Positions 1 through 64,000 are shown, counted from the stretch's first letter. The stretch is DNA of 64,000 nucleotides from Candidatus Poribacteria bacterium (GCA_965215265.1 OZ244048.1:3904001-3968000), one strand, 5' to 3'. Numbers and translations are program-made. The notes: generated by a model not told the origin, from the sequence alone.

Positions 1-1016
1 CCCCACAGAATATCGCCGCGGCTGCCGATACGACGGCTGAAGAACAGATCATACGGTGTCTCAAAAAAACTGTTCCCCTCAACGAAAAAAGGACGTTTTT
101 CAGCAAATCGCGTTGGAAATCGCGTCAGGTTAATCTCCAGTTGATCTGCTTCAACTTGTGCAAAATCCGGGTTTACGGTAAGATTTGCCTTCAATGCACT
201 CGTTAAATTGTGTTGGAAATCCAATCCGGTCCCGAATTCGGATGTTAGGGTACCATCTGATCCTCCGGCCCCGCCGCCCAAAAGGTAAGGTGTGAGCTCA
301 AAATTTTTCCCTGTCTCAATCTCAGAAATGCCCATCAGGTGCCCTAAATCGGACATGCGTGTTACCACACCGGCTTGGGTTAACTGCTTCCAGACTGTTA
401 CTTCGCTTTTCCGACGGTTCACTCTTTCAACATCAAACCCCCACGTTTGGGTAGGCTTGTCAACAAAACGGAAATTGGCAAACGGAATTTTAAATTCCAC
501 CGTCCAGCCGGATGCATCAATGGCTGCCTCTACCCACCAAACGCCTTTCCAATTGCTATCACGTTGAGTATCCTCATAGCGGTAGTTATCACTCTGCACC
601 CCACCGGGGTTCGTGGCAAATTTATAGCCAGTCCGATGGTCATGGTGGGGGTCTATGAAGAAAGAGATGACATCCGAGGCATAGACATCACCGCGCCGCG
701 TCATCCGATTGACGATCTTCTCAGGCTCAGCGTCGTAGCATCGGAAAGCAAGATAGAGGTTACGCGTGTCGTAGGCAATACGACATTCGGTGTCATCTGT
801 GGCAGGTTGACCTCGGGAAGGCTCCAGTTGAACGAAACCGCTAATCGGTTTGGCATGTTGCCAGACAATATCGTCAAGTTTACCATCAATATGCGGCGGG
901 GTACTCTCAATACGGTAGGCTTCAATCACATGCTCACCGCTGCCTTCTTGATGTGCAAACGGAGACATAGAAGATAAAAGAGATAGTAATATGGAAATGG
1001 TTAGGCGTTTTAGCAT
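1..1016 (-). CDS. CBM9-like/DUF5916 domain secreted protein, 5' part (runs off the window start)
   Basis: Not in the ORF track; translated by hand from ATG 1016: MLKRLTISILLSLLS...PPHIDGKLDDIVW...GWTVEFKIPF...NPDFAQVEADQLEINLTRF. Same motifs as 15364..17517. Confidence 0.85.
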   Translation of the reverse strand, partial: MLKRLTISILLSLLSSMSPFAHQEGSGEHVIEAYRIESTPPHIDGKLDDIVWQHAKPISGFVQLEPSRGQPATDDTECRIAYDTRNLYLAFRCYDAEPEKIVNRMTRRGDVYASDVISFFIDPHHDHRTGYKFATNPGGVQSDNYRYEDTQRDSNWKGVWWVEAAIDASGWTVEFKIPFANFRFVDKPTQTWGFDVERVNRRKSEVTVWKQLTQAGVVTRMSDLGHLMGISEIETGKNFELTPYLLGGGAGGSDGTLTSEFGTGLDFQHNLTSALKANLTVNPDFAQVEADQLEINLTRFPTRFAEKRPFFVEGNSFFETPYDLFFSRRIGSRGDILW

Positions 1017-1480
1017 GCTGTTAATTATTATGAACGTGATACTGCTCCCTAAACTGTAGGCGTAATCTGCTCATCGCGATATACCCGGCGGCATGCCATG
1101 CGTGTATTCCCACCTCAATGTGCAGAGCCAAATGTTTGTAGTAGTTTTTTATGAGGATTTTTCGTTAAACAGTGGGACGACGGGGTGCTTCCTAACCCGT
1201 GGCCTATCGCATTTGAGCCCTTTTGCAATAAAGTATCACGTAAGTCGCAAAAAATATCAAGAAAAATCAGAATATTTTTTCTGCTTATAGAGGTGGATGC
1301 TTTGAAAAAACAGTCTCCGCTCTCTAATAGCGTATAACCACGCACATTTTAACGCCCTCGAAAAAAGTCAACCAAAATCTGTTGCTTTTTTATTCAGAAA
1401 ACGTTAAATTCTTTAAACGAAATGTAGGATGGATATTGTACGGATTGGAAATATTGCCATGATGATGCAAGGAGAAATTC

Positions 1481-2284
1481 ATGATTGAATTGACGCACGA
1501 AGAAATCGAATTTTTCAAAAATGAAGGTTATTTGGTAAAACGGAACGTCCTTGACCCGGAACTGATGGAGCAAGCACGCACAAGACTCTGGGACGGTGCG
1601 CCGGAAGGTAGATGTCGGGAAAATCCAGAGACATGGGTGGGGCCTTTCAAACCGGAAGAAGAGAACGAGGCATCTGAAAACAAGCGGAAGGGGTTCCGGT
1701 GGAACTTTCGTGAGCCGGGTGGCGAAGAGTGGATGGTGCGGCTCCTCGCCACGGATGCGAACGTTTGGCGGATGGCGGAACAGTTTTTAGGAGAGGACAA
1801 TCTCGTGATACCAGAACGAGTACGTGGTATTTACTGCACTTTGCCGTACGGAGATGTCCCCAAAAAATCGATTGGCTGTCATGTGGACGCACATCCGTTC
1901 CACCTCGGTGTCGTCGGTTACATTGACGATGTCCCGCCTGAAGGCGGCGGGTTTACTGTCTGGCCGGGGAGCCACCGTACATTCTATTACGATTACTACT
2001 CGCAATATAAGAACGAACCGAAACCGGAGTATGACACGGACCGGGAGCGCATTAGCCGTCAACCGGGCATCGAATGCCACGGGAATGCCGGCGATATCGT
2101 TTTCTGGCATCACCGTATCGGCCATGCTGCAGGGCATAACTACTCGCGCCAGATTCGGCAAGCCGTGTTATACGATTTTAGGAAGACAGAGCTCGCACAG
2201 ACCCAGGAGGAACCCCCCAACGATGATATGTGGCGTGATTGGCCCGGTATTAAAGCGTTGGATAACGGCGGCCCGCTTGCTTAG
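1481..2284 (+). CDS. Phytanoyl-CoA dioxygenase (PhyH) family Fe(II)/2OG oxygenase
   Basis: FFKNEGYLV N-terminus, HVD iron motif, GGFTVWPGSH, AGDIVFWHHRIGH; AGGAG RBS. Confidence 0.85.
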   Translation: MIELTHEEIEFFKNEGYLVKRNVLDPELMEQARTRLWDGAPEGRCRENPETWVGPFKPEEENEASENKRKGFRWNFREPGGEEWMVRLLATDANVWRMAEQFLGEDNLVIPERVRGIYCTLPYGDVPKKSIGCHVDAHPFHLGVVGYIDDVPPEGGGFTVWPGSHRTFYYDYYSQYKNEPKPEYDTDRERISRQPGIECHGNAGDIVFWHHRIGHAAGHNYSRQIRQAVLYDFRKTELAQTQEEPPNDDMWRDWPGIKALDNGGPLA

Positions 2285-2300
2285 CGTGGATGAGCTCTCT

Positions 2301-3122
2301 TTACCGGAGTTGCAACTCTTCTAATGTCGCTTCCATCATATCGTACGCAATTCGCGCCTTTTCCATTCGCATCTGCGGGAACGTTTCAACCGAGATGTAC
2401 TTATCGTAACCGACTCTTCCCAAGCTCTCAGCAAAGGTTCGGAAATCTAATTCGTCTCCTGCTTCACCGGGAATCAGGAAGGTGCTATACGGGTACATCC
2501 CTGTCACACCTTTGACGTGGCAATGCGCAGTTAGATGTCCCAATTTCTCCGTTACCTCAGCGATGTCTTCACCGAGATGATAGAAATTGGTGATGTCGTT
2601 GAGAACCCTGAGTGCATCGGAACCTACGTGTTCAATCAACAGAGCGACTTTGCATGCAGCGTCTATTGTTGTAGCTTCATGATTATGGATATTCATCGTA
2701 ATGCCGAGCTCCCCGGCACGACGACATATCGGCTTCAGCACGTCAACCAGAAGTCGCCAGGCGAACGCGTCCCCTTTGTCCGCGCCATAACCGGTAAGGA
2801 AATTAACACCACTCGCTTCAAGCACAACTGCCACATCTTGTAGTAAGGCATAGTGTTCAACGGCGTGCTGCTTGTTCTCCAGTGCAAGTTGATACAACCC
2901 TTTCCCGGTAAACGGATTGATGACGGAAACCTTCAAACCGTGGTCTCCGGTCATTGCCTTAACTTGTTTAAGCAAATTATCGGTAATATCCCCAGATGGG
3001 ATATGTGCCTCCGGCCCGCACATCATTTCAATCGCATCGTAACCCACCTCAGCGAGGATGCGGATAACCTGCTTAAGGGGCAGCTCTTTCATCCCGCCTG
3101 CGTGGTAAGAAATTCCTATCAT
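2301..3122 (-). CDS. Sugar phosphate isomerase/epimerase (xylose isomerase-like TIM barrel)
   Basis: GYDAIEM, NIHNHE, DITNF, HCHVKG, ISVET motifs; GGAGG RBS. Confidence 0.85.
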   Translation of the reverse strand: MIGISYHAGGMKELPLKQVIRILAEVGYDAIEMMCGPEAHIPSGDITDNLLKQVKAMTGDHGLKVSVINPFTGKGLYQLALENKQHAVEHYALLQDVAVVLEASGVNFLTGYGADKGDAFAWRLLVDVLKPICRRAGELGITMNIHNHEATTIDAACKVALLIEHVGSDALRVLNDITNFYHLGEDIAEVTEKLGHLTAHCHVKGVTGMYPYSTFLIPGEAGDELDFRTFAESLGRVGYDKYISVETFPQMRMEKARIAYDMMEATLEELQLR

Positions 3123-3407
3123 GTGTCAGTCCCTCCTTCATGCACTATAGCGTTCTATTCACTCTTTTAAACATCAGTTTCACTATAATACTTGCAGACT
3201 TGCTTTGATGAAGATTAATATCTTAATTCACGACTCGTGCGCTTATTGTAGCGAGTTTTCCGATTCGGTTTTCTCATGTCAACCGCCTGGGGTCCTCTTC
3301 TTCACCGTCTTTAACATTAATAAAGATGGACAAAACCCCTTAATTTATGTTAAACTATTATCGTGCAAAAATCAAGTTTTAGTGAAAAATAAGATTGGAG
3401 GCAAATC

Positions 3408-4514
3408 TTGCGCCAGAATCAAGCAGATGTAGTTATCATTGGCGGAGGGATTATCGGTTGCGCAATCGCGTATAATCTCGCCAAGCATCAAGTCAACACG
3501 CTCGTGATTGAAAAAGCAGCACAAGTTGGCCAGGAAGCCTCGTGGGCAGGCGCGGGGATTTTAACCTCACATGCGTCAACTGATGCACCGTATCCAACGC
3601 TCTGCCGTGCCAGCCTTGCCTTGTACCCATCACTCGCGGACGAACTTAAGGCAGAAACGCAGATCGATGTTGAATTGATTCGTGCCGGCACACTGTCTGT
3701 GTTCTTTAATTCTGCAGAAGCCACAAGAATTATCGGCTTAGCAGAGCGCCGCATTAACCGCGGATTTTCTGCGGAAGTTTTGACTCCAGAACAGGCATGG
3801 CACTTAGAACCGGCACTCTCAACGTCTATTGCCGGCGCTGTCCTATTTCCTGAAGATGCCCAGGTACGCAACCCAAAACTTGTCACGGCCCTGGCGAAAG
3901 CGGCACTGAAGCGAGGCGCACGTTTTAAACTCGGCAATCCTGTTACAGGATTCATCCGAAAAAACAAGCGTGTTGTCGCCACCGTTGTCAACGGGGAAAC
4001 CGTATACGCGGACACATTTGTCATTGCCGCCGGGTGTTGGACAGCGCAGCTGACAGAATTGCTTGACGCTACTATGCAAATCTTGCCTGCAAAAGGCCAG
4101 ATAGTGCTTGTTGAGACAGGGCCACCACTATTTCAGCGTACGATTGATGGACTCGGCATCTATCTCGTACCACGCGCCGATGGGAAACTTCTACTTGGTG
4201 CCACGGTCGAATTTGTTGGTTATGACAAAAGTCCGACAGTAGATGGCATCAAGGAGATGATTGATGCAGGAATTCAAATCGCGCCGGGAATCGCAAGCAG
4301 CACCTTTGTCCAAACGTGGGCAGGTTTACGTCCTTATACCAAGAACGGACCGCGACTCGGATATTTGCCCGGGTATGACAATGTGGTGCTGGCATCTGGA
4401 CATTACAAAAATGGAATTCTGCTTGCTCCGATTACGGGACAACTTATCGCAGAGTTATTAACAACAGGCACACCTTCTCTTTCACTGGATACATTTCAAC
4501 CGGCCCAGCCGTAG
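3408..4514 (+). CDS. thiO: Glycine oxidase ThiO (FAD-dependent DAO family)
   Basis: GGGIIG FAD motif, ASWAGAGIL, KGQI, WAGLRP, GHYKNGILLAPITG; TTG start after GGAGG. Confidence 0.8.
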   Translation: MRQNQADVVIIGGGIIGCAIAYNLAKHQVNTLVIEKAAQVGQEASWAGAGILTSHASTDAPYPTLCRASLALYPSLADELKAETQIDVELIRAGTLSVFFNSAEATRIIGLAERRINRGFSAEVLTPEQAWHLEPALSTSIAGAVLFPEDAQVRNPKLVTALAKAALKRGARFKLGNPVTGFIRKNKRVVATVVNGETVYADTFVIAAGCWTAQLTELLDATMQILPAKGQIVLVETGPPLFQRTIDGLGIYLVPRADGKLLLGATVEFVGYDKSPTVDGIKEMIDAGIQIAPGIASSTFVQTWAGLRPYTKNGPRLGYLPGYDNVVLASGHYKNGILLAPITGQLIAELLTTGTPSLSLDTFQPAQP

Positions 4515-4709
4515 GCGGGGTTTTTCTGAACCCCTATTTAGGCTGCCCCTGATGGCACTCAAAGTTGTTGTCTTGCCATCCATTAAATCAACAAAGAAAG
4601 TGTCCAGGTCTTTTTAGGTTCCCTATAACCATCACCAGTCATTTTAAATGAATTCTTTTTTGAGATTCGGATTAAAGTATTTAAGTTATTTTTTTTGTAG
4701 GATAGAAAC

Positions 4710-4728
4710 AGGGGTATTAGATACCCCT
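4710..4728. promoter_or_regulatory. Inverted repeat AGGGGTAT-tag-ATACCCCT, candidate operator upstream of the small ORF/ECF sigma unit
   Basis: Perfect 8-bp inverted repeat in AT-rich intergenic DNA about 35 bp before the ATG at 4763. Confidence 0.4.
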
Positions 4729-4762
4729 ATCTGACGATATACTTTAGAAAGGAGATTACATA

Positions 4763-5008
4763 ATGCGTCAGGACATTCAAGTTCTCATTGAGGCAATGCA
4801 TCACGTGTGGGATAATAATTCGCGCCTACGGAGAGCGGTATGCAGGATATACGGCTATCGGAAGGAACATGCGTTCGGAAACAGCCGAGGCGCGCGATGT
4901 TTGGACAATAACGCAATCATGGAAAAGGTATCTATTTTTAGGAGTGAACGAGCAGGCCCCTACTACAAGCACAGTGGAAAGGAGGTAGAGTGGCTCGCCT
5001 TCGCTTGA
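4763..5008 (+). CDS. Small hypothetical protein (possibly a degraded gene)
   Basis: Strong AAAGGAG RBS before the ATG; no recognisable motif. Confidence 0.35.
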   Translation: MRQDIQVLIEAMHHVWDNNSRLRRAVCRIYGYRKEHAFGNSRGARCLDNNAIMEKVSIFRSERAGPYYKHSGKEVEWLAFA

Positions 5009-5032
5009 ACACTCCTTTCTGAGGAGACAAGC

Positions 5033-5626
5033 ATGCAGCAAACTGACGAACAGTTGATGCTCTCTGTCAAAGATGGAGATGGAGACGCATTCCAAACTTT
5101 AACGGAACGACACTATTCACAGACTTTAAATTTTATCTATCGGTTTGTTAAAGACCGGCCGCTCGCGGAAGATCTCTGTCAGGAGACGTTTCTTCGGCTC
5201 TGGCGCAGTGCTCCAAGGTACCGCCCGATTGCCAAATTCCGCACGTTTCTCTATCATATTGCCAAGAACGTCTGTTTCAAACAGCTGGCGAAAGAACAGC
5301 GAACACCCTACATGGAATCCTTGGATGTGCTCGCTAATAGAGATAGAGATGATGAAAACCATCAACCGCTTGCAGTCGCGATCTCAGATACACATTACTC
5401 ACCTGAAGCAATTCTGATTGCTCAAGAAACCCGGGAGATGATTCAAGCTGCAATCGAGAAACTGTCAAAAGAACACCAAATGGTGTTCCAGTTAACAGAA
5501 CTTCACGGGTTATCTTATCAAGAAGTCGCTGATATTGTTCAATGTCCTATCGGTACTGTGGCTTCGCGAAAAAACGCCGCGATTCGACAGCTCCGTAAAT
5601 TTTTGGCACCATATAGAGAAATATAA
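5033..5626 (+). CDS. ECF-type RNA polymerase sigma-70 factor
   Basis: AEDLCQETFLRLW (region 2), FRTFLYHIAKN, GLSYQEVADIVQCPIGTVASR (region 4). Confidence 0.92.
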   Translation: MQQTDEQLMLSVKDGDGDAFQTLTERHYSQTLNFIYRFVKDRPLAEDLCQETFLRLWRSAPRYRPIAKFRTFLYHIAKNVCFKQLAKEQRTPYMESLDVLANRDRDDENHQPLAVAISDTHYSPEAILIAQETREMIQAAIEKLSKEHQMVFQLTELHGLSYQEVADIVQCPIGTVASRKNAAIRQLRKFLAPYREI

Positions 5627-5723
5627 CATCCGCTTCAGAAGCCTTTAGAACAGGTTGTAAAACGCATGTTACTTTCTTGACTATGGGTTCCCAGGGCATT
5701 GTTCTGGATAAAGGCTTTTCTCT

Positions 5724-5768
5724 ACACCCTGGTTCGTGAATCGCGCGCCAGGGTGTTTTTCTTTTTTC
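5724..5768 (+). terminator. Probable intrinsic terminator after the ECF sigma gene
   Basis: ACACCCTGG...CCAGGGTGT stem followed by TTTTCTTTTTT. Confidence 0.55.
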
Positions 5769-5771
5769 AAG

Positions 5772-5951
5772 ATGGAAGCACTCGGAGAAATAAACTGCAC
5801 CCCCGAGGAAAAAGCCAGTGTTGAAAAAATACTCGCCCTTATGAAAGACGGTCACAGCTGGAAAGTCGGCAGATTACTCATTAACGAAGAAGAATATCCT
5901 GGCATTATCGGAGCCATAGAGTTTATTTGTGAAGTACCAGATTCAAACTAA
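5772..5951 (+). CDS. Small acidic hypothetical protein A (paralogue of 5971..6189)
   Basis: MEALGEINCTPEEKASVEKILALMKDGHSWK aligns with MDALEQLDLTPEKKAEVQKILGLLLEGAGWK; no clear RBS, possibly 5'-truncated. Confidence 0.55.
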   Translation: MEALGEINCTPEEKASVEKILALMKDGHSWKVGRLLINEEEYPGIIGAIEFICEVPDSN

Positions 5952-5970
5952 CTAAAAAAGGAGCCCTACA

Positions 5971-6189
5971 ATGGTTTATGTCACATACACAGAAGGAATG
6001 GATGCACTCGAACAATTAGATCTCACCCCCGAGAAAAAAGCCGAAGTTCAAAAAATCCTCGGTCTTCTTTTAGAAGGTGCTGGCTGGAAAGCCGTCAGAA
6101 ACATACTGGCTGATCAGGAAAAATTTCCTAACATCCTCAAAGCCATAGAAGTCTACTCTGCTACTACTGCAAATGATATCTACTACTAA
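5971..6189 (+). CDS. Small acidic hypothetical protein B
   Basis: AAAAGGAG RBS; paralogous to the upstream ORF. Confidence 0.7.
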   Translation: MVYVTYTEGMDALEQLDLTPEKKAEVQKILGLLLEGAGWKAVRNILADQEKFPNILKAIEVYSATTANDIYY

Positions 6190-6257
6190 TTATGGCTATT
6201 CAGAGCCATAGCCATAAGATACACAGCAATTAAGACTCGAACTACCAGAGGCGACAA

Positions 6258-6380
6258 GTGCTGGCAAGCCAAACAAGTTTGGCACGCCAAGCAATAAAAG
6301 CTGTCCGTAGTGAACTCAGAAAAATCCACACACACAAAAACGAATGTCTAAAACTTCTGGACTACTTAATCCCTGAATAA
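6258..6380 (+). CDS. Possible 40-aa microprotein (MLASQTSLARQAIKAVRSELRKIHTHKNECLKLLDYLIPE)
   Basis: GTG start 6 nt after GAGG; amphipathic helix pattern; stop lies right before repeat unit 1; below the ORF-track cutoff. Confidence 0.35.
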   Translation: MLASQTSLARQAIKAVRSELRKIHTHKNECLKLLDYLIPE

Positions 6381-6381
6381 A

Positions 6382-6442
6382 CCAACCGCCTGCTGCAGCA
6401 CAAACCTGCAGCAGGCCAAACAAACTAGGAGAATCAAAAATG
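6382..6442 (+). repeat. Hairpin+RBS leader unit, copy 1
   Basis: CCAACC..CCTGCTGCAG-cacaaac-CTGCAGCAGG-CC...AACTAGGAGAAT-caaaa-ATG. Confidence 0.85.
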
Positions 6443-6667
6443 ACTGAAGAAATGACAAACAACGATGAAACCTTCGAAACCTTGGATCAAATCCTTACAG
6501 ACATTGTATATGCCGGACGCAACATGGAAAGAATAATAGAAGAATACCATCCCAAAAAATTAGACCCTGCCAAGATAAAAGCAGTGATAATACATCTGAA
6601 TAAAGCCTCTTCTCTCCTACGAGAGAAGATAAAACCACTCCTATCTGAAGAAGATAGGGATTGGTAA
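6440..6667 (+). CDS. Small hypothetical protein C
   Basis: TAGGAGA RBS; DIVYAGRNMERII..LDPAKIKAVIIHLNKA..LRE shared with the C-terminus of ORF D. Confidence 0.75.
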   Translation: MTEEMTNNDETFETLDQILTDIVYAGRNMERIIEEYHPKKLDPAKIKAVIIHLNKASSLLREKIKPLLSEEDRDW

Positions 6668-6669
6668 GG

Positions 6670-6733
6670 CCAACCAAACCTGCTGCAGCACACACTGCAG
6701 CAGGCCCAACTACAACTAGGAGAATAAAAAATG
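6670..6733 (+). repeat. Hairpin+RBS leader unit, copy 2
   Basis: CCAACC..CCTGCTGCAG-cacaca-CTGCAGCAGG-CC...AACTAGGAGAAT-aaaaa-ATG. Confidence 0.85.
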
Positions 6734-7144
6734 AAATTCAAATTTTACAGCTCAAACACACAATCTTTTTTAGATTGTGACATCTCCGAAGAAACGGAAA
6801 CCCTCCTCAAAAACCTAATAACCCCAGACACTATTAGAATTTTTAAAAAGCCTGTAAACGCCTACCTCAGACTCAATGAGTTTGAAGAAACCCTCTTCGA
6901 ACTCCTAGAATATAGAAAGCGTGACAACGGATATACATTCTATGTCAGGGAAAAAACCCTGAAAAGTCAAGATGAAATCCTCAAAACCTTGAAAAACATC
7001 GATATAGACATTGGATATGCCGGACACAACCTGCAAAGAATAATGGTTCAATATTACAACGTTAAATTCTTAGACCCTGCCAAGATAGAAGCAGTGACAA
7101 TACATCTGAATAGGGCTTTAATTAGACTCCGAGAGTTCATCTAA
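6731..7144 (+). CDS. Hypothetical protein D (extra N-terminal domain plus ORF-C-like C-terminal domain)
   Basis: TAGGAGA RBS; DIGYAGHNLQRIM..LDPAKIEAVTIHLNRA..LRE. Confidence 0.75.
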   Translation: MKFKFYSSNTQSFLDCDISEETETLLKNLITPDTIRIFKKPVNAYLRLNEFEETLFELLEYRKRDNGYTFYVREKTLKSQDEILKTLKNIDIDIGYAGHNLQRIMVQYYNVKFLDPAKIEAVTIHLNRALIRLREFI

Positions 7145-7153
7145 TCCAATACA

Positions 7154-7189
7154 GCATAGGAAAGCAAACTGCTTTCCTATGCCCCTTTT
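7154..7189 (+). terminator. Stem-loop terminator closing the small-ORF cluster
   Basis: GCATAGGAAAGCA-aac-TGCTTTCCTATGC perfect 13-bp stem, then CCCTTTT. Confidence 0.65.
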
Positions 7190-7196
7190 CAAAAAT

Positions 7197-7259
7197 GTGG
7201 CAGGGTAAGGTATTCTTTTCTCTCCTGAAAGGAGAGAAAGATTACCTTTTCCCTGCCAC
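7197..7259. repeat. 63-bp imperfect palindromic element (relative at 21597..21657)
   Basis: GTGGCAGGG..AAGGTA.TCTTT.CTCTCC-tgaaa-GGAGAGAAAGATTACCTT..CCCTGCCAC; its reverse complement aligns with 21599..21656. Confidence 0.8.
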
Positions 7260-7622
7260 CCTGCGGGTGCCGTTTCGACGATCACCGCTTAATAGACACA
7301 CTCCACCACTACTGCTTAAAAATTAAGCAAAAACAAGGGTGGTCACGTTTAGGTCACGTTTTTTATGTGACTGCACAAACCTAATGGCCATCAAGCCGCA
7401 GTACTCTGCGATGACAACTATGAAATCCTCCGGTGGTCACTTGGTAATCATTGGCAAATTGAGGATTCCAAGACAAAATCAGAAAATATATATACAGTTA
7501 CCGTTTTACAGACTCACGCCTTTCACCAACCGTTTTGGACCCATACTTTTGCTTAAACGCTTTAATTTTAACTTGATATTTCCAAGTGAATGCGGTATCC
7601 TATTTTTAGCGAAGCAGAAATA

Positions 7623-8489
7623 ATGCCAAGGCTTGAGGTAAAACGGATGCGTGAAGCGCAGGTGGTCCAAAAAACGGAAGTTCCCGCTACAATAGAATCT
7701 TTGCAACACGAACTCAGCGCACTTGGCCTGAAAGACGGCATGACTTTATTGGTTCATTCGTCATTGCGGGCAATTGGCTGGGTATCCGGTGGTGCAGTCG
7801 CCGTTATCCTGGCACTTCAAGAGACGCTGGGCAGCACAGGAACACTTGTGATGCCTGCATATTCAACGGACTTGAGTGAGCCGAGCAAATGGGAGAATCC
7901 GCCTGTCCCGGAATCGTGGTGGCCGCTCATACGCGAAACTATGCCCGCCTACGATGCTGCGCTCACACCAACGCGTTCAATGGGACTGATTGCAGAGACG
8001 TTCCGAAAGCAGAAAAACGTCCTGCGCACGACCCATCCACAAAACTCATTTTGTGCATCTGGCCCAAAAGCCGGGCATATTATAGAGAATCACTCCTTGG
8101 AATTTGGCTTAGGGGAACAGTCACCGCTTGCCAGAATCTATGAGCTGCACGGTTCTGTTTTGTTACTCGGTGTAGGGCATGCACGGAATACCTCGATGCA
8201 TCTCTCCGAATATCGGGCGAACTTTTCAACCAAACGCATTATCCAGGATGCCGCACCAATTTTTCGGAACGGCTCAAGGGTATGGAAAGTCTTTGAAGAA
8301 ATCAACCTGGATAGCTCAGATTTTGAACACATCGGCGCGGATTTCCTACGTGCAGAGGCAGGACAGGCAGCTCGACACGGCAAGGTCGGACTCGCGAATT
8401 GTCAACTTATACCCCAACGAGATATCGTCGACTTTGCAACTGATTGGATGCAAAAAAATCGAATCAAATCTGCTAAGGATTGCGAATAG
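7623..8489 (+). CDS. AAC(3) family N-acetyltransferase (YokD-like)
   Basis: LLVHSSLRAIGWVSGG, GTLVMP, HPQNSFCASG, SPLARIYE, LLGVGHARNTSMHLSE; exact start uncertain. Confidence 0.9.
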   Translation: MPRLEVKRMREAQVVQKTEVPATIESLQHELSALGLKDGMTLLVHSSLRAIGWVSGGAVAVILALQETLGSTGTLVMPAYSTDLSEPSKWENPPVPESWWPLIRETMPAYDAALTPTRSMGLIAETFRKQKNVLRTTHPQNSFCASGPKAGHIIENHSLEFGLGEQSPLARIYELHGSVLLLGVGHARNTSMHLSEYRANFSTKRIIQDAAPIFRNGSRVWKVFEEINLDSSDFEHIGADFLRAEAGQAARHGKVGLANCQLIPQRDIVDFATDWMQKNRIKSAKDCE

Positions 8490-8545
8490 AGATGTATACA
8501 CGGCCGTGAAAAATTGATAGTCAGGCACGATGGAAGACAAGCAAT

Positions 8546-9286
8546 ATGATAAAACCAAACGCATATTCTAAAATAAAAGCACTTACCTTTGATGTCTTCG
8601 GCACAGTTGTCGACTGGTACAGCTCCATTGTTGAAGAAGGTCAGAAATTCGGGAAAATTCACGGCATTCATGTTGATTGGGCACAATTCGCACTGAAATG
8701 GCGAGCCGGCTACGGCCCCGCAATGAATAAAGTTCGACACCGGGAATTGCCATGGCAGAACATTGATGCACTACATCGGCTCATCTTGGATGGACTCCTT
8801 GAAGAATTTAAAATAGACAGCCTGGACGAAACGGCGAAGGAGCATCTGAATCGAGTCTGGCACCGGCTCAAACCCTGGCCCGATGCAGTCAGCGGATTAA
8901 AGCGGCTGCGCCAGCGCTATATCGTCGCTACCCTCTCTAACGGCAATATCGCGCTTTTGACCAACATGGCAAAATTCGCAGCACTGCCCTGGGATTGTAT
9001 CCTCTCCGCCGAATTGGCGAATCACTACAAACCTGACCCGGAAGTTTATCACACCGCCGCCAATTTGCTTGGACTACAACCAAATGAGGTGATGATGGTT
9101 AGTGCCCATCCCGGAGACCTGCACGCAGCACAAGCAGTCGGATTTCAGACTGCATGGGTACCACGGCCCTTGGAATATGGTCCACATACGAATCAGGAAG
9201 CCAGAGCACAGCCAATAGACCTTGTCGCGAGTGACTTTAACGTGCTCGCAGCTCAATTGGATTTCGAAAGACAACACCCAGATTAA
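8546..9286 (+). CDS. Haloacid dehalogenase, type II
   Basis: FDVFGTVVDW, LSNGN, YKPDPEVY, MVSAHPGDL. Confidence 0.9.
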   Translation: MIKPNAYSKIKALTFDVFGTVVDWYSSIVEEGQKFGKIHGIHVDWAQFALKWRAGYGPAMNKVRHRELPWQNIDALHRLILDGLLEEFKIDSLDETAKEHLNRVWHRLKPWPDAVSGLKRLRQRYIVATLSNGNIALLTNMAKFAALPWDCILSAELANHYKPDPEVYHTAANLLGLQPNEVMMVSAHPGDLHAAQAVGFQTAWVPRPLEYGPHTNQEARAQPIDLVASDFNVLAAQLDFERQHPD

Positions 9287-9317
9287 ATTATAAAAATATC
9301 AAATTGGAGAATCAATT

Positions 9318-10343
9318 ATGAGCAAAATCCGAATCGCTTTTATCGGTTGTGGCGGGATGTCATCGCAGTTGCAACAGTGCATCCCGATGGTCCCAGAGTT
9401 CGAGTTCGTTGCTACATGCGACATCGTTGAAGAAAAAGCCGCTGGAAATGCCCGGAAGTTCGGGGCACTTCGTCATTATACGGATTACGACGAGATGCTG
9501 AAGAACGAAGAACTTTACGCAGTGGCTGTTGTTGGCCGTCCAGAGGATAAGCTGCACCGGGATATCGGGATTGAGTGCCTCCAACGCGGTTATCATATTT
9601 ACACGGAGAAGCCCCCTGCAACGACTGTCGAAGGCGCAAAGATGCTGGTTGATGCATCAATCCAGACCGGCAAAACCGGTATGGTCGGGACAATGTGGCG
9701 ACATGCACCCGCACATCAAATAGCAAAACAGTTGATAGCAGAAGATGACTTCGGCGCAGTGTCTCAATACCACACGCGATATCTTGCACCAAGCCCACGT
9801 CTTCGCGAGACAAAAAGCCCTTTCGCATGGCCATTCATGCTCGATCAGGCGATTCACCCAACCGACTGTATGCGGTTTTTCACCGGTCAAGTCAGCGAAG
9901 TGTTCGCGATAGGGACGATTGATGAAGCGAGCGGTACCGTCTCCATAGCGGTGAATCTACGGTATGAAAACGGCGGCATCGGCACGATGACGCTCGGGAC
10001 CGGCCCCGTTTTGGAGACGATGGTTTTCATTAAAGGCACAAACAACCAAGCCATTCAGGTTTTGGAGACGCGGACGCTGCGCCGCTATCGTGTCCCAACA
10101 TGGCTCGGCTCCGGCGGAGGATACGCAGATACGCCGACCGAAGAGTGGGATATTAACACAGCCATCCATAGCATCGGACGGCCCGGCTATCTAGAAGAGA
10201 TGCGCCACTGGGCAAAATCGCTACAAGATCTAACACAGCCACATGCAAGCCTTGAAGATGCATACCAGAACATGCGCGTTTTAAAAGCGATTAGCGATAG
10301 TGTTGAAACCGGGGCAGTCGTTCGGATAGAGAAGGACGCATGA
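9318..10343 (+). CDS. Gfo/Idh/MocA family oxidoreductase
   Basis: IAFIGCGG, EKPP, DQAIH motifs. Confidence 0.9.
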   Translation: MSKIRIAFIGCGGMSSQLQQCIPMVPEFEFVATCDIVEEKAAGNARKFGALRHYTDYDEMLKNEELYAVAVVGRPEDKLHRDIGIECLQRGYHIYTEKPPATTVEGAKMLVDASIQTGKTGMVGTMWRHAPAHQIAKQLIAEDDFGAVSQYHTRYLAPSPRLRETKSPFAWPFMLDQAIHPTDCMRFFTGQVSEVFAIGTIDEASGTVSIAVNLRYENGGIGTMTLGTGPVLETMVFIKGTNNQAIQVLETRTLRRYRVPTWLGSGGGYADTPTEEWDINTAIHSIGRPGYLEEMRHWAKSLQDLTQPHASLEDAYQNMRVLKAISDSVETGAVVRIEKDA

Positions 10344-11254
10344 AAGTCGTTAACTTGTGGGCACCCCGTGTCAACCCGATAAAAATCCGCCGGCTTTACC
10401 GTTACGCCCGCTTAGGCATCTACGATGACGATATACTACAGGTTGTCGGCTGGGAGCTCTACGTCCGTTGTAATGACATTGCAACGGTTGCAGATGTCTT
10501 CCGGGACGGCCGTGTCCCTTGCCCCCAATGCCAGACAAAAGTGAAACGGAAGATAGATCCGCTGTTTAAGGGCGGTGACGGTGGCACCCATGTCAACTGG
10601 TTCCATTGCCCGCACTGTAGCAGGAGATTGCTATGGCAAGACTGCCGGGATGCCCTACGCAAAAACCCCAGGTGTTTCGATTGCCGCACACTGCTAACAG
10701 GAACAGCGGAGTTGACATGCACTTGCGGTAAAAAATGGGAACAAAAAACTTACCGGCGTTCCCTCGCCAACCGCGTACGTCTACCTTGTCCAAATTGTCT
10801 TCACGTGATCCGCAGACCGGAGATGTCCGTCACTCGATACACTATCAAAAAACGAGCAGCCCGTGATGAATTGCAATGTCCTCGGTGCAACCGTGCAGCC
10901 ATTCATGAGAAAGGCTCTATTCTGTGTCATGCATGCGGTTATCAACGTCGATGGCGGGATTACCGGAAAAGTTTGAAAAGACGGGATGAAAAACTCGAAT
11001 GCACCGGGTGCGGATACACGTTTCGATGGCAGGCCTGGCGTAAGAGTGCCCGTTCGCTTAGAACCGGTAACCCCAAGCCTGCACGTCAATTCGCTGAAGG
11101 TTGGCCAAGGTGTCGCACCCCTCAAGCGCGTATGATACAAATTGATACGCTACTTCAGGCACTGCACGGACGAGGCGCATTAGCCCCCCTATTTATTGAT
11201 GGAAATGAGCAGAGCATCCGCGAAATGCTCGATGAATTCGCAGTGCAAGCCTGA
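10340..11254 (+). CDS. Basic multi-zinc-ribbon hypothetical protein
   Basis: CPQC, CPHC, CFDC, CTC, CPNC, CPRC, CHAC, CTGC; ATGA overlap with the upstream gene. Confidence 0.75.
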   Translation: MKVVNLWAPRVNPIKIRRLYRYARLGIYDDDILQVVGWELYVRCNDIATVADVFRDGRVPCPQCQTKVKRKIDPLFKGGDGGTHVNWFHCPHCSRRLLWQDCRDALRKNPRCFDCRTLLTGTAELTCTCGKKWEQKTYRRSLANRVRLPCPNCLHVIRRPEMSVTRYTIKKRAARDELQCPRCNRAAIHEKGSILCHACGYQRRWRDYRKSLKRRDEKLECTGCGYTFRWQAWRKSARSLRTGNPKPARQFAEGWPRCRTPQARMIQIDTLLQALHGRGALAPLFIDGNEQSIREMLDEFAVQA

Positions 11255-11303
11255 CCGCTAGCTTGCTCTTTCTGGATCGAACCTCAGGAGCACAGGCAAA
11301 CAG

Positions 11304-12149
11304 ATGAATTCCAAAAATAAAACAGATTCTACGCTTGCTGAAGATATTGGCAGTTCATCCAGTACGACAGCCGAAAAACTTCCGCACAACCGAATCGTAT
11401 TAGGCGACTGTTTAGACATTTTGCCTTCCTTCCCCGATGCAGTTTTTGACTGTTGTATCGCCGATCCCCCGTTTAATCTCTCGAAAAGGAAAGGGTTGGA
11501 CTGGGCATTTAGCTCGCATGTCACAATGCAGGAACAGTGGGATATTTTCGCGAAGGACGACTATTTCCAATTTACCGTTAATTGGATGACTGAAGTCCTG
11601 AGGGTACTAAAACCGAATGGAAATCTATTCGTTTTTGGCTCATTTCACTGCATCTTTACAATCGGGTTTATTCTACAAAACATGTTTGACCGCCGGATTA
11701 TCACGCAAATTGTTTGGTATAAACCCAATGCCCAACCTAATATAACGTGTCGAATGTTTACCGAATCTACCGAATTTATCATTTGGGCAGTCAACAATGA
11801 AAGCAAAAAAGCAAAAAATTGGACCTTCAATTACCCAACGATGAAGGCAATGAACAACGGTAAGCAGATGCGAAATATGTGGGAAATCCCACTAACAAAG
11901 CCATCCGAACGGAAGCATGGGAAGCACCCAGCACAAAAACCTTTAGCAATCATCGAACGGCTTATTTTAGCCGGAACTCATAAAGGAGAACTCATTCTCG
12001 ACCCATTTTCTGGAACTGGAACCACGGCGGTTGCTGCTGAAAAACACAATAGGGAATGGATAATGATTGAGAAGGAGAAAGCGTACAACCAAATTGCTCA
12101 GAAGCGAATCGATGCGTCGTTCACTACACCCCCTGACAAGCGGAGTTAG
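11304..12149 (+). CDS. Site-specific DNA methyltransferase, beta class (N6_N4_Mtase; DpnA-like)
   Basis: DPPF before DPFSGTGTT; WYKPNAQPNITCRMFTESTEFIIWA; KHPAQKP. Confidence 0.9.
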   Translation: MNSKNKTDSTLAEDIGSSSSTTAEKLPHNRIVLGDCLDILPSFPDAVFDCCIADPPFNLSKRKGLDWAFSSHVTMQEQWDIFAKDDYFQFTVNWMTEVLRVLKPNGNLFVFGSFHCIFTIGFILQNMFDRRIITQIVWYKPNAQPNITCRMFTESTEFIIWAVNNESKKAKNWTFNYPTMKAMNNGKQMRNMWEIPLTKPSERKHGKHPAQKPLAIIERLILAGTHKGELILDPFSGTGTTAVAAEKHNREWIMIEKEKAYNQIAQKRIDASFTTPPDKRS

Positions 12150-12234
12150 GGGGGCATCCTTCATTACTGACAAGCAGGGCTAGAGGGGTGCCTTAGACGG
12201 TCCCCAAACCTGTTTCGGCGTGCACGTGTCAAAA

Positions 12235-12760
12235 TAGGACCATATCTCACACTCACCGGAAACCGCTGTGGGGGTCCGCGTACGAGGGTGAATACCGGTG
12301 GCGATTGGCGACACGCACGAGACGTGGAGAATAGTACCAACACCCGCCACGCAACACGCGAGATGACTTAGCATTTCTGAAGTTGTTTACAAGTGCATCT
12401 AGATTCGCAGTCGTATTTCCACGCACGCCACTCAACGGATTCCGAGACGGAGACTCAGAATAGAAATCCGCATCATACTCGTCCAGACACCACTCCCACA
12501 CGTTCCCTGCCATGTCGAACAGCCCATATCCGTTCGCGGCATAAGTCCCTACTAGCGTCGTATCGCCACCGTAGTTTGCACGCCCATAGGAAATCGTATT
12601 CCCCCACGGGTACTCCAGACCCGCCTTACCACCCCGCACTGCTCTCTCCCACTACGCCTCCGTCGGAAGACGTTTACCCACCCACTGCACATAAGCCATT
12701 GCACCATACCACGCTGGATGCTCCGCCTTACCCAAAGGATAGTTATTACTGCTCCAAAAG
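12235..12760 (-). pseudogene. Formylglycine-generating enzyme (FGE-sulfatase/SUMF1) domain remnant
   Basis: KRLPTEA* (TAG replaces E), YPWG, NGYGLFDMAGNVWEWC, RVLRGGCW...GFR*; N-terminus missing. Confidence 0.8.
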
Positions 12761-13081
12761 TAAAAAATAGACGAACACATTTTAGACGAAAACAACACTT
12801 TTTGCCATTTTTTTTCTGCCTGACTCAAAGGGTGTTTTGCATGATCGTGCAATCTCTTTTTTTCTCAAATTTTCGTAGAGTTGATTCTGATTCAATCTGT
12901 TTAAATTCGAATTTGGGCTTGAAATTTATGTGTTTATTGTGTAAAATGCTGGTACGCAAAATAGAAACCCTTCGATAGGGTTGCAAAATACCTGAACAGA
13001 GCCGAGAGTTTAGTAGTTGTGTAGATTTTGTTAGCGAGTAAACAGATTTTAGAGATTGGCTGAGCTAAGGAGAGAGTCATA

Positions 13082-14125
13082 ATGACAGAAATAAAGGAAC
13101 TGCACATATCCAACGACGCAATGAACCATCCTGAAGAATTACGTCTCCGGATGTCAGAAGAGGGATATCTCTTTTTTAAGAGGCTGCAAAATCCGGACAA
13201 ACTTTGGGCACTGCGGCGAGAGATGCTAACGACAATCCAATCGGGCGGCTGGATTGTCGCCGGTACAGACGCGATAGATGGCATTGCTGATATCTCCAAG
13301 CAATGTACCGAGGGAGATGTCGGCTACACAGATGTATACCACGAGGTCTATAAGCTAGAAGCGTTCCACAGGTCAGGTCATTGGCCAGAGGTTGTCGGGA
13401 TGGTAGAGAAGATTCTGGGCAGGCCCGTACTACCGCATCCACAGAAGATTGCCCGTCTCTGGTTTCCCAAATACACCGCCCATACTACACCGATACACCA
13501 AGACTTCGTTCACTTCCAAGGGAATTTCGAGACATATACGTGTTGGGCACCTGTTGGGGATTGTCCAATTGCGTTGGGCGGTTTAGCAGTCTTGCCCGGT
13601 TCGCATAAAGTCAATAAAGTACTAGACCACCACTTTTCACTGGGTGCCGGCAGCTTGTGTGTGAATACGGACGAATTATCAGGGGACTGGCACTCTACTA
13701 ACTATGAAATTGGAGATACATTAATCTTTCCAGCGTTGACTGTCCACAAGGCACTCCCTAATTTGACCGAAGACCGGCTCCGCGTCTCGTTGGACAACCG
13801 ATACCAGGCAGTCGATGACCCAATTGCTGAGCACATGCTCGAACCACACCTGAACATCTTCAATACGCTCCAATGGGCGGATGTTTACCGCAACTGGGAA
13901 TCTGATGAACTCAAGTATTATTGGAAGGAACACGAACTCACCGTAATTCCGAGAGATTTCAGTTACGGGAATAAAGGGTTTGAAGAAGCTTTAATGTTAG
14001 CTAGAAATGGCGATGAACGTGCAAGACTGCACTTAAACCGCATCATCAAACGGGATGCTACAACTGAACAAGCGAAGTTGGCAGCGGCGGCTCTGCTGGA
14101 AGTAGGTGCAAGTGCCACAGGTTGA
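13082..14125 (+). CDS. Phytanoyl-CoA dioxygenase (PhyH) family protein
   Basis: EEGYLFFK, TPIHQD, GGLAVLPGSH, GDTLIFPALTVHKALPN, RLRVSLDNRY. Confidence 0.88.
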   Translation: MTEIKELHISNDAMNHPEELRLRMSEEGYLFFKRLQNPDKLWALRREMLTTIQSGGWIVAGTDAIDGIADISKQCTEGDVGYTDVYHEVYKLEAFHRSGHWPEVVGMVEKILGRPVLPHPQKIARLWFPKYTAHTTPIHQDFVHFQGNFETYTCWAPVGDCPIALGGLAVLPGSHKVNKVLDHHFSLGAGSLCVNTDELSGDWHSTNYEIGDTLIFPALTVHKALPNLTEDRLRVSLDNRYQAVDDPIAEHMLEPHLNIFNTLQWADVYRNWESDELKYYWKEHELTVIPRDFSYGNKGFEEALMLARNGDERARLHLNRIIKRDATTEQAKLAAAALLEVGASATG

Positions 14126-14265
14126 TTATGTGACCTCAGCCTTGTTAACGTGTTAATATTAACAAAGTCAACTCCCACGTTTTACTGTGGGAGGATGCCT
14201 TTTCTCTCTGCGTTGCCGCTGGGAGTTTCAGGCGCAATTTAAAACAGAACTCGGGGGTAAAAAAT

Positions 14266-15282
14266 ATGAAAGTTGCAGCAATGTTTGGTAACGGCAAGGG
14301 GGGCTTGGTGGACAAACCAACCCCCCGGGCAGCAGCGGATGTCGTTGTTGTCAAAATTCATGCAGTTCCGATGTGTACAGAGTACAAAGGGTTCAAGGGT
14401 GAGCATACCGGAGATAACTTTGGACACGAAGCAGCTGGTGAAGTCATTGAAGTTGCACAACCGGGGCGCGTCAAGGTAGGAGATCGCGTCGTGGTGCAGC
14501 CACAGAACGGCTGCGGTAAGTGTTCGTTGTGCGTCGCTGGTGAGCACATTCACTGCCAGCACGGGCGGCGGGTCCGCGACATTGTCGGGACAGATGTCGC
14601 CTCAGCAACCTACGCCCAATATATGCACAAAATAGACGATTTGCTCTGCCCAATTCCAGACGGCGTGAGTTATGCACATGCCGGCATGGCATGTTGCGGA
14701 TTGGGGCCAACATTCGGCGCGATGGAGCAGATGCAAGTCAATGCATTAGATACAGTGATGGTTACCGGCCTGGGACCTGTCGGCTTAGGCGGCATTATCA
14801 ATGCACACTATCGTGGTGCACGTGTCATCGGCGTCGAGAGCCATCCATATCGCGCAGAACTCGCGAAGAAGTTAGGCGCAGAAACCGTCCTAGACCCATC
14901 AGAACCTGATATCCTAGAACAGATTCATGACTTAACAGACGGCAGCGGCATTGACAAAGCAGTGGATTGCTCCGGCGCAGCCGCCGCGCATCGGTTAATG
15001 GTAGATGCCGCCCGGAGAAAAGGACAGGTCACGTTCGTTGGAGAAGGCGGCGAATTTCCACTGGGGGCAAGCCGCGATATGATCCGGAAAGGCCTCGTCT
15101 TGCGCGGGAATTGGCATTACAACCTCGGACATTATCCTAAACTGATGAAGGTGATTCAAGATTTACCCCACCAGCTTGACACGTTCATTACCCATACCTT
15201 CCCAATGCGCCAGGTGCAACAAGCATGGGAATTACAAACGACCGGTGAATGTGGCAAGGTTGTCCTAGACCCGTGGGCGTAA
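14266..15282 (+). CDS. Zinc-binding (MDR) alcohol dehydrogenase
   Basis: GHEAAGEV, CGKCSLC...C, GLGPVG. Confidence 0.92.
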   Translation: MKVAAMFGNGKGGLVDKPTPRAAADVVVVKIHAVPMCTEYKGFKGEHTGDNFGHEAAGEVIEVAQPGRVKVGDRVVVQPQNGCGKCSLCVAGEHIHCQHGRRVRDIVGTDVASATYAQYMHKIDDLLCPIPDGVSYAHAGMACCGLGPTFGAMEQMQVNALDTVMVTGLGPVGLGGIINAHYRGARVIGVESHPYRAELAKKLGAETVLDPSEPDILEQIHDLTDGSGIDKAVDCSGAAAAHRLMVDAARRKGQVTFVGEGGEFPLGASRDMIRKGLVLRGNWHYNLGHYPKLMKVIQDLPHQLDTFITHTFPMRQVQQAWELQTTGECGKVVLDPWA

Positions 15283-15363
15283 TTTGTGACGTGTTTGAAT
15301 CACTTATTATCTGGATAAGATTTCCAAGTTAAGACCTGTTCACGCGGTTAACTTTTTGACTGA

Positions 15364-17517
15364 CTAGAGACTCAGCCGATACGTAGTTTTGCTCAAAACT
15401 GTCCATTCACGCACGGCAATCCCTGCTGAGGTAACCCATGCCTGAGCGTAGACGAGGTAAAAGTCACTGCCTGGGCGATAAATGTAATGGAACAAGAAAT
15501 TCGTGCTCGCACGCTCTGCCGCATCGTTCCACTGCACGTACAGTTTGGTAAAAAAACGAGTATTCAGTGCATAACTAATACGCGTCCCGACAACGTTTGT
15601 CGTTAATAGTTCTGTTCGGGGCAGGTCAATCCAATTCCGCTGGTAGTGCATCTCGAGCGCGAATTGATACGTCATCCGCCATTGGCTATCAATGTCGAAA
15701 CTCAGGCGGTTACCGTGAAAGTAATCTCCGTAATTCAGACGGCCAAATACAGCAAACGGACGACTACTTTCAGTGAAGGTCCGTAGAGAAACCTGGTTCA
15801 TCTCGTAATCTCCCGCTGGAATCTCAACATCCCCAACGGAGAAAGGCTCCTCTACCTGGTCAAACGTCCGCCGGATATCAACGCTGAATCCATCGTCAGA
15901 GTCTCTAAACAGACTGCTACCAATCCGGGTATCCCATCCGATTAGGTTGTTATCGTGGTCAAGTACGTAACTACCTGAGAGGCTCGCGGTAATATTTCTT
16001 AATAGATGCTGCTCGACTTGCGTTTCATAGCCAGCGTTCACCATTAGCGACCGGATATCTCTGCGCTGCATGAACCCCATTTCGCTGGTAAATTCCGGAC
16101 CGATGTCGAGATAAGATGCATTGAATCGGAAATGCTTGTTGCGCCAATCATTAGAGAGATACCATGCCAAATCGCGTTCGTCCGACCGTGGCGACCAGCT
16201 CCCAACTGTCATTGTACGCATCCGCCATTGCGGATGCGGTCTAAAAAACAGATCCAGTCCACCATTCCGATGATAACCATCCCCAAACCCCCTCTGCCGA
16301 TTGGTAAGGATAAAACCGATGCTTGAATCGATGAGAATGTCTCGCTGCATGCGGAGGACAGAAAAGTTCGTGAGAGGCGATGCTGCTGAAGCTTCAGTCG
16401 TCATATTCAGCGCGCCGACACTGTACGCCCCGACCTTGCCGGTTAGTTTACCACCCCCGAGCAGCCGAACCTGTTTATCCTCTACAATACCGATGCGCCG
16501 ACTGTAGAAAACCGACAACGGCGGCGGACCAAAATCTCCAACGCCTGCTCCAAAGGCGAAGAGACCGCTCCCTTCAAGAAAAAAATCGCGCCGCTCCGGG
16601 AAAAACAGATCGAACCGTGTCAAGTTCACTTCCTCACGATCTGCCTCAACCTGTGCAAAGTCCGTATTCAACGTCAAATCTAAGGTGAGATTCGACGTTA
16701 CACCATATTTCATGTCGAACCCAACGTTGCGCTCTCCTATATACCCCGAACCTACCTCGTCAAGATTTCTCACCAGTCCCCCGAGCAGATACGGTTTGAC
16801 ATCGAAATATGATGGCGACGCAATCTCTTGTAGCCCGCTCAACTTCCCTTGATAGGTCGGATGATAGGTGCCGGGCCAACTCTCACTTCGCGGCACAGGT
16901 ACCCATTGCGCAGCGCCATTCGTTCTCATGATATTCCGTCCAAAATTAATGCCCCAAACCATCGAAGCCCTCTGTTTGAAACGCAGCTGATTGAAAGGTA
17001 TAGCAATTTCAACCGTCCACCCATTAGCGTGTTTTCGACCGGCGGCCTCCCAAATGCAATCCCAGCTCCCGTTGAGATTTTCGCCGCCGTCTGTCACCGC
17101 AGTATCTGACAACGCCCCGAGTGCATTCGTCCGAAAAAAGAAGCACTGCCGTTTATCACGATAGGTGTCTAGCATTATGTAAACGTTGTCATTCTGCCAC
17201 AGTTGTCCGTCGCGCCGCATTTCATTCGCCACAATCTTTTCAGGTTGAGAATCATAGCACTCAAAAGCGACGTAAAGTTTCTCTGCATCGTACAATATAC
17301 GAACCTCTGTACGTTCACTAATCGGTTTACCTTCATCCGGAAATTGTTGGACAAAATCATCTATCACTTGTGCACGCGCCCAATCTTTCTCGTTAAGGTG
17401 TCCATCAATCTCAAGCGTCTCTCCGGTGAAGAACGCCTTAATTTCCTTGTTCGCCCCGGCATTTAGGTTTATCGCAACAATGACAACGCATATCAAAAAA
17501 GCAGTCCGATAAAACAT
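15364..17517 (-). CDS. CBM9-like/DUF5916 domain protein, probably with a C-terminal beta-barrel
   Basis: Signal peptide from MFYRTAF; IDGHLNEKDW, GWTVEIAIPF, NTDFAQVEAD, FPERRDFFLEG, FYSRRIG. Confidence 0.85.
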   Translation of the reverse strand: MFYRTAFLICVVIVAINLNAGANKEIKAFFTGETLEIDGHLNEKDWARAQVIDDFVQQFPDEGKPISERTEVRILYDAEKLYVAFECYDSQPEKIVANEMRRDGQLWQNDNVYIMLDTYRDKRQCFFFRTNALGALSDTAVTDGGENLNGSWDCIWEAAGRKHANGWTVEIAIPFNQLRFKQRASMVWGINFGRNIMRTNGAAQWVPVPRSESWPGTYHPTYQGKLSGLQEIASPSYFDVKPYLLGGLVRNLDEVGSGYIGERNVGFDMKYGVTSNLTLDLTLNTDFAQVEADREEVNLTRFDLFFPERRDFFLEGSGLFAFGAGVGDFGPPPLSVFYSRRIGIVEDKQVRLLGGGKLTGKVGAYSVGALNMTTEASAASPLTNFSVLRMQRDILIDSSIGFILTNRQRGFGDGYHRNGGLDLFFRPHPQWRMRTMTVGSWSPRSDERDLAWYLSNDWRNKHFRFNASYLDIGPEFTSEMGFMQRRDIRSLMVNAGYETQVEQHLLRNITASLSGSYVLDHDNNLIGWDTRIGSSLFRDSDDGFSVDIRRTFDQVEEPFSVGDVEIPAGDYEMNQVSLRTFTESSRPFAVFGRLNYGDYFHGNRLSFDIDSQWRMTYQFALEMHYQRNWIDLPRTELLTTNVVGTRISYALNTRFFTKLYVQWNDAAERASTNFLFHYIYRPGSDFYLVYAQAWVTSAGIAVREWTVLSKTTYRLSL

Positions 17518-17789
17518 CTTTTCTCCTCTATTTGGGTCGTTGAAAAAAATAAGAAAGGCAACGTGTTTTGCAGCAGCCACAGTCTCCTCTCCCATTTGTC
17601 AAAACTGAAATTTTTCTCACCACAATTAATTAAACCCAAAAGTTTTGAAAAGATTCATTGATTTATTGATAAAAGTGAGCGAAAGGGATGCCTTACCGGT
17701 CGTGCAATTCGGTGTAGGACACTAAATGGAGATGGCTACATAGAGACACATTTTTTCATCAGGTTTGTCAGTGCTTCCTGCACTTGAGA

Positions 17790-18824
17790 CTCGGAGTCTG
17801 CATCCAAGGCGGAGGTTGCCTCATCGAGAATTAGAATCTTCGGGATCTCTAATCAGCACGCGCGCAATTGCTACGCGTTGCCGCTCACCCCCACACAATT
17901 GGACACCTCGCTCGCCAATCTTGCAATCATATTTCTCTGGGAGGTTCATGATGAAGTCGTGGGCGTTTGCGAGCTCAGCGGCGGCGGCAACTTTATCGTG
18001 TGACACAGCATCCGGATTCGCAGTGCCGAGACGAATGTTATACGCAATACTATCGGCAAACAGATACGGTTCTTGAAAAACGATGCCGATATGGGCACGG
18101 AGCGATTGAAGTTGTATCTCTTTGATCGGCATAGCATCTATCAAAATCGCCCCCTGTTGGGGCTCATAGAATCTCGGAATTAGGCTGATTAGTGTGCTTT
18201 TGCCCGCACCACTGTGGCCAACAATCGCGACGGTTTCACCCGGTTCTATCTGAAAGTTCAGGCCTTTCAAAACCTGTTGCTCTTCGTTGTACCCGAAAGA
18301 GACATAGGAACTAAGACATTCACCCCAATGAGCATCAGAGAGAACAAACATAACTGCCAACTGATGAAGATGATGATACTCATTGTTATAGTGAGCAGGA
18401 GAGCGTTGATGATATAGTCACCGGCGAAGACACCAAAACCTTCTACCGCTTTCGGGGTATCTGATGTAAATATCGCCATCACGTATCCGGTTTGTTGACT
18501 GTCGTAAAATCGGAATCCTAATTTGCGGAGGCGGTGGTAAGCATCAAGTTGGATGTCTTTAGAACCATTTTCTGCGACTCTTGATGGGAAGTGAACAACT
18601 CCAAGTGCGAAAAAGTACATGCCCACTGCAGTCAAAATCCAAAGCCCACACGTCGGGAGAAGCATGCCAGCGTTTTCTGCCAGAAAGACATCGTCAATCA
18701 GCCACTTCTCAATCCAAGGCAGAAAGAGATTGCTGCCGGAGTAGCCTAATGAGGATAAAATAAAGAGCACTTGAAAGTGCCAATAAGGTTTCAGATACGA
18801 CAATAATCGTCGGACATCTTTCAT
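17790..18824 (-). pseudogene. ABC exporter (TMD+NBD) remnant with internal deletion and frameshift
   Basis: TMD start MKDVRRLLSYLKPYW joined near 18305 to an NBD (GHSGAGKST, LCGGERQRVAIAR) in another frame; Walker B region frameshifted. Confidence 0.8.
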
Positions 18825-18863
18825 CTCATGTACCTTTTTGCACCGAATATGCCTGAGAGAATT

Positions 18864-19441
18864 CAATACCTTCGCCAAAAAAGAGTTGAATAAATAGGAC
18901 AAGTGTCCTAAAGTTATGGATGATAAAAACTATAACTTTGAAAGGAGACTTGCCCATGCCTATGGCGGCGCCCACCCACTGGGTCGTCTGCATTCTCAAG
19001 ACGAACAACAAGACACACCAGAAGGCACACGTCTTATTATTCAGCAACGACTTGACGCTGGAGACAGAGAAAATGATCGATTATTACGCACTGCGGTTTC
19101 AAATCGAGTTCAACTTCCGAGACGCAAAACAATATTGGGGGCTCGCGGATTTTATGAACATCAAACAGGCTCCGGTAAACACTGCCGTCAATCTCGCTAT
19201 GTTCCTGGTCAATGTCTCCGCAAAACTTAGGGCTCCCTTTGAGTTAGCGCACACCGACTTTAGCGTTTTAGACATCAAAGCACGGTATCGCTGTTTGAAG
19301 TTTTTAGCGAAAACCTTAAAAAGACTTCCGCAAAAACCCCATCCTATTGTTATTCAAGACATCACTGAACATATAGCGGCTATTGGTGCTATTCATCAAA
19401 TACAAACCACATCGATACCGGATAATTTGGCGAAGGTATTG
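18864..19441 (+). mobile_element. Internally deleted IS4-superfamily element (578 bp) with intact TIRs and 6-bp TSD
   Basis: 16-bp TIRs CAATACCTTCGCCAAA / TTTGGCGAAGGTATTG; AGAATT direct repeat at 18858-18863 and 19442-19447. Confidence 0.88.
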
Positions 19442-19456
19442 AGAATTGAGTTTTAA
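18956..19456 (+). pseudogene. Transposase C-terminal fragment (IS4 superfamily, YREK motif)
   Basis: YALRFQIEFNFRDAKQYWGL; N-terminal and central DDE parts missing. Confidence 0.8.
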
Positions 19457-19532
19457 TTCCAAATTGGTGCGATTAAAAGCGGCCCACCCACCCAATGCCT
19501 TGGTTTCGATTCTAAATTGGTGCGATTAAAAG
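19450..19532 (+). CRISPR. Orphan CRISPR mini-array: two 30-bp repeats, one 23-bp spacer
   Basis: GTTTTAATTCCAAATTGGTGCGATTAAAAG (19450-79) and GTTTCGATTCTAAATTGGTGCGATTAAAAG (19503-32); GTTT...ATTAAAAG ends resemble type I-B repeats; no cas genes in the window. Confidence 0.7.
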
Positions 19533-19603
19533 GGTGCCAATGCGGGTATAGTTTGCCAAAAGCATAGGCGATGCGGGTGAGATCGAGAGAGGTAACAACA
19601 CCT

Positions 19604-20597
19604 TCATCGTTGATATCTGCTTTGGGTTTTGTCCATTTTCAACGTCCCCCAGAGGGTGGTGAGTCGGTTCATAGGTTCAACCACATACGCTGTGCGCGTC
19701 CACTCAAAGAGTGGCAAACTACCCTCGAAAAACGTTTTAAAAATTTGTTCTGCGTCTCCGCCGTCAATCGGTACTACAAACGTGGAATATGCGGGTTCAT
19801 TGAATACGGTGTAGACAATGGATTGCCCATCAACCGACCATTTGACGTTATCTGCATCAGCACTGTCTTCAAGTCCTCTTCCTTTAGGTTCTATGTACGT
19901 TATGTTGTGCCGCCTAGCCGTTTTTATGCCGATTCTCATGGGGTTTTTGCTTGTCAAAAAAGCGATTTTTCCCCCATCTGGCGAGAAAACAGGGGACGTG
20001 CCATCTTTGGTTATTTGTGAAATCTTTTTTGTCCGAATCTCGAAATGGAAAATACCCCAATCCGTCTCGTATACAATTTCCTTCCCATTAGGTGCCCAGT
20101 CTACCTGATATGCATCCACTTCCAATAACAGTTCCGCTTTTGGACGCGGTTTCTCTATCTCACGAAACGGAATGAGATAGAGTCCACGAATAAACTTTCC
20201 GTTCTTTGGAATGATGAACGAAAGGTTTATGAAGACAATATCTCCGTTTCGTGAGATGGCTGCATCCGGAATCTGACTATACTCTTCCTGTGTTAGGTTC
20301 ATTGCTGCTGCCCCCGGTTTGCTTCTATCAAGAAGGTAGACATCTACCAAATTTGTTAACCTCTCCTCAGCAACAGCCACAATGTAGCGCCCCTCTTTTT
20401 GTATAGAGAACGTCTTAATAGCAAAGTCTGAAAATACGGCGTGCGAGGCGTTCGTCATGCCCATTGCCGAACCATAATTCATGGCCACCCAACCGAAAGA
20501 TGATTTTCCAATTGTTTTTGGCATGCGTTGTAAATGGCAAGAAGATAGCCAGACACAAACAGAGTATCTTGAAGATGTTTTTGAATCTGTTTGTCAT
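19604..20597 (-). CDS. Secreted TolB-like (PD40) beta-propeller protein, frameshifted near 20432
   Basis: Signal peptide ORF 20415..20597 shifts at a T-run into the frame with WAPNGKEIVY, PVFSPDGGKIAF, WSVDGQSIVY; C-terminal VEPMNRLTTLWGTLK. Confidence 0.75.
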
Positions 20598-20599
20598 AG

Positions 20600-21028
20600 T
20601 TATTCGTCTTGACGCGGGCTGAATTCCCTCATTTCCATAGGAAATTCGCCGAGGTCGATGATGTCACCCGCCGTGCTATGCGGGGGCATTCCAAAGTGAT
20701 AACGAACCTTGAGTGTTGGTTTGTCAAGTCTTTGTAGATAACTTGCCTCGTCGCTGAGTTTGTCGGTTTGTATAGAGAGCGTTTTGAGTTTCTCTTGTAC
20801 CTTTGCCAGTCGCGCTTGTTCTGCGGCGGTTAATGGGCGTGGGTTTGGGTTCACCCAAACCCCTGTTGCTTGGTAGGCGCGATTTGGATTGATATTCCAT
20901 GTCTTCCCACCGACGGTAATTTTGGTTTTTGCCGTTTGAGGGGAGGGGGACTTTTGAGCCTCCTGTTGACACCCTTGCAGGACGAGTACGACAAGGATTA
21001 TTATGAAAAATATGGATTTACCGTACAT
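20600..21028 (-). CDS. Putative lipoprotein
   Basis: Hydrophobic signal ending in the lipobox LQGC; TAATG-coupled to the upstream ORF. Confidence 0.7.
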   Translation of the reverse strand: MYGKSIFFIIILVVLVLQGCQQEAQKSPSPQTAKTKITVGGKTWNINPNRAYQATGVWVNPNPRPLTAAEQARLAKVQEKLKTLSIQTDKLSDEASYLQRLDKPTLKVRYHFGMPPHSTAGDIIDLGEFPMEMREFSPRQDE

Positions 21029-21444
21029 TAGAAACCTGAGATGTCGATTCTGGCAGAGGCGGAGACACCCCCTTGCCAGAGGGAGGCAGAAGCACTTGCA
21101 CTTCGGTTTAGTGCATCTTTGGCACGGAGGGAGAAATCATAAGCAGTGACACCATGGGGCTCTCCGTCGCCGCCGATATCAACACTCCCCGCAGGATTTT
21201 CATCATGAGCTCTCCCATTTCCGGGGACATTCACCCATGCATTTCCTTTTCCTTCCCATTCGGCACCGGCATCGGCACTCGCGTAAGCCGAATACCGAAC
21301 GGCATCAATTTCATTCCCTCCTTCACGTACGACTCTTCCGTGATAAGAGCGGCTTATGCTGAGTGAAAAGGTGCCGTCTATATTTCCGGCGTTGTCTAAG
21401 ACATCTATCATATAAAGGCGTTTTGCGCCCTTGGCAATCCCCAA
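21028..21444 (-). CDS. Hypothetical Gly/Ala/Ser-rich beta-strand protein, probably 5'-truncated by the duplicated promoter cassette
   Basis: ORF begins at the edge of the duplication (21446); ends SASASASLW...ISGF. Confidence 0.5.
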   Translation of the reverse strand: MGIAKGAKRLYMIDVLDNAGNIDGTFSLSISRSYHGRVVREGGNEIDAVRYSAYASADAGAEWEGKGNAWVNVPGNGRAHDENPAGSVDIGGDGEPHGVTAYDFSLRAKDALNRSASASASLWQGGVSASARIDISGF

Positions 21445-21596
21445 TATATAGATTTATCCTCGCTTGAGGACAATTTGTCACAGGAGATATGACTCATCTT
21501 ATCACATCTCGTGCCTTAAAATCAATGAACAAATCCACAACTGTATGCGTCTAGCCCCCATTTTGTCTCCAAAAAAGGGATAAACCCTAAGCAACC

Positions 21597-21657
21597 CAGT
21601 GGCAGGTAAAAGGTAATCTTCTCTCATGGACAGACAAAGAATACCTATCCTGCCACC
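21597..21657. repeat. 61-bp palindromic element present only in cassette copy 1
   Basis: CAGTGGCAGGTAAAAGGTAATCTT...AAAGAATACCTATCCTGCCACC; absent at about 26678; flanked by ACC micro-repeat. Confidence 0.85.
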
Positions 21658-21771
21658 TGGCTCGCGTCAGGAGTTCTCGTTATCTCGTGCAAGCGAGATG
21701 TCGTTGGCTCCAAATCTCATCTCAGTCTCAGACGAGCCATCAACACACGCACCGTTGCTGATTAAATAATG

Positions 21772-21788
21772 TGCAATATCTATGCCAA
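21772..21788 (-). promoter_or_regulatory. Sigma-54 (-24/-12) promoter
   Basis: TTGGCATAGATATTGCA on the minus strand, GG-N10-GC spacing. Confidence 0.8.
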
Positions 21789-22031
21789 TTCACCGCACGA
21801 TAAAGTAGACACCGAAAATGCGGGCGGGCCGCAGGGCAAAACCGATGCCTTCAAGCGGTGACTTCTCTTGATTTTACAGCCCCGAAGTCTCGGGACCGCG
21901 TGGATTTAGAAGGGATAGGTAGGGGTGTCTTTATACGGATTTATTGTGCTGAATCTCATCGCTCAGGCTTACCCGTTGAATCAGGTACCGGCTCGGTTTA
22001 TGTGGGTTGAGATGCTATAATCTGCCACTTT

Positions 22032-22045
22032 TGACATAGTTGTCA
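22032..22045. promoter_or_regulatory. TGACA-N4-TGTCA palindrome, candidate enhancer (UAS)
   Basis: TGACATAGTTGTCA about 245 bp upstream of the sigma-54 site. Confidence 0.45.
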
Positions 22046-22132
22046 TTGGAAAATAGAGAAAAATCCGTCCAAACACGCATGCTGGTCAGGTATACCGCGA
22101 AACTGATAGATTGTGTTTACATTTGTCCTCGA

Positions 22133-22161
22133 TTGACATTCAGGACCTATTTCGGTATGAT
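22133..22161 (+). promoter_or_regulatory. Near-consensus sigma-70 promoter firing antisense into the minus-strand block
   Basis: TTGACA-17 bp-TATGAT. Confidence 0.5.
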
Positions 22162-22169
22162 ATGGGTAT

Positions 22170-22564
22170 GACACCTCTGTCACACCCTTTACATAAGGAC
22201 GTGCTTGCCCACCGTGTCGACTGGTGGTGCTGCCTCGGTATCGAGATATTTTGGGCAAGACAAACAACACATCTGGACATGCTACCTCAATCGCATAAAC
22301 GTTTTCAAGGGTGTATCGCTCCGTGGTCCAGCACATAAGCCGGCCGCGTTTCCAAAAACCGACTCGTGTCCAGAATTGCATCTGGTTGGCACCTCCAAGT
22401 GTTTCAATGTCTTTCTCTATGATTTCTTTCGCACCGTCGCCGATGGCTATCATGCAAAGCACACTTGCAATACCAACAAAAGTACCGAGGAGAGACAATC
22501 CTGCCGCGAGTCTATTTTGGGAGAGGCACGCGATACCCTCTATCGTAGCATCATGGCATTTCAT
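22170..22564 (-). pseudogene. MacB-type ABC permease N-terminal fragment
   Basis: NRLAAGLSLLGTFVGIASVLCMIAIGDGAK...LGGAN; truncated after ...YVKGVT. Confidence 0.75.
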
Positions 22565-24137
22565 CCGGCAATTCCTCGGAAGAAGACTGTTGCGAGCGAG
22601 TGTTAGCTTCTTCTATAGGAACCGAATAGATGGTGCGTTTGTCGGTTTGGCTTGTCAATAGAATCGGTAGAGGGTATTCGCGGAACGATACGAGGTAAGG
22701 AATCCCACCGGCTTTGTGCACCTGCACTGCTTTTTCTTTCCATTCATCTGGGTTGCTAAGTGGATGTGCAGTTTTCGACATGAGGAACATAAGTCGCAAA
22801 TGGTCATCCGTATTGCGGCGTTCTTCGGTATCAAGTTCCACAAGAAGAACCGCGTTTTGCGGTAGGTGCATCTCAGTATAATTTGCAATCTCTGCCAATG
22901 TCCGCGTATTTCTATTATGCGATGTAACCCGCCACGCTTCCAGCACGGTATGACTACTCAAGATGAGTAGACCTAGGACTCCAATAACCGTAGCAACTTG
23001 AAAGTATAACCTCTTGTGGATACGTATCCACAACATGCATCTACGTACTGCTTCTCCAAAGAGCAGTAGAAACGCAGGCATGCCGATGAGTGTTGCTGAA
23101 GGCGTTTTCGTTGCTGCCAAAAGGTGCGGAATGAGCACGCCAAACCCCCAGGCGTAAGTGAGTGTCAATCCTATATTCTCCTCAGAAAACAACTTCCAAA
23201 GTAAGACAAGCGTTGCTAGACACATTGGCAGATAAAAAATACTATACAAGCTAGGTCCATAGGTCAACACTACCTTGTACCACGGGCCGCCCCAATTCTC
23301 AATGTCTGTTGTTAGATGGAACCATGTGTACAAATGTTCATGCCGGAATTCAACAGGGAACTGAATCACTGTCCAAAGTGTCCAAGGCAACGCCGTTAAA
23401 AGAAAAGTAACTGTCAATCCAAGAACGTGCCGACCGCGAATACAGATATCCGCACGTTTCGCCATTCCAAGAGCAGGTGCCATCCATGCTGTCACGACTA
23501 AGCCTGTCACAATCAAGGCGAGATAGGATTTGCTGAGGAAGGCACATCCTTGACCAAATCCTGCCAAACATACATCCCACCATTTTCCTGTACGCAATGC
23601 CCGCACCAGAAAATAGATTGCAAACTCTGTCCAAAACAGAAGTGAGATATCAATGGCATCGCTGAATTGATAGCCGTGTATCAATCGCATCAAAAATGGT
23701 GAGAATGCCTGAACCATAGCGGCGATAAGCCCTGCTTGCCGGCTCAGAAATTGCTTCCCAATGAGGTACGTCAACCAAACCGCAGCAGTACTGAGAATCA
23801 CCGATGGAATACGCAGTCCCCACGTGTTAACCCCAAACAGCCAATAGGAACTGGCGATTTGCCACAATCCAAGAATTGGCTTATGCAACCACACATGATT
23901 AGCACCCCAATCAAAGGCAAAGGTTGGCAAGTAAGGGATATCAATCAGCGTTGGCTTGAGGGGATGCTTGAGCAGGTTCTTGGCAACAAGGGCATGACAA
24001 CACTCATCCGCTGAACCAAGAGATGCATGTCCCAAATGACGTAATTTCAGCAAACCTGAAGACAGAATTACGCATCCAAAATAGCAGATTGTCCCACCCC
24101 TGCTTCTTGTTGGACCAACATGAGATAAGCCGCTCAA
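22551..24137 (-). CDS. Glycosyltransferase family 39 (ArnT/PMT-like) membrane protein
   Basis: ADECCHALVAKNL, HKPILGLW, LFGVNTWGLRIPS, GCAFLSKS, many TM helices; the true start may be the out-of-frame ATG near 24153. Confidence 0.8.
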   Translation of the reverse strand: MSGLSHVGPTRSRGGTICYFGCVILSSGLLKLRHLGHASLGSADECCHALVAKNLLKHPLKPTLIDIPYLPTFAFDWGANHVWLHKPILGLWQIASSYWLFGVNTWGLRIPSVILSTAAVWLTYLIGKQFLSRQAGLIAAMVQAFSPFLMRLIHGYQFSDAIDISLLFWTEFAIYFLVRALRTGKWWDVCLAGFGQGCAFLSKSYLALIVTGLVVTAWMAPALGMAKRADICIRGRHVLGLTVTFLLTALPWTLWTVIQFPVEFRHEHLYTWFHLTTDIENWGGPWYKVVLTYGPSLYSIFYLPMCLATLVLLWKLFSEENIGLTLTYAWGFGVLIPHLLAATKTPSATLIGMPAFLLLFGEAVRRCMLWIRIHKRLYFQVATVIGVLGLLILSSHTVLEAWRVTSHNRNTRTLAEIANYTEMHLPQNAVLLVELDTEERRNTDDHLRLMFLMSKTAHPLSNPDEWKEKAVQVHKAGGIPYLVSFREYPLPILLTSQTDKRTIYSVPIEEANTRSQQSSSEELPDEMP

Positions 24138-24154
24138 TAACTATATTGTACATG

Positions 24155-26113
24155 CTATAGGTAAGGGGTCATATTCCACAAGAGGATAGTGCCATCATAA
24201 CTCCCACTCGCTAACAACGTGCCATCTGGAGAAAACGCTAAGTCTTGAATATCGGTGGGATGACCACGAAGTGTGACAATATTTTCACCTGCCTTAACGG
24301 ACCACAAGCGAATCGCTACCTTTTTTATCCCCATACCGCGTTGCCACCACGCACCCGAGGCGAGATACTGTCCACAAGGCGAAAACGCTAACGCATACGC
24401 CCAACAACTCTGTTGGGCGTGGTGCAGTATCATCAGAGTTTCACGATATTTGACATCCCACAACAGAATCTCTTCCCGCCGGCCACAAGCAATTACATCA
24501 CTATAAGGAGAAAATGCTACAGTCTGAATTCCATGTGCCGGGAATTCATAGATTTTTTTACCATGTGCAACATCCAACAGCATGGATTCAGGTCCGTCAT
24601 GCGTGGTAATCACAAGTTGCTTTTCATCTGGACTAAAGGTCATTGAATGAATTGAATTGGCATAAGCAGTGAGGATGTGTAGTCTGTTCTGTTGTTGCAT
24701 ATCCCATATATGCAGCATACCTTCATTATCCACGCATGCTAGCATTTTGCTTTTAGGTGCAAAGGCAGCCCTTGTCACATGTCTTTTTTCCCCAGGGGGA
24801 GTAAAATTAGCAATCGGTATTTCGGCGTTGCCAATTTCCCACACCTTGGCAGTGTTGCTGTCGGGTCCGATCGCATAGATTTTTCCGGTAGGCGACACAG
24901 AAACAGAATAGTCGCCACCAGGTAGATTGAAACGGGTTGGGTATTTTGAGGGTTTTGCAACATCCCATAACATGATTCCCTGATCCCAATATCCACCCAC
25001 AAGGCTTTTTCCATCTAGTGAAAATGCTAGCGAATCAGGAATGCCGGTATGCAAATGAGTGGCGGTGTGCTGTTGAGGATTCCTGAGGTTCCATATCTTA
25101 AATTCGCGTTCGGTAGCGAAAACTAATTGGCTCCCGTTAGCTAAGTGTGTAGCTTTAATATTCCTATCTGATTCAAGATATGTGTAGCATTTTTTATCAT
25201 GTTCTACATCCCACACGGTCACAGTGTTATCAGATGTTCCCGCGGCATACAGAATGCCCTCTGGCGAATGGGAAACCTGCATCCGATCTGCCCTATAACT
25301 GAAGATAGTTTTGTGTAGTTTCCAACTGTTAACTGTCCAAATCCGAACTGTACCGCCCTTCTCGCCTGCAGCAAGAAACTGTCCGCATGGCGAGAAATTA
25401 AGACTCTCTATAAAATTGAGGGATTCCGTGAGACAGGCAAGGCGTTCACCTCTCTCCACATCCCACACTGTGATAAAGCTAGTAGAATGCGCGGGAGTCC
25501 GGATAGTGCCATCCGCTTCGGCACAGGCTAGCAAGTTTTTGTCTGGCATCGTACATGCTAATAGGCGACCGTCCCTAGAAAAAGCGATAGGACGGCGCGA
25601 TCCACCGAACCATCTGAAATTCGTTTCTCCCTGGAATTTTGCAACTTGTATACCTGTTTCTGAATCCCAGACATATACGATATAGTCTCGCTGGCTGGAC
25701 GCTGCGATCCATTGACTATTAGGTGAGAAAACAATCTGGGAAATCCAATGATAGGGTCTTTCCGTCTCTGCTCTCTCCATCTTGGCAACGCAGATACCGT
25801 TATGAACATCCCACACCTTGAGAAGTCCATCTCCATCGCCGGTAGCAAGCCATTGTCCATCTTGGGAAAATGAAATCGCGGAAATCATCCCTCGTTCTGT
25901 GTCAGATAGTGCAATAGGAGCCAGGGTAGGCAGTTCGTACCACCAGAGCCCTATACTACTGCCTACAACAAGATAGCGCCCATCTGGGGAGAATGCCAAA
26001 TCAGATATTCGGCCTCTCCCCAATCGGGCAACGCTTTCCTCTGGTAATGCCCAACTGCTTGAATCAATGTTATCTGAAACAACATCAGGCAAATTTATTT
26101 TTCCGATGAACAT
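24155..26113 (-). CDS. WD40 repeat protein
   Basis: WALPEESVARLGRG, LAFSPDG, LATGDGDGLLKVWD, LRGHPTDIQDLAFSPDGTLLASGSYDGTILLW; start at ATG 26113 just after the peptide stop. Confidence 0.92.
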   Translation of the reverse strand: MFIGKINLPDVVSDNIDSSSWALPEESVARLGRGRISDLAFSPDGRYLVVGSSIGLWWYELPTLAPIALSDTERGMISAISFSQDGQWLATGDGDGLLKVWDVHNGICVAKMERAETERPYHWISQIVFSPNSQWIAASSQRDYIVYVWDSETGIQVAKFQGETNFRWFGGSRRPIAFSRDGRLLACTMPDKNLLACAEADGTIRTPAHSTSFITVWDVERGERLACLTESLNFIESLNFSPCGQFLAAGEKGGTVRIWTVNSWKLHKTIFSYRADRMQVSHSPEGILYAAGTSDNTVTVWDVEHDKKCYTYLESDRNIKATHLANGSQLVFATEREFKIWNLRNPQQHTATHLHTGIPDSLAFSLDGKSLVGGYWDQGIMLWDVAKPSKYPTRFNLPGGDYSVSVSPTGKIYAIGPDSNTAKVWEIGNAEIPIANFTPPGEKRHVTRAAFAPKSKMLACVDNEGMLHIWDMQQQNRLHILTAYANSIHSMTFSPDEKQLVITTHDGPESMLLDVAHGKKIYEFPAHGIQTVAFSPYSDVIACGRREEILLWDVKYRETLMILHHAQQSCWAYALAFSPCGQYLASGAWWQRGMGIKKVAIRLWSVKAGENIVTLRGHPTDIQDLAFSPDGTLLASGSYDGTILLWNMTPYL

Positions 26114-26117
26114 ACTG

Positions 26118-26516
26118 CTATCCACAGGATCCACTGCATTTAGAACTGTTTCCACAAATTCTGCCATCACACCCGCAACCGTCAGTCCCTTTACAAGAAG
26201 CACCATCAGGGCAGGCTGGTTTGGTGCTACCACATGCCCCACTTGAGTTACAGGATCCGCAATTGGTACCGGTACAACTACATGGTGAAGAGGTCGTGAG
26301 AATTGCCTGACTGCCTCCACAGCAATTCTCCAGGTCACTAGAAGTTCCATCCGTGGCTAGTTCTAATCCGGTAACGCCACAGCAATTCGACCTATCCGTT
26401 GGAGCAGGAATAAACATATTCACAGCAAACGTACCGGCGAAGGCTAAGCCGCCGGCGAGGAGTGAGACGATGAGAATACGGCCTACAATGCTTTTCGTGT
26501 TGAAAAAGGCATTCAT
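26118..26516 (-). CDS. Secreted or membrane-anchored Cys/Gly/Ser-rich peptide (16 Cys)
   Basis: Hydrophobic N-terminus, two NCCG motifs, then a 12-Cys tail; first gene after the sigma-54 cassette. The RBS-proximal ATG 26530 is out of frame by one A in an A8 run. Confidence 0.8.
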   Translation of the reverse strand: MNAFFNTKSIVGRILIVSLLAGGLAFAGTFAVNMFIPAPTDRSNCCGVTGLELATDGTSSDLENCCGGSQAILTTSSPCSCTGTNCGSCNSSGACGSTKPACPDGASCKGTDGCGCDGRICGNSSKCSGSCG

Positions 26517-26787
26517 TATTTTTTTTCCATATAGATTTATCCTCGCTTGAGGACAATTTGTCGCAGGAGATATGACTCATCTTATCACATCTCGTGCCTT
26601 AAAATCAATGAACAAATTCACAACTGTATGCGTCTAGCCCCATTTTGTCTCCAAAAAAGGGATAAACCCTAAGCAACCTGGCCCGCGTCAGGAGTTCTCA
26701 TTATCTCGTGCAAGCGAGATGTCATTGGCTCCAAATCTCAGTCTCAGACGAGCCATCAATACACGTGCCGTTGCTGATTAAATAATG

Positions 26788-26804
26788 TGCAATATCTATG
26801 CCAA
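26788..26804 (-). promoter_or_regulatory. Sigma-54 (-24/-12) promoter for the Cys-rich peptide operon
   Basis: TTGGCATAGATATTGCA on the minus strand. Confidence 0.82.
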
Positions 26805-27060
26805 TTCACCGCACTATAAACTAGACACCGAAAATGCGTGCGGGCCGCAGGGCAAAACCGATGCCTTCAAGCGGCTACTTCTCTTGATTTTACAGCCCCG
26901 AAGTCTCGGGGCCGCGTGGATTTAGAAGAGATAGGTAGGGGTGTCTTTATACGGATTTATTGTGCTGAATCTCATCGCTCAGGCTTACCCGTTGAATCAG
27001 GTACCGGCTCGGTTTATGTGGGTTGAGATGCTATAATCTGCCATTTTTTACAGAGTTAAC

Positions 27061-27078
27061 TATGACATAGTTGTCATA
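27061..27078. promoter_or_regulatory. Palindrome TATGACA-tagt-TGTCATA, candidate shared UAS
   Basis: Perfect 7-bp inverted repeat about midway between the divergent sigma-54 sites. Confidence 0.5.
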
Positions 27079-27315
27079 CTCTGTCATAGTTGTCATTGGA
27101 AAATAGAGAAAAATCCGTCCAAACACGCATGCTGGTCAGGTATACCGCGAAACTGATAGATTGTGTTTACATTATCTCTATCAAGACAAAACGTCTAAAC
27201 CCACGTGGCATCAAGGCTTTAGAGTACACAACCAAGCGATTAACCCAACCGGGTACATCGATTTTGCCTTGCGGCACTGGTGCTCTCGATGTCCAATAGT
27301 TCGCGAGATGAAGAA

Positions 27316-27332
27316 TTGGCATAGATATTGCA
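27316..27332 (+). promoter_or_regulatory. Sigma-54 (-24/-12) promoter, divergent
   Basis: TTGGCATAGATATTGCA on the plus strand, identical core to the other two. Confidence 0.82.
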
Positions 27333-27564
27333 TCTACACTATCAAGTCAGCAACGGGACGCTCGTTGATGAGTCGTTTTAGTGGAAATAGCGAATCAGAG
27401 AATGTCCGAATTGATGTTGATTTTAAAGCAGCGGATGTGATATCATAATATTCATCGTTAGCTTGTGCTACCACATGGGCGGCATGCGGTTCATCATAAT
27501 GTTTTCGGCAATGGAGGAGAAATCGTCCTATTGCCATATCTTCTCAGCACATAAGGAGTTTCTG

Positions 27565-28664
27565 ATGAAAAATATGAAAAATCGCGGCATTTACCTTTTT
27601 GTATTCGTCTGTCTCTGCCTCTTCTGCCTTTTGGGGGCTCTCTATTTCATGGGATCCGATTCCCAAAACCAAGTTCCTATCAAAATTTACAAAGCAACCA
27701 CGTTCTTAAATGACAAGACAGTAAACGAGCCGGACTTGGACAGGGAACCCCCTCAAAACGTGGCGGCTACCGACCTAGAGAATGCAGATATCCTGCAGCC
27801 AACGCTACGAAAACCGGACAAAGATGAGATAGAGAAAGCACGGTTTTTGCAAATAGAACAGTCTCCGGAATACCAAGATTTTGTAGACTCGAAGATGCAA
27901 GAATTGGTAAAAGAATACAATCAGACAGGAGTTCTCAATTTTTCCTTTCAAGAATTTTTTGATTTTTTTACAAGCCAAGGCATGCCACACGTGGATTTTG
28001 CACAAGGCGCGCATGAGGCATTTCGAGAATACTTCCCCACCGGAGAACCAGAAGACTATGATGTGGAAATGGCTACACGGTTCCTAGAAGTTTTCTTGAG
28101 ACCCACGGAACCACCTCTGAAGCAAGCCTATACGCAGCAAATTCCCTCTATGCAGAGCCTGATTTTTCAGCATGGATTTTGGGACGCTTTAAAGGAGAAC
28201 TCGCACCGCAGCTGCAGTGGTTTGATGAACAAACGGCAATAGCGACGCGTCTAAGAAACGCATTCTCTTCTTCCGATATAGAAGAGCAGGCACCCTTACC
28301 AGCCCTTACTGAGGGCGAAAAGGCAAACTCCTCTACATCCACAAGCGAACTGCCGCTATCTAACCCTCACAATATTGAGACTCTTGAGGGCGAAAAGGCA
28401 AGTCCCCCCACATCCATAAGCGAACTGCCGCTACCTAACCGTCACAATATTAAAACAGTAGATGCCCCCACGCCTTTATCTACCGAACGCATATTGTCTA
28501 TAAGGGAAACTTTGCGCCATTACGGGACCTACAACGGAATGTCTCTCCTGCTTGAAACCGATGCCGAAGCAACACGGTGGCTTTTCGAGAACTTTAACTC
28601 CTTAGAACAAATTAAGGCATGGATGTCTGAAAATGCGAACGAGACACCCCCACTAGAACCGTAA
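27565..28664 (+). CDS. Membrane-anchored hypothetical protein, split by a frameshift near 28092
   Basis: AAGGAG RBS, N-terminal TM helix; adding one T at GTTTTCTT joins ORFs 27463..28242 and 28179..28664. Confidence 0.65.
28311..28456 (+). repeat. Intragenic tandem repeat, 2 x 75 bp (25 aa)
   Basis: EGEKANSSTSTSELPLSNPHNIETL / EGEKASPPTSISELPLPNRHNIKT. Confidence 0.85.
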
Positions 28665-28705
28665 TCCCAATAGGCCCCAAAACCTTAACCATAGGAGACA
28701 CACAG

Positions 28706-29560
28706 ATGGCGCAAAAGCCCAGCAGAATTGAGATACAACAGAGGTTTCCGAAAAGCACCTTTTCTCTTTGGTGCTTACTCTTCTGTTGGTTTGCACTACT
28801 TTCTTGTGAACCCGGATTGGCCTCAGAAGAGGAAATAGCAAAATTTATGGAGAAATTCGCGGTCTACAAACAGAAGCAAAAAGAATCTGTCACAAAATTA
28901 GCATCAATCCCCTTAAGCGAGGATGGACAAAAACTCTTGGTGCAACTGCTCAATGAAAAAGGAAGTTTAGAGGCCATTCTCTCAAGTCAACTGTATCTTG
29001 ACTATCTAAAAACAGAAGTTGGCGCGGCTTATGAGGATTTTCCAACCTATTTTGCTGAAATGCCTACACCCGAATTGAAATCAAAGACGAGGCTCGCCTT
29101 TAAAGAGATCCTCCCGCCAAAGGCAACACCTCAAGAAATTCAACATTGTGTGAATTTCTATTTCAAGGTGCGCAAATTGTTCTCAGAGGAGCCGGATATC
29201 CTCAACAAGAACCCAGGAAAATTTGCCGCGTTCCACTTGGAACACTTCAGTGACCCAATAATGAAAGACTACACAAAAGAGGAACTTCTTTCCAAGTTCC
29301 CCCAAATCATGCAGCTCGGCATGGTGCCCCCCGTCATAGCTAATCAGGAAACACAAGTGTATCATGACGCTTGGCACCAACGCTTGAAAACGCACGGGGC
29401 ACACGAAGGGTTGCTGCGGTGTGCTATCACAACCCCTAACCAATTTGCCCTAATACGTTCATTTTTTGAAGAACCCGGGGCATTGGAAAAATGGATTTTG
29501 GAACCGCTAAAACCGGCTGAACCTAAACAGAACCCGCAAAACAAGAAAGGGGATAAATGA
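28706..29560 (+). CDS. Exported hypothetical protein (possible lipoprotein, LLSC)
   Basis: TAGGAG RBS; hydrophobic segment; shares an SxxYxDYL-like segment with the upstream protein. Confidence 0.7.
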   Translation: MAQKPSRIEIQQRFPKSTFSLWCLLFCWFALLSCEPGLASEEEIAKFMEKFAVYKQKQKESVTKLASIPLSEDGQKLLVQLLNEKGSLEAILSSQLYLDYLKTEVGAAYEDFPTYFAEMPTPELKSKTRLAFKEILPPKATPQEIQHCVNFYFKVRKLFSEEPDILNKNPGKFAAFHLEHFSDPIMKDYTKEELLSKFPQIMQLGMVPPVIANQETQVYHDAWHQRLKTHGAHEGLLRCAITTPNQFALIRSFFEEPGALEKWILEPLKPAEPKQNPQNKKGDK

Positions 29561-29628
29561 AAACGACTTCAATTGCCGCTGATTCCAGCAACGCTTGCTG
29601 ACCAAGAACTGGCAGGCCTATATTTTAC

Positions 29629-29657
29629 TTGACATGTTTTTAAACATGTTATATAGT
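29629..29657 (+). promoter_or_regulatory. Sigma-70 promoter with an overlapping operator palindrome, upstream of the enhancer-binding protein gene
   Basis: TTGACA-17 bp-TATAGT; ACATGTTT-tt-AAACATGT at 29632-29649. Confidence 0.65.
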
Positions 29658-29824
29658 TGTATTATTGTGACGAACGCCTTTCACTCTTTATCAACTTGAT
29701 TTGTATTGTTGGTGGGGGCTCGAGCTCGCCTGTCGAAAAAGAAACTTATTAACGTACTGTCGCAAATTATCCGCTCCTTCACTCAACACGGCCAGATATT
29801 CCTAGAAAACAAAACGGAGAATCA

Positions 29825-31147
29825 TTGATGACAAATCAACGAGAAGGTACTTGCCGGGAGTTGCTCCACGTCCTTATCATAGAGGACACCCCCACTGCGA
29901 ATAGAATACGCCACATCCTTGAAGAGCACGGTTATGAATTCTCTCCTATAGCATCAGACGGGGATAGCCTGCTTGTGCCTGAGGGAAGCGAGGCATTTCG
30001 GACGATTACGGACTTAGCTCCGGAGGCGACAGTCATGACAGTTCAGGCAGCAAAGCAGCAGGCTGACAAGGTTCCACCGACATCGCACCCTGTTTCCGAG
30101 GAAAGGACAGAAACTTCTTCAGAACTTCACACAAGAGAAGAGTTGAAAGGAAATTACGCCAATATCATTGGAGACAGCCCGCCGGTTTTTGCAATGCTGC
30201 AAGAGATTGATGATTTTGCTCAGACTGATGCCCATGTCCTTATTTTAGGTGAAACTGGGACGGGCAAAGAGCTCGTCGCGCAAGCCATCCACCGAAATGG
30301 TGCCAGATCCGAAAAGAGGATGCTTACTGTTAACTGCGCTGCGATTTCACCACACCTGATACTCACAGAGCTATTTGGTTATGAGAAAGGTGCATTTACC
30401 GGGGCAGATAAACAACAGATTGGACTGTTTGAAGCGGCGAAGGCATCGACGCTCTTCCTTGATGAAATAGGGGAATTATCGCTTGAGCTTCAAGCCGTGC
30501 TGCTGCGAGTGCTAGAGGAACGCACGATTCGCCGAGTCGGAGGGGTCACAGAAATTCCGGTGGATGTCCGGGTTATCGCGGCCACCAACCAAGATCTGCC
30601 AAAAGAAGTTGCCGCCGGGAAGTTTCGCGAAGACCTTTATGAACGTTTAAAAACGTTGAGTATCTCCACGCCATCATTGCGAGAACGGAAGGAAGATATT
30701 CCGGCATTAGCACAACACTTTTTAGATATAGAGAGCATGCATAACCGGCAACCGGTAGGTAAGATAACGGAAGCAGCCTACTCATGTCTCCAAGCCTATA
30801 CTTGGCCCCGGAATATACGGCAGTTGAAGAATACGATCTTAAGCACAATGCTCCGTGCTAAAGGCAGCGATATCTTGCCCAAACATCTCCCTGAAGAAGT
30901 CCAACAACCTCTAGCACCCCAATTCAGTTCTCCTGAAGAAGCAGCAAAACGTCAGGAGGTATACGTTATAGACTTTTCGCTCAGAAGAACGTTGGGGGAA
31001 ACCATCGCATCGGTGGAGAGAACGTGCTTGCTCCATACTTTAGCGCGAACCAATGAGAATCGCACCCACGCCGCACAGGCTCTAGGGCTAGAACTCCGGA
31101 CCTTCTATCGCAAATTAAGACGACATCACATCTCGCGTATGCATTAG
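29825..31147 (+). CDS. Sigma-54-dependent enhancer-binding protein (NtrC/Fis family) with degenerate receiver domain
   Basis: GETGTGKE, ELFGYEKGAFTGA, LFLDEIGE, RVIAATN, FREDLY, WPRNIRQL, C-terminal HTH. Confidence 0.95.
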   Translation: MMTNQREGTCRELLHVLIIEDTPTANRIRHILEEHGYEFSPIASDGDSLLVPEGSEAFRTITDLAPEATVMTVQAAKQQADKVPPTSHPVSEERTETSSELHTREELKGNYANIIGDSPPVFAMLQEIDDFAQTDAHVLILGETGTGKELVAQAIHRNGARSEKRMLTVNCAAISPHLILTELFGYEKGAFTGADKQQIGLFEAAKASTLFLDEIGELSLELQAVLLRVLEERTIRRVGGVTEIPVDVRVIAATNQDLPKEVAAGKFREDLYERLKTLSISTPSLRERKEDIPALAQHFLDIESMHNRQPVGKITEAAYSCLQAYTWPRNIRQLKNTILSTMLRAKGSDILPKHLPEEVQQPLAPQFSSPEEAAKRQEVYVIDFSLRRTLGETIASVERTCLLHTLARTNENRTHAAQALGLELRTFYRKLRRHHISRMH

Positions 31148-31203
31148 CTGTGAGTGTGGCTGCCCCTTGTTGTCACGGGCTACGTCTGTCCGGCTTGTTA
31201 TGA

Positions 31204-32772
31204 CTACACAACACTGAAAGCATAAAGTCTCGCTTTATTCAGGACAAAACGGAACCGCAACGGCTGCTGTGCCTCTGCTAACGCAGCAGACTGCCATTGC
31301 ACCGAATGCCGTATCTTATCCTCTGTCAACGGCATGCACTTCTCTATCGAAAATCCGGGTTGCACTTCTCTACCCACTGTCAGCACTTCAACACGTACTT
31401 GGCCTGCTGTAGCATCCGCATTAATTTGTAAGGTGCCATCTGGAATGCGTAAGGGGACGGTTTCAACGATACCCTCACTCGCATCAGCATCAAGAGAGAC
31501 GAAGCCGTCTAATCGCCATTTCGCCAGTCCAATCTCCTTATGTCTATCTTTCATCGCAGCACCGTGGGTGTGGACTGTCCCAGTATAGTACCAGTGAATC
31601 GCATCGTCGGTAATAATCGGTCGTGTTGCGGTTCCCATAATCATCCCGCTGTCAAATGTGCCGGGTGCTCCCCGTCGAATAATTGGGGTGCGATTCTCGT
31701 CGGGGTAATGCCAATTGATGCCATCCCGGCTGCACACGAGTTGCGCGTCAATCGGACCATCCACCGGAATTTCATGTTCCGCTGCCCCCGGTCCCGTCAC
31801 GTATAATACACCGGCGATGCCGATGTAGATGTTATGATAAAGGAACCCTGACAGGTTATGAATTTCCGCCCGCGTCGCGCCATATCTCTCAACTCCAACT
31901 TCATCGTCCTGACGGTTTGCCCGGAACATCGGTTGAAGGGGTGCCCAAGGCCCCTCCAAGTGTCGGCCTTCGGTATAGTGGATCATCCGTCGTGCGTCTT
32001 TGTCGGTATCCCGGGTCAACGCATAGGCGCGAAACAAGCAAGCTTTATTGTCGTATACGACATTGAAGCACCCTTCGTTGTCTCGCTGTGCAACCGGCTC
32101 AAGATAATCTGAGTCGTCCCAATGGATGCCGTCCGGTGAAGTAAGCAGGAAGATGTTGCGGTAACGCCTGCAGAACCCAATGGCCTTATACCGTTTCTGC
32201 GGATGCGATTCTGCTTCATCCCGGAATACGCTCGCGCCGTGTAGGTCCCACACAATGTTGTTGTTCGGGTTGCCGTTGAACTCAAAAATACCGAGGTTCG
32301 GTTTGGTCCAACTCAATCCGTCGTCGCTCTCTGCATAGCATGTCAGATCTCCGCGGTCATTCTCAACGAACTTCCGTCCGTATACATCGTGTGTCTGCGC
32401 TCTGTAGGCTGATGGATTTCGATCCGGTCGGGGGACATAGAGCCCCGGGATTTCGTTTGCTTGAAACCGCCAATGCGGACCCATTCGGCACATATACCAC
32501 ATCCGATACTTCCCAAATGCTGCATCGTACATCGTGGTTCCATAAAGATGTACACGCCTGGACTGATCTGGTCCGCCATGCTCCCAAGGATTATTGGGCT
32601 CGGGTTTCAGGACGGAGGTCTCATGCTTGACAGCCGGATGCAGCGTGCGCCTCACGCCACGTTTGGAAGCAATTACGGTGTCATCAATAAATAGCTCTGT
32701 GTTATTGTTGTCAAGTGTCTGAACAGTCTCTGAATTCACTCTGTTTTTCTCCTCTGCATTACGGACAGACAA
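31204..32772 (-). CDS. Hypothetical protein, probable 5-bladed beta-propeller glycosidase-like fold
   Basis: LFIDD, KYRMWY, Asp-boxes YAESDDGLSW / SPDGIHW / SRDGINW, RLDGFVSLDA. Confidence 0.7.
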   Translation of the reverse strand: MSVRNAEEKNRVNSETVQTLDNNNTELFIDDTVIASKRGVRRTLHPAVKHETSVLKPEPNNPWEHGGPDQSRRVHLYGTTMYDAAFGKYRMWYMCRMGPHWRFQANEIPGLYVPRPDRNPSAYRAQTHDVYGRKFVENDRGDLTCYAESDDGLSWTKPNLGIFEFNGNPNNNIVWDLHGASVFRDEAESHPQKRYKAIGFCRRYRNIFLLTSPDGIHWDDSDYLEPVAQRDNEGCFNVVYDNKACLFRAYALTRDTDKDARRMIHYTEGRHLEGPWAPLQPMFRANRQDDEVGVERYGATRAEIHNLSGFLYHNIYIGIAGVLYVTGPGAAEHEIPVDGPIDAQLVCSRDGINWHYPDENRTPIIRRGAPGTFDSGMIMGTATRPIITDDAIHWYYTGTVHTHGAAMKDRHKEIGLAKWRLDGFVSLDADASEGIVETVPLRIPDGTLQINADATAGQVRVEVLTVGREVQPGFSIEKCMPLTEDKIRHSVQWQSAALAEAQQPLRFRFVLNKARLYAFSVV

Positions 32773-33020
32773 GATTTATCTGTTCTCAGAATAAGCCGAT
32801 ACTCGGAATTGATCTTTCGAAGAATATTAAATTTCTTCTCTTTGGTTACCTTAGTTACCTTCTACTGTTTCTACCGGTCTCAGCAAAAACACATTGCGAT
32901 CTGGAAGAATATGCAAGAATTGCGTCGTGGCGGGGTTTTCCTGCGCTTACCATTCTCCTTTCTCGTTTTATTCGCGCCATTTCTGTCTGTTGTATCTTTC
33001 AGATTAAACGTGAGGTGCTT

Positions 33021-34769
33021 TCAATCTCCTGCCCACAATCGCTGCATCTCTTCCGAGGAAGCGAGCAATTCATCAAGCGTCCCGACGCTCTCAACGCGTC
33101 CGTCCTTCAGCACAACGATCTGATCTGCCCGTCGGAGTGCAGGTCTTCGGTGAGAAACGACGAGGCATGTTGCACGCCTTGTCTCAAAGAGACGTTCCCA
33201 CAAGAGGCGTTCCGTCTCCACATCAAGCCCTGCCGAGAGATCGTCAAAGACGAGGAGCTCTGCATCGCGGATAAACATGCGTGCTGCTGCTGTGCGTTGC
33301 ATCTGTCCACCGGACAACCGCACGCCGCGTGGTCCGACAACGGTTTTCAGCCCGGCTTCAAGTGTCGGAACATCTACCTCCATCACACCGAGCCGAATTG
33401 CTCGATCTAAGTTATCCCTTCTCTCTGGCAAGCCCATGAGTATGTTATCTCTCAGCGTTTCACTAAAGAGTTTCGGTGTTTGCGGGGTATACGCACAACG
33501 CGGCGGAATGAAAAATGACTTCGGATCCGCGACGATTTTGCCGTTCCACCGGATGTCACCGGCTTGTTTCAGGAGAACGCCCAAAAACGTTCGCAATAGT
33601 GTGGTTTTGCCTGCTCCAATCCGGCCCGTCACAACAGTGAAAGAACCTGCCGGAATTTGTAAGTCAACCTCCGAAATGCCCGTCGAATCGCCATCGTAAA
33701 GGTAGGTCAATCCGGTAATACTCAGGTTATCCAGCCGGTCAGTTCCAGCTTTTCGTGGAATAGCGAGGGGCGGCTGCTTGCCACGCAGATACACCGGTAC
33801 GTGTTTGACCAGGTCCGCCTCTGACATCTCATCAACGGTTTGTGCCATGCGGTTAAACGAAACCTCTGCACGCTTGTGCTGTGCCATGACAGAACCGATT
33901 AGGGAACCACTTATCGCAACTTCGCCGATATAGGTAGTAAACAGCGCGAAATCGCCGACTGAAAAGACACCGGATTTCATCTGTTCAGCAATCAAGATTA
34001 GAATCGCACCGGTGGCGATATGGCTGATGTTGAAACCGATTGACCTCAGCACCTGATTAAACAGATTATCGATCAGGGTTGTTTTGCGTCTTGCATCGTT
34101 CAAGTCCTGAAAATGTGAGATGACGTTGGACTCCGCTCGCGCAACCTTCACCGCTAGAACGGATTGGAACAGCTCGTTAATGAAGTTTGTTGAACGTTCC
34201 GTAGCAATCCGCTGTGCGCTCCGATACCTGCGAATGTAACGTCTTAAGACATTGACAACTGTGATAATCAGGATGGACGGTACGACTGTGATAAGCGTCA
34301 CCCCTACGTCAATTCGGGCCATCCAGATAATCGCTAAGATGGCAAAAATGAGATTGCCCCACAAGTGAATGTACTGCTCCAGATAACTGATAATTGTTTG
34401 CACATCATCGCGGAAGCGGTTGGTCACTTCACCAGAAGCAGTGGACACGCGATGTGGCTGGGACATGTCCATAATCGCTGTCATGAGATTTTTACGGAGC
34501 AGTGTGGAAACAGTGTAACGCCAGCGTGCCCAGACGAAGGCTGAAGAGATAAGCACACTGCGATCCCCGAACTCTGCAACAATGAAGAAGGCGACAAACG
34601 TCCACGGATTGAGCCCTGCGGATTCACCTGTGAGGGCATCAAAAAAGCCCTTCATAATCAACCCAGTCACGAATGGCATGAGATCATCCAGGCCCCGGAA
34701 AAGAATCGTCGCGAGGAAAAGGAACGGCCGATAACGGACTAATTGTATAGACGCTTGCCCGGTTGTCAT
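33021..34769 (-). CDS. ABC exporter, fused permease/ATPase
   Basis: [23 protein letters not shown]. Confidence 0.93.
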
Positions 34770-36514
34770 TTAATCATATCCTCCAACCCTGTTTTTAAGA
34801 GTTGCGAGAAAACCGAATTCGGGTCGCTTACCAGCTGCTTTCGTTCGCCCTGTTCCCGAATTTCACCTTCGGCGAGAATCATAATCTCGTCTACTTGTTG
34901 TACTGTGCCTAACCGGTGTGCGATAATGATGCTGGTTCGTCCTGCCAATAATCGCTGCACCGCCCGCTCGATGCGCTGTTCCGTCGCCGGATCCAGTCGA
35001 GAAGAAGGTTCATCAAGAATCACCACACTTGGCCCTTTGAGAAAAACCCGCGCAAACGCCAGCAGCTGCGCCTCGCCCGCCGAAAGCCCCGCACCTTCTG
35101 AAGAAAGCACAGTATCCAAACCGTTCTGCAGAGAACTATACCAATCTGATAATTCAAGCTCCTCAATGACTGACAAGATCCTGTCATCCGGGACTTGCGG
35201 ATCAAAGAGCGTTAAGTTCTCACGAACGGTTGCATTAAAGAGTTGGACATCTTGTGTAACTAACCCGATTCGGCACCGCAGCTCTTCCAGACGAATCTTG
35301 TCAATCGGCTCACCGCCGACGCGAATCTCGCCGCTCTCTACCTCATACAACCGAAATAGCAGCCGAGTCATAGTTGTCTTGCCGCTGCCTGTCCGTCCCA
35401 GTAAGCCGAGCGATTTTCCCGGAGATAACTGAAATGAAACATTCTTCAATACAGGCTCGTCTTTCGTGTAACCAAATGTGACACCGTCAAATTCAATGCC
35501 AAGTGTCTCATACGCTGGAAGTCCCACTGTTCCATCATCAATACTTGAGGAAACATGATAGAGTTCTTCAATCCGTTTCATGCCTGCAGTTGCACGCTGG
35601 AGTTCGTTAATCTGCTGGCTGATCATAGATAGCGGGAACCGCAGCATTGCCGTGTAGTGCGAAACGAGATAGACGGTTCCGATTGTGAACACGTCTTCCC
35701 GAAACAGATAAATCCCCATCGCCAGTGCCAGTGCGGTCCCGAGGACAAATAGAACGCCGCTGATAGTTCGTAAAACCTCTCCGATCACATGCGCTTTTAT
35801 CGCCCGACCATAGACATCGCGATTTAACTCGTAGAACCGAGACATGGTATAGCCGATCCCACCGTTTGTACGCAGATCTTCAATACCTGTTAACCGTTCT
35901 TCAAGAAAGCCGAACAGTTTTGAGTAACCTTCACGTTCAGCAGTATACGTTGATACTGCAATGCTCCGGGTCAGATTGTATACCCAGAAAGCAACAAGTA
36001 CGAACAGCGTGAGCGCAATACCGATACGCCAATCTTCACGTGCAACCAAAATCAGCACACCCACCAAAAAGAAAAAATTACCCAATATCTGAAGTACAAA
36101 CTCAGAAAAAAAGTTCGAGAGGGCCGTCGTATCCCCGTCAATACGTTCTACCATCTCACCGGGGGTATGCTGATGGTGGAAGTCCATGTCAAGGTTTAGG
36201 CAGTGATGGGCAAGGTCGCCCCGCATCCAATTCGTAGCATGCCAACCGATATCTTGCCCCAAGTAAGAACTAACCAACATGACTACCTGTCTTAACAGGC
36301 CGATTGCAAGGAAGAGCCCACCGGCGATAAGCAGGCTCCGTGTCGCCCCACCGGCTTTTGCAGTGTCAATGAAATAGCGAATAATTTGTGGGTTGAGCAG
36401 CCCCAAACCGATGCCGCTGAACATGAAGATAGCGAGCAGGAGCACCCGCAGCCATTGCGGTTTGAGGTACTGTAAGAGGAGTGCGGCATACTGCCTATAA
36501 GGGACTTTTTCCAA
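34766..36514 (-). CDS. ABC exporter, fused permease/ATPase (heterodimer partner)
   Basis: [30 protein letters not shown]. Confidence 0.93.
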
Positions 36515-36755
36515 ATTGGAGGCGATCCTTTTCGCTCTAATCAGACTTTTTGATTCCCAAAAAGATGCTATACTTTTTAAATTAAAAATATGGGCGGGCC
36601 CGAAAAATAAAGCATCTCGTCATGAAGCCTTATGATACAGTAAAAGGAAATTTACTGCAAGAAAAATTTCACAATTTCCGTTTAACGGTCCAAGCCATGA
36701 AACCCAACTATTATCCATATCCACAAACTGAGTCGAAGAACCCTCGCCCTCAAGG

Positions 36756-37538
36756 TTATTGTTCCGGACTTCTCTTGATTGCTGCCCACGTACTCGTCAA
36801 TTTGCCGGTGGCTTCAACCGGTAGCCCGACAGTCGCGAGTCTTTTGATGTCGTCAGCATTCAACGTCCGCTCATAAATCATCACCTCATCTATTAAACCC
36901 TTGAAATATCTAGCCCCACAACACTCATCCCATCCGAATTTCAAGTTATCGACCGTCTGCTCAATATGCGGAATGTCATTGACAGCTGAGTCAAGTTTGT
37001 CAGTCGCCTTATGATAAATGTAACTTGTCGCTTTATCGGGCCCAATCGCGATGGCAACCAATGCCCATTTATCTTCTGGAATTTCTGGTGCGCCAGCCCA
37101 GCCCCATGTATCTTCAGCGTTATTATTCCATACGTACGTCAACGTGTTAGTCGTGCTAACCCCCATCCAAAAAGCGTTCGTACCACGCCCGACAACAATC
37201 CCGGACCAGTCTATCGTTTTCCAGCCGTTGACACGGGCAACTGCCGTAATAGCATCTGTGGTTAATCCAAACTTATTATCTACGACGACATGTCCACCGC
37301 CACCGTCCACCTCAACAGCACCGTTTACCCAACCATCGTTACTCCATTTGGCACCTTTTGCTAACTCGGCATCGTGTCCGTTACCGGATTCGTCTTTCCC
37401 ATTACCGTCCAGCGGCCAGTATCCGACGAGTCCGTCCGTCAGTTCCGCTGAAAATACGTTTGTAACCAATGTAACCGATGTAACCGATAAACTAAACGCA
37501 AGTGCTAAAACTAAAAACACGCTTAATCTCTGTTTCAT
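36756..37538 (-). CDS. Secreted LamG-like jellyroll protein
   Basis: GLVGYWPLDG, FKGLIDEVMIYERTL, tail VEATGKLTSTWAAIK. Confidence 0.88.
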   Translation of the reverse strand: MKQRLSVFLVLALAFSLSVTSVTLVTNVFSAELTDGLVGYWPLDGNGKDESGNGHDAELAKGAKWSNDGWVNGAVEVDGGGGHVVVDNKFGLTTDAITAVARVNGWKTIDWSGIVVGRGTNAFWMGVSTTNTLTYVWNNNAEDTWGWAGAPEIPEDKWALVAIAIGPDKATSYIYHKATDKLDSAVNDIPHIEQTVDNLKFGWDECCGARYFKGLIDEVMIYERTLNADDIKRLATVGLPVEATGKLTSTWAAIKRSPEQ

Positions 37539-37791
37539 CTTCTATCTCCTTCATTTTTCTGATTCAGATGACTGATTCTGTAAACCGACGGCTTCAATTT
37601 TCGTGCAGCCATTCTTATGATAAAGCCAAAAACCGTTTTGTGCAAGAGAAATCAGATAATAGACGCTTGACTTTTTTCTCTATTATGTTAAAATAACTCT
37701 AAAGTTGGCATAAGATATTTGTGCGATTTTGCCCAGTCAGGTAGAAATCGCCCACATCTAAAACCGCGAACCCCGGCCCGGAGTTAACACG

Positions 37792-37941
37792 ATGCCCGAG
37801 CTCAATATCAAACCCTCTCATAAGCCCATTCAGGCATTTTATACCGAACTTGAAGAATACGCACAAGTCGGCACAGAAAGCGAAGGCCCGGTTCGACATA
37901 ACGTCGGCACGTCCTTTTTAGATTCGCAGCATTGCGTCTGA
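37792..37941 (+). pseudogene. Probable N-terminal remnant of a type ISP/IIG restriction-modification gene
   Basis: MPELNIKPSHKPIQAFYTELEEYAQVGTESEGPVR resembles, from memory, N-termini of N-6 DNA methylase fusions; ends after 49 aa. Confidence 0.45.
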
Positions 37942-38100
37942 CTGTCGTGATTTACTCGTATTTGTTCGTTGCTATTTCTGTGGAGATGGTATATATTAAC
38001 CTTAGCACTTTTAGAACCGTAGATTTTGCCCAAGTTCAAGTTCCGGTAATGAATAGATTTGGCTTGTCTACAATTTGATCGGATACAGAAAGGAGATGCC

Positions 38101-39264
38101 ATGAAAATCAAAGCGGTTCGCGCCGTAGAAATTGAGCTTAACCCCAAACCGACGACACCGCCACGTGCACCGAGCCGGGCAAGCACATTTGGGTTGAACC
38201 GTCCCATAGACCGGTACCTAACCGACCAGACTCACGGACACGTTTCTTCTTCAGAATGGAAACGCCCCGCTTGCATTGTGACAGCAGAAGACGGAAGCTG
38301 GGGATTCGGGATTTCGTTGTACAGTGGTCCCGTCAACCGTATTATTAATGATCATTTTGCACCACGGCTCATCGGCCAAAATTGTATGGCGACTGAAAAG
38401 TTGTGGGACATGATGGTTCGCTCATCAGCAGCATTCGGTGCTACCGGTTTGACGAGCTACGCCATCAGCGCCGTGGATTGTGCCTTGTGGGATCTCAAAG
38501 GTAAAATTCTAGGCAGACCTGTCTACGAGCTCCTCGGCGGACCACAGAAAGATAAAATTTTCTGCTACGCCTCCGGTTTTGATCAGGAATGGTATATGGA
38601 ATTGGGCTTTAAAGCCACCAAACTATTCACACCGTACGGGCCAGAACAAGGCAAAGAAGGCTTGGGTAAACTTGAAGAACTCGTCGCCAGCACGCGAGAA
38701 GCCATCGGCCCTCAGGTTGACCTCATGTTGGATGCCTGGACAGGCTTTGATGTAGAGCATACGGTGCGCGTCTGCGAAACTATGAAGCCCTACCGTCTAA
38801 AGTGGATGGAAGATTACATCGCAGCAGATGACTTTGTCGGCTACGAGACAGTCCGGCAACGCCTCCCTTGGCAAACACTCGCAACGGGAGAACACTGGTA
38901 CCTACCCACCGTCTTCGCCGCAGCTGCCGGGCGAAGGTTAGTTGATATCTTCCAGCCGGATGTCTTATGGTGCGGCGGCATAACTGCAGCCGTCAAAATC
39001 TGTCACATTGCAGAGGCAAACAACATCTCCGTGATTACGCACGGCGGCATGAATTATCCGTACGGACAACATCTCGCGCTCGCGATGCCGGCAATCACAT
39101 GGGGTGAACGTTCCGAAGGGGTCTCCGCCCCAGGAGTACCGCTCGAAGAGATGGTGAAACTCCCCGGCACTGCTGTCATCAAAGACGGCTACGTGGCACC
39201 CTCTGATGCACCCGGTTTTGGACTCGAAATTGATGAGGCCTGGATAGAAAGTGTCAGCAGTTAA
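38101..39264 (+). CDS. Mandelate racemase/enolase superfamily, L-rhamnonate dehydratase-like
   Basis: AISAVDCALWDLKGK, PVYELLGG, LMLDAW, WMED, TGEH, QPDVLWCGGIT. Confidence 0.88.
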   Translation: MKIKAVRAVEIELNPKPTTPPRAPSRASTFGLNRPIDRYLTDQTHGHVSSSEWKRPACIVTAEDGSWGFGISLYSGPVNRIINDHFAPRLIGQNCMATEKLWDMMVRSSAAFGATGLTSYAISAVDCALWDLKGKILGRPVYELLGGPQKDKIFCYASGFDQEWYMELGFKATKLFTPYGPEQGKEGLGKLEELVASTREAIGPQVDLMLDAWTGFDVEHTVRVCETMKPYRLKWMEDYIAADDFVGYETVRQRLPWQTLATGEHWYLPTVFAAAAGRRLVDIFQPDVLWCGGITAAVKICHIAEANNISVITHGGMNYPYGQHLALAMPAITWGERSEGVSAPGVPLEEMVKLPGTAVIKDGYVAPSDAPGFGLEIDEAWIESVSS

Positions 39265-39454
39265 ACTGCCCCGGCAAGTGTCAAAAAATCAGGCAGAACA
39301 CCATTATCAACCCAACCCCTTAAAAGTTTCAGAGATTCTTGAGATGGTTCTCTCTTTTTCAATCAGTCTGATGTCAATAGTTAGTACAGTTCAAACAATT
39401 GCATAAACGGCATCAAGCCGGAAGAATTTATTTTGATGCCAAGGAGAATAGAAA

Positions 39455-40225
39455 ATGACTCGTTTTACAGTCAGTTTAATCACTATATCTTTCCTATTTG
39501 CACAGCTGGGTAACGCTGAAATCGATCCGAAATCTATTGTAGGGGCATGGTTATTCGATGAAACCAACGGAAAAGTTGCCACGGACTCATCTGATAATGG
39601 AAACGATGGAAAACTTGTCGGCGGTGCAAAATGGGTGAAGGGTAAATTTGGCAACGCTATTGAGCTCAACGGCAAGGATGCATGGGTTACCGTTCCAGAG
39701 ATTGGGCCGCTTGAGGAGTTTACGCTCGTCAAATGGTTTAATTCAACAGGCAGGGTTAACCAATGGAGATGCTTCTTCAATCGAGATGGCTGGGCCTCCG
39801 GGTTTGTCCACTATCAATTTCGTCCGGACAACAAAATGGAGATGGCTATCCACTCTAACAATCCGGTGCGACACCCGGGCTGGACAGATTCCCCTTTTAC
39901 AGCAGACAAGGCTATCTTGAATAAATGGTACCATTTGGCTGTCGCGTATAGTAGCACCGAAGAATCAGTGCGTGTCTATTTCAATGGCGAATTAGATGCA
40001 GAGGGCAAATGGGGCCCACTGCCCGGAGTTTTTGGCCCCGGACGTATCGGCTCATGGGATGGCGGCGGTAGAGAGTGGGAGGGGCTGTTTGATGAAATGA
40101 TACTCTTTGATGTCACGCTAGAAGAAGCCGATATTCAGATGCTCATGGACAACGGTTTAGCCTTGACACTCGCTGTCGAGCCAACGGATAAACTTTCAAC
40201 AATGTGGGGAGAAATTAAGGAATGA
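39455..40225 (+). CDS. Secreted LamG-like jellyroll protein
   Basis: IVGAWLFDE, WVKGKFGNA, WYHLAVAY, GLFDEMILF, tail VEPTDKLSTMWGEIK. Confidence 0.9.
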   Translation: MTRFTVSLITISFLFAQLGNAEIDPKSIVGAWLFDETNGKVATDSSDNGNDGKLVGGAKWVKGKFGNAIELNGKDAWVTVPEIGPLEEFTLVKWFNSTGRVNQWRCFFNRDGWASGFVHYQFRPDNKMEMAIHSNNPVRHPGWTDSPFTADKAILNKWYHLAVAYSSTEESVRVYFNGELDAEGKWGPLPGVFGPGRIGSWDGGGREWEGLFDEMILFDVTLEEADIQMLMDNGLALTLAVEPTDKLSTMWGEIKE

Positions 40226-40919
40226 GTCGAGCGGTGAGACGCTTATCTCCGAAAATCATCCGGAATGGCATTCTCTGCGAACTGAAGGGCCAACACCAGG
40301 CGAACGGTTAGGCTTAACTGAGGTAGTCTTCGATCGTGAGTATTCTGTCCGCTATCACGCCCGTATGACAGGAAAGCTGCGCGATTACAGCAGCGTGTTG
40401 CGGGAGATATGTTCCTCTTCACAAATTGCACCGCCAGAGAAGGAAATCTCTTTGATGCAGACAGAGAGGTTGTTTGAGAAGGCAAGACCTTTTGAAAAAA
40501 TAGATCTGCAGGTTGTTGCAATGCTGCAAACCCTGAAGGCGCGAGACTACCGAATTGGGCTAATTTCAAATTGTGCTCATGATGAAATAGCGGCATGGAG
40601 TACCTCCTTGCTTTCGGTTTTGATCGATGTACCAATTTTTTCTTGTATAGAAGGGCTCACGAAACCAGAACCTGAAATTTACAAATTGGCATGTGATCGG
40701 TTAGACATCAGCAACGATGCTGCGGTTTTCGTCGGTGACGGTGGAAGTGATGAGTTAAGGGGAGCGGATGCAGTTGGGTTGAAAGTTATTTGGGCGACTT
40801 GGTTCATTGAGACGTGGCCTTGGGATTGGGTTGGAAATATAGTAGGAACATCAAGCGCATTTCCTCGATGCCGAAGCATTCCACATCTACCTACTCTGGT
40901 TGATGCCTTGTTTGTCTAA
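40222..40919 (+). pseudogene. HAD family hydrolase with motif I deleted
   Basis: ATGA-coupled start MSRAV jumps out of frame to ETLISE, so the expected FFDxx catalytic segment is missing; motifs LISN, KPEPEIY and FVGDGGSDEL are intact. Confidence 0.65.
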
Positions 40920-41010
40920 CAGATAATCATACCGCCTTAAAAGACTTGTAGGCACGCTTTGTAAGTACTCCGTCATTATTTTCACGAAATATAGGTGGAA
41001 GTGTCGTGAC

Positions 41011-41708
41011 ATGAACAATAGAATGGATTTTAAGTACAAAGATGTAGTTCCGTGGGGAAGATCTTTTGATGAATATTGCGATATGTTTGCCCTGTCTGAG
41101 GCTGAACTTTCCCGGAGAATCGCCGGTGTCGGAGACGGTCCCGCATCCTTCAATGCCCGTATGTACCAGCACGGGACACCGATAATCTCCATAGATCCGG
41201 TTTACCAATATTCTGTTGCAGCACTGCGCGAACGTATTAAGGAGACCTACGATGATGTCATCGCGCAATCGCGTAATAATCAGGATAAATTCGTCTGGTC
41301 CAACATCTCTTCTGTAGACGAACTAGCACAAATCAGAATGCAGGCAATGGAGGAGTTTTGCCAAGACTTTGAGCTAGGCAAGAAACAAGGCAGATATTTA
41401 AACGCGGCATTGCCGAATTTACCTTTTTCCGCGAAATGCTTTGACCTTGTGCTCTCAGGGCATTTTCTCTTTTTTACTCGGCGAACAGAAACCTCGCGTT
41501 TCATCTTCAATCTATACGGGAGCTCCTTCGGATAGGCAGAGAGGTTAGAATCTTCCCTATTGTTGACGTAAACAGCAGGCATTCACCATTCTTATCACCT
41601 GTTCTTGAGGCACTTGAAAAAGATAGGGTTACCTGTTCCATAGAACGGGTTCCGTATCACTTCCAGAAGACAGGGAATGAGATGCTAAAATTGAACGGTG
41701 GAAACTAG
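41011..41708 (+). CDS. SAM-dependent methyltransferase, frameshifted at a T-run near 41472
   Basis: VVPWGRSFDEY, GDGPASFNA, FDLVLSGHFLF; continues in another frame YSA...EVRIFP...VPYHFQKTGNEML. Confidence 0.8.
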
Positions 41709-41784
41709 CTGCAGCGGCATCGCAGTAACGTTGGGACACAGTTTCAGGCTGAATAGATCGGGAAACCGCCAGAAGAAAAGTATC

Positions 41785-42732
41785 ATGCATATCGATTTCA
41801 TTGAAGCGCTCTCAACCGATAATATGCCCGCGATAAAAAAGGCACCGAAAGCGGACCTTCACTGCCACGCCTTTTTTAGTACACGATTAGAAAATGTAGA
41901 ACGTTGGTTAGGGCACCCCCTAACAAAACCGCCTCTCAAGATGGCAGGACTTGAGGGGATGATGGAATACGCAGACAAAATTTTAGCACCGCACATAAAA
42001 CACCAACAAGGCTTCGAGTTTGTCGCTGTGTCAGCGGTAAACGATGCGATGCAGGATAACGTTGTTAGGCTTGAGATGAGCTTTGACATTCGGTTGGCAG
42101 GATTCTATTCTGGCGGGTTAGCGGAACTTCGTGCTTTTATTCAGATGTTGGTTGAGCAGTTTCGTCCCCACATCGCGCTGCATCCAGAATTAGGCTTTTC
42201 GAGAGGGGATGCGTATAATCCCAAACTGATTAAACTGGCGCACGAAGCGTTAGAATCGGGGCTCTTTCAGTCAATCGATTTATATAGCCGTCAAGAGTTG
42301 TGCCCACCTGAGGTGATGAAACCGTTATATACAAAGGCACGCACCGCAGGCATGAAACTAAAAGCACATGTCGGGGAATTTGGCGGAGCAGAAGAAATCC
42401 GGCGAACCGTAGAAGTCCTTGAATTGGATGAAGTGCAACACGGCATTGGTGCCGCCGAATCAATTGAAGTGATGCAATGGCTTGCGAAACATCAGATTCA
42501 ATTGAATGTATGTCCAACGAGCAACGTGATGTTGGATGCCGTATCAGAACTTGTTTCTCACCCCATCCGCATTTTGTTTCATAACGGCGTGCCGGTGACC
42601 GTGAATACCGACGATCTGATGATATTCGGGCAGAGCGTCTCTGAAGAGTATCGGAATCTGTATCAAGCCGGGGTCTTCAGTGCTGAGGAATTAGAAACAA
42701 TTCGACAACGTTCGCTCCTCACTTGCAAATAA
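41785..42732 (+). CDS. Adenosine deaminase family protein
   Basis: PKADLHCH, KAHVGE, QHGI, VCPTSN, HPI, VNTDD. Confidence 0.88.
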   Translation: MHIDFIEALSTDNMPAIKKAPKADLHCHAFFSTRLENVERWLGHPLTKPPLKMAGLEGMMEYADKILAPHIKHQQGFEFVAVSAVNDAMQDNVVRLEMSFDIRLAGFYSGGLAELRAFIQMLVEQFRPHIALHPELGFSRGDAYNPKLIKLAHEALESGLFQSIDLYSRQELCPPEVMKPLYTKARTAGMKLKAHVGEFGGAEEIRRTVEVLELDEVQHGIGAAESIEVMQWLAKHQIQLNVCPTSNVMLDAVSELVSHPIRILFHNGVPVTVNTDDLMIFGQSVSEEYRNLYQAGVFSAEELETIRQRSLLTCK

Positions 42733-42869
42733 ACAGCATCATCTCTGCTCCAGCAATTCTCTTGCTATTTTCCAAACAATACGGTATAGTACTATTTATC
42801 TTATAAATTTTCTTTGTAAGCGCACCTTCATAAAAAATAAGAAAGAAACAGTAACAGGAAAAACACATC

Positions 42870-45077
42870 ATGCAAGGTCGTAATACAAAACAACGTTCGC
42901 TGCACGCGTTCCTCATCGCATGCATTTTACATCTTTGTCTGATCATCGTTTCGACGCTCTCATTTTACATAAACAGTCAAAACCAGTTTGAAGATGTAAT
43001 CGCATTGGATTTGATAAATCAGAAGGAGCTTCAAAAGCCGCGCCGCACCCTCAAACAGCCCTTACGCAAACGCATAGTGATGCGTTCCGAATCTCTGAGT
43101 GAGGCACACCCACAGCATCTAAAGCGCACCGCTTCACCCAATTTAATAGACGAGACAGTGCGGCAATCAGAGAGAGAACTGCTACACAGTGCAACGAAAT
43201 CCATTTCAGATATGGAGACAACACTTCCAGAGGTAACAACTGAAGCACAGCCGTTCCAAACCCGAACGGTCACCATTCCTGAATCCGTGGGCAGCCCATT
43301 TGAAACCACCGACGGAGCAGGCGTAGACAGCTTCCGGCAACGTGTCAAAGGTGAAGGAGGCACCGGCTTTCATAAACTTGAATCCACCGGCACTTCAGAC
43401 ATCGGAACCGTCGGAGATGGCACCGGCAAGGACGGCTCCGGCGGCAGTGGCGAAAGTGATGGCACAAATCCGTTCGCCGAAGCACTCAAACGCATTGCCG
43501 ACCACATCATCGCCACACGAGAACGAGATAAAGTTAACGTCGTCTTTGTACTAGATACCAGCGCGAGTATGCGCGATAACATTCAGCAAGTCGCAGCAAA
43601 TCTTTATAGCATGACAGATGCATTCGATCATGTTAACCTAGAATATCACCTCGGAATGTCGGAGTTTAGTGTACGATACGAAGGACAAAACGTCCAAGTC
43701 CGATCGCTGTTACCTGATGTCGGCATGCTACGCCGTCGAATGCAGAAAACGACCATGAGCGGTGATGAGCACGCACTGGACGCGCTCATTGATACTCTCC
43801 ACTATATTGAGTTTCACGCAGATGCGGACAAGTATATCGTTCTTGTTACCGATGAACCGGCAACCACTTATTTCAAAAAAGATGGCACTTCTGAAAGGAT
43901 GCGCACCAAGGTTATCGATAGCTACCAACTTGAGGAAATCCGCGTTAACGTCCTCGGACATATCGAGCCGTTTCAGCACCAGTTAGCTGAAGAAACAGGC
44001 GGACTTTGGCAGCGAATCCCGGGCGATATCGGCAACGCTGCATCACTTCCAACCACTCGCGCCGCAAATGAAAGCTTTCTCAAAGTTTTTCGCGATATTG
44101 TCACGGACATCCGGCGAAACGGCGGCAGTCTACTGTTCAGCATGGAGTCAAAGTTTGAAATCCTCCTTGAAGATGGCGATATTCCAACGAAAAAACTGCT
44201 CCGCGAATTCCAGAAAAACGGTATTCGGTTAGGTAACCAGACACGCCTCTCTGAAAGTGCAACCGTTTGGGTGAAAAACGAGGGAGATCTCTGGATGATT
44301 ACCGACTACGCGAATCGACGCGTCTATACCATTCGCAAAACAGGAAACACATTGAACGTCTACGCCGGTATCTATCCCGAAAGCTGGAACCTCTCCGGAA
44401 GTCTCACTGCCATGTCACAACAACGGGGGAGTAGATGGCTCCTAAACGACTCGCAGCACCGCCGGATGTATACCATCCGAAGCGACAAAAATAGACTGAA
44501 TATTTATGCAGGTGCCGATCCGAGGGCATCTTCTAGTAATACAAGAAACAGTTTTGAGCCCGCGGTCGATATCGTTATTATGTTAGATTACAGCCGCAGC
44601 ATGGGCGGGAAATCCCAAGCAATTATGCTCGGGCTCAGCACGCTGATCGGCCGGTTGGACATTTTGCCCTTAAAGTATCGCATCGGGCTCATCCGTTTCG
44701 CAGAAGCCACAGATGCAATTAAGGTTATCAACGGTAATGTCATAACACAAATGCCGGTCAATGAATCCATGCTGGAAAGCCTCATGGAGGACCCTTTTGG
44801 TGGGGACGAGCATCTTATTGATGCGATCGTAGAAGCAGTGCCTAAGGTGAAATTTAGCCCTTATGCGAGCCGATTCCTCCTCATCTTAACAGATGAACCA
44901 ACCACCGGAAGTTATCCTGCGGAACGCGCAATAGAAGTTTGTCAGTCGTTAGGCATTCGCGCCTATGTTATCGGGCACCCGCAGCCAAACGATTTACAAA
45001 AAATGCTTGCTGAAAAAACCGGCGGACGTTTCTTCGAAATGCCTAAACATCTAAGGAAAGGGTATTCAAACCAATAA
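42870..45077 (+). CDS. Membrane-anchored protein with two VWA domains
   Basis: N-terminal TM helix, Gly-rich linker, VLDTSASM..VTDE and MLDYSRSM..LTDE MIDAS motifs. Confidence 0.85.
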   Translation: MQGRNTKQRSLHAFLIACILHLCLIIVSTLSFYINSQNQFEDVIALDLINQKELQKPRRTLKQPLRKRIVMRSESLSEAHPQHLKRTASPNLIDETVRQSERELLHSATKSISDMETTLPEVTTEAQPFQTRTVTIPESVGSPFETTDGAGVDSFRQRVKGEGGTGFHKLESTGTSDIGTVGDGTGKDGSGGSGESDGTNPFAEALKRIADHIIATRERDKVNVVFVLDTSASMRDNIQQVAANLYSMTDAFDHVNLEYHLGMSEFSVRYEGQNVQVRSLLPDVGMLRRRMQKTTMSGDEHALDALIDTLHYIEFHADADKYIVLVTDEPATTYFKKDGTSERMRTKVIDSYQLEEIRVNVLGHIEPFQHQLAEETGGLWQRIPGDIGNAASLPTTRAANESFLKVFRDIVTDIRRNGGSLLFSMESKFEILLEDGDIPTKKLLREFQKNGIRLGNQTRLSESATVWVKNEGDLWMITDYANRRVYTIRKTGNTLNVYAGIYPESWNLSGSLTAMSQQRGSRWLLNDSQHRRMYTIRSDKNRLNIYAGADPRASSSNTRNSFEPAVDIVIMLDYSRSMGGKSQAIMLGLSTLIGRLDILPLKYRIGLIRFAEATDAIKVINGNVITQMPVNESMLESLMEDPFGGDEHLIDAIVEAVPKVKFSPYASRFLLILTDEPTTGSYPAERAIEVCQSLGIRAYVIGHPQPNDLQKMLAEKTGGRFFEMPKHLRKGYSNQ

Positions 45078-45147
45078 ATCAACTTTTCTACCGGACCCAG
45101 ACGTGAAATTCCGCAGAAATTTCTAAAATGAAAGGAATTAATGAACA

Positions 45148-45669
45148 ATGACAACGAGCTCTACGAGTACACAACAACATCGCGAAATGGCAGTTGAACA
45201 AGGCCCCGTAATGGTTGCCATTGTCACGGTGAGTGATACGCGTACCCCGGAAACCGACAAGAACGCTGCTTTTCTGCGTGAGCAATTGGCAGCCCAAGGC
45301 AACTCGGTCTGCGCCTATCAGATTATCAAAGATGAACCCGAGCAGGTTGCCGAGGTCTTGGATAAAATGGCAGAAAGCGATGCACGCGTTATCTTATTCA
45401 ACGGCGGGACCGGGATTGCACCGCGCGACACAACCTTTGACATCCTCAATAGAAAATTGGAAAAGACACTGCCCGGCTTTGGCGAACTGTTTCGTATGTT
45501 TAGTTACGAGCAGGTCGGCGCGGCGGCGATGCTTTCACGCGCAACAGCAGGCGTCTATCGCGGAAAAGTCGTCATATCCACACCCGGTTCCACCGCCGCC
45601 GTGCAGCTCGCATGGGAAAAATTGATTGGACCTGAACTCCAGCACTTGGCATGGGAAGTCGGACGCTAA
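45148..45669 (+). CDS. moaB: Molybdenum cofactor biosynthesis protein B (MoaB/MogA)
   Basis: [39 protein letters not shown]. Confidence 0.9.
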
Positions 45670-45767
45670 CCTAAAATTGAGATCGAAATTCAATTCCGCG
45701 ACTCTGAAAATCTCCATACAGAAACGACCGTCCTGAATAACCTCATCCCAAGAGAATTGAGGAGACA

Positions 45768-46670
45768 TTGATGAATATTCAATTTGAAGGAATTTTTACA
45801 CCCACAGTAACGCCGCTCGATGAGAAGGAACGCGTCGATGAAATCGGTTTTGTCAAGCAAATTAACCGTCTGATTGACAATGGTGTCCACGGAATTTATC
45901 TGTTAGGATCGTCCGGTGAATTTACGACGCTGACAAATACAGAGCGTGAACGGGCAATGGACATCGCAGCAAATGCCGTTGGCGGTAGAATACCGATTAT
46001 CTGTTGTGTTATGGATACAAGCACGCAACGCGTCATCCAAAACATTGCGCTCGCACAACAGTTCCGGGTAGATGCTGTCGCAGCAACACCGGGGTACTAC
46101 TACCCCTCTACAAGTGACGCAGATGTGATTGAATTTTATGAAACTATCGCTGCCAGTACTGACTTACCGGTGCTGATTTACAATATACCCTCAACCGTCA
46201 AAACGGCAGTGAAACCAGAGATAATCGTTGAACTCGCTGAACGGTGCCCTAACATCGTCGGAATGAAGGATAGCTCCGGCGATTGGACCAACTGCCTCAC
46301 TCTCTTAGCTCTGCTCGGACATAAACCTAATTTCTCCATTTTGCTCGGTTCGCACACCGCACTAGGTGCCGCGTTGCTCTTTGGTGCTGATGGCGGTGTT
46401 ATCTCCATCTCAAACGTTGCCCCCAAAGAATCTGTCGCACTCTACAACGCTGGAAAAGCACGCGATATTGATGAAGTCCACCGGTTACAAAAATGGTTGC
46501 TCAGGCTTAGCCAACTCTATCGCTACGGACAAGGTGTCAGTGGTATGAAGGCATGTCTGGAAATCCTCGGTGTCTGTCCAGCCTATACGACAAGCCCGCT
46601 CTTACCGCTTAGCGACGCGGCAAAAGCAGAACTTCGACAACTCCTAACAGATTTAGGACTGCATTCATGA
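45768..46670 (+). CDS. Dihydrodipicolinate synthase family aldolase
   Basis: GSSGEF, IYNIP, GMKDSSGD. Confidence 0.88.
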   Translation: MMNIQFEGIFTPTVTPLDEKERVDEIGFVKQINRLIDNGVHGIYLLGSSGEFTTLTNTERERAMDIAANAVGGRIPIICCVMDTSTQRVIQNIALAQQFRVDAVAATPGYYYPSTSDADVIEFYETIAASTDLPVLIYNIPSTVKTAVKPEIIVELAERCPNIVGMKDSSGDWTNCLTLLALLGHKPNFSILLGSHTALGAALLFGADGGVISISNVAPKESVALYNAGKARDIDEVHRLQKWLLRLSQLYRYGQGVSGMKACLEILGVCPAYTTSPLLPLSDAAKAELRQLLTDLGLHS

Positions 46671-47941
46671 TTGAGATATACCCGATTCGCAAACCGGTCA
46701 ATGCTACGATAACTGTGCCGGGCTCTAAAAGTTACACCAATCGGGCGTTGTTGGTTGCTGCGCTATCAAGTGGGGCATCTACTTTGACAGGCGCGCTCTT
46801 TAGCGATGATACGCACTATATGTGTAATGCACTGCGAAAATTGGGTATCCCTATTGAAGCGGATAAAACACAAGCAACCTTTCATGTCACCGGAAACGGG
46901 GGTGATATCCCAGTTGCGGGTGCCGAACTCTACATCGGCAACTCTGGGACTACGTCACGTTCACTCGTAAGTTATGTTACACTCGGACACGGAAAATTCG
47001 TCATTGATGGCGATGAGCCGATGCGGCGCGGCCGTCCCATAGCAGACTTATTGGATGCACTCCGGCAACTGGGGGTGTCCGTGCATTCACAATTGAACAG
47101 TGGCAACCTGCCTGTGCTCATTCAAGCCGATGGACTTGAGGGTGGTAAAACGCAGCTTGACGCGAGTAAAAGCAGCCAATTTTTGACTTCACTCCTCCTC
47201 ATCGCCCCTTATGCAAAAAATGGCATCCAAATTCAGGTGGTTGGTGAACTCAAAACTCCCTACATTGACATGACGTTATCTGTGATGAAAACGTTCGGTG
47301 TAACTGTTAACCATCACAACTACCGGCAATTCTACATCGACAAGGGGCAACAGTATCAACCACGAAACTATCAGATCGAACCGGATGCCTCCAGCGCCTC
47401 CTACTTCTTTGCCGCCGCTGCTATTACAGGTGGACGGGTCAAGGTTAAACACCTACACTTAGATTCTGCACAAGGAGATGTCCAATTTGTACGCGTGTTG
47501 GAAAAAATGGGATGTCAGGTTAACCCGACTACCGAGGGGATTGAGGTAATTGGACCCGCCGACCGGCTCCGAGGAATTGATGTGGATATGAAGCCAATAT
47601 CGGACACAGCACTGACGCTCGCCGCGATAGCTCCCTTTTCTGACAGCAGCGTAACTATCCGAAACATTGAACATACACGTTGGCAGGAAACAGACCGAAT
47701 CCATGCAATGGTGACAGAACTCCGGAAGTTAGGGGTGCCTGTGGTTGAGCATCGTGACGGGCTTGAAATTTCACCCGCGCCCATTACGCCCGCGGCAATC
47801 GATACGTATCGCGACCACCGTGTAGCAATGGCATTCGCGCTAATCGGCTTAAAAACGAGCGGAATTCAGATTAAGGATCCCGGATGTGTCAGTAAGACGT
47901 TTCCTCACTATTTTGAGGTGCTGCAGCAGCTCTACGTTTGA
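46667..47941 (+). CDS. aroA: 3-phosphoshikimate 1-carboxyvinyltransferase
   Basis: PGSKSYTNRAL, GNSGT, SSQFLTSLL, EPDASSASYF, ETDRI, DHRVAMAF, KTFP. Confidence 0.96.
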   Translation: MIEIYPIRKPVNATITVPGSKSYTNRALLVAALSSGASTLTGALFSDDTHYMCNALRKLGIPIEADKTQATFHVTGNGGDIPVAGAELYIGNSGTTSRSLVSYVTLGHGKFVIDGDEPMRRGRPIADLLDALRQLGVSVHSQLNSGNLPVLIQADGLEGGKTQLDASKSSQFLTSLLLIAPYAKNGIQIQVVGELKTPYIDMTLSVMKTFGVTVNHHNYRQFYIDKGQQYQPRNYQIEPDASSASYFFAAAAITGGRVKVKHLHLDSAQGDVQFVRVLEKMGCQVNPTTEGIEVIGPADRLRGIDVDMKPISDTALTLAAIAPFSDSSVTIRNIEHTRWQETDRIHAMVTELRKLGVPVVEHRDGLEISPAPITPAAIDTYRDHRVAMAFALIGLKTSGIQIKDPGCVSKTFPHYFEVLQQLYV

Positions 47942-47968
47942 GAATCCCGCGTTCTTGTAGGGCACGCC

Positions 47969-50900
47969 TTAAACATCAAAAACCTCATCAATCTCCGCCA
48001 TAACCTGCAGCGTCTCCGCAACGGCAACTAAAATTGCACAATACTGGCGGACCTCCGCATGACTTAACGTATCACCGCGCCTATCCTGCAGCCACTTTTT
48101 ACACACCTGATATGCACCTACCTCATATTCCCACACCGCCGCAGGCACATCTGTGAAATGCTGGGTAGCGTTAACCCAAACGTGTCCACCGTGATAGCGA
48201 ACCCTTGAGACAACGGCTTCGCCTTCTCCTTCAAACCGATGCCTCGGCACAACTTGCACGTCTTTTAGGAGATGCCAGTCTATCAACGTCTGCCCCAACG
48301 TGCTGAGTCTGCGGAAGTACTCAATATCCCGCGGCAACGGGATACGCGGGATAGCGTATTTCAGGAAGTCGTAATACCGCGCACGATAGGTAGGACTATA
48401 CAACACGGCGTAAATATAGGCGAGGATGTCCTCCGGCGAAATCCCTTCCGGGATGCCAAAGGGGCCCCTCTGCGAAATCCCTAACCTCTCTGAGAGCACC
48501 GTCAGGAAGTCTGGCCTTAGATTGAGCGAACGTTCTGTCTCAAGTTCCAATTCCTCTGGATGCGGATATAGGTAGAGCGGAAATACGTGTCCAGATTCGC
48601 TCCCTCTGTTTGAGATATAACACTTTTCAGTGAGTTTGTCGGTTACCAAAGCGTGTTGCCAGGCAGGCCCTGTGACAATGCGGCAAACGCAGAAGGCAAT
48701 GTTGTCCTGAAGTAGATGGTGCATAATCGCGGTACGAGGAGCACAATGAAAGCCGCGTGATTTTCCGGTGTAATAAGTCCAGCGTGTGTCATAGGGACGG
48801 TAGCGGATAGGTTCAATGTGTTGTGCAACGTCAGGATGGCTACGGAGATCCGCCTGGGCAAGGTGAACCTGCCAGTCTTGGCTATCCTTCCCCAATCTGT
48901 ATTTCTCGCGCGCGGCATCTTCAGAGAGTGAAACAACATCTGCTACAGTCTCGCGAACCGCTTCAGCAGTTCGATGAAGTGTTAGTTTATCCCGCCCGGT
49001 GACAAGTCCAACAGATGCCGTTTGAAAGATGTCGCTCATCTCCCAGCCTGCTTCGTACTCTACTCTCCGTTCGGTCGCTTGTGGCACAAAAAGATAGTAA
49101 GGAGATGTCGGTTGAAGTTCATGCCACTGCGTGGTTTGGACATTAGTTTCCGACAGCACGTCGTATTTTTCCGCTCGCGAGCCCCATATATCAGCATAAT
49201 AGACCTGTGCTGGTGCAAGATTGTCCCGTTCTTTGACACACAACAGAATGCAAACGCCCTGCAGTATGTCAAAGACGTTTTCATCTTTCTTACCCTCCGG
49301 TACGGCTTCTGTTCTTCTATTATTTCCGTGCAAGTTGAGGAGGTAGATGGCGTTGAAACTCGTCAACAAGCTCTGCCGCATGCCACGAAACATAAGACCA
49401 TCGAGAAAACTATTGTTGACAATATAACCGAGAATCCCTTCTCCGTTTTTATCAATTCTCCACTGTGCCCACCGGATAAACTTCACATAATCCGCTTGAA
49501 GTGCTTTTAAATTCCTATCATCAAGCGGTTGCCCATCTATCTGCTTGTAATCCTCAATGAGTTTCCCAATAAAAGTCAAGTTTCTGCCGACACGACTTGG
49601 ATTAGCAGAACTTCGTGGATAGGGTGGATTGCCGATGATGACAAGGAGCGGTTTATCCTGTTTCACTGAAACCGCCGCATTCGCCTCATCAGAGATGAAC
49701 CCTGCAAACGGTAAACGTTGGTCCCTTTCTATAGGTGCCTCTAAGGTATTGGTAAGATAGATACCGAGCCGTTCATCGGCGTGCCAACCTTGTGCCTGCA
49801 GAAACAGACTCAACTTCAGATGTGCGATCGTATAAGGGGCGACGAGCAGCTCAAACCCGAAGAGTCGTTTGACTAGCTGCGCGTTCACATACTGGTTCCA
49901 ATCTCCTGTGCCGTAATTCGTTGTAACATATTCACGGATGCGGTCCAGCACAGCCAACAGAAAGCCGCCGGTACCCATAGCGATATCGAGGATGAGTGCA
50001 TCCTCAGCCGCGAGCCCGTCCGGTTTGTTCAGTGCTGTCTTGAGCAGTTCATCAACAGAGCGGACGATGTAGGAGATAACCTGGGGCGGTGTATAGTAAA
50101 CACCGCGAGCCACGCGACGCTGCGGATCATACTCTGCGAGGAACGTCTCGTAGAAGTGGATAACAGGGTCTTCAAAATGGGTCCGGTTGGCAAAGGCAGT
50201 GCGGAGCATCTCTGTGGAGACGTTTCGGAGGAGAGTTGCGATGTCGTCCAAAATGTAGGTGACATCCTCCTCAAGATTGGGGGAGGCCACCTGATGGAAA
50301 AGCTGCCGGAGGAATGGATTTGATTGGGGGAGTGCACTGGCCGCGGTTTCGCGTGAGAAGTTCGTTGCATGAGGAAGGGTGCAGCGTGCAGCGAAAAGCC
50401 CATAAACAAGCGTTTGGGCATACATATCAGCGAAATCATCCTGTGTCAGTGTAGAAAGGAGCAGCTCCTTAAACGCTGAAAACATGCCGTAGATTTGACT
50501 ATTTTCATCAGTGAGCGTGGTTGCAAGCTGCGTTTGGAGCTCACGTGTGCGGCGCGCGAGGTGTTTTGCAAGTGCCTCCGGAGTGGCGATTTGCAAGGGC
50601 CCTGCGCTGAGAAACAGGTCCAATAGCGTTTCTAAGGCTTCATTGTCCTCTGCAGCACGTGCCGTTGCACGCAGCGTTGCATCCGTATACAACCGAAATT
50701 CAACGAAATTGGTGAGGATGAAGTTATCAAGGTTTTCAATAAACCGTGCATTCTGCGTCTCCGCATGTCCGGTGAGTGCATCAAGATCTCTGCCATAAGC
50801 CTCTGCTTCAATATAGCCAAGCGGCAGCGAACCCTCACGTACAATGAAATCTGGTCTTCCGATCTCATCCAGTTTTCTCGGTTCTTGTGTGAATCTTATG

Positions 50901-51046
50901 GTGTCTCTGTCGAAATAGTCTACCGCAAGGTCTTCAAGAAATGCTTGGAGGTGCGGAAAAAGAGACAGTTCAGGCGTTGCATCTGGGTTGGCTTGGGTGC
51001 GGTGTATCTCCTGTAGATAGCGGTTGCAGCGTGTTTGAAAATCCAT
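47969..51046 (-). CDS. Type IIG/ISP-like restriction-modification enzyme (nuclease + N6 MTase + specificity domain)
   Basis: GRPDF...YIEAE, FADMYAQTLVYGLF, YETFLAEYDP, GVYYTP, GTGGFL, GNPPY, YRPYD, GAYQVCKKWL. Confidence 0.9.
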   Translation of the reverse strand: MDFQTRCNRYLQEIHRTQANPDATPELSLFPHLQAFLEDLAVDYFDRDTIRFTQEPRKLDEIGRPDFIVREGSLPLGYIEAEAYGRDLDALTGHAETQNARFIENLDNFILTNFVEFRLYTDATLRATARAAEDNEALETLLDLFLSAGPLQIATPEALAKHLARRTRELQTQLATTLTDENSQIYGMFSAFKELLLSTLTQDDFADMYAQTLVYGLFAARCTLPHATNFSRETAASALPQSNPFLRQLFHQVASPNLEEDVTYILDDIATLLRNVSTEMLRTAFANRTHFEDPVIHFYETFLAEYDPQRRVARGVYYTPPQVISYIVRSVDELLKTALNKPDGLAAEDALILDIAMGTGGFLLAVLDRIREYVTTNYGTGDWNQYVNAQLVKRLFGFELLVAPYTIAHLKLSLFLQAQGWHADERLGIYLTNTLEAPIERDQRLPFAGFISDEANAAVSVKQDKPLLVIIGNPPYPRSSANPSRVGRNLTFIGKLIEDYKQIDGQPLDDRNLKALQADYVKFIRWAQWRIDKNGEGILGYIVNNSFLDGLMFRGMRQSLLTSFNAIYLLNLHGNNRRTEAVPEGKKDENVFDILQGVCILLCVKERDNLAPAQVYYADIWGSRAEKYDVLSETNVQTTQWHELQPTSPYYLFVPQATERRVEYEAGWEMSDIFQTASVGLVTGRDKLTLHRTAEAVRETVADVVSLSEDAAREKYRLGKDSQDWQVHLAQADLRSHPDVAQHIEPIRYRPYDTRWTYYTGKSRGFHCAPRTAIMHHLLQDNIAFCVCRIVTGPAWQHALVTDKLTEKCYISNRGSESGHVFPLYLYPHPEELELETERSLNLRPDFLTVLSERLGISQRGPFGIPEGISPEDILAYIYAVLYSPTYRARYYDFLKYAIPRIPLPRDIEYFRRLSTLGQTLIDWHLLKDVQVVPRHRFEGEGEAVVSRVRYHGGHVWVNATQHFTDVPAAVWEYEVGAYQVCKKWLQDRRGDTLSHAEVRQYCAILVAVAETLQVMAEIDEVFDV

Positions 51047-51276
51047 TCTGTTATTTTTAGGTCCCTTCCTCTCTTTGTAGACGTGCTTTGATTCAGACAG
51101 GCTCCTGTCTCGAAACGGACCGAACTCATCTCTACACGCCGCAATTAAATAAAATCGTAATCCCTAGGTTTTTGTATTATATACGCTCTGAATTTTTAGT
51201 GCAAGCACTTTTGAGGGCTATGCGGAATATCTAGTGTCGCAAATTGGAGACTCAAATGTCCGTACACGTTTACCAT

Positions 51277-52698
51277 TTAATCGAACCTAAATTCCGTCCT
51301 GAATTCACCAAAAACGGCGAGCCCCCCACCATAAAACAACACCGCCAACGGAATCAGCACCCACACAGACAGATGCCCTTTCAACAGCACCAAACCGATA
51401 GCCATCACAGTTGAGAGAATGATAGCTTTGATAACAAAGTTGATATGAGTTAGCTTGGCAATCTGTTTTGAAATGTAACTGAAACCGACAACGAGGAGAA
51501 ATCCTTCACTGATAACCATTGATACCGCGGCACCAACGTGGCTGAAACGCGGAATCAATAAAAGATTCAGAACCAGGTTCAACAGTGCTGTTCCTGCCAT
51601 TAAAAATGAAAAGGCACGCCGCTTGTCTGCCGCCCGAAGCACTGTCAACACTACCGTCGTCAAGAAAATCAGTCCGCCTGATGCACTTAGCCATTGTAGC
51701 GCTATACTCACTTTACTAAGCGCATCCGGCAGATAAGTCGGAAACAACGCCGCAGTCATTTCGTAGGAGAGTGTTGCAAGCCCGACGGCAAAAGGGATAC
51801 CACTGAGCACCATCCACCGCACACCGAATGTATATGCAGCAGGAAACTGACTCGGTGCCCTCTCAAAAGTACGGGAGAGCACCGGAAACATCGCCCCCAT
51901 CAGGAACGCGCCCGGCAGAATCGTGAAAGCATTGACAATTGTATACGCTAAACCGTACCATGTATTCGCATCCACGCCATCCGGACTGAGTTTCGACAGC
52001 AGAATCGCGTCAATCCGAAAATAGAGAAGGTTGAAGAGGTTTCCAACCGCAAACGGGAGCGCCTGCTGCATCAACACTTTGACAATCTGTCGGTTCGGTT
52101 GGAAGCGGAGCCGGGTAAAGCGGGCTCGGGTAATCCCTACACTCAATATCAGATTGATAAAACTTGCTGTCAGCATCACTTGACAGACAGTCACGAGACT
52201 ATATCCCATCAGAATCGCGATGCCCCCGATAACCGCAAAAACGCCGCGCTCAGCGACCACGGTTAACGCTTCATATTTTATCTGCTCATGTGCGCGAAAA
52301 ACGCATCGATACAGCTGTGCAATGGAATTAACAATCTCTGCTAACCCTAAGAAGATTATCATCTGCACTATCACCGGTGCATAGCCTAGCTGCACGCCAC
52401 TGATTAGCATGATGGTATATGCCACGAGCGACAAGATAGCACGAACGATGAAGGCATTGCCGAGATAGTGCCGAGTTTGCGACAAATTCAACGTCATTTC
52501 ACGGATGAGCGGGTTTTGGAGCCCCAGCTCCGTGAGACTCGAGATGAGGTTCGTCAGCGCAATAGCAACAAAATAGCCACCGAGCTCACTCGCTCTGAAA
52601 TAACGCGGCATGAGCCAAATCGTTACCACAAGTGAACACAGGCGGCCGATAAAATGTGCACCGAAAAGGGTTGACGTATTCTCGAAAATGCGGTTCAT
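51277..52698 (-). CDS. Polysaccharide flippase (Wzx/MOP family)
   Basis: Many TM helices; ELGLQNPLIRE, LYFRIDAILL, LIPRFSHVGAA. Confidence 0.88.
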   Translation of the reverse strand: MNRIFENTSTLFGAHFIGRLCSLVVTIWLMPRYFRASELGGYFVAIALTNLISSLTELGLQNPLIREMTLNLSQTRHYLGNAFIVRAILSLVAYTIMLISGVQLGYAPVIVQMIIFLGLAEIVNSIAQLYRCVFRAHEQIKYEALTVVAERGVFAVIGGIAILMGYSLVTVCQVMLTASFINLILSVGITRARFTRLRFQPNRQIVKVLMQQALPFAVGNLFNLLYFRIDAILLSKLSPDGVDANTWYGLAYTIVNAFTILPGAFLMGAMFPVLSRTFERAPSQFPAAYTFGVRWMVLSGIPFAVGLATLSYEMTAALFPTYLPDALSKVSIALQWLSASGGLIFLTTVVLTVLRAADKRRAFSFLMAGTALLNLVLNLLLIPRFSHVGAAVSMVISEGFLLVVGFSYISKQIAKLTHINFVIKAIILSTVMAIGLVLLKGHLSVWVLIPLAVLFYGGGLAVFGEFRTEFRFD

Positions 52699-52862
52699 GT
52701 AACGGCTACGTTTTACCTCTCCGATTGTGTTCCGATTGTGTAGAAAACTATTACCGAATCTACGTTATAGTCGAGCGAGTTGTTCCAAGCTCAAGGCTCG
52801 GCCGGAAGGCTTTCCGAAAATGGTACAATGGTACAAGGCGAAGAAAAAGGCAGATTGCTCTG

Positions 52863-53543
52863 TCAATACAATCCGACCCTCACATAGTTCGGTACTAAGC
52901 TCCAGTAACTGTCGCTATCGCCGGTATGCAAACGTTGTGCCCCGATTTGGGCGACCGCGGCACCCCGCGGTACATTGAAAATTGCATCCGCCAAGTAGGC
53001 AGTTTTACCGAGTGTCTCTCGAACTGTCCCTCCGTACTTATCGAGTCCATCGCCAACGAAGATTGTTGTAGTCGTTTGGACTGGCATGTCCGCAAGGCGG
53101 GCTAAAAACGTTTCAATCGGGAGACACAGATCTTCGCTGAGACGTTTCCATGCTGCCCCACCGTGGAAAACAGCGGCGTAGATTTCACTTCTTCGGGCAT
53201 CAAGAACCGGGCAGATAAGACTGTCTGTCCACCGGCAGTTGTAAGCAATCGCTTCCAAAGTTGAAACGCCGACAATCGGCTTGTCAATTGCATAGCAGAA
53301 CGATTTAATCGTCGCAACCCCGATGCGGATGCCCGTAAAGGAGCCGGGACCGACACCGACGGCACAGCCGCTCAATTCCTCCGGAGTGATGTTGCCCCAC
53401 TTCAGAACGGTGTCAATCGCAGGCATTAATCTAGAGGAGTGCGCTCGCACAATATTAAGTGTATGCTCAGCGACCAGGTTGCCGCTATCTATTAAAGCAA
53501 CGCTTCCGATGGGCGTTGAAGTGTCAATACCGAGGATTTTCAT
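52863..53543 (-). CDS. tsaB: tRNA threonylcarbamoyladenosine biosynthesis protein TsaB
   Basis: MKILGIDTST, HSSRLMP, GPGSFTGIRIG, LDARRSE, LVPNYVR. Confidence 0.96.
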   Translation of the reverse strand: MKILGIDTSTPIGSVALIDSGNLVAEHTLNIVRAHSSRLMPAIDTVLKWGNITPEELSGCAVGVGPGSFTGIRIGVATIKSFCYAIDKPIVGVSTLEAIAYNCRWTDSLICPVLDARRSEIYAAVFHGGAAWKRLSEDLCLPIETFLARLADMPVQTTTTIFVGDGLDKYGGTVRETLGKTAYLADAIFNVPRGAAVAQIGAQRLHTGDSDSYWSLVPNYVRVGLY

Positions 53544-53601
53544 GCTAATTCAACCAATAATTTCGAACCGTTATCTCGGTAACAGTCGCGTTTTTTTGGT
53601 C

Positions 53602-55023
53602 CTATTCTTCAAATTTAACTTTAAGTTCTTGCAATGACAAATTCTGAGGTGGGTGAATAAGCGAGAACAAAGACATATCAGACCGTTGCATGCTGCGGTT
53701 GATGTATTCTTCCTCTTTTTCGCAAAGGAGGAAGAACCTTTCATAAGCTATCGCTGCTTCGCCGACTGTCCCACTGCCACCAAATGGATCGAAGACTAAA
53801 TCCCCTTTAAAAGAGTAAAACCGAATGACACGCGATGCCAATTCAATAGGAAAAATGGCAGGATGAACTTTATCCGCTGCCGGATTAATCTGCCAGACGT
53901 TTGTTTTCTCATAATCCCCAAACACTCTGCTTGTTTCAACCGTCTTTTTATCATACTGTCTCATATTCCAATCAATAAGTTTGTCTGTTTTTTTTCGGTA
54001 TACCATTACACTTTCCGTGACGCAATTCGGCTTATAGCCAAGCGGCTTGCGATGTTGAAAAAAACCACCATTGCGATTCTTAGCGGCATAGTCAGGTTTC
54101 ACCCATACGATGTCATCAACGAATTCCCAACCGATTTCAGTAAGATGCGGGTGAATGTCATACGGGATAGCGTAACGTTTGCTGGCATGTGCCCGGCTGA
54201 TACGTGGTACGATGACCGGGGATGTGTTAAGCACAAAGAACCGCCCCTCTTTTGTAATGCGATGCGTCTCCTTGAAAATAGCAGTTAAGAAGTCAAGATA
54301 CGCCTCGTAACTCTGAAAAAGGGTATAATCACGGGCATTGTAATACGGTGGTGACGTAAAAGTGAGATGAACTGACTCGTTCGGTACTACCTTTAAGACT
54401 TCTTGAACATCGGCACTGACAATCACATTTTTGAGGGCATCCGGGCTCGTAGGGTGGCACTGATGGCCGGCGGCAGCAGCAGAAGGCGACAAACTTCCCT
54501 TTCCGCTCCGGTTTAAGAGTTCTCGAACGAGTTCATTGGGATGTTCGCGGAGCGGTGCTAAGGATTCTTGGACATCCGGACGTTCATTGAAACAGTTCAA
54601 GCCGCGCACTGCCTGCAAGATAACCTTCGGATCTGTATCTGACAAAAACTGCACTAAATTCGGAATCGCCTTCTCAGTTCTGAGTCTGCCTATTGCCGAA
54701 ACGGCTTCTCGACGGGCGAACGTGTTTTTCTCCGCTCGCGCGAACGCGGAAACCGCTTCTAAGAGCGATTCATCTTTCAATTTTCCGATATTTTTTACCG
54801 CGAGACAGCGAATCTTGGGGTTCGGATGGTCCAGCAATGGCAAGAACAGGTGCCCATCAAATTCTTTCGGCAGCCTGCCCAGGTTTTCAAGCGTGAATTG
54901 AAGCATCCGCTCACTGTTGGTAGGGGCAAGCACGCTGGAAAAGAAAACTGATTTATGGACTTCACCTTTAGTCGGGGTGTTCAACTTCAATTTTTCGGCA
55001 TTAATTTCAGATTTGGTTATCAT
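53602..55023 (-). CDS. HEAT-repeat / DNA methyltransferase fusion (beta class, SPPY, probably N4-cytosine)
   Basis: HEAT repeats (LLDHPNPKIRCLAVKNIG, ARREAVSAIG, LSDTDPKVILQAVRGL), then TSPPY, HPAIFP, DPFGGSGT. Confidence 0.88.
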   Translation of the reverse strand: MITKSEINAEKLKLNTPTKGEVHKSVFFSSVLAPTNSERMLQFTLENLGRLPKEFDGHLFLPLLDHPNPKIRCLAVKNIGKLKDESLLEAVSAFARAEKNTFARREAVSAIGRLRTEKAIPNLVQFLSDTDPKVILQAVRGLNCFNERPDVQESLAPLREHPNELVRELLNRSGKGSLSPSAAAAGHQCHPTSPDALKNVIVSADVQEVLKVVPNESVHLTFTSPPYYNARDYTLFQSYEAYLDFLTAIFKETHRITKEGRFFVLNTSPVIVPRISRAHASKRYAIPYDIHPHLTEIGWEFVDDIVWVKPDYAAKNRNGGFFQHRKPLGYKPNCVTESVMVYRKKTDKLIDWNMRQYDKKTVETSRVFGDYEKTNVWQINPAADKVHPAIFPIELASRVIRFYSFKGDLVFDPFGGSGTVGEAAIAYERFFLLCEKEEEYINRSMQRSDMSLFSLIHPPQNLSLQELKVKFEE

Positions 55024-55056
55024 TTTTTACGTCCCTTAAAAAAACTACATTTTCCG

Positions 55057-55085
55057 TTGCATTCCCAGAGGAGATGTGGTATAAT
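55057..55085 (+). promoter_or_regulatory. Sigma-70 promoter for the tRNA gene
   Basis: TTGCAT-17 bp-TATAAT with extended -10 TG. Confidence 0.75.
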
Positions 55086-55104
55086 TAAAATAATCGCATC
55101 ACGT

Positions 55105-55170
<66 letters not shown>

Positions 55171-55255
55171 CTTTTTTATTTTTCAAACCGCACTTTTCCG
55201 TTAACACATAATAGGTTAACATATCTCTTTTGAAATGTCAACAATTAAAATTGAG

Positions 55256-57520
55256 TTAAGGCACGTTGATAGCCACGATCCATCCCTTCGTTATCGCAGG
55301 TTTATAGGCGTTATCCCGCAGATAATCTGAAGTTTGCCAGATGCAAAGATGCTTTCCATCAGGCATCCAGACAACAGCTGTCACTTTTTGTTGCGTTCGC
55401 GCCATCGCGAATTTTTGCTTACGCTCCATATCATAAACCCAAATTTTCCACCGCAGCCCCTCGCAATCTTCTCGTTCCAAATATACCAACCGTTTCCCCT
55501 CTGGTGCCCAAGATGGCGAGGTGTGCATCAGAATTTGCGTCTGTATTGAAGTGGAGCTGGCATCAGCTAAGTGAAGCTGCTGATCAATCAGCTGCCCCGG
55601 ACGGTTACTACCAGAAAGGACATAAGCCAAGTGTGTACCATCCGCTGCCCAATGTAAACGTGCAACGCGCTGATGCTGCGTCTGTATCTCCTTTAAACGT
55701 TGTCCTTCTGCATCTTGGATACGGATGCCGACATATTTCTGATTTTGCACCCCAAAAGCGATACGTGTGCCATCCGGTGTCCAAGACGGTGCCAGCAGAT
55801 ACGCATAAGCACGCTGACGACGTTCAAACGGAACACGCGCAATCGTACGGATACCACTCCCATCACTGTTGATACGATAGACGACATCCATCCGCTTCTC
55901 GCGCCGTCTAAATACCAACCTGTTAGAAGTAGGAGACCAGGCTGGCCCCTCCCCTTGAATCAATTTTTTCACACGTCCAAGCTGCCAATCCAACGTGTAG
56001 ATGTAACGCTCCCCTCCTTCGTCTAATTCATAAGCCAATAAACGGCTGTCTAACGACCAGGAGAGCACGGGGTTATAGATTCTAGCTATCGGCATCTCTG
56101 GTACGGCAGCCGCTTGTCCAGCCCGAAACTTCCGCGCCTGTTTTGCTTCCTTGTCCATTATTACTAATTCGCTGGCGTGCCAATAACGCCCGCGTAAATC
56201 CGTTCTTCTCAACATCGCGATGAATTCTCCATCCGGGCTCCAGCGTGGAAATTCTGCTCCTTCAACCAATTGTAACGTCCGGCGCTCCCCACAGAAATTC
56301 GTATTGAACATGATGCCGTCTGTCTCTTCGAACTGCCCAAAATTCAATCGTTCTATCCACACGTATTTTCCGTTCGGCAGCTCAACCTGATACCATCCGT
56401 CTGCAGTTTGCACAATTGGTAGCAAGACGCCATCATTGAGATGCAAGAGCGGTTCGCGGTTTTGCTGAACCGCGTTTTTCTCCGTGAAAACAGGGACGTT
56501 ATCGCGTACAACTATGCCGCGATGCGATGCAGTTACTGCCTGATACCCGATACGCTGTTCTTCTTGTGTTGTATTTCCAAATGCATAGACAGTTCCATCG
56601 CCGGAAGCAACATAGAGGATACCATTGGAGACAGCCGGTGCTGCACTAACAAAACCCCGGAGTTTATACACCCATATCTGCCGTTTTGATGCCTCTTCAA
56701 ACGCATGGATGTGCCCATCGCGGCTGCCGATATAGACATAACCGTTTGCCGTGCTCGGGTAACTGTCACTCCCGGCCGTCTCTGCTCTCCACATTTTCGC
56801 GTTATGAAGGGGCCCAATCGGGCGAAATTCACCATTGGCGCAACCATATTCAATACCGCGAATCCGTATCGTGCGTTCACGTATTCCCTCAAGCATCCCT
56901 GTTCTCGCGTTCAGTTGATAAATTTTTGACGGGAACACACCGATATACACTTTACCATCGGCAACAATTGGCGGGGCATCCATCCAATTTTTGGATTTAA
57001 ATACCCAGAGCTGTTCGCCGGTCATAGCATTCAGTGCATAGACTCTGTTATTTCGTGTGTTGATATAGACATGCCCATCTCGTACCGACGCAGAATATCG
57101 GATTGCACTCTGTGCATCAAAAACCCATTTAATGTCCCACTCCTTAGCACCCAGGGCGTACAATTTGCCATCTGTTGAACCGATATAGAGAATACCGTTT
57201 GCGACAACAGGCGAAGCCTGAAGCGGACCGCCGGTCTTGAACTTCCAGAGTAACTCAAGCGGGGGCGTAAGAATTTCATCCGGACTCCTCCCTGAAAAAT
57301 CCAAATCATACATAAACATCGACCAGTCCTCAGTCCGTGCACTCGGCGTGACGCTTTCAATAGGCATCGTGGGGTTTTGTTCCAGGGAATCATCAGGGCG
57401 CGGGGCGGGTTGCCGGTTCTGCTGTGAATCACAACTCCAGATAATGAATAACAGAAGGAATAGGATGTACTTTGTGTTCCAAATTTTTGCGCTAAACAGA
57501 TGAGCAAAAAGGTTTTGCAA
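55256..57520 (-). CDS. Lipoprotein with PQQ-type beta-propeller, SH3-like segment and TolB-like PD40 repeats
   Basis: IWSC lipobox, LLWKFKTGG..ASPVV, GWYQVELPNGK, WSPDG/WTPDG repeats. Confidence 0.82.
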   Translation of the reverse strand: MQNLFAHLFSAKIWNTKYILFLLLFIIWSCDSQQNRQPAPRPDDSLEQNPTMPIESVTPSARTEDWSMFMYDLDFSGRSPDEILTPPLELLWKFKTGGPLQASPVVANGILYIGSTDGKLYALGAKEWDIKWVFDAQSAIRYSASVRDGHVYINTRNNRVYALNAMTGEQLWVFKSKNWMDAPPIVADGKVYIGVFPSKIYQLNARTGMLEGIRERTIRIRGIEYGCANGEFRPIGPLHNAKMWRAETAGSDSYPSTANGYVYIGSRDGHIHAFEEASKRQIWVYKLRGFVSAAPAVSNGILYVASGDGTVYAFGNTTQEEQRIGYQAVTASHRGIVVRDNVPVFTEKNAVQQNREPLLHLNDGVLLPIVQTADGWYQVELPNGKYVWIERLNFGQFEETDGIMFNTNFCGERRTLQLVEGAEFPRWSPDGEFIAMLRRTDLRGRYWHASELVIMDKEAKQARKFRAGQAAAVPEMPIARIYNPVLSWSLDSRLLAYELDEGGERYIYTLDWQLGRVKKLIQGEGPAWSPTSNRLVFRRREKRMDVVYRINSDGSGIRTIARVPFERRQRAYAYLLAPSWTPDGTRIAFGVQNQKYVGIRIQDAEGQRLKEIQTQHQRVARLHWAADGTHLAYVLSGSNRPGQLIDQQLHLADASSTSIQTQILMHTSPSWAPEGKRLVYLEREDCEGLRWKIWVYDMERKQKFAMARTQQKVTAVVWMPDGKHLCIWQTSDYLRDNAYKPAITKGWIVAINVP

Positions 57521-57721
57521 AATTTAAGGGCCTCGCTTTTTTTGTAGGAAAGGAATTGCCCCTAATTTAGCAAGAGTTCAAATATAAGTCAACTAAAATT
57601 TGATTTTTGCAGGGCAAATATAGGCAGATGACACGAAAACATCATCAAGTCTAGTGGTAAGAAACTTCAGAATTATTCGCCATTCGGTTAAGTGTTACGT
57701 GGCATCGTGTTCTGAGCAAGT

Positions 57722-59113
57722 TCACATGTGCCCGCTGATTTTCAAAAAGATTTCTCCATCAAGATTTGGAATTTCATGGCGCAATTGACGCTTACGACTG
57801 TGAACTGCCATAACAGTGGCATAGAAACTAATCACTTGCATCGTACCGCTGCGGTTGTACACTGCCCATCCGTTTTCAAACCTGCGGATAAAAAGCCCGG
57901 GTACGTCTTGATATTGCTGTGCTTGTTCTTGAACAGGTTGTCCGAGCTCGACATCCCAGAAATCGTACCAGTTGTGTAGATGATCAGGTGTCGGCATCGC
58001 ATTATCATCACCAAAAAGCAGATATCCATCTGAGTGCGTTAGACTCAAGGCGGTTATCATCCGCATCCACTGCTGATTTTCTGGGCTGTTTCTCTCCGCA
58101 ATTCGAGTGTTCTGATCCCCCAAATAATCCGTCACTACGCGCCAGCCCTCTAAGCAGTTGATTCGTGGGGTTTTCAGGTGTTGTTCTGCCCAATGCAGTG
58201 TGCTTTCGATGCGCTTAATCTGATTTAAGTTGTATCCTTTATGATATTCGGGCTTATAACACTCCATAAAAATGCCGTTCACGTAGGACGCGGATTTTGG
58301 AATCTGACGTGTATTGGCATTGACGAGAATAAGGAAATCGTCCCCGACCTGCTCGCGTATTTTGCGTAAGATGGAGAGCCTCGCTTCTAATTCAGCCTCC
58401 GGTGTGAGGATTGTCGCAGACCGGTCATCAACACTGATGGGGCTTGTGGCGGAATCTTCGTTCCACCAATCCAGCATGATACCGTCAAACAGTCCTGACT
58501 TCTGCAACGAGACGGCTTTATCGACTATGAGCTGCTGCACTTCTGTATTTGTAAAGTCGATAAGAAAGTGAAGGTGGGCATCGTTTTCATCGATTTTCCC
58601 ATCGCCGTTTGTATCTTCACCCCAGCCGATGACCGGTCTGCCCTCGCGATCTTTTAGCCAATATGGCGAGTCTGGCGGATAAAAGCCGAGCTCCCACCAA
58701 TTTTGTGCTTGGCTTTCATTTCCCGCAGAGAGATATTTCGCATCCCTGTATCGGAGTTCAACGAGCAGTTGGAGATTCGGATTTAAGGAGAAGAGTTGTT
58801 GTTTTCTTTGCCGTGCTTGGTTATATTGATTCGGATTCAAACCGGTTGCTAACCCTTGGTACGGCTGTTTGTGAGAAATATCCCAAGAAATTCTTAGCAG
58901 GGCATACGGATGCGCAAAAGCAAGTTGGTGCCGCGCGAGTAGACTAAGTTCATCTTCCTCGCGTCTATTTTCGATGCCGTTCCACGCCTGAAAAATTGAT
59001 GGATAAGTTCTCGGGGTTCTACTAGGATGTCCTTTCACGTTTCCCGCCTTGGTAACAATGAAACAGACAAAGCAGAGTAGGATAAGGCATTTTTTATGCG
59101 GTTTTTCAATCAT
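57722..59113 (-). CDS. Secreted putative glycoside hydrolase-like TIM-barrel protein
   Basis: Signal peptide, YPSIFQAW, FDGIMLDWW, NGIFME, GLFIRRFENGWAVYN; EF-hand-like DTNGDGKIDEND. Confidence 0.65.
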   Translation of the reverse strand: MIEKPHKKCLILLCFVCFIVTKAGNVKGHPSRTPRTYPSIFQAWNGIENRREEDELSLLARHQLAFAHPYALLRISWDISHKQPYQGLATGLNPNQYNQARQRKQQLFSLNPNLQLLVELRYRDAKYLSAGNESQAQNWWELGFYPPDSPYWLKDREGRPVIGWGEDTNGDGKIDENDAHLHFLIDFTNTEVQQLIVDKAVSLQKSGLFDGIMLDWWNEDSATSPISVDDRSATILTPEAELEARLSILRKIREQVGDDFLILVNANTRQIPKSASYVNGIFMECYKPEYHKGYNLNQIKRIESTLHWAEQHLKTPRINCLEGWRVVTDYLGDQNTRIAERNSPENQQWMRMITALSLTHSDGYLLFGDDNAMPTPDHLHNWYDFWDVELGQPVQEQAQQYQDVPGLFIRRFENGWAVYNRSGTMQVISFYATVMAVHSRKRQLRHEIPNLDGEIFLKISGHM

Positions 59114-59203
59114 GTGAAGAGGTTCCTCATCATAAAGTTTTAAACAAAAGGTTAATTCGAAATATACCTTAATCAGCGGATTGCTGACAAATGCAATTTC
59201 ATA

Positions 59204-60853
59204 TTACAATCCGTCGCCCTCTTTAATGCGGATAATCTGATCTGCGTTGAGATTCAAAAACCGTTCCGTGAGTCCGCTCTGCCAGCGAATTTCAAGTGTC
59301 TCGATTTGTGTGTATTCGCCGAGCCCGAAGTGAACGCGTAGGTCACTCTGAGAGAGATAGCTGGAACCGCTATGCACCTCTTTTAGCAGTGAAAGTTCGC
59401 CTACTTTCACCGTAACCTGCGCACCAAGGGCAGAGGAGTTACTCCTGGTTCCGACCAGATGAATTATCAGCCAATGGTTCCGATTGCCGCCGTCATTACG
59501 TAGCAGCGTTGCGGGTTGATTAGAGTGATTGAGAAAAATATCGATATCGCCATCGTTGTCGTAGTCGCCGAAGGCAGCGGCGCGCCCAACTTTAGCGGGC
59601 AGCTGCGTCAATCCAACAGCACTAGAGACATCTGTGAAATGGGTCTGGCTGTTCTCGAAAAGCAGGTCGGGTTGCGGGTACGTTGCATCTGAAAAGAGGG
59701 AGATGTTTTCTTGGAGATGTCCATTGGCAACGTAAAGGTCGAGGTAGCCGTCGTTATTGTAATCTAAAAATTCTACTGCCCACTTAAAATAGGGTAGCGT
59801 AACTGCCCCGATACCAGCTGCAAAAGAGACATCGGTAAAAAACTGCGGGAGGTGTGGATGGACTGCTTCATTGCGATAGAGTATGACGGGCAGAGCAGAG
59901 GCGTTACTAACCACGAGGTCAAGAAAGCCGTCGTTATCATAATCTCCAAATGCGTTCCCCATTCCGCTGCCTGGCATTCCGTTTTCGTCGTATCCTGTGC
60001 CGGTGAGGTCAGCGATTTCAGCAAAAGTGCCATCGCCGTTGTTCCGATAAAGCAGATCAGCTTCCATATCGTTAGCGATGTGCAGGTCCGGATCATTATC
60101 GTTATCGTAATCGCCGACGGCCACAGCGAGTCCAAGTGCGCGATGAGAAATGCCCGCGGCCTCGGTGCTATCCGTGAAGGTGCCGTCGGCGTTATTGCGA
60201 TAGAGGATATCGGTTTCACTGACAAACTGACTCCCGGCAACCTGGTCGGTAGGGCTACAGTAGGTACGAATGCCGCGCGTCTCCCACCATCGGTTTTCTG
60301 CAACCGAAAACTTCATATAATTGACGACGTAAAGATCTGCGTACCCGTCTAAGTCATAATCGAGAAAAGCGCAACTGGTTCCCCAGCGTTCGTCGCCGAC
60401 ACCTGCTTTTTGAGTGATGTCGGTAAACGTTCCGTCGCCGTTGTTATAGTAGAGCCGGTTCATGCCGTAGTTTGTAACGTAAATTTCTGGGTATCCATCA
60501 TTGTCAATATCTGCAGATGCGCAGCCGACACCGTATCCGGTATCTCCGACTCCGGCCCGCGCGGTTACATCGATAAAGGTGCCGTCCCCGTTGTTTTCAT
60601 AGAGGGCGTTTTGGTTAAAGGTAGAGGTGATACTGTTGGCATTGACAATATACAGATCCAGATTGCCGTCGTTATTGTAGTCAAAAAAGAGCGCGCCGGA
60701 GCCGAGCGTTTCAATGAGGTATTTCTCACCGGTGCGGCCATCAACGTGCCGGAAAGTGATGTGTGCGTCTGCTGTCGCATCGACGAATTGAATCTGTGGA
60801 TGGGCAGGCGCAGAAATAGCCAAGCTCAACAGGACGCAATAGAGCCCTTTCAT
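59204..60853 (-). CDS. CRTAC1 family protein (FG-GAP repeats + ASPIC/UnbV)
   Basis: Repeated DYDNDGxxDL, GSSYLSQSDLRVHFGLG, EIRWQSG. Confidence 0.92.
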   Translation of the reverse strand: MKGLYCVLLSLAISAPAHPQIQFVDATADAHITFRHVDGRTGEKYLIETLGSGALFFDYNNDGNLDLYIVNANSITSTFNQNALYENNGDGTFIDVTARAGVGDTGYGVGCASADIDNDGYPEIYVTNYGMNRLYYNNGDGTFTDITQKAGVGDERWGTSCAFLDYDLDGYADLYVVNYMKFSVAENRWWETRGIRTYCSPTDQVAGSQFVSETDILYRNNADGTFTDSTEAAGISHRALGLAVAVGDYDNDNDPDLHIANDMEADLLYRNNGDGTFAEIADLTGTGYDENGMPGSGMGNAFGDYDNDGFLDLVVSNASALPVILYRNEAVHPHLPQFFTDVSFAAGIGAVTLPYFKWAVEFLDYNNDGYLDLYVANGHLQENISLFSDATYPQPDLLFENSQTHFTDVSSAVGLTQLPAKVGRAAAFGDYDNDGDIDIFLNHSNQPATLLRNDGGNRNHWLIIHLVGTRSNSSALGAQVTVKVGELSLLKEVHSGSSYLSQSDLRVHFGLGEYTQIETLEIRWQSGLTERFLNLNADQIIRIKEGDGL

Positions 60854-60902
60854 TGCCAGGGAATGCGTCGCATCGCATTTGGAAGATTGTGCGTTACCCC
60901 AT

Positions 60903-62183
60903 TCACGGTTGAGTTGCCTTTTTTCGGGCATGTTGCGCTTCACTCTCCAATCCGAGTTGTGTGTAGACTTGGGCGAGTGTGTCCCAATAATTCCGCTCGG
61001 AAGGTGCGAGACGGACGGCAGTTTGTGCATGGCGCAGTGCTTTGTCTAACTGGGCTTGTAAATCCACAAAGCAGATCGCGATATTATTGTGGGCGATGGC
61101 GAGCGTTTCATCAGCGGAAATCGCTTGCCCATAAGCGTCAATAGCCAGTTGCAGATGCTCTTTCTTCTGATAAGCGTGCCCAAGGTTATAGTGCGCAGTT
61201 GCTAAATTCGGGGCTAATGCGATGGCACGTTTATAATTTTTGACAGCTTCAGCAAACCGGTGGCGGGCAAGATAGACGATTCCCAGATTGTTATACCCTT
61301 TTGGATCCTCTGGGTGAATTTTAACCCACTTCTCGGCTTCCGCGAGAAGTGGGTCCGTCTGGCGAAGGACTTTGAAGAATTTCATAGCGGCACCCGCCTC
61401 CTCTGTTTTTCCCTGTTTAATCCACGCTTGAGCGATGTGATAGTGTGCTTCTGTATTATCTGCCTGGAGTTTGATAACCTTTTCAAACGTAGAAATTGCA
61501 AGTGGCAAATTGCCCTGTTTTGCGTGGACCTTGCCTAAACCTAGGAATGCACTCGTTGCGTTCGCGTTAAGACGAATTGCTTCGGTGTACGCATCGGCAG
61601 CTTGTGGCAGTGCCCCCTGTTTTAGGTAGGTCTCACCGAGTCCGGTGTAGGCGTTTTGCAAGCTGAGACCTTTCGAGGCAAGTGCTATGGCGGTTTCAAA
61701 CGCTTTTATTGCCGCTGGAAGTTTCCCTTGTTTCAAGTAAACTAATCCGATATTATAGTGTGGCTCTGAGGCATCAGGAGCTATGTGAACCGCTTTATGG
61801 TAAGCGTCTAGGGCGGCTTGGTACTGCTTAAGTTCTGAGTAGGCGACACCGAGTTGATGGTGGGCATGGAAGGCCTCCGGATTGAACCCGATCGCTTTTC
61901 TATATTCTGTCGCTGCTTGGTCGAATTCCTCTAAGGCGTGATAGGCAGAGGCAGTTCTGTAATGGAGTTCAGCAAGCCATGCTGTGTCCACTGATGCTTT
62001 TTGTGCCCGGTGTGCTTCGGTGAAGGCGGTGATGGCTGCCCGATACCGTGCAGCTTTGAGGTAGTCTAGGCCGCGTTGATAGTGTCCATCAGCAGGAGGA
62101 CTGCGTTCAGCAATCCCTGCTGATAATAGGTTTCCGAACGCGCCACAGAGAATGAGGAGGACAATGTATCTTCGCATTCGCAT
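60903..62183 (-). CDS. Tetratricopeptide repeat protein
   Basis: Multiple TPR motifs (AHYNLGHAY, YNNLGIVY). Confidence 0.92.
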   Translation of the reverse strand: MRMRRYIVLLILCGAFGNLLSAGIAERSPPADGHYQRGLDYLKAARYRAAITAFTEAHRAQKASVDTAWLAELHYRTASAYHALEEFDQAATEYRKAIGFNPEAFHAHHQLGVAYSELKQYQAALDAYHKAVHIAPDASEPHYNIGLVYLKQGKLPAAIKAFETAIALASKGLSLQNAYTGLGETYLKQGALPQAADAYTEAIRLNANATSAFLGLGKVHAKQGNLPLAISTFEKVIKLQADNTEAHYHIAQAWIKQGKTEEAGAAMKFFKVLRQTDPLLAEAEKWVKIHPEDPKGYNNLGIVYLARHRFAEAVKNYKRAIALAPNLATAHYNLGHAYQKKEHLQLAIDAYGQAISADETLAIAHNNIAICFVDLQAQLDKALRHAQTAVRLAPSERNYWDTLAQVYTQLGLESEAQHARKKATQP

Positions 62184-62294
62184 GTTGGGCTTTACGAACC
62201 GGGTTCATAACCCCTAACCGTCTTGTCAGAGGACTAGTACCACATTCATCGGATGCACGAGGGAATTTCGGCCGGTCAGCAAACAGTACAAGGC

Positions 62295-63089
62295 TTACTT
62301 TCGGTATGTCTTCATGCTTCCCCAGGTTGTCGCCAGTTTTCCGGCTGGTTGGACGGGTAGAAATTCGCCATCTTTAATCTCATTAATTTCTGCTGCGCTA
62401 ATGATTCGATTAAAGAGAAACACCTCGTCAATGATGCCGGTGAAGAATTCTTCGCCGGGGTGCCGTGCGCCGACCATAACGGAGCCGTCAATTTCATCAA
62501 CGACGGGTGGCTTATTCCCACCGCCTGCTTTTTTTCCATCGTTGTAAATCACAATCTCCGATTTTGTGTCATGTGTGACAGCGAGATGTACCCAATCCTC
62601 AGGTTGGATATCATCAGTGACTGCTTTTTGTGCCCAGGCACCACCGGAGGTTGACCAGAAATAGGTTTTGGAGTCGCCTTTTTTAAAAATGGAAGCCCAT
62701 TTGAGAGACCCGGCGGTCACCATGTAATTCCAATCCCGAATTTGGTCGTCTCCACGTTTGACCCAGAAAGCGATAGAAAACTGTTCAGTCAGTTGCAAGG
62801 TGTCGTTGATTGGAACCATGACGTGCTGTCCTTTTGTTCCATCAAATTCAAGCGCCTTGCCGAACTGACCATCCACCCAGGTCGGGTTTTTGATGAGTTC
62901 GCCATCATGCCCATGAACAGACCCATCCTTGGCATTTCCGCCTTGTCCTTCATCAAAGGAGAGGTACAGTACGAGCGATTTATCATCCAAAGCTGCATGT
63001 GATGCGGTTGCGCTGCTGAGCAGCAGGATAATCGGAACGATATAAAATGCTACAGATTTCAGAAGACAATTCCCGCTCAATTTCAACAT
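62295..63089 (-). CDS. Secreted LamG-like jellyroll protein
   Basis: LVLYLSFDEG, WVDGQFGKALEFDG, WVHLAVT, FTGIIDEV, tail VQPAGKLATTWGSMK. Confidence 0.9.
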   Translation of the reverse strand: MLKLSGNCLLKSVAFYIVPIILLLSSATASHAALDDKSLVLYLSFDEGQGGNAKDGSVHGHDGELIKNPTWVDGQFGKALEFDGTKGQHVMVPINDTLQLTEQFSIAFWVKRGDDQIRDWNYMVTAGSLKWASIFKKGDSKTYFWSTSGGAWAQKAVTDDIQPEDWVHLAVTHDTKSEIVIYNDGKKAGGGNKPPVVDEIDGSVMVGARHPGEEFFTGIIDEVFLFNRIISAAEINEIKDGEFLPVQPAGKLATTWGSMKTYRK

Positions 63090-63132
63090 GGTAGGTTCCT
63101 CCGGTACTATTTTTAAAAGCGGCTTGAAGTTT

Positions 63133-64000
63133 CTACTCGCATGCGCCACATTTCTTGCAAACCGCCGTATCACATTCACTCGTCATAAACCCTTTTTCGT
63201 GTTTATTGAATTCGAGTTGTAGAAATTGGGGTTTAACGTTGAGGTCTAGATGATCCCAGGCGTTGGTTTCATGAAGTGGACGTTGGCGTAACGCGTAAAA
63301 ATCGGGCGCAATTCCGTGTGTCCGGAACGCATGATTCCAGGATGCACCATGCGCGAGTTCTAATATAACTTTCCCGAGTCGCCGGTCTCCTCGTGCGAAA
63401 ACGGCTTCTTGATATGCGAGCCTAGCACTTGCAGAGCCGACCTTAATACTTCCCAGCTTGTTAATTTCTCTTTTGAGAAAATTGAGTTTTCGCGCAATGG
63501 TTTTGGGCGGTTCCATCGCAACCCATTGGAAAGGTGTCTGTGGCTTAGGCACCATAGGCGAAATTGTGAAGTTGATTCGTCCCATCCTTCCGGTTCGCTT
63601 GGCATAGGGGAGTAAAATTCTGCGCATCTCCTTTGCCATATCTGCGATCGCTGTTACATCAGCGTGTGTTTCATAAGGGACACCAATCAGGAAGTACAAG
63701 CGTAAATTGAGAATGTCGCGTTTCAATGCTTCTTCAAAGATATAATAAAGACGTTCCCGCGGAATAGCTTTGTTAACGACTTTTTGTAAGTTCTCGGTTG
63801 CGACTTCCGGCGCGATGGTAATCGTGCCTTGTTCGCTGTCAGCGAGGGCATTCAATAGAGGTGCGCGCACTGTCTCTGCACGAAGTGAGGCACAGGAAAT
63901 GCGGAACCCGCGTTCAACCAGTCGTGTGGCAATTGCATCAATTTGCGGATGGTCGGAAATAGAAGCACCGACTAATCCAATCCTATCGGTTATGCCTTGT
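63133..64000 (-). CDS. Radical SAM protein, C-terminal part (continues past the window end)
   Basis: RIGLVGASISDHP, ASLRAE, TIAPE, LYFLIGVPYET, PMVPKPQTPFQW, C-terminal CxxxxCxxCGAC. Confidence 0.82.
   Translation of the reverse strand, partial: QGITDRIGLVGASISDHPQIDAIATRLVERGFRISCASLRAETVRAPLLNALADSEQGTITIAPEVATENLQKVVNKAIPRERLYYIFEEALKRDILNLRLYFLIGVPYETHADVTAIADMAKEMRRILLPYAKRTGRMGRINFTISPMVPKPQTPFQWVAMEPPKTIARKLNFLKREINKLGSIKVGSASARLAYQEAVFARGDRRLGKVILELAHGASWNHAFRTHGIAPDFYALRQRPLHETNAWDHLDLNVKPQFLQLEFNKHEKGFMTSECDTAVCKKCGACE

Follow-up and report, generated by a model that had tools for sequence, protein, structure and literature searches.

A strain-variable insert of small paralogous genes, two of them behind a shared hairpin leader, in a Candidatus Poribacteria chromosome, probably derived from a phage-like element

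In the chromosome of a Candidatus Poribacteria bacterium, several tiny paralogous ORFs follow one another, some of them behind the same hairpin and ribosome-binding site (RBS), which raises the question of where such an array comes from and what its repeated leader does. The window analysed, i.e. the whole stretch of 64,000 nucleotides, corresponds to G000:C1:3904001-3968000 of a single-contig 4.83-Mb genome. A first-pass annotation had described an A-rich stretch of lower GC at 5772-7190, enclosed by two terminator-like stems. Indeed, positions 6001-7000 have the lowest GC (0.405) and the highest AT skew (+0.31) among the 64 1-kb bins of the window. The features of the locus are as follows:

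5033..5626, + strand: host ECF-type sigma factor gene, left flank (Pfam Sigma70_r2, E 1.5e-18, and Sigma70_r4_2)
5724..5756, + strand: host terminator-like stem with a U tract, left of the insert (folding z -5.2)
5772..5951, + strand: ORF A, 59 aa, A/B family; ATG at the left junction, no RBS on the chromosome
5971..6189, + strand: ORF B, 72 aa, A/B family; preceded by an AGGAG RBS
6190..6217, + strand: perfect 10-bp hairpin right after the stop of B, of a sequence unlike U1 and U2; folding not significant (z -1.64)
6258..6380, + strand: ORF E, doubtful, 40 aa with a GTG start; its stop codon adjoins U1; no significant NCBIfam match
6382..6439, + strand: leader U1, with CCAACC, a GC-rich 11-bp stem, a 7-nt loop, an A/C-only spacer and an AGGAGA RBS
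6440..6667, + strand: ORF C, 75 aa, consisting of a single C-family domain
6670..6730, + strand: leader U2, with a 10-bp stem, a 6-nt loop and an RBS; best match for three CRISPR spacers
6731..7144, + strand: ORF D, 137 aa; residues 1-76 form a D-specific N-domain, residues 77-137 a C-family domain
7154..7182, + strand: perfect 13-bp hairpin 3' of D, terminator-like, foreign, without another copy in the genome
7197..7261, no strand assigned: copy of a host dispersed palindromic repeat (about 120 genome loci)
7268..7493, + strand: tail of the foreign DNA, single copy in the genome
7590..8489, + strand: host aminoglycoside 3-N-acetyltransferase-family gene, right flank (Pfam Antibiotic_NAT, E 1.2e-90), at the same place in the same-genus genome G001

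The foreign DNA reaches further than first proposed. Comparison of metagenome contigs and of G001 delimits an insert of 1,722 bp at 5772-7493 (ends within one base). In metagenome run X6, a contig of depth 6.5 joins 5771 directly to 7494 (150 letters on its shorter side) and other contigs carry the filled allele unchanged; the insert is therefore strain-variable. A single contig supports this empty allele, which could also result from a deletion instead of being the pre-insertion state. No target duplication was found beyond one ambiguous A. G001, which lacks the insert, matches the sigma factor gene up to 5631, retains the stem region 5707-5763 (77%) and resumes at 7559 after about 110 bases. 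As the left stem is conserved in G001 and the X6 contig joins 5771 to 7494, this stem is host DNA and the insert starts at the ATG of A. Thus, both terminator-like stems seen at first are present, but the left one is not part of the array. The sigma factor gene was matched in 16 of 40 relatives and the insert ORFs in none of them. Among 175 other genomes of the phylum, the full leader unit (three chance pattern matches), the A/B family and the insert DNA (best E 6e-4) are all absent, and there is one marginal C-family match (E 1e-3), within a 1,032-aa frame. Neither an integrase nor a transposase was found inside 5772-7493, the window encodes no tRNA, and an Rfam search of 4500-8000 gave three matches, all under the gathering score.

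At the right-hand side, the palindromic repeat at 7197-7261 is likely a later arrival than the foreign DNA, because it occurs at about 120 host loci and, among the contigs listed, one from run X9 skips the span that contains it (7186-7267). This dispersed repeat is a 65-bp imperfect palindrome, REP/MITE-like, and X9 has a similar word after 7322 instead. In contigs of high depth, the tail segments 7271-7310 and 7410-7449 join C/D-like genes and the leader (7095->7271, 6994->7410 and 7449->6386 among the joints listed). Beyond the insert, 7494-7570 reaches an alignment score of 18 against G001, with 7494-7550 unaligned. An 18-bp inverted repeat (83%; 7323-7340 and 7539-7556) with TTAA at its outer ends spans the right junction, which is also crossed by an open stretch of 59 codons that lacks a start (7378-7554); on the basis of these two features, the foreign DNA may once have extended to about 7556.

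The ORFs form two paralogous pairs, as first described: A and B are 47% identical over 51 aa, and C and residues 77-137 of D are 52% identical over 61 aa. The A/B and C/D families share no relationship (hhalign probability 0.1%), and all four resident ORFs (A, B, C and D) are intact. No significant match to A-D was obtained in Pfam, PHROG, PADLOC, NCBIfam, PDB or the Atlas, so these ORFs are not fragments of one known gene, and the insert proteins have no sequence relationship to known anti-CRISPR, anti-restriction or defence families. Among 5.8 billion clusters and 1.8 billion representatives, close relatives alone were recovered, namely the C-family homologues P0002, P0003, P0004, P0007 (two domains), P0008, P0009, P0013, P0014 and P0026, and a single outside homologue of the A/B family, P0027. 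Weak PADLOC and NCBIfam matches of P0008 (E 0.002-0.03) were not accepted, and P0010, P0011 and P0012 (three of eight profile matches) were weak and dropped as repeat artefacts. No relatives were found in IMG/VR, GTDB, phage records or plasmid records (PLSDB). The longest contig is 32,185 nt for P0003, P0004, P0008 and P0014, and 34,126 nt for P0007, P0009, P0013 and P0026; these equal lengths suggest two records of phage or plasmid size, with four to five C-family domains apiece. The records that carry P0002 and P0027 measure 61,165 nt and 21,989 nt.

Within the C family, sequences appear exchanged in blocks. Indeed, D and P0013 have 58/76 identical residues in the N part and 29/61 in the C part, the C-family part of D is 61% identical to P0002, and on these alignments D is a mosaic, with an N part like that of P0013 and a C part closer to P0002. 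The C-termini EEDRDW and DDEVIY recur on differing protein bodies. The dN/dS ratios of A/B (0.93; 0.50-2.57) and C/D (1.24; 0.64-2.90), against 0.12 (0.06-0.18) for the sigma gene used as a control, have intervals that both include 1 and are compatible with neutral drift. Indels within the family preserve the reading frame, and in the ten domains conserved hydrophobic columns recur periodically and rates differ strongly from site to site (gamma 0.83, lnL gain 27), which indicates that the frames of the small ORFs are real. From the hydrophobic periodicity, the C-family domain is predicted to consist of two amphipathic helices. The mosaics, the tandem fusion and the dN/dS values near 1 point to recombination and rapid surface change.

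The leader previously noticed before C and D (CCAACC, a perfect stem, AACTAGGAGAAT, then ATG) was located in both places; it precedes these two genes only, A and B being without it. In U1, CCAACC lies at 6382-6387, the stem at 6388-6416, AACTAGGAGAAT at 6423-6434 and the ATG at 6440; in U2 the corresponding positions are 6670-6675, 6679-6704, 6714-6725 and 6731. Each unit begins within a few nucleotides of the previous stop codon, as reported, i.e. one base past that of ORF E (U1) and two bases past that of C (U2). Both stems fold significantly (z -5.9 for U1 and -3.4 for U2; 0 and 1 of 200 shuffles as stable). The RBS motif lies 9-10 bases past the stem, the sense strand of the stem has no U tract and the flanks are unable to pair with the RBS. 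A scan of the + strand for -35/-10 boxes, made with the E. coli consensus, which may miss host promoters, found none in either unit. The pattern CCAACC..AGGAGAA..ATG occurs at exactly two sites of the 4.83-Mb genome with the CRISPR arrays masked, U1 and U2.

Outside the genome, a loose hairpin pattern retrieved 9 viral and at least 120 metagenome stretches, none with the CCAACC/RBS context or an ORF of the families, and tighter patterns retrieved 0 and 32 viral and 18 GTDB stretches, which are single chance matches, mainly in coding DNA; one further spacer word had no viral match. A reading of the hairpin as a restriction decoy found no support, CTGCAG not being depleted in the host (ratio 0.97). 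As a separate observation, GACGTC, CATATG and GGCGCC are strongly depleted genome-wide (ratios 0.05, 0.17 and 0.22), which suggests resident restriction systems with such sites.

The leader is also recorded in the CRISPR arrays of the host, which were parsed as follows:

G000:C1:524241-535500: CRISPR array, 167 spacers
G000:C1:622350-624100: CRISPR array, 26 spacers, adjoined by a 602-aa ORF
G000:C1:1463323-1468050: CRISPR array, 63 spacers

Three of the 256 spacers match the insert exactly over at least 17 nt, all of them on the hairpin (28, 20 and 20 nt); such an exact match is found in 5 of 2,790 genome windows of equal size. The matching spacers are numbers 11 and 96 in the type I-B array and number 11 in the second array. 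In brief, (i) I-B spacer 11 is the third copy of the hairpin in the genome (28 nt exact, 32/37 overall), (ii) I-B spacer 96 and spacer 11 of the second array each have 20 exact nt and are 36/37 identical to each other, (iii) by eye, one spacer in the third array is similar to a variant of the hairpin, and (iv) I-B spacer 122 matches the RBS and ATG over 18/19 positions and has a word of 15 bases in common with a leader variant from the metagenomes. Several spacers overlap from one array to another, which indicates that the three arrays sample the same invaders. Outside the core, the matching spacers diverge from both resident leader copies (best 32/37), and, as no spacer equals a resident copy, they likely come from an invader. 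Translated spacers gave no significant match to the insert ORFs (best score 25). In addition, the first 20 bases of I-B spacer 153 match G000:C1:3815853-3815872 near a gene start (flank CCG) and then diverge, and isolated copies or mini-arrays of the type I-B repeat occur far from the cas genes (G000:C1:23953, 935531 and 4318500).

How the resident leaders coexist with these spacers could be explained by their flanks. The genome also acquires spacers from its own chromosome; there are 28 candidate inserts of this kind, of which six have a distant match and three are informative; the 5' flanks of the self-derived spacer sources are CCC, CTC and CCG (other strand), and that of an overlapping spacer is CCC, compared with ACC and CAA at the resident leaders for I-B spacer 11. 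On these four PAM examples, the resident copies likely lack a PAM, and they appear not to be self-targeted; their survival would thus be explained without an anti-CRISPR. A related observation is that spacer-sized inserts of host DNA occur outside the arrays, between 29-31 bp duplications, at G000:C1:3283305, 4319485 and 4332992, and the source flanks of these inserts suggest a C-C/T-N PAM.

Rearranged relatives of the array were found in metagenomes. The insert stretch is present in ten runs from six studies, with no RNA run among those listed, which has no bearing on expression, and four of the 13 listed runs were compared (X5, X6, X7 and X9, from four studies). Among the contigs listed, those with variant C/D genes and leaders have word depths of 50-67 (X5), 26-63 (X6), 13-16 (X7) and 8-12 (X9), and contigs identical to the host have depths of 2-9.5; the depth of a contig does not measure copy number, and a related bacterium at depth 1108 is present in X5 as well. 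In these variants, the leader precedes at least two unrelated gene starts (loose ends at 6423 and 6439), C-like starts sit behind at least four other leaders (6405, 6436, 6437 and 6450), and a joint 6706->6437 gives a tandem C-unit-C order. The unit is therefore confined neither to this locus nor to one gene, being found in spacers, in metagenome contigs and before other genes, which agrees with the cassette-like behaviour initially proposed. A leaderless fusion (6656->6438) occurs in at least three runs, with a junction identical to that of the two-domain protein P0007, and in a contig of host depth in X5 (5.1) C is preceded by the end of a further C-like gene (joint 6648->6423). The hairpin had been suggested to be a recombination joint; gene order does change at the leader, but joints also lie inside the paralogous genes (7021->6641, 7094->6613 and 6494->7070 among the joints listed). 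In all four runs, and among the contigs listed, the A/B region was at host-level depth only, so that no tie of A/B to the high-depth element was seen.

The spacer matches and the rearranged variants support a mobile-element origin of the cassette array. Probably, the insert is a fragment of the accessory array of a phage-like element that was repeatedly sampled by CRISPR, captured behind the host terminator by what was likely an illegitimate join. Such a source would have faced CRISPR for a long time (spacers at positions 11 to 122). On it, each small gene would stand behind a hairpin, an A/C-rich spacer and a strong RBS; the hairpin likely shields or stabilises the message and leaves the RBS unpaired, which would make each gene a self-contained, highly translated cassette. 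Homologous recombination among leaders and paralogous genes could then duplicate, fuse, swap and delete cassettes, as with PeSL, and the C-family proteins would conserve a hydrophobic core of helices under a changing surface. Such a surface suggests that they bind a host partner which itself varies, with a defence protein as the most plausible candidate, and it is tentatively proposed that the C-family proteins inhibit a variable defence protein of the host by binding to it. The chromosomal fragment itself is likely promoterless and weakly expressed, given its position behind a host terminator and the absence of promoter-like sites before 6882 (E. coli consensus), and its persistence may be due to leader copies that evade the resident spacers. 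As the element is seen through variant contigs and homologues only, its source could also be a plasmid or another chromosome instead of a phage.

Several known systems share part of this architecture. Integron cassettes are small and promoterless, and their attC sites carry a 5' RYYYAAC and a 3' GTTRRRY box on an imperfect hairpin. The insert is likewise an array of small, likely promoterless genes with a hairpin after each; however, both boxes are missing from U1, a single RYYYAAC past the stem without GTTRRRY on the same strand is all that U2 shows, and there are no extrahelical bases, so that identity with attC was rejected. Nor is a tyrosine recombinase adjacent on the host chromosome, where the only PF00589 match (G000:4117565-4118038) contains a stop. 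The array was not retained as a target of a diversity-generating retroelement either: A is found in 31/46 and 31/50 mismatches, against random expectations of 63% and 67%, and the sole reverse transcriptase of the genome lies 2.5 Mb away. RNA anti-CRISPRs, which consist of a solitary repeat, resemble the host CRISPR repeat, and this reading was discarded because 35-247 of 300 shuffles score equally well for all three host repeats.

The closest likeness is with PeSL of T4-like phages. In the available parts of the two reports, PeSL is an intergenic unit that runs from a stop codon through a GC-rich stem-loop and a Shine-Dalgarno sequence to the ATG of an orphan gene; it carries a sigma70 early promoter, occurs about 50 times per 165-kb T4-like genome, and gene content varies at the units, for which recombination was proposed (PMC2839356, PMC4122927). 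Set against these descriptions, the insert units have a similarly stable stem-loop between the upstream stop and the downstream start (z values above), end in a Shine-Dalgarno sequence and a start codon before orphan genes, and show variant gene content (joints or loose ends at 6386-6457 and 6706-6710), with joints inside genes in addition. By contrast, they have no sigma70-like -35/-10 boxes according to the E. coli-based scan, which may miss host promoters, the genes here are expanded paralogues residing as a piece in the host chromosome, and the source records of 32-34 kb argue against a T4-like phage. As the defining sigma70 promoter is missing, the insert array is not classed as PeSL, although its shuffling is PeSL-like.

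In cluster K mycobacteriophages, SAS (GGGATAGGAGCCC) and ESAS combine an inverted repeat and a short variable spacer upstream of an RBS motif and start codon; as far as the consulted part of that paper goes, ESAS has imperfect 17-bp arms, precedes genes of different families and is of unknown function, and shuffling is not demonstrated there (PMC3203893). The insert stems, with loops of 6-7 nt (ESAS spacer, 4-13 bp) before a start-associated motif, are comparable to the ESAS described there, but their arms are perfect, of 10-11 bp and of another sequence, and neither the SAS consensus nor the 17-bp arms are present. The accessible portions of two other papers describe conserved regulatory leaders with a strong promoter before anti-defence genes of tested function in archaeal viruses (PMC11065993) and the amplification by recombination of a small counter-defence gene, tifA, in T4 (PMC9391042). 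Like these, the insert has shared leaders that mark small accessory genes, and genes apparently multiplied by recombination, which provides a precedent for the guess of counter-defence; on the same partial descriptions, its copies are diverged paralogues whereas tifA amplifications are identical, and no strong promoter was found in its units (E. coli consensus) in contrast to the archaeal virus leaders. Phages of Poribacteria have been predicted (PMC8245591), and no insert-like feature was found in the available part of that study. No description of the source element was found in the literature searched (mostly non-subscription papers, without supplements).

Among the alternatives, a plasmid or other conjugative element is an unlikely, though conceivable, source, in which case the array would be a leading-region block with early expression from the single-stranded DNA as it enters. 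Plasmids would account just as well for CRISPR targeting and higher depth, the viral collections are without a match, and perfect hairpins would form in single-stranded DNA. However, PLSDB is equally without a match, the unit has no -35/-10 boxes (E. coli consensus scan), and with its 60 bp it is much shorter than Frpo/ssi promoters, which are far longer.

Next, the paralogues would be immunity or antitoxin proteins, retained as an orphan array to neutralise toxins of the element or of competitors. This is improbable. The proteins are indeed small, with a conserved core, a variable surface and four to five copies per record, the four resident ORFs are all intact, and the extra C-like gene end before C in the X5 contig of host depth hints that the chromosomal array varies; on the other hand, no cognate toxin was seen, the array is absent from the 175 other genomes of the phylum, A has lost its RBS, and the insert stands behind a host terminator without promoter-like sites on the + strand at 5500-6882.

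There is very little probability that the hairpin is the site of a dedicated single-strand recombinase, integron-like but without attC, which dropped the block behind a host hairpin. The left junction lies exactly at the ATG of A, 16 bases past the host hairpin and without target duplication, a perfect stem follows each of B, E, C and D, and the stem arms are self-palindromic. Against this, the stems have no extrahelical bases and lack the attC box order, the joints are scattered and many fall within genes, a single junction is available, and no recombinase is nearby, the sole PF00589 match being about 208 kb off and interrupted by a stop.

The most improbable reading is a local tandem duplication of decaying, functionless foreign DNA, with the higher-depth copies in the chromosome of another bacterium, which would suit the dN/dS values near 1, the likely lack of a promoter, the doubtful ORF E and the host repeat in the tail, but not the match of spacers from two or three arrays to non-resident variants, nor the open frames, in-frame indels and conserved hydrophobic pattern of ten domains.

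The locus points to a so far undescribed mobile element in a symbiont that has not been cultured. The two new families of small proteins, one of them expanded with dN/dS near 1, are candidates for counter-defence screens, and searches with the repeated leader could trace other accessory genes of the element. Furthermore, the CRISPR arrays converge on a shared non-coding leader, which would be an efficient target when genes vary, and the host chromosome keeps a leader copy that apparently escapes its own spacers. A bolder and rather unlikely extension is that a symbiont element of 32-34 kb uses a hairpin-delimited cassette system to multiply and reshuffle small helical inhibitors of a novel family, each for a different defence target, that several CRISPR arrays of the host aim at the shared leader as the single conserved point amid many variable genes, and that the host captures spacer-proof cassettes at its own hairpins as a strain-variable module.

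Elsewhere in the window, short ORFs at 12253-12986 (- strand) are apparently pieces of one broken gene, presumably one encoding a formylglycine-generating-enzyme (sulfatase-modifying) domain.
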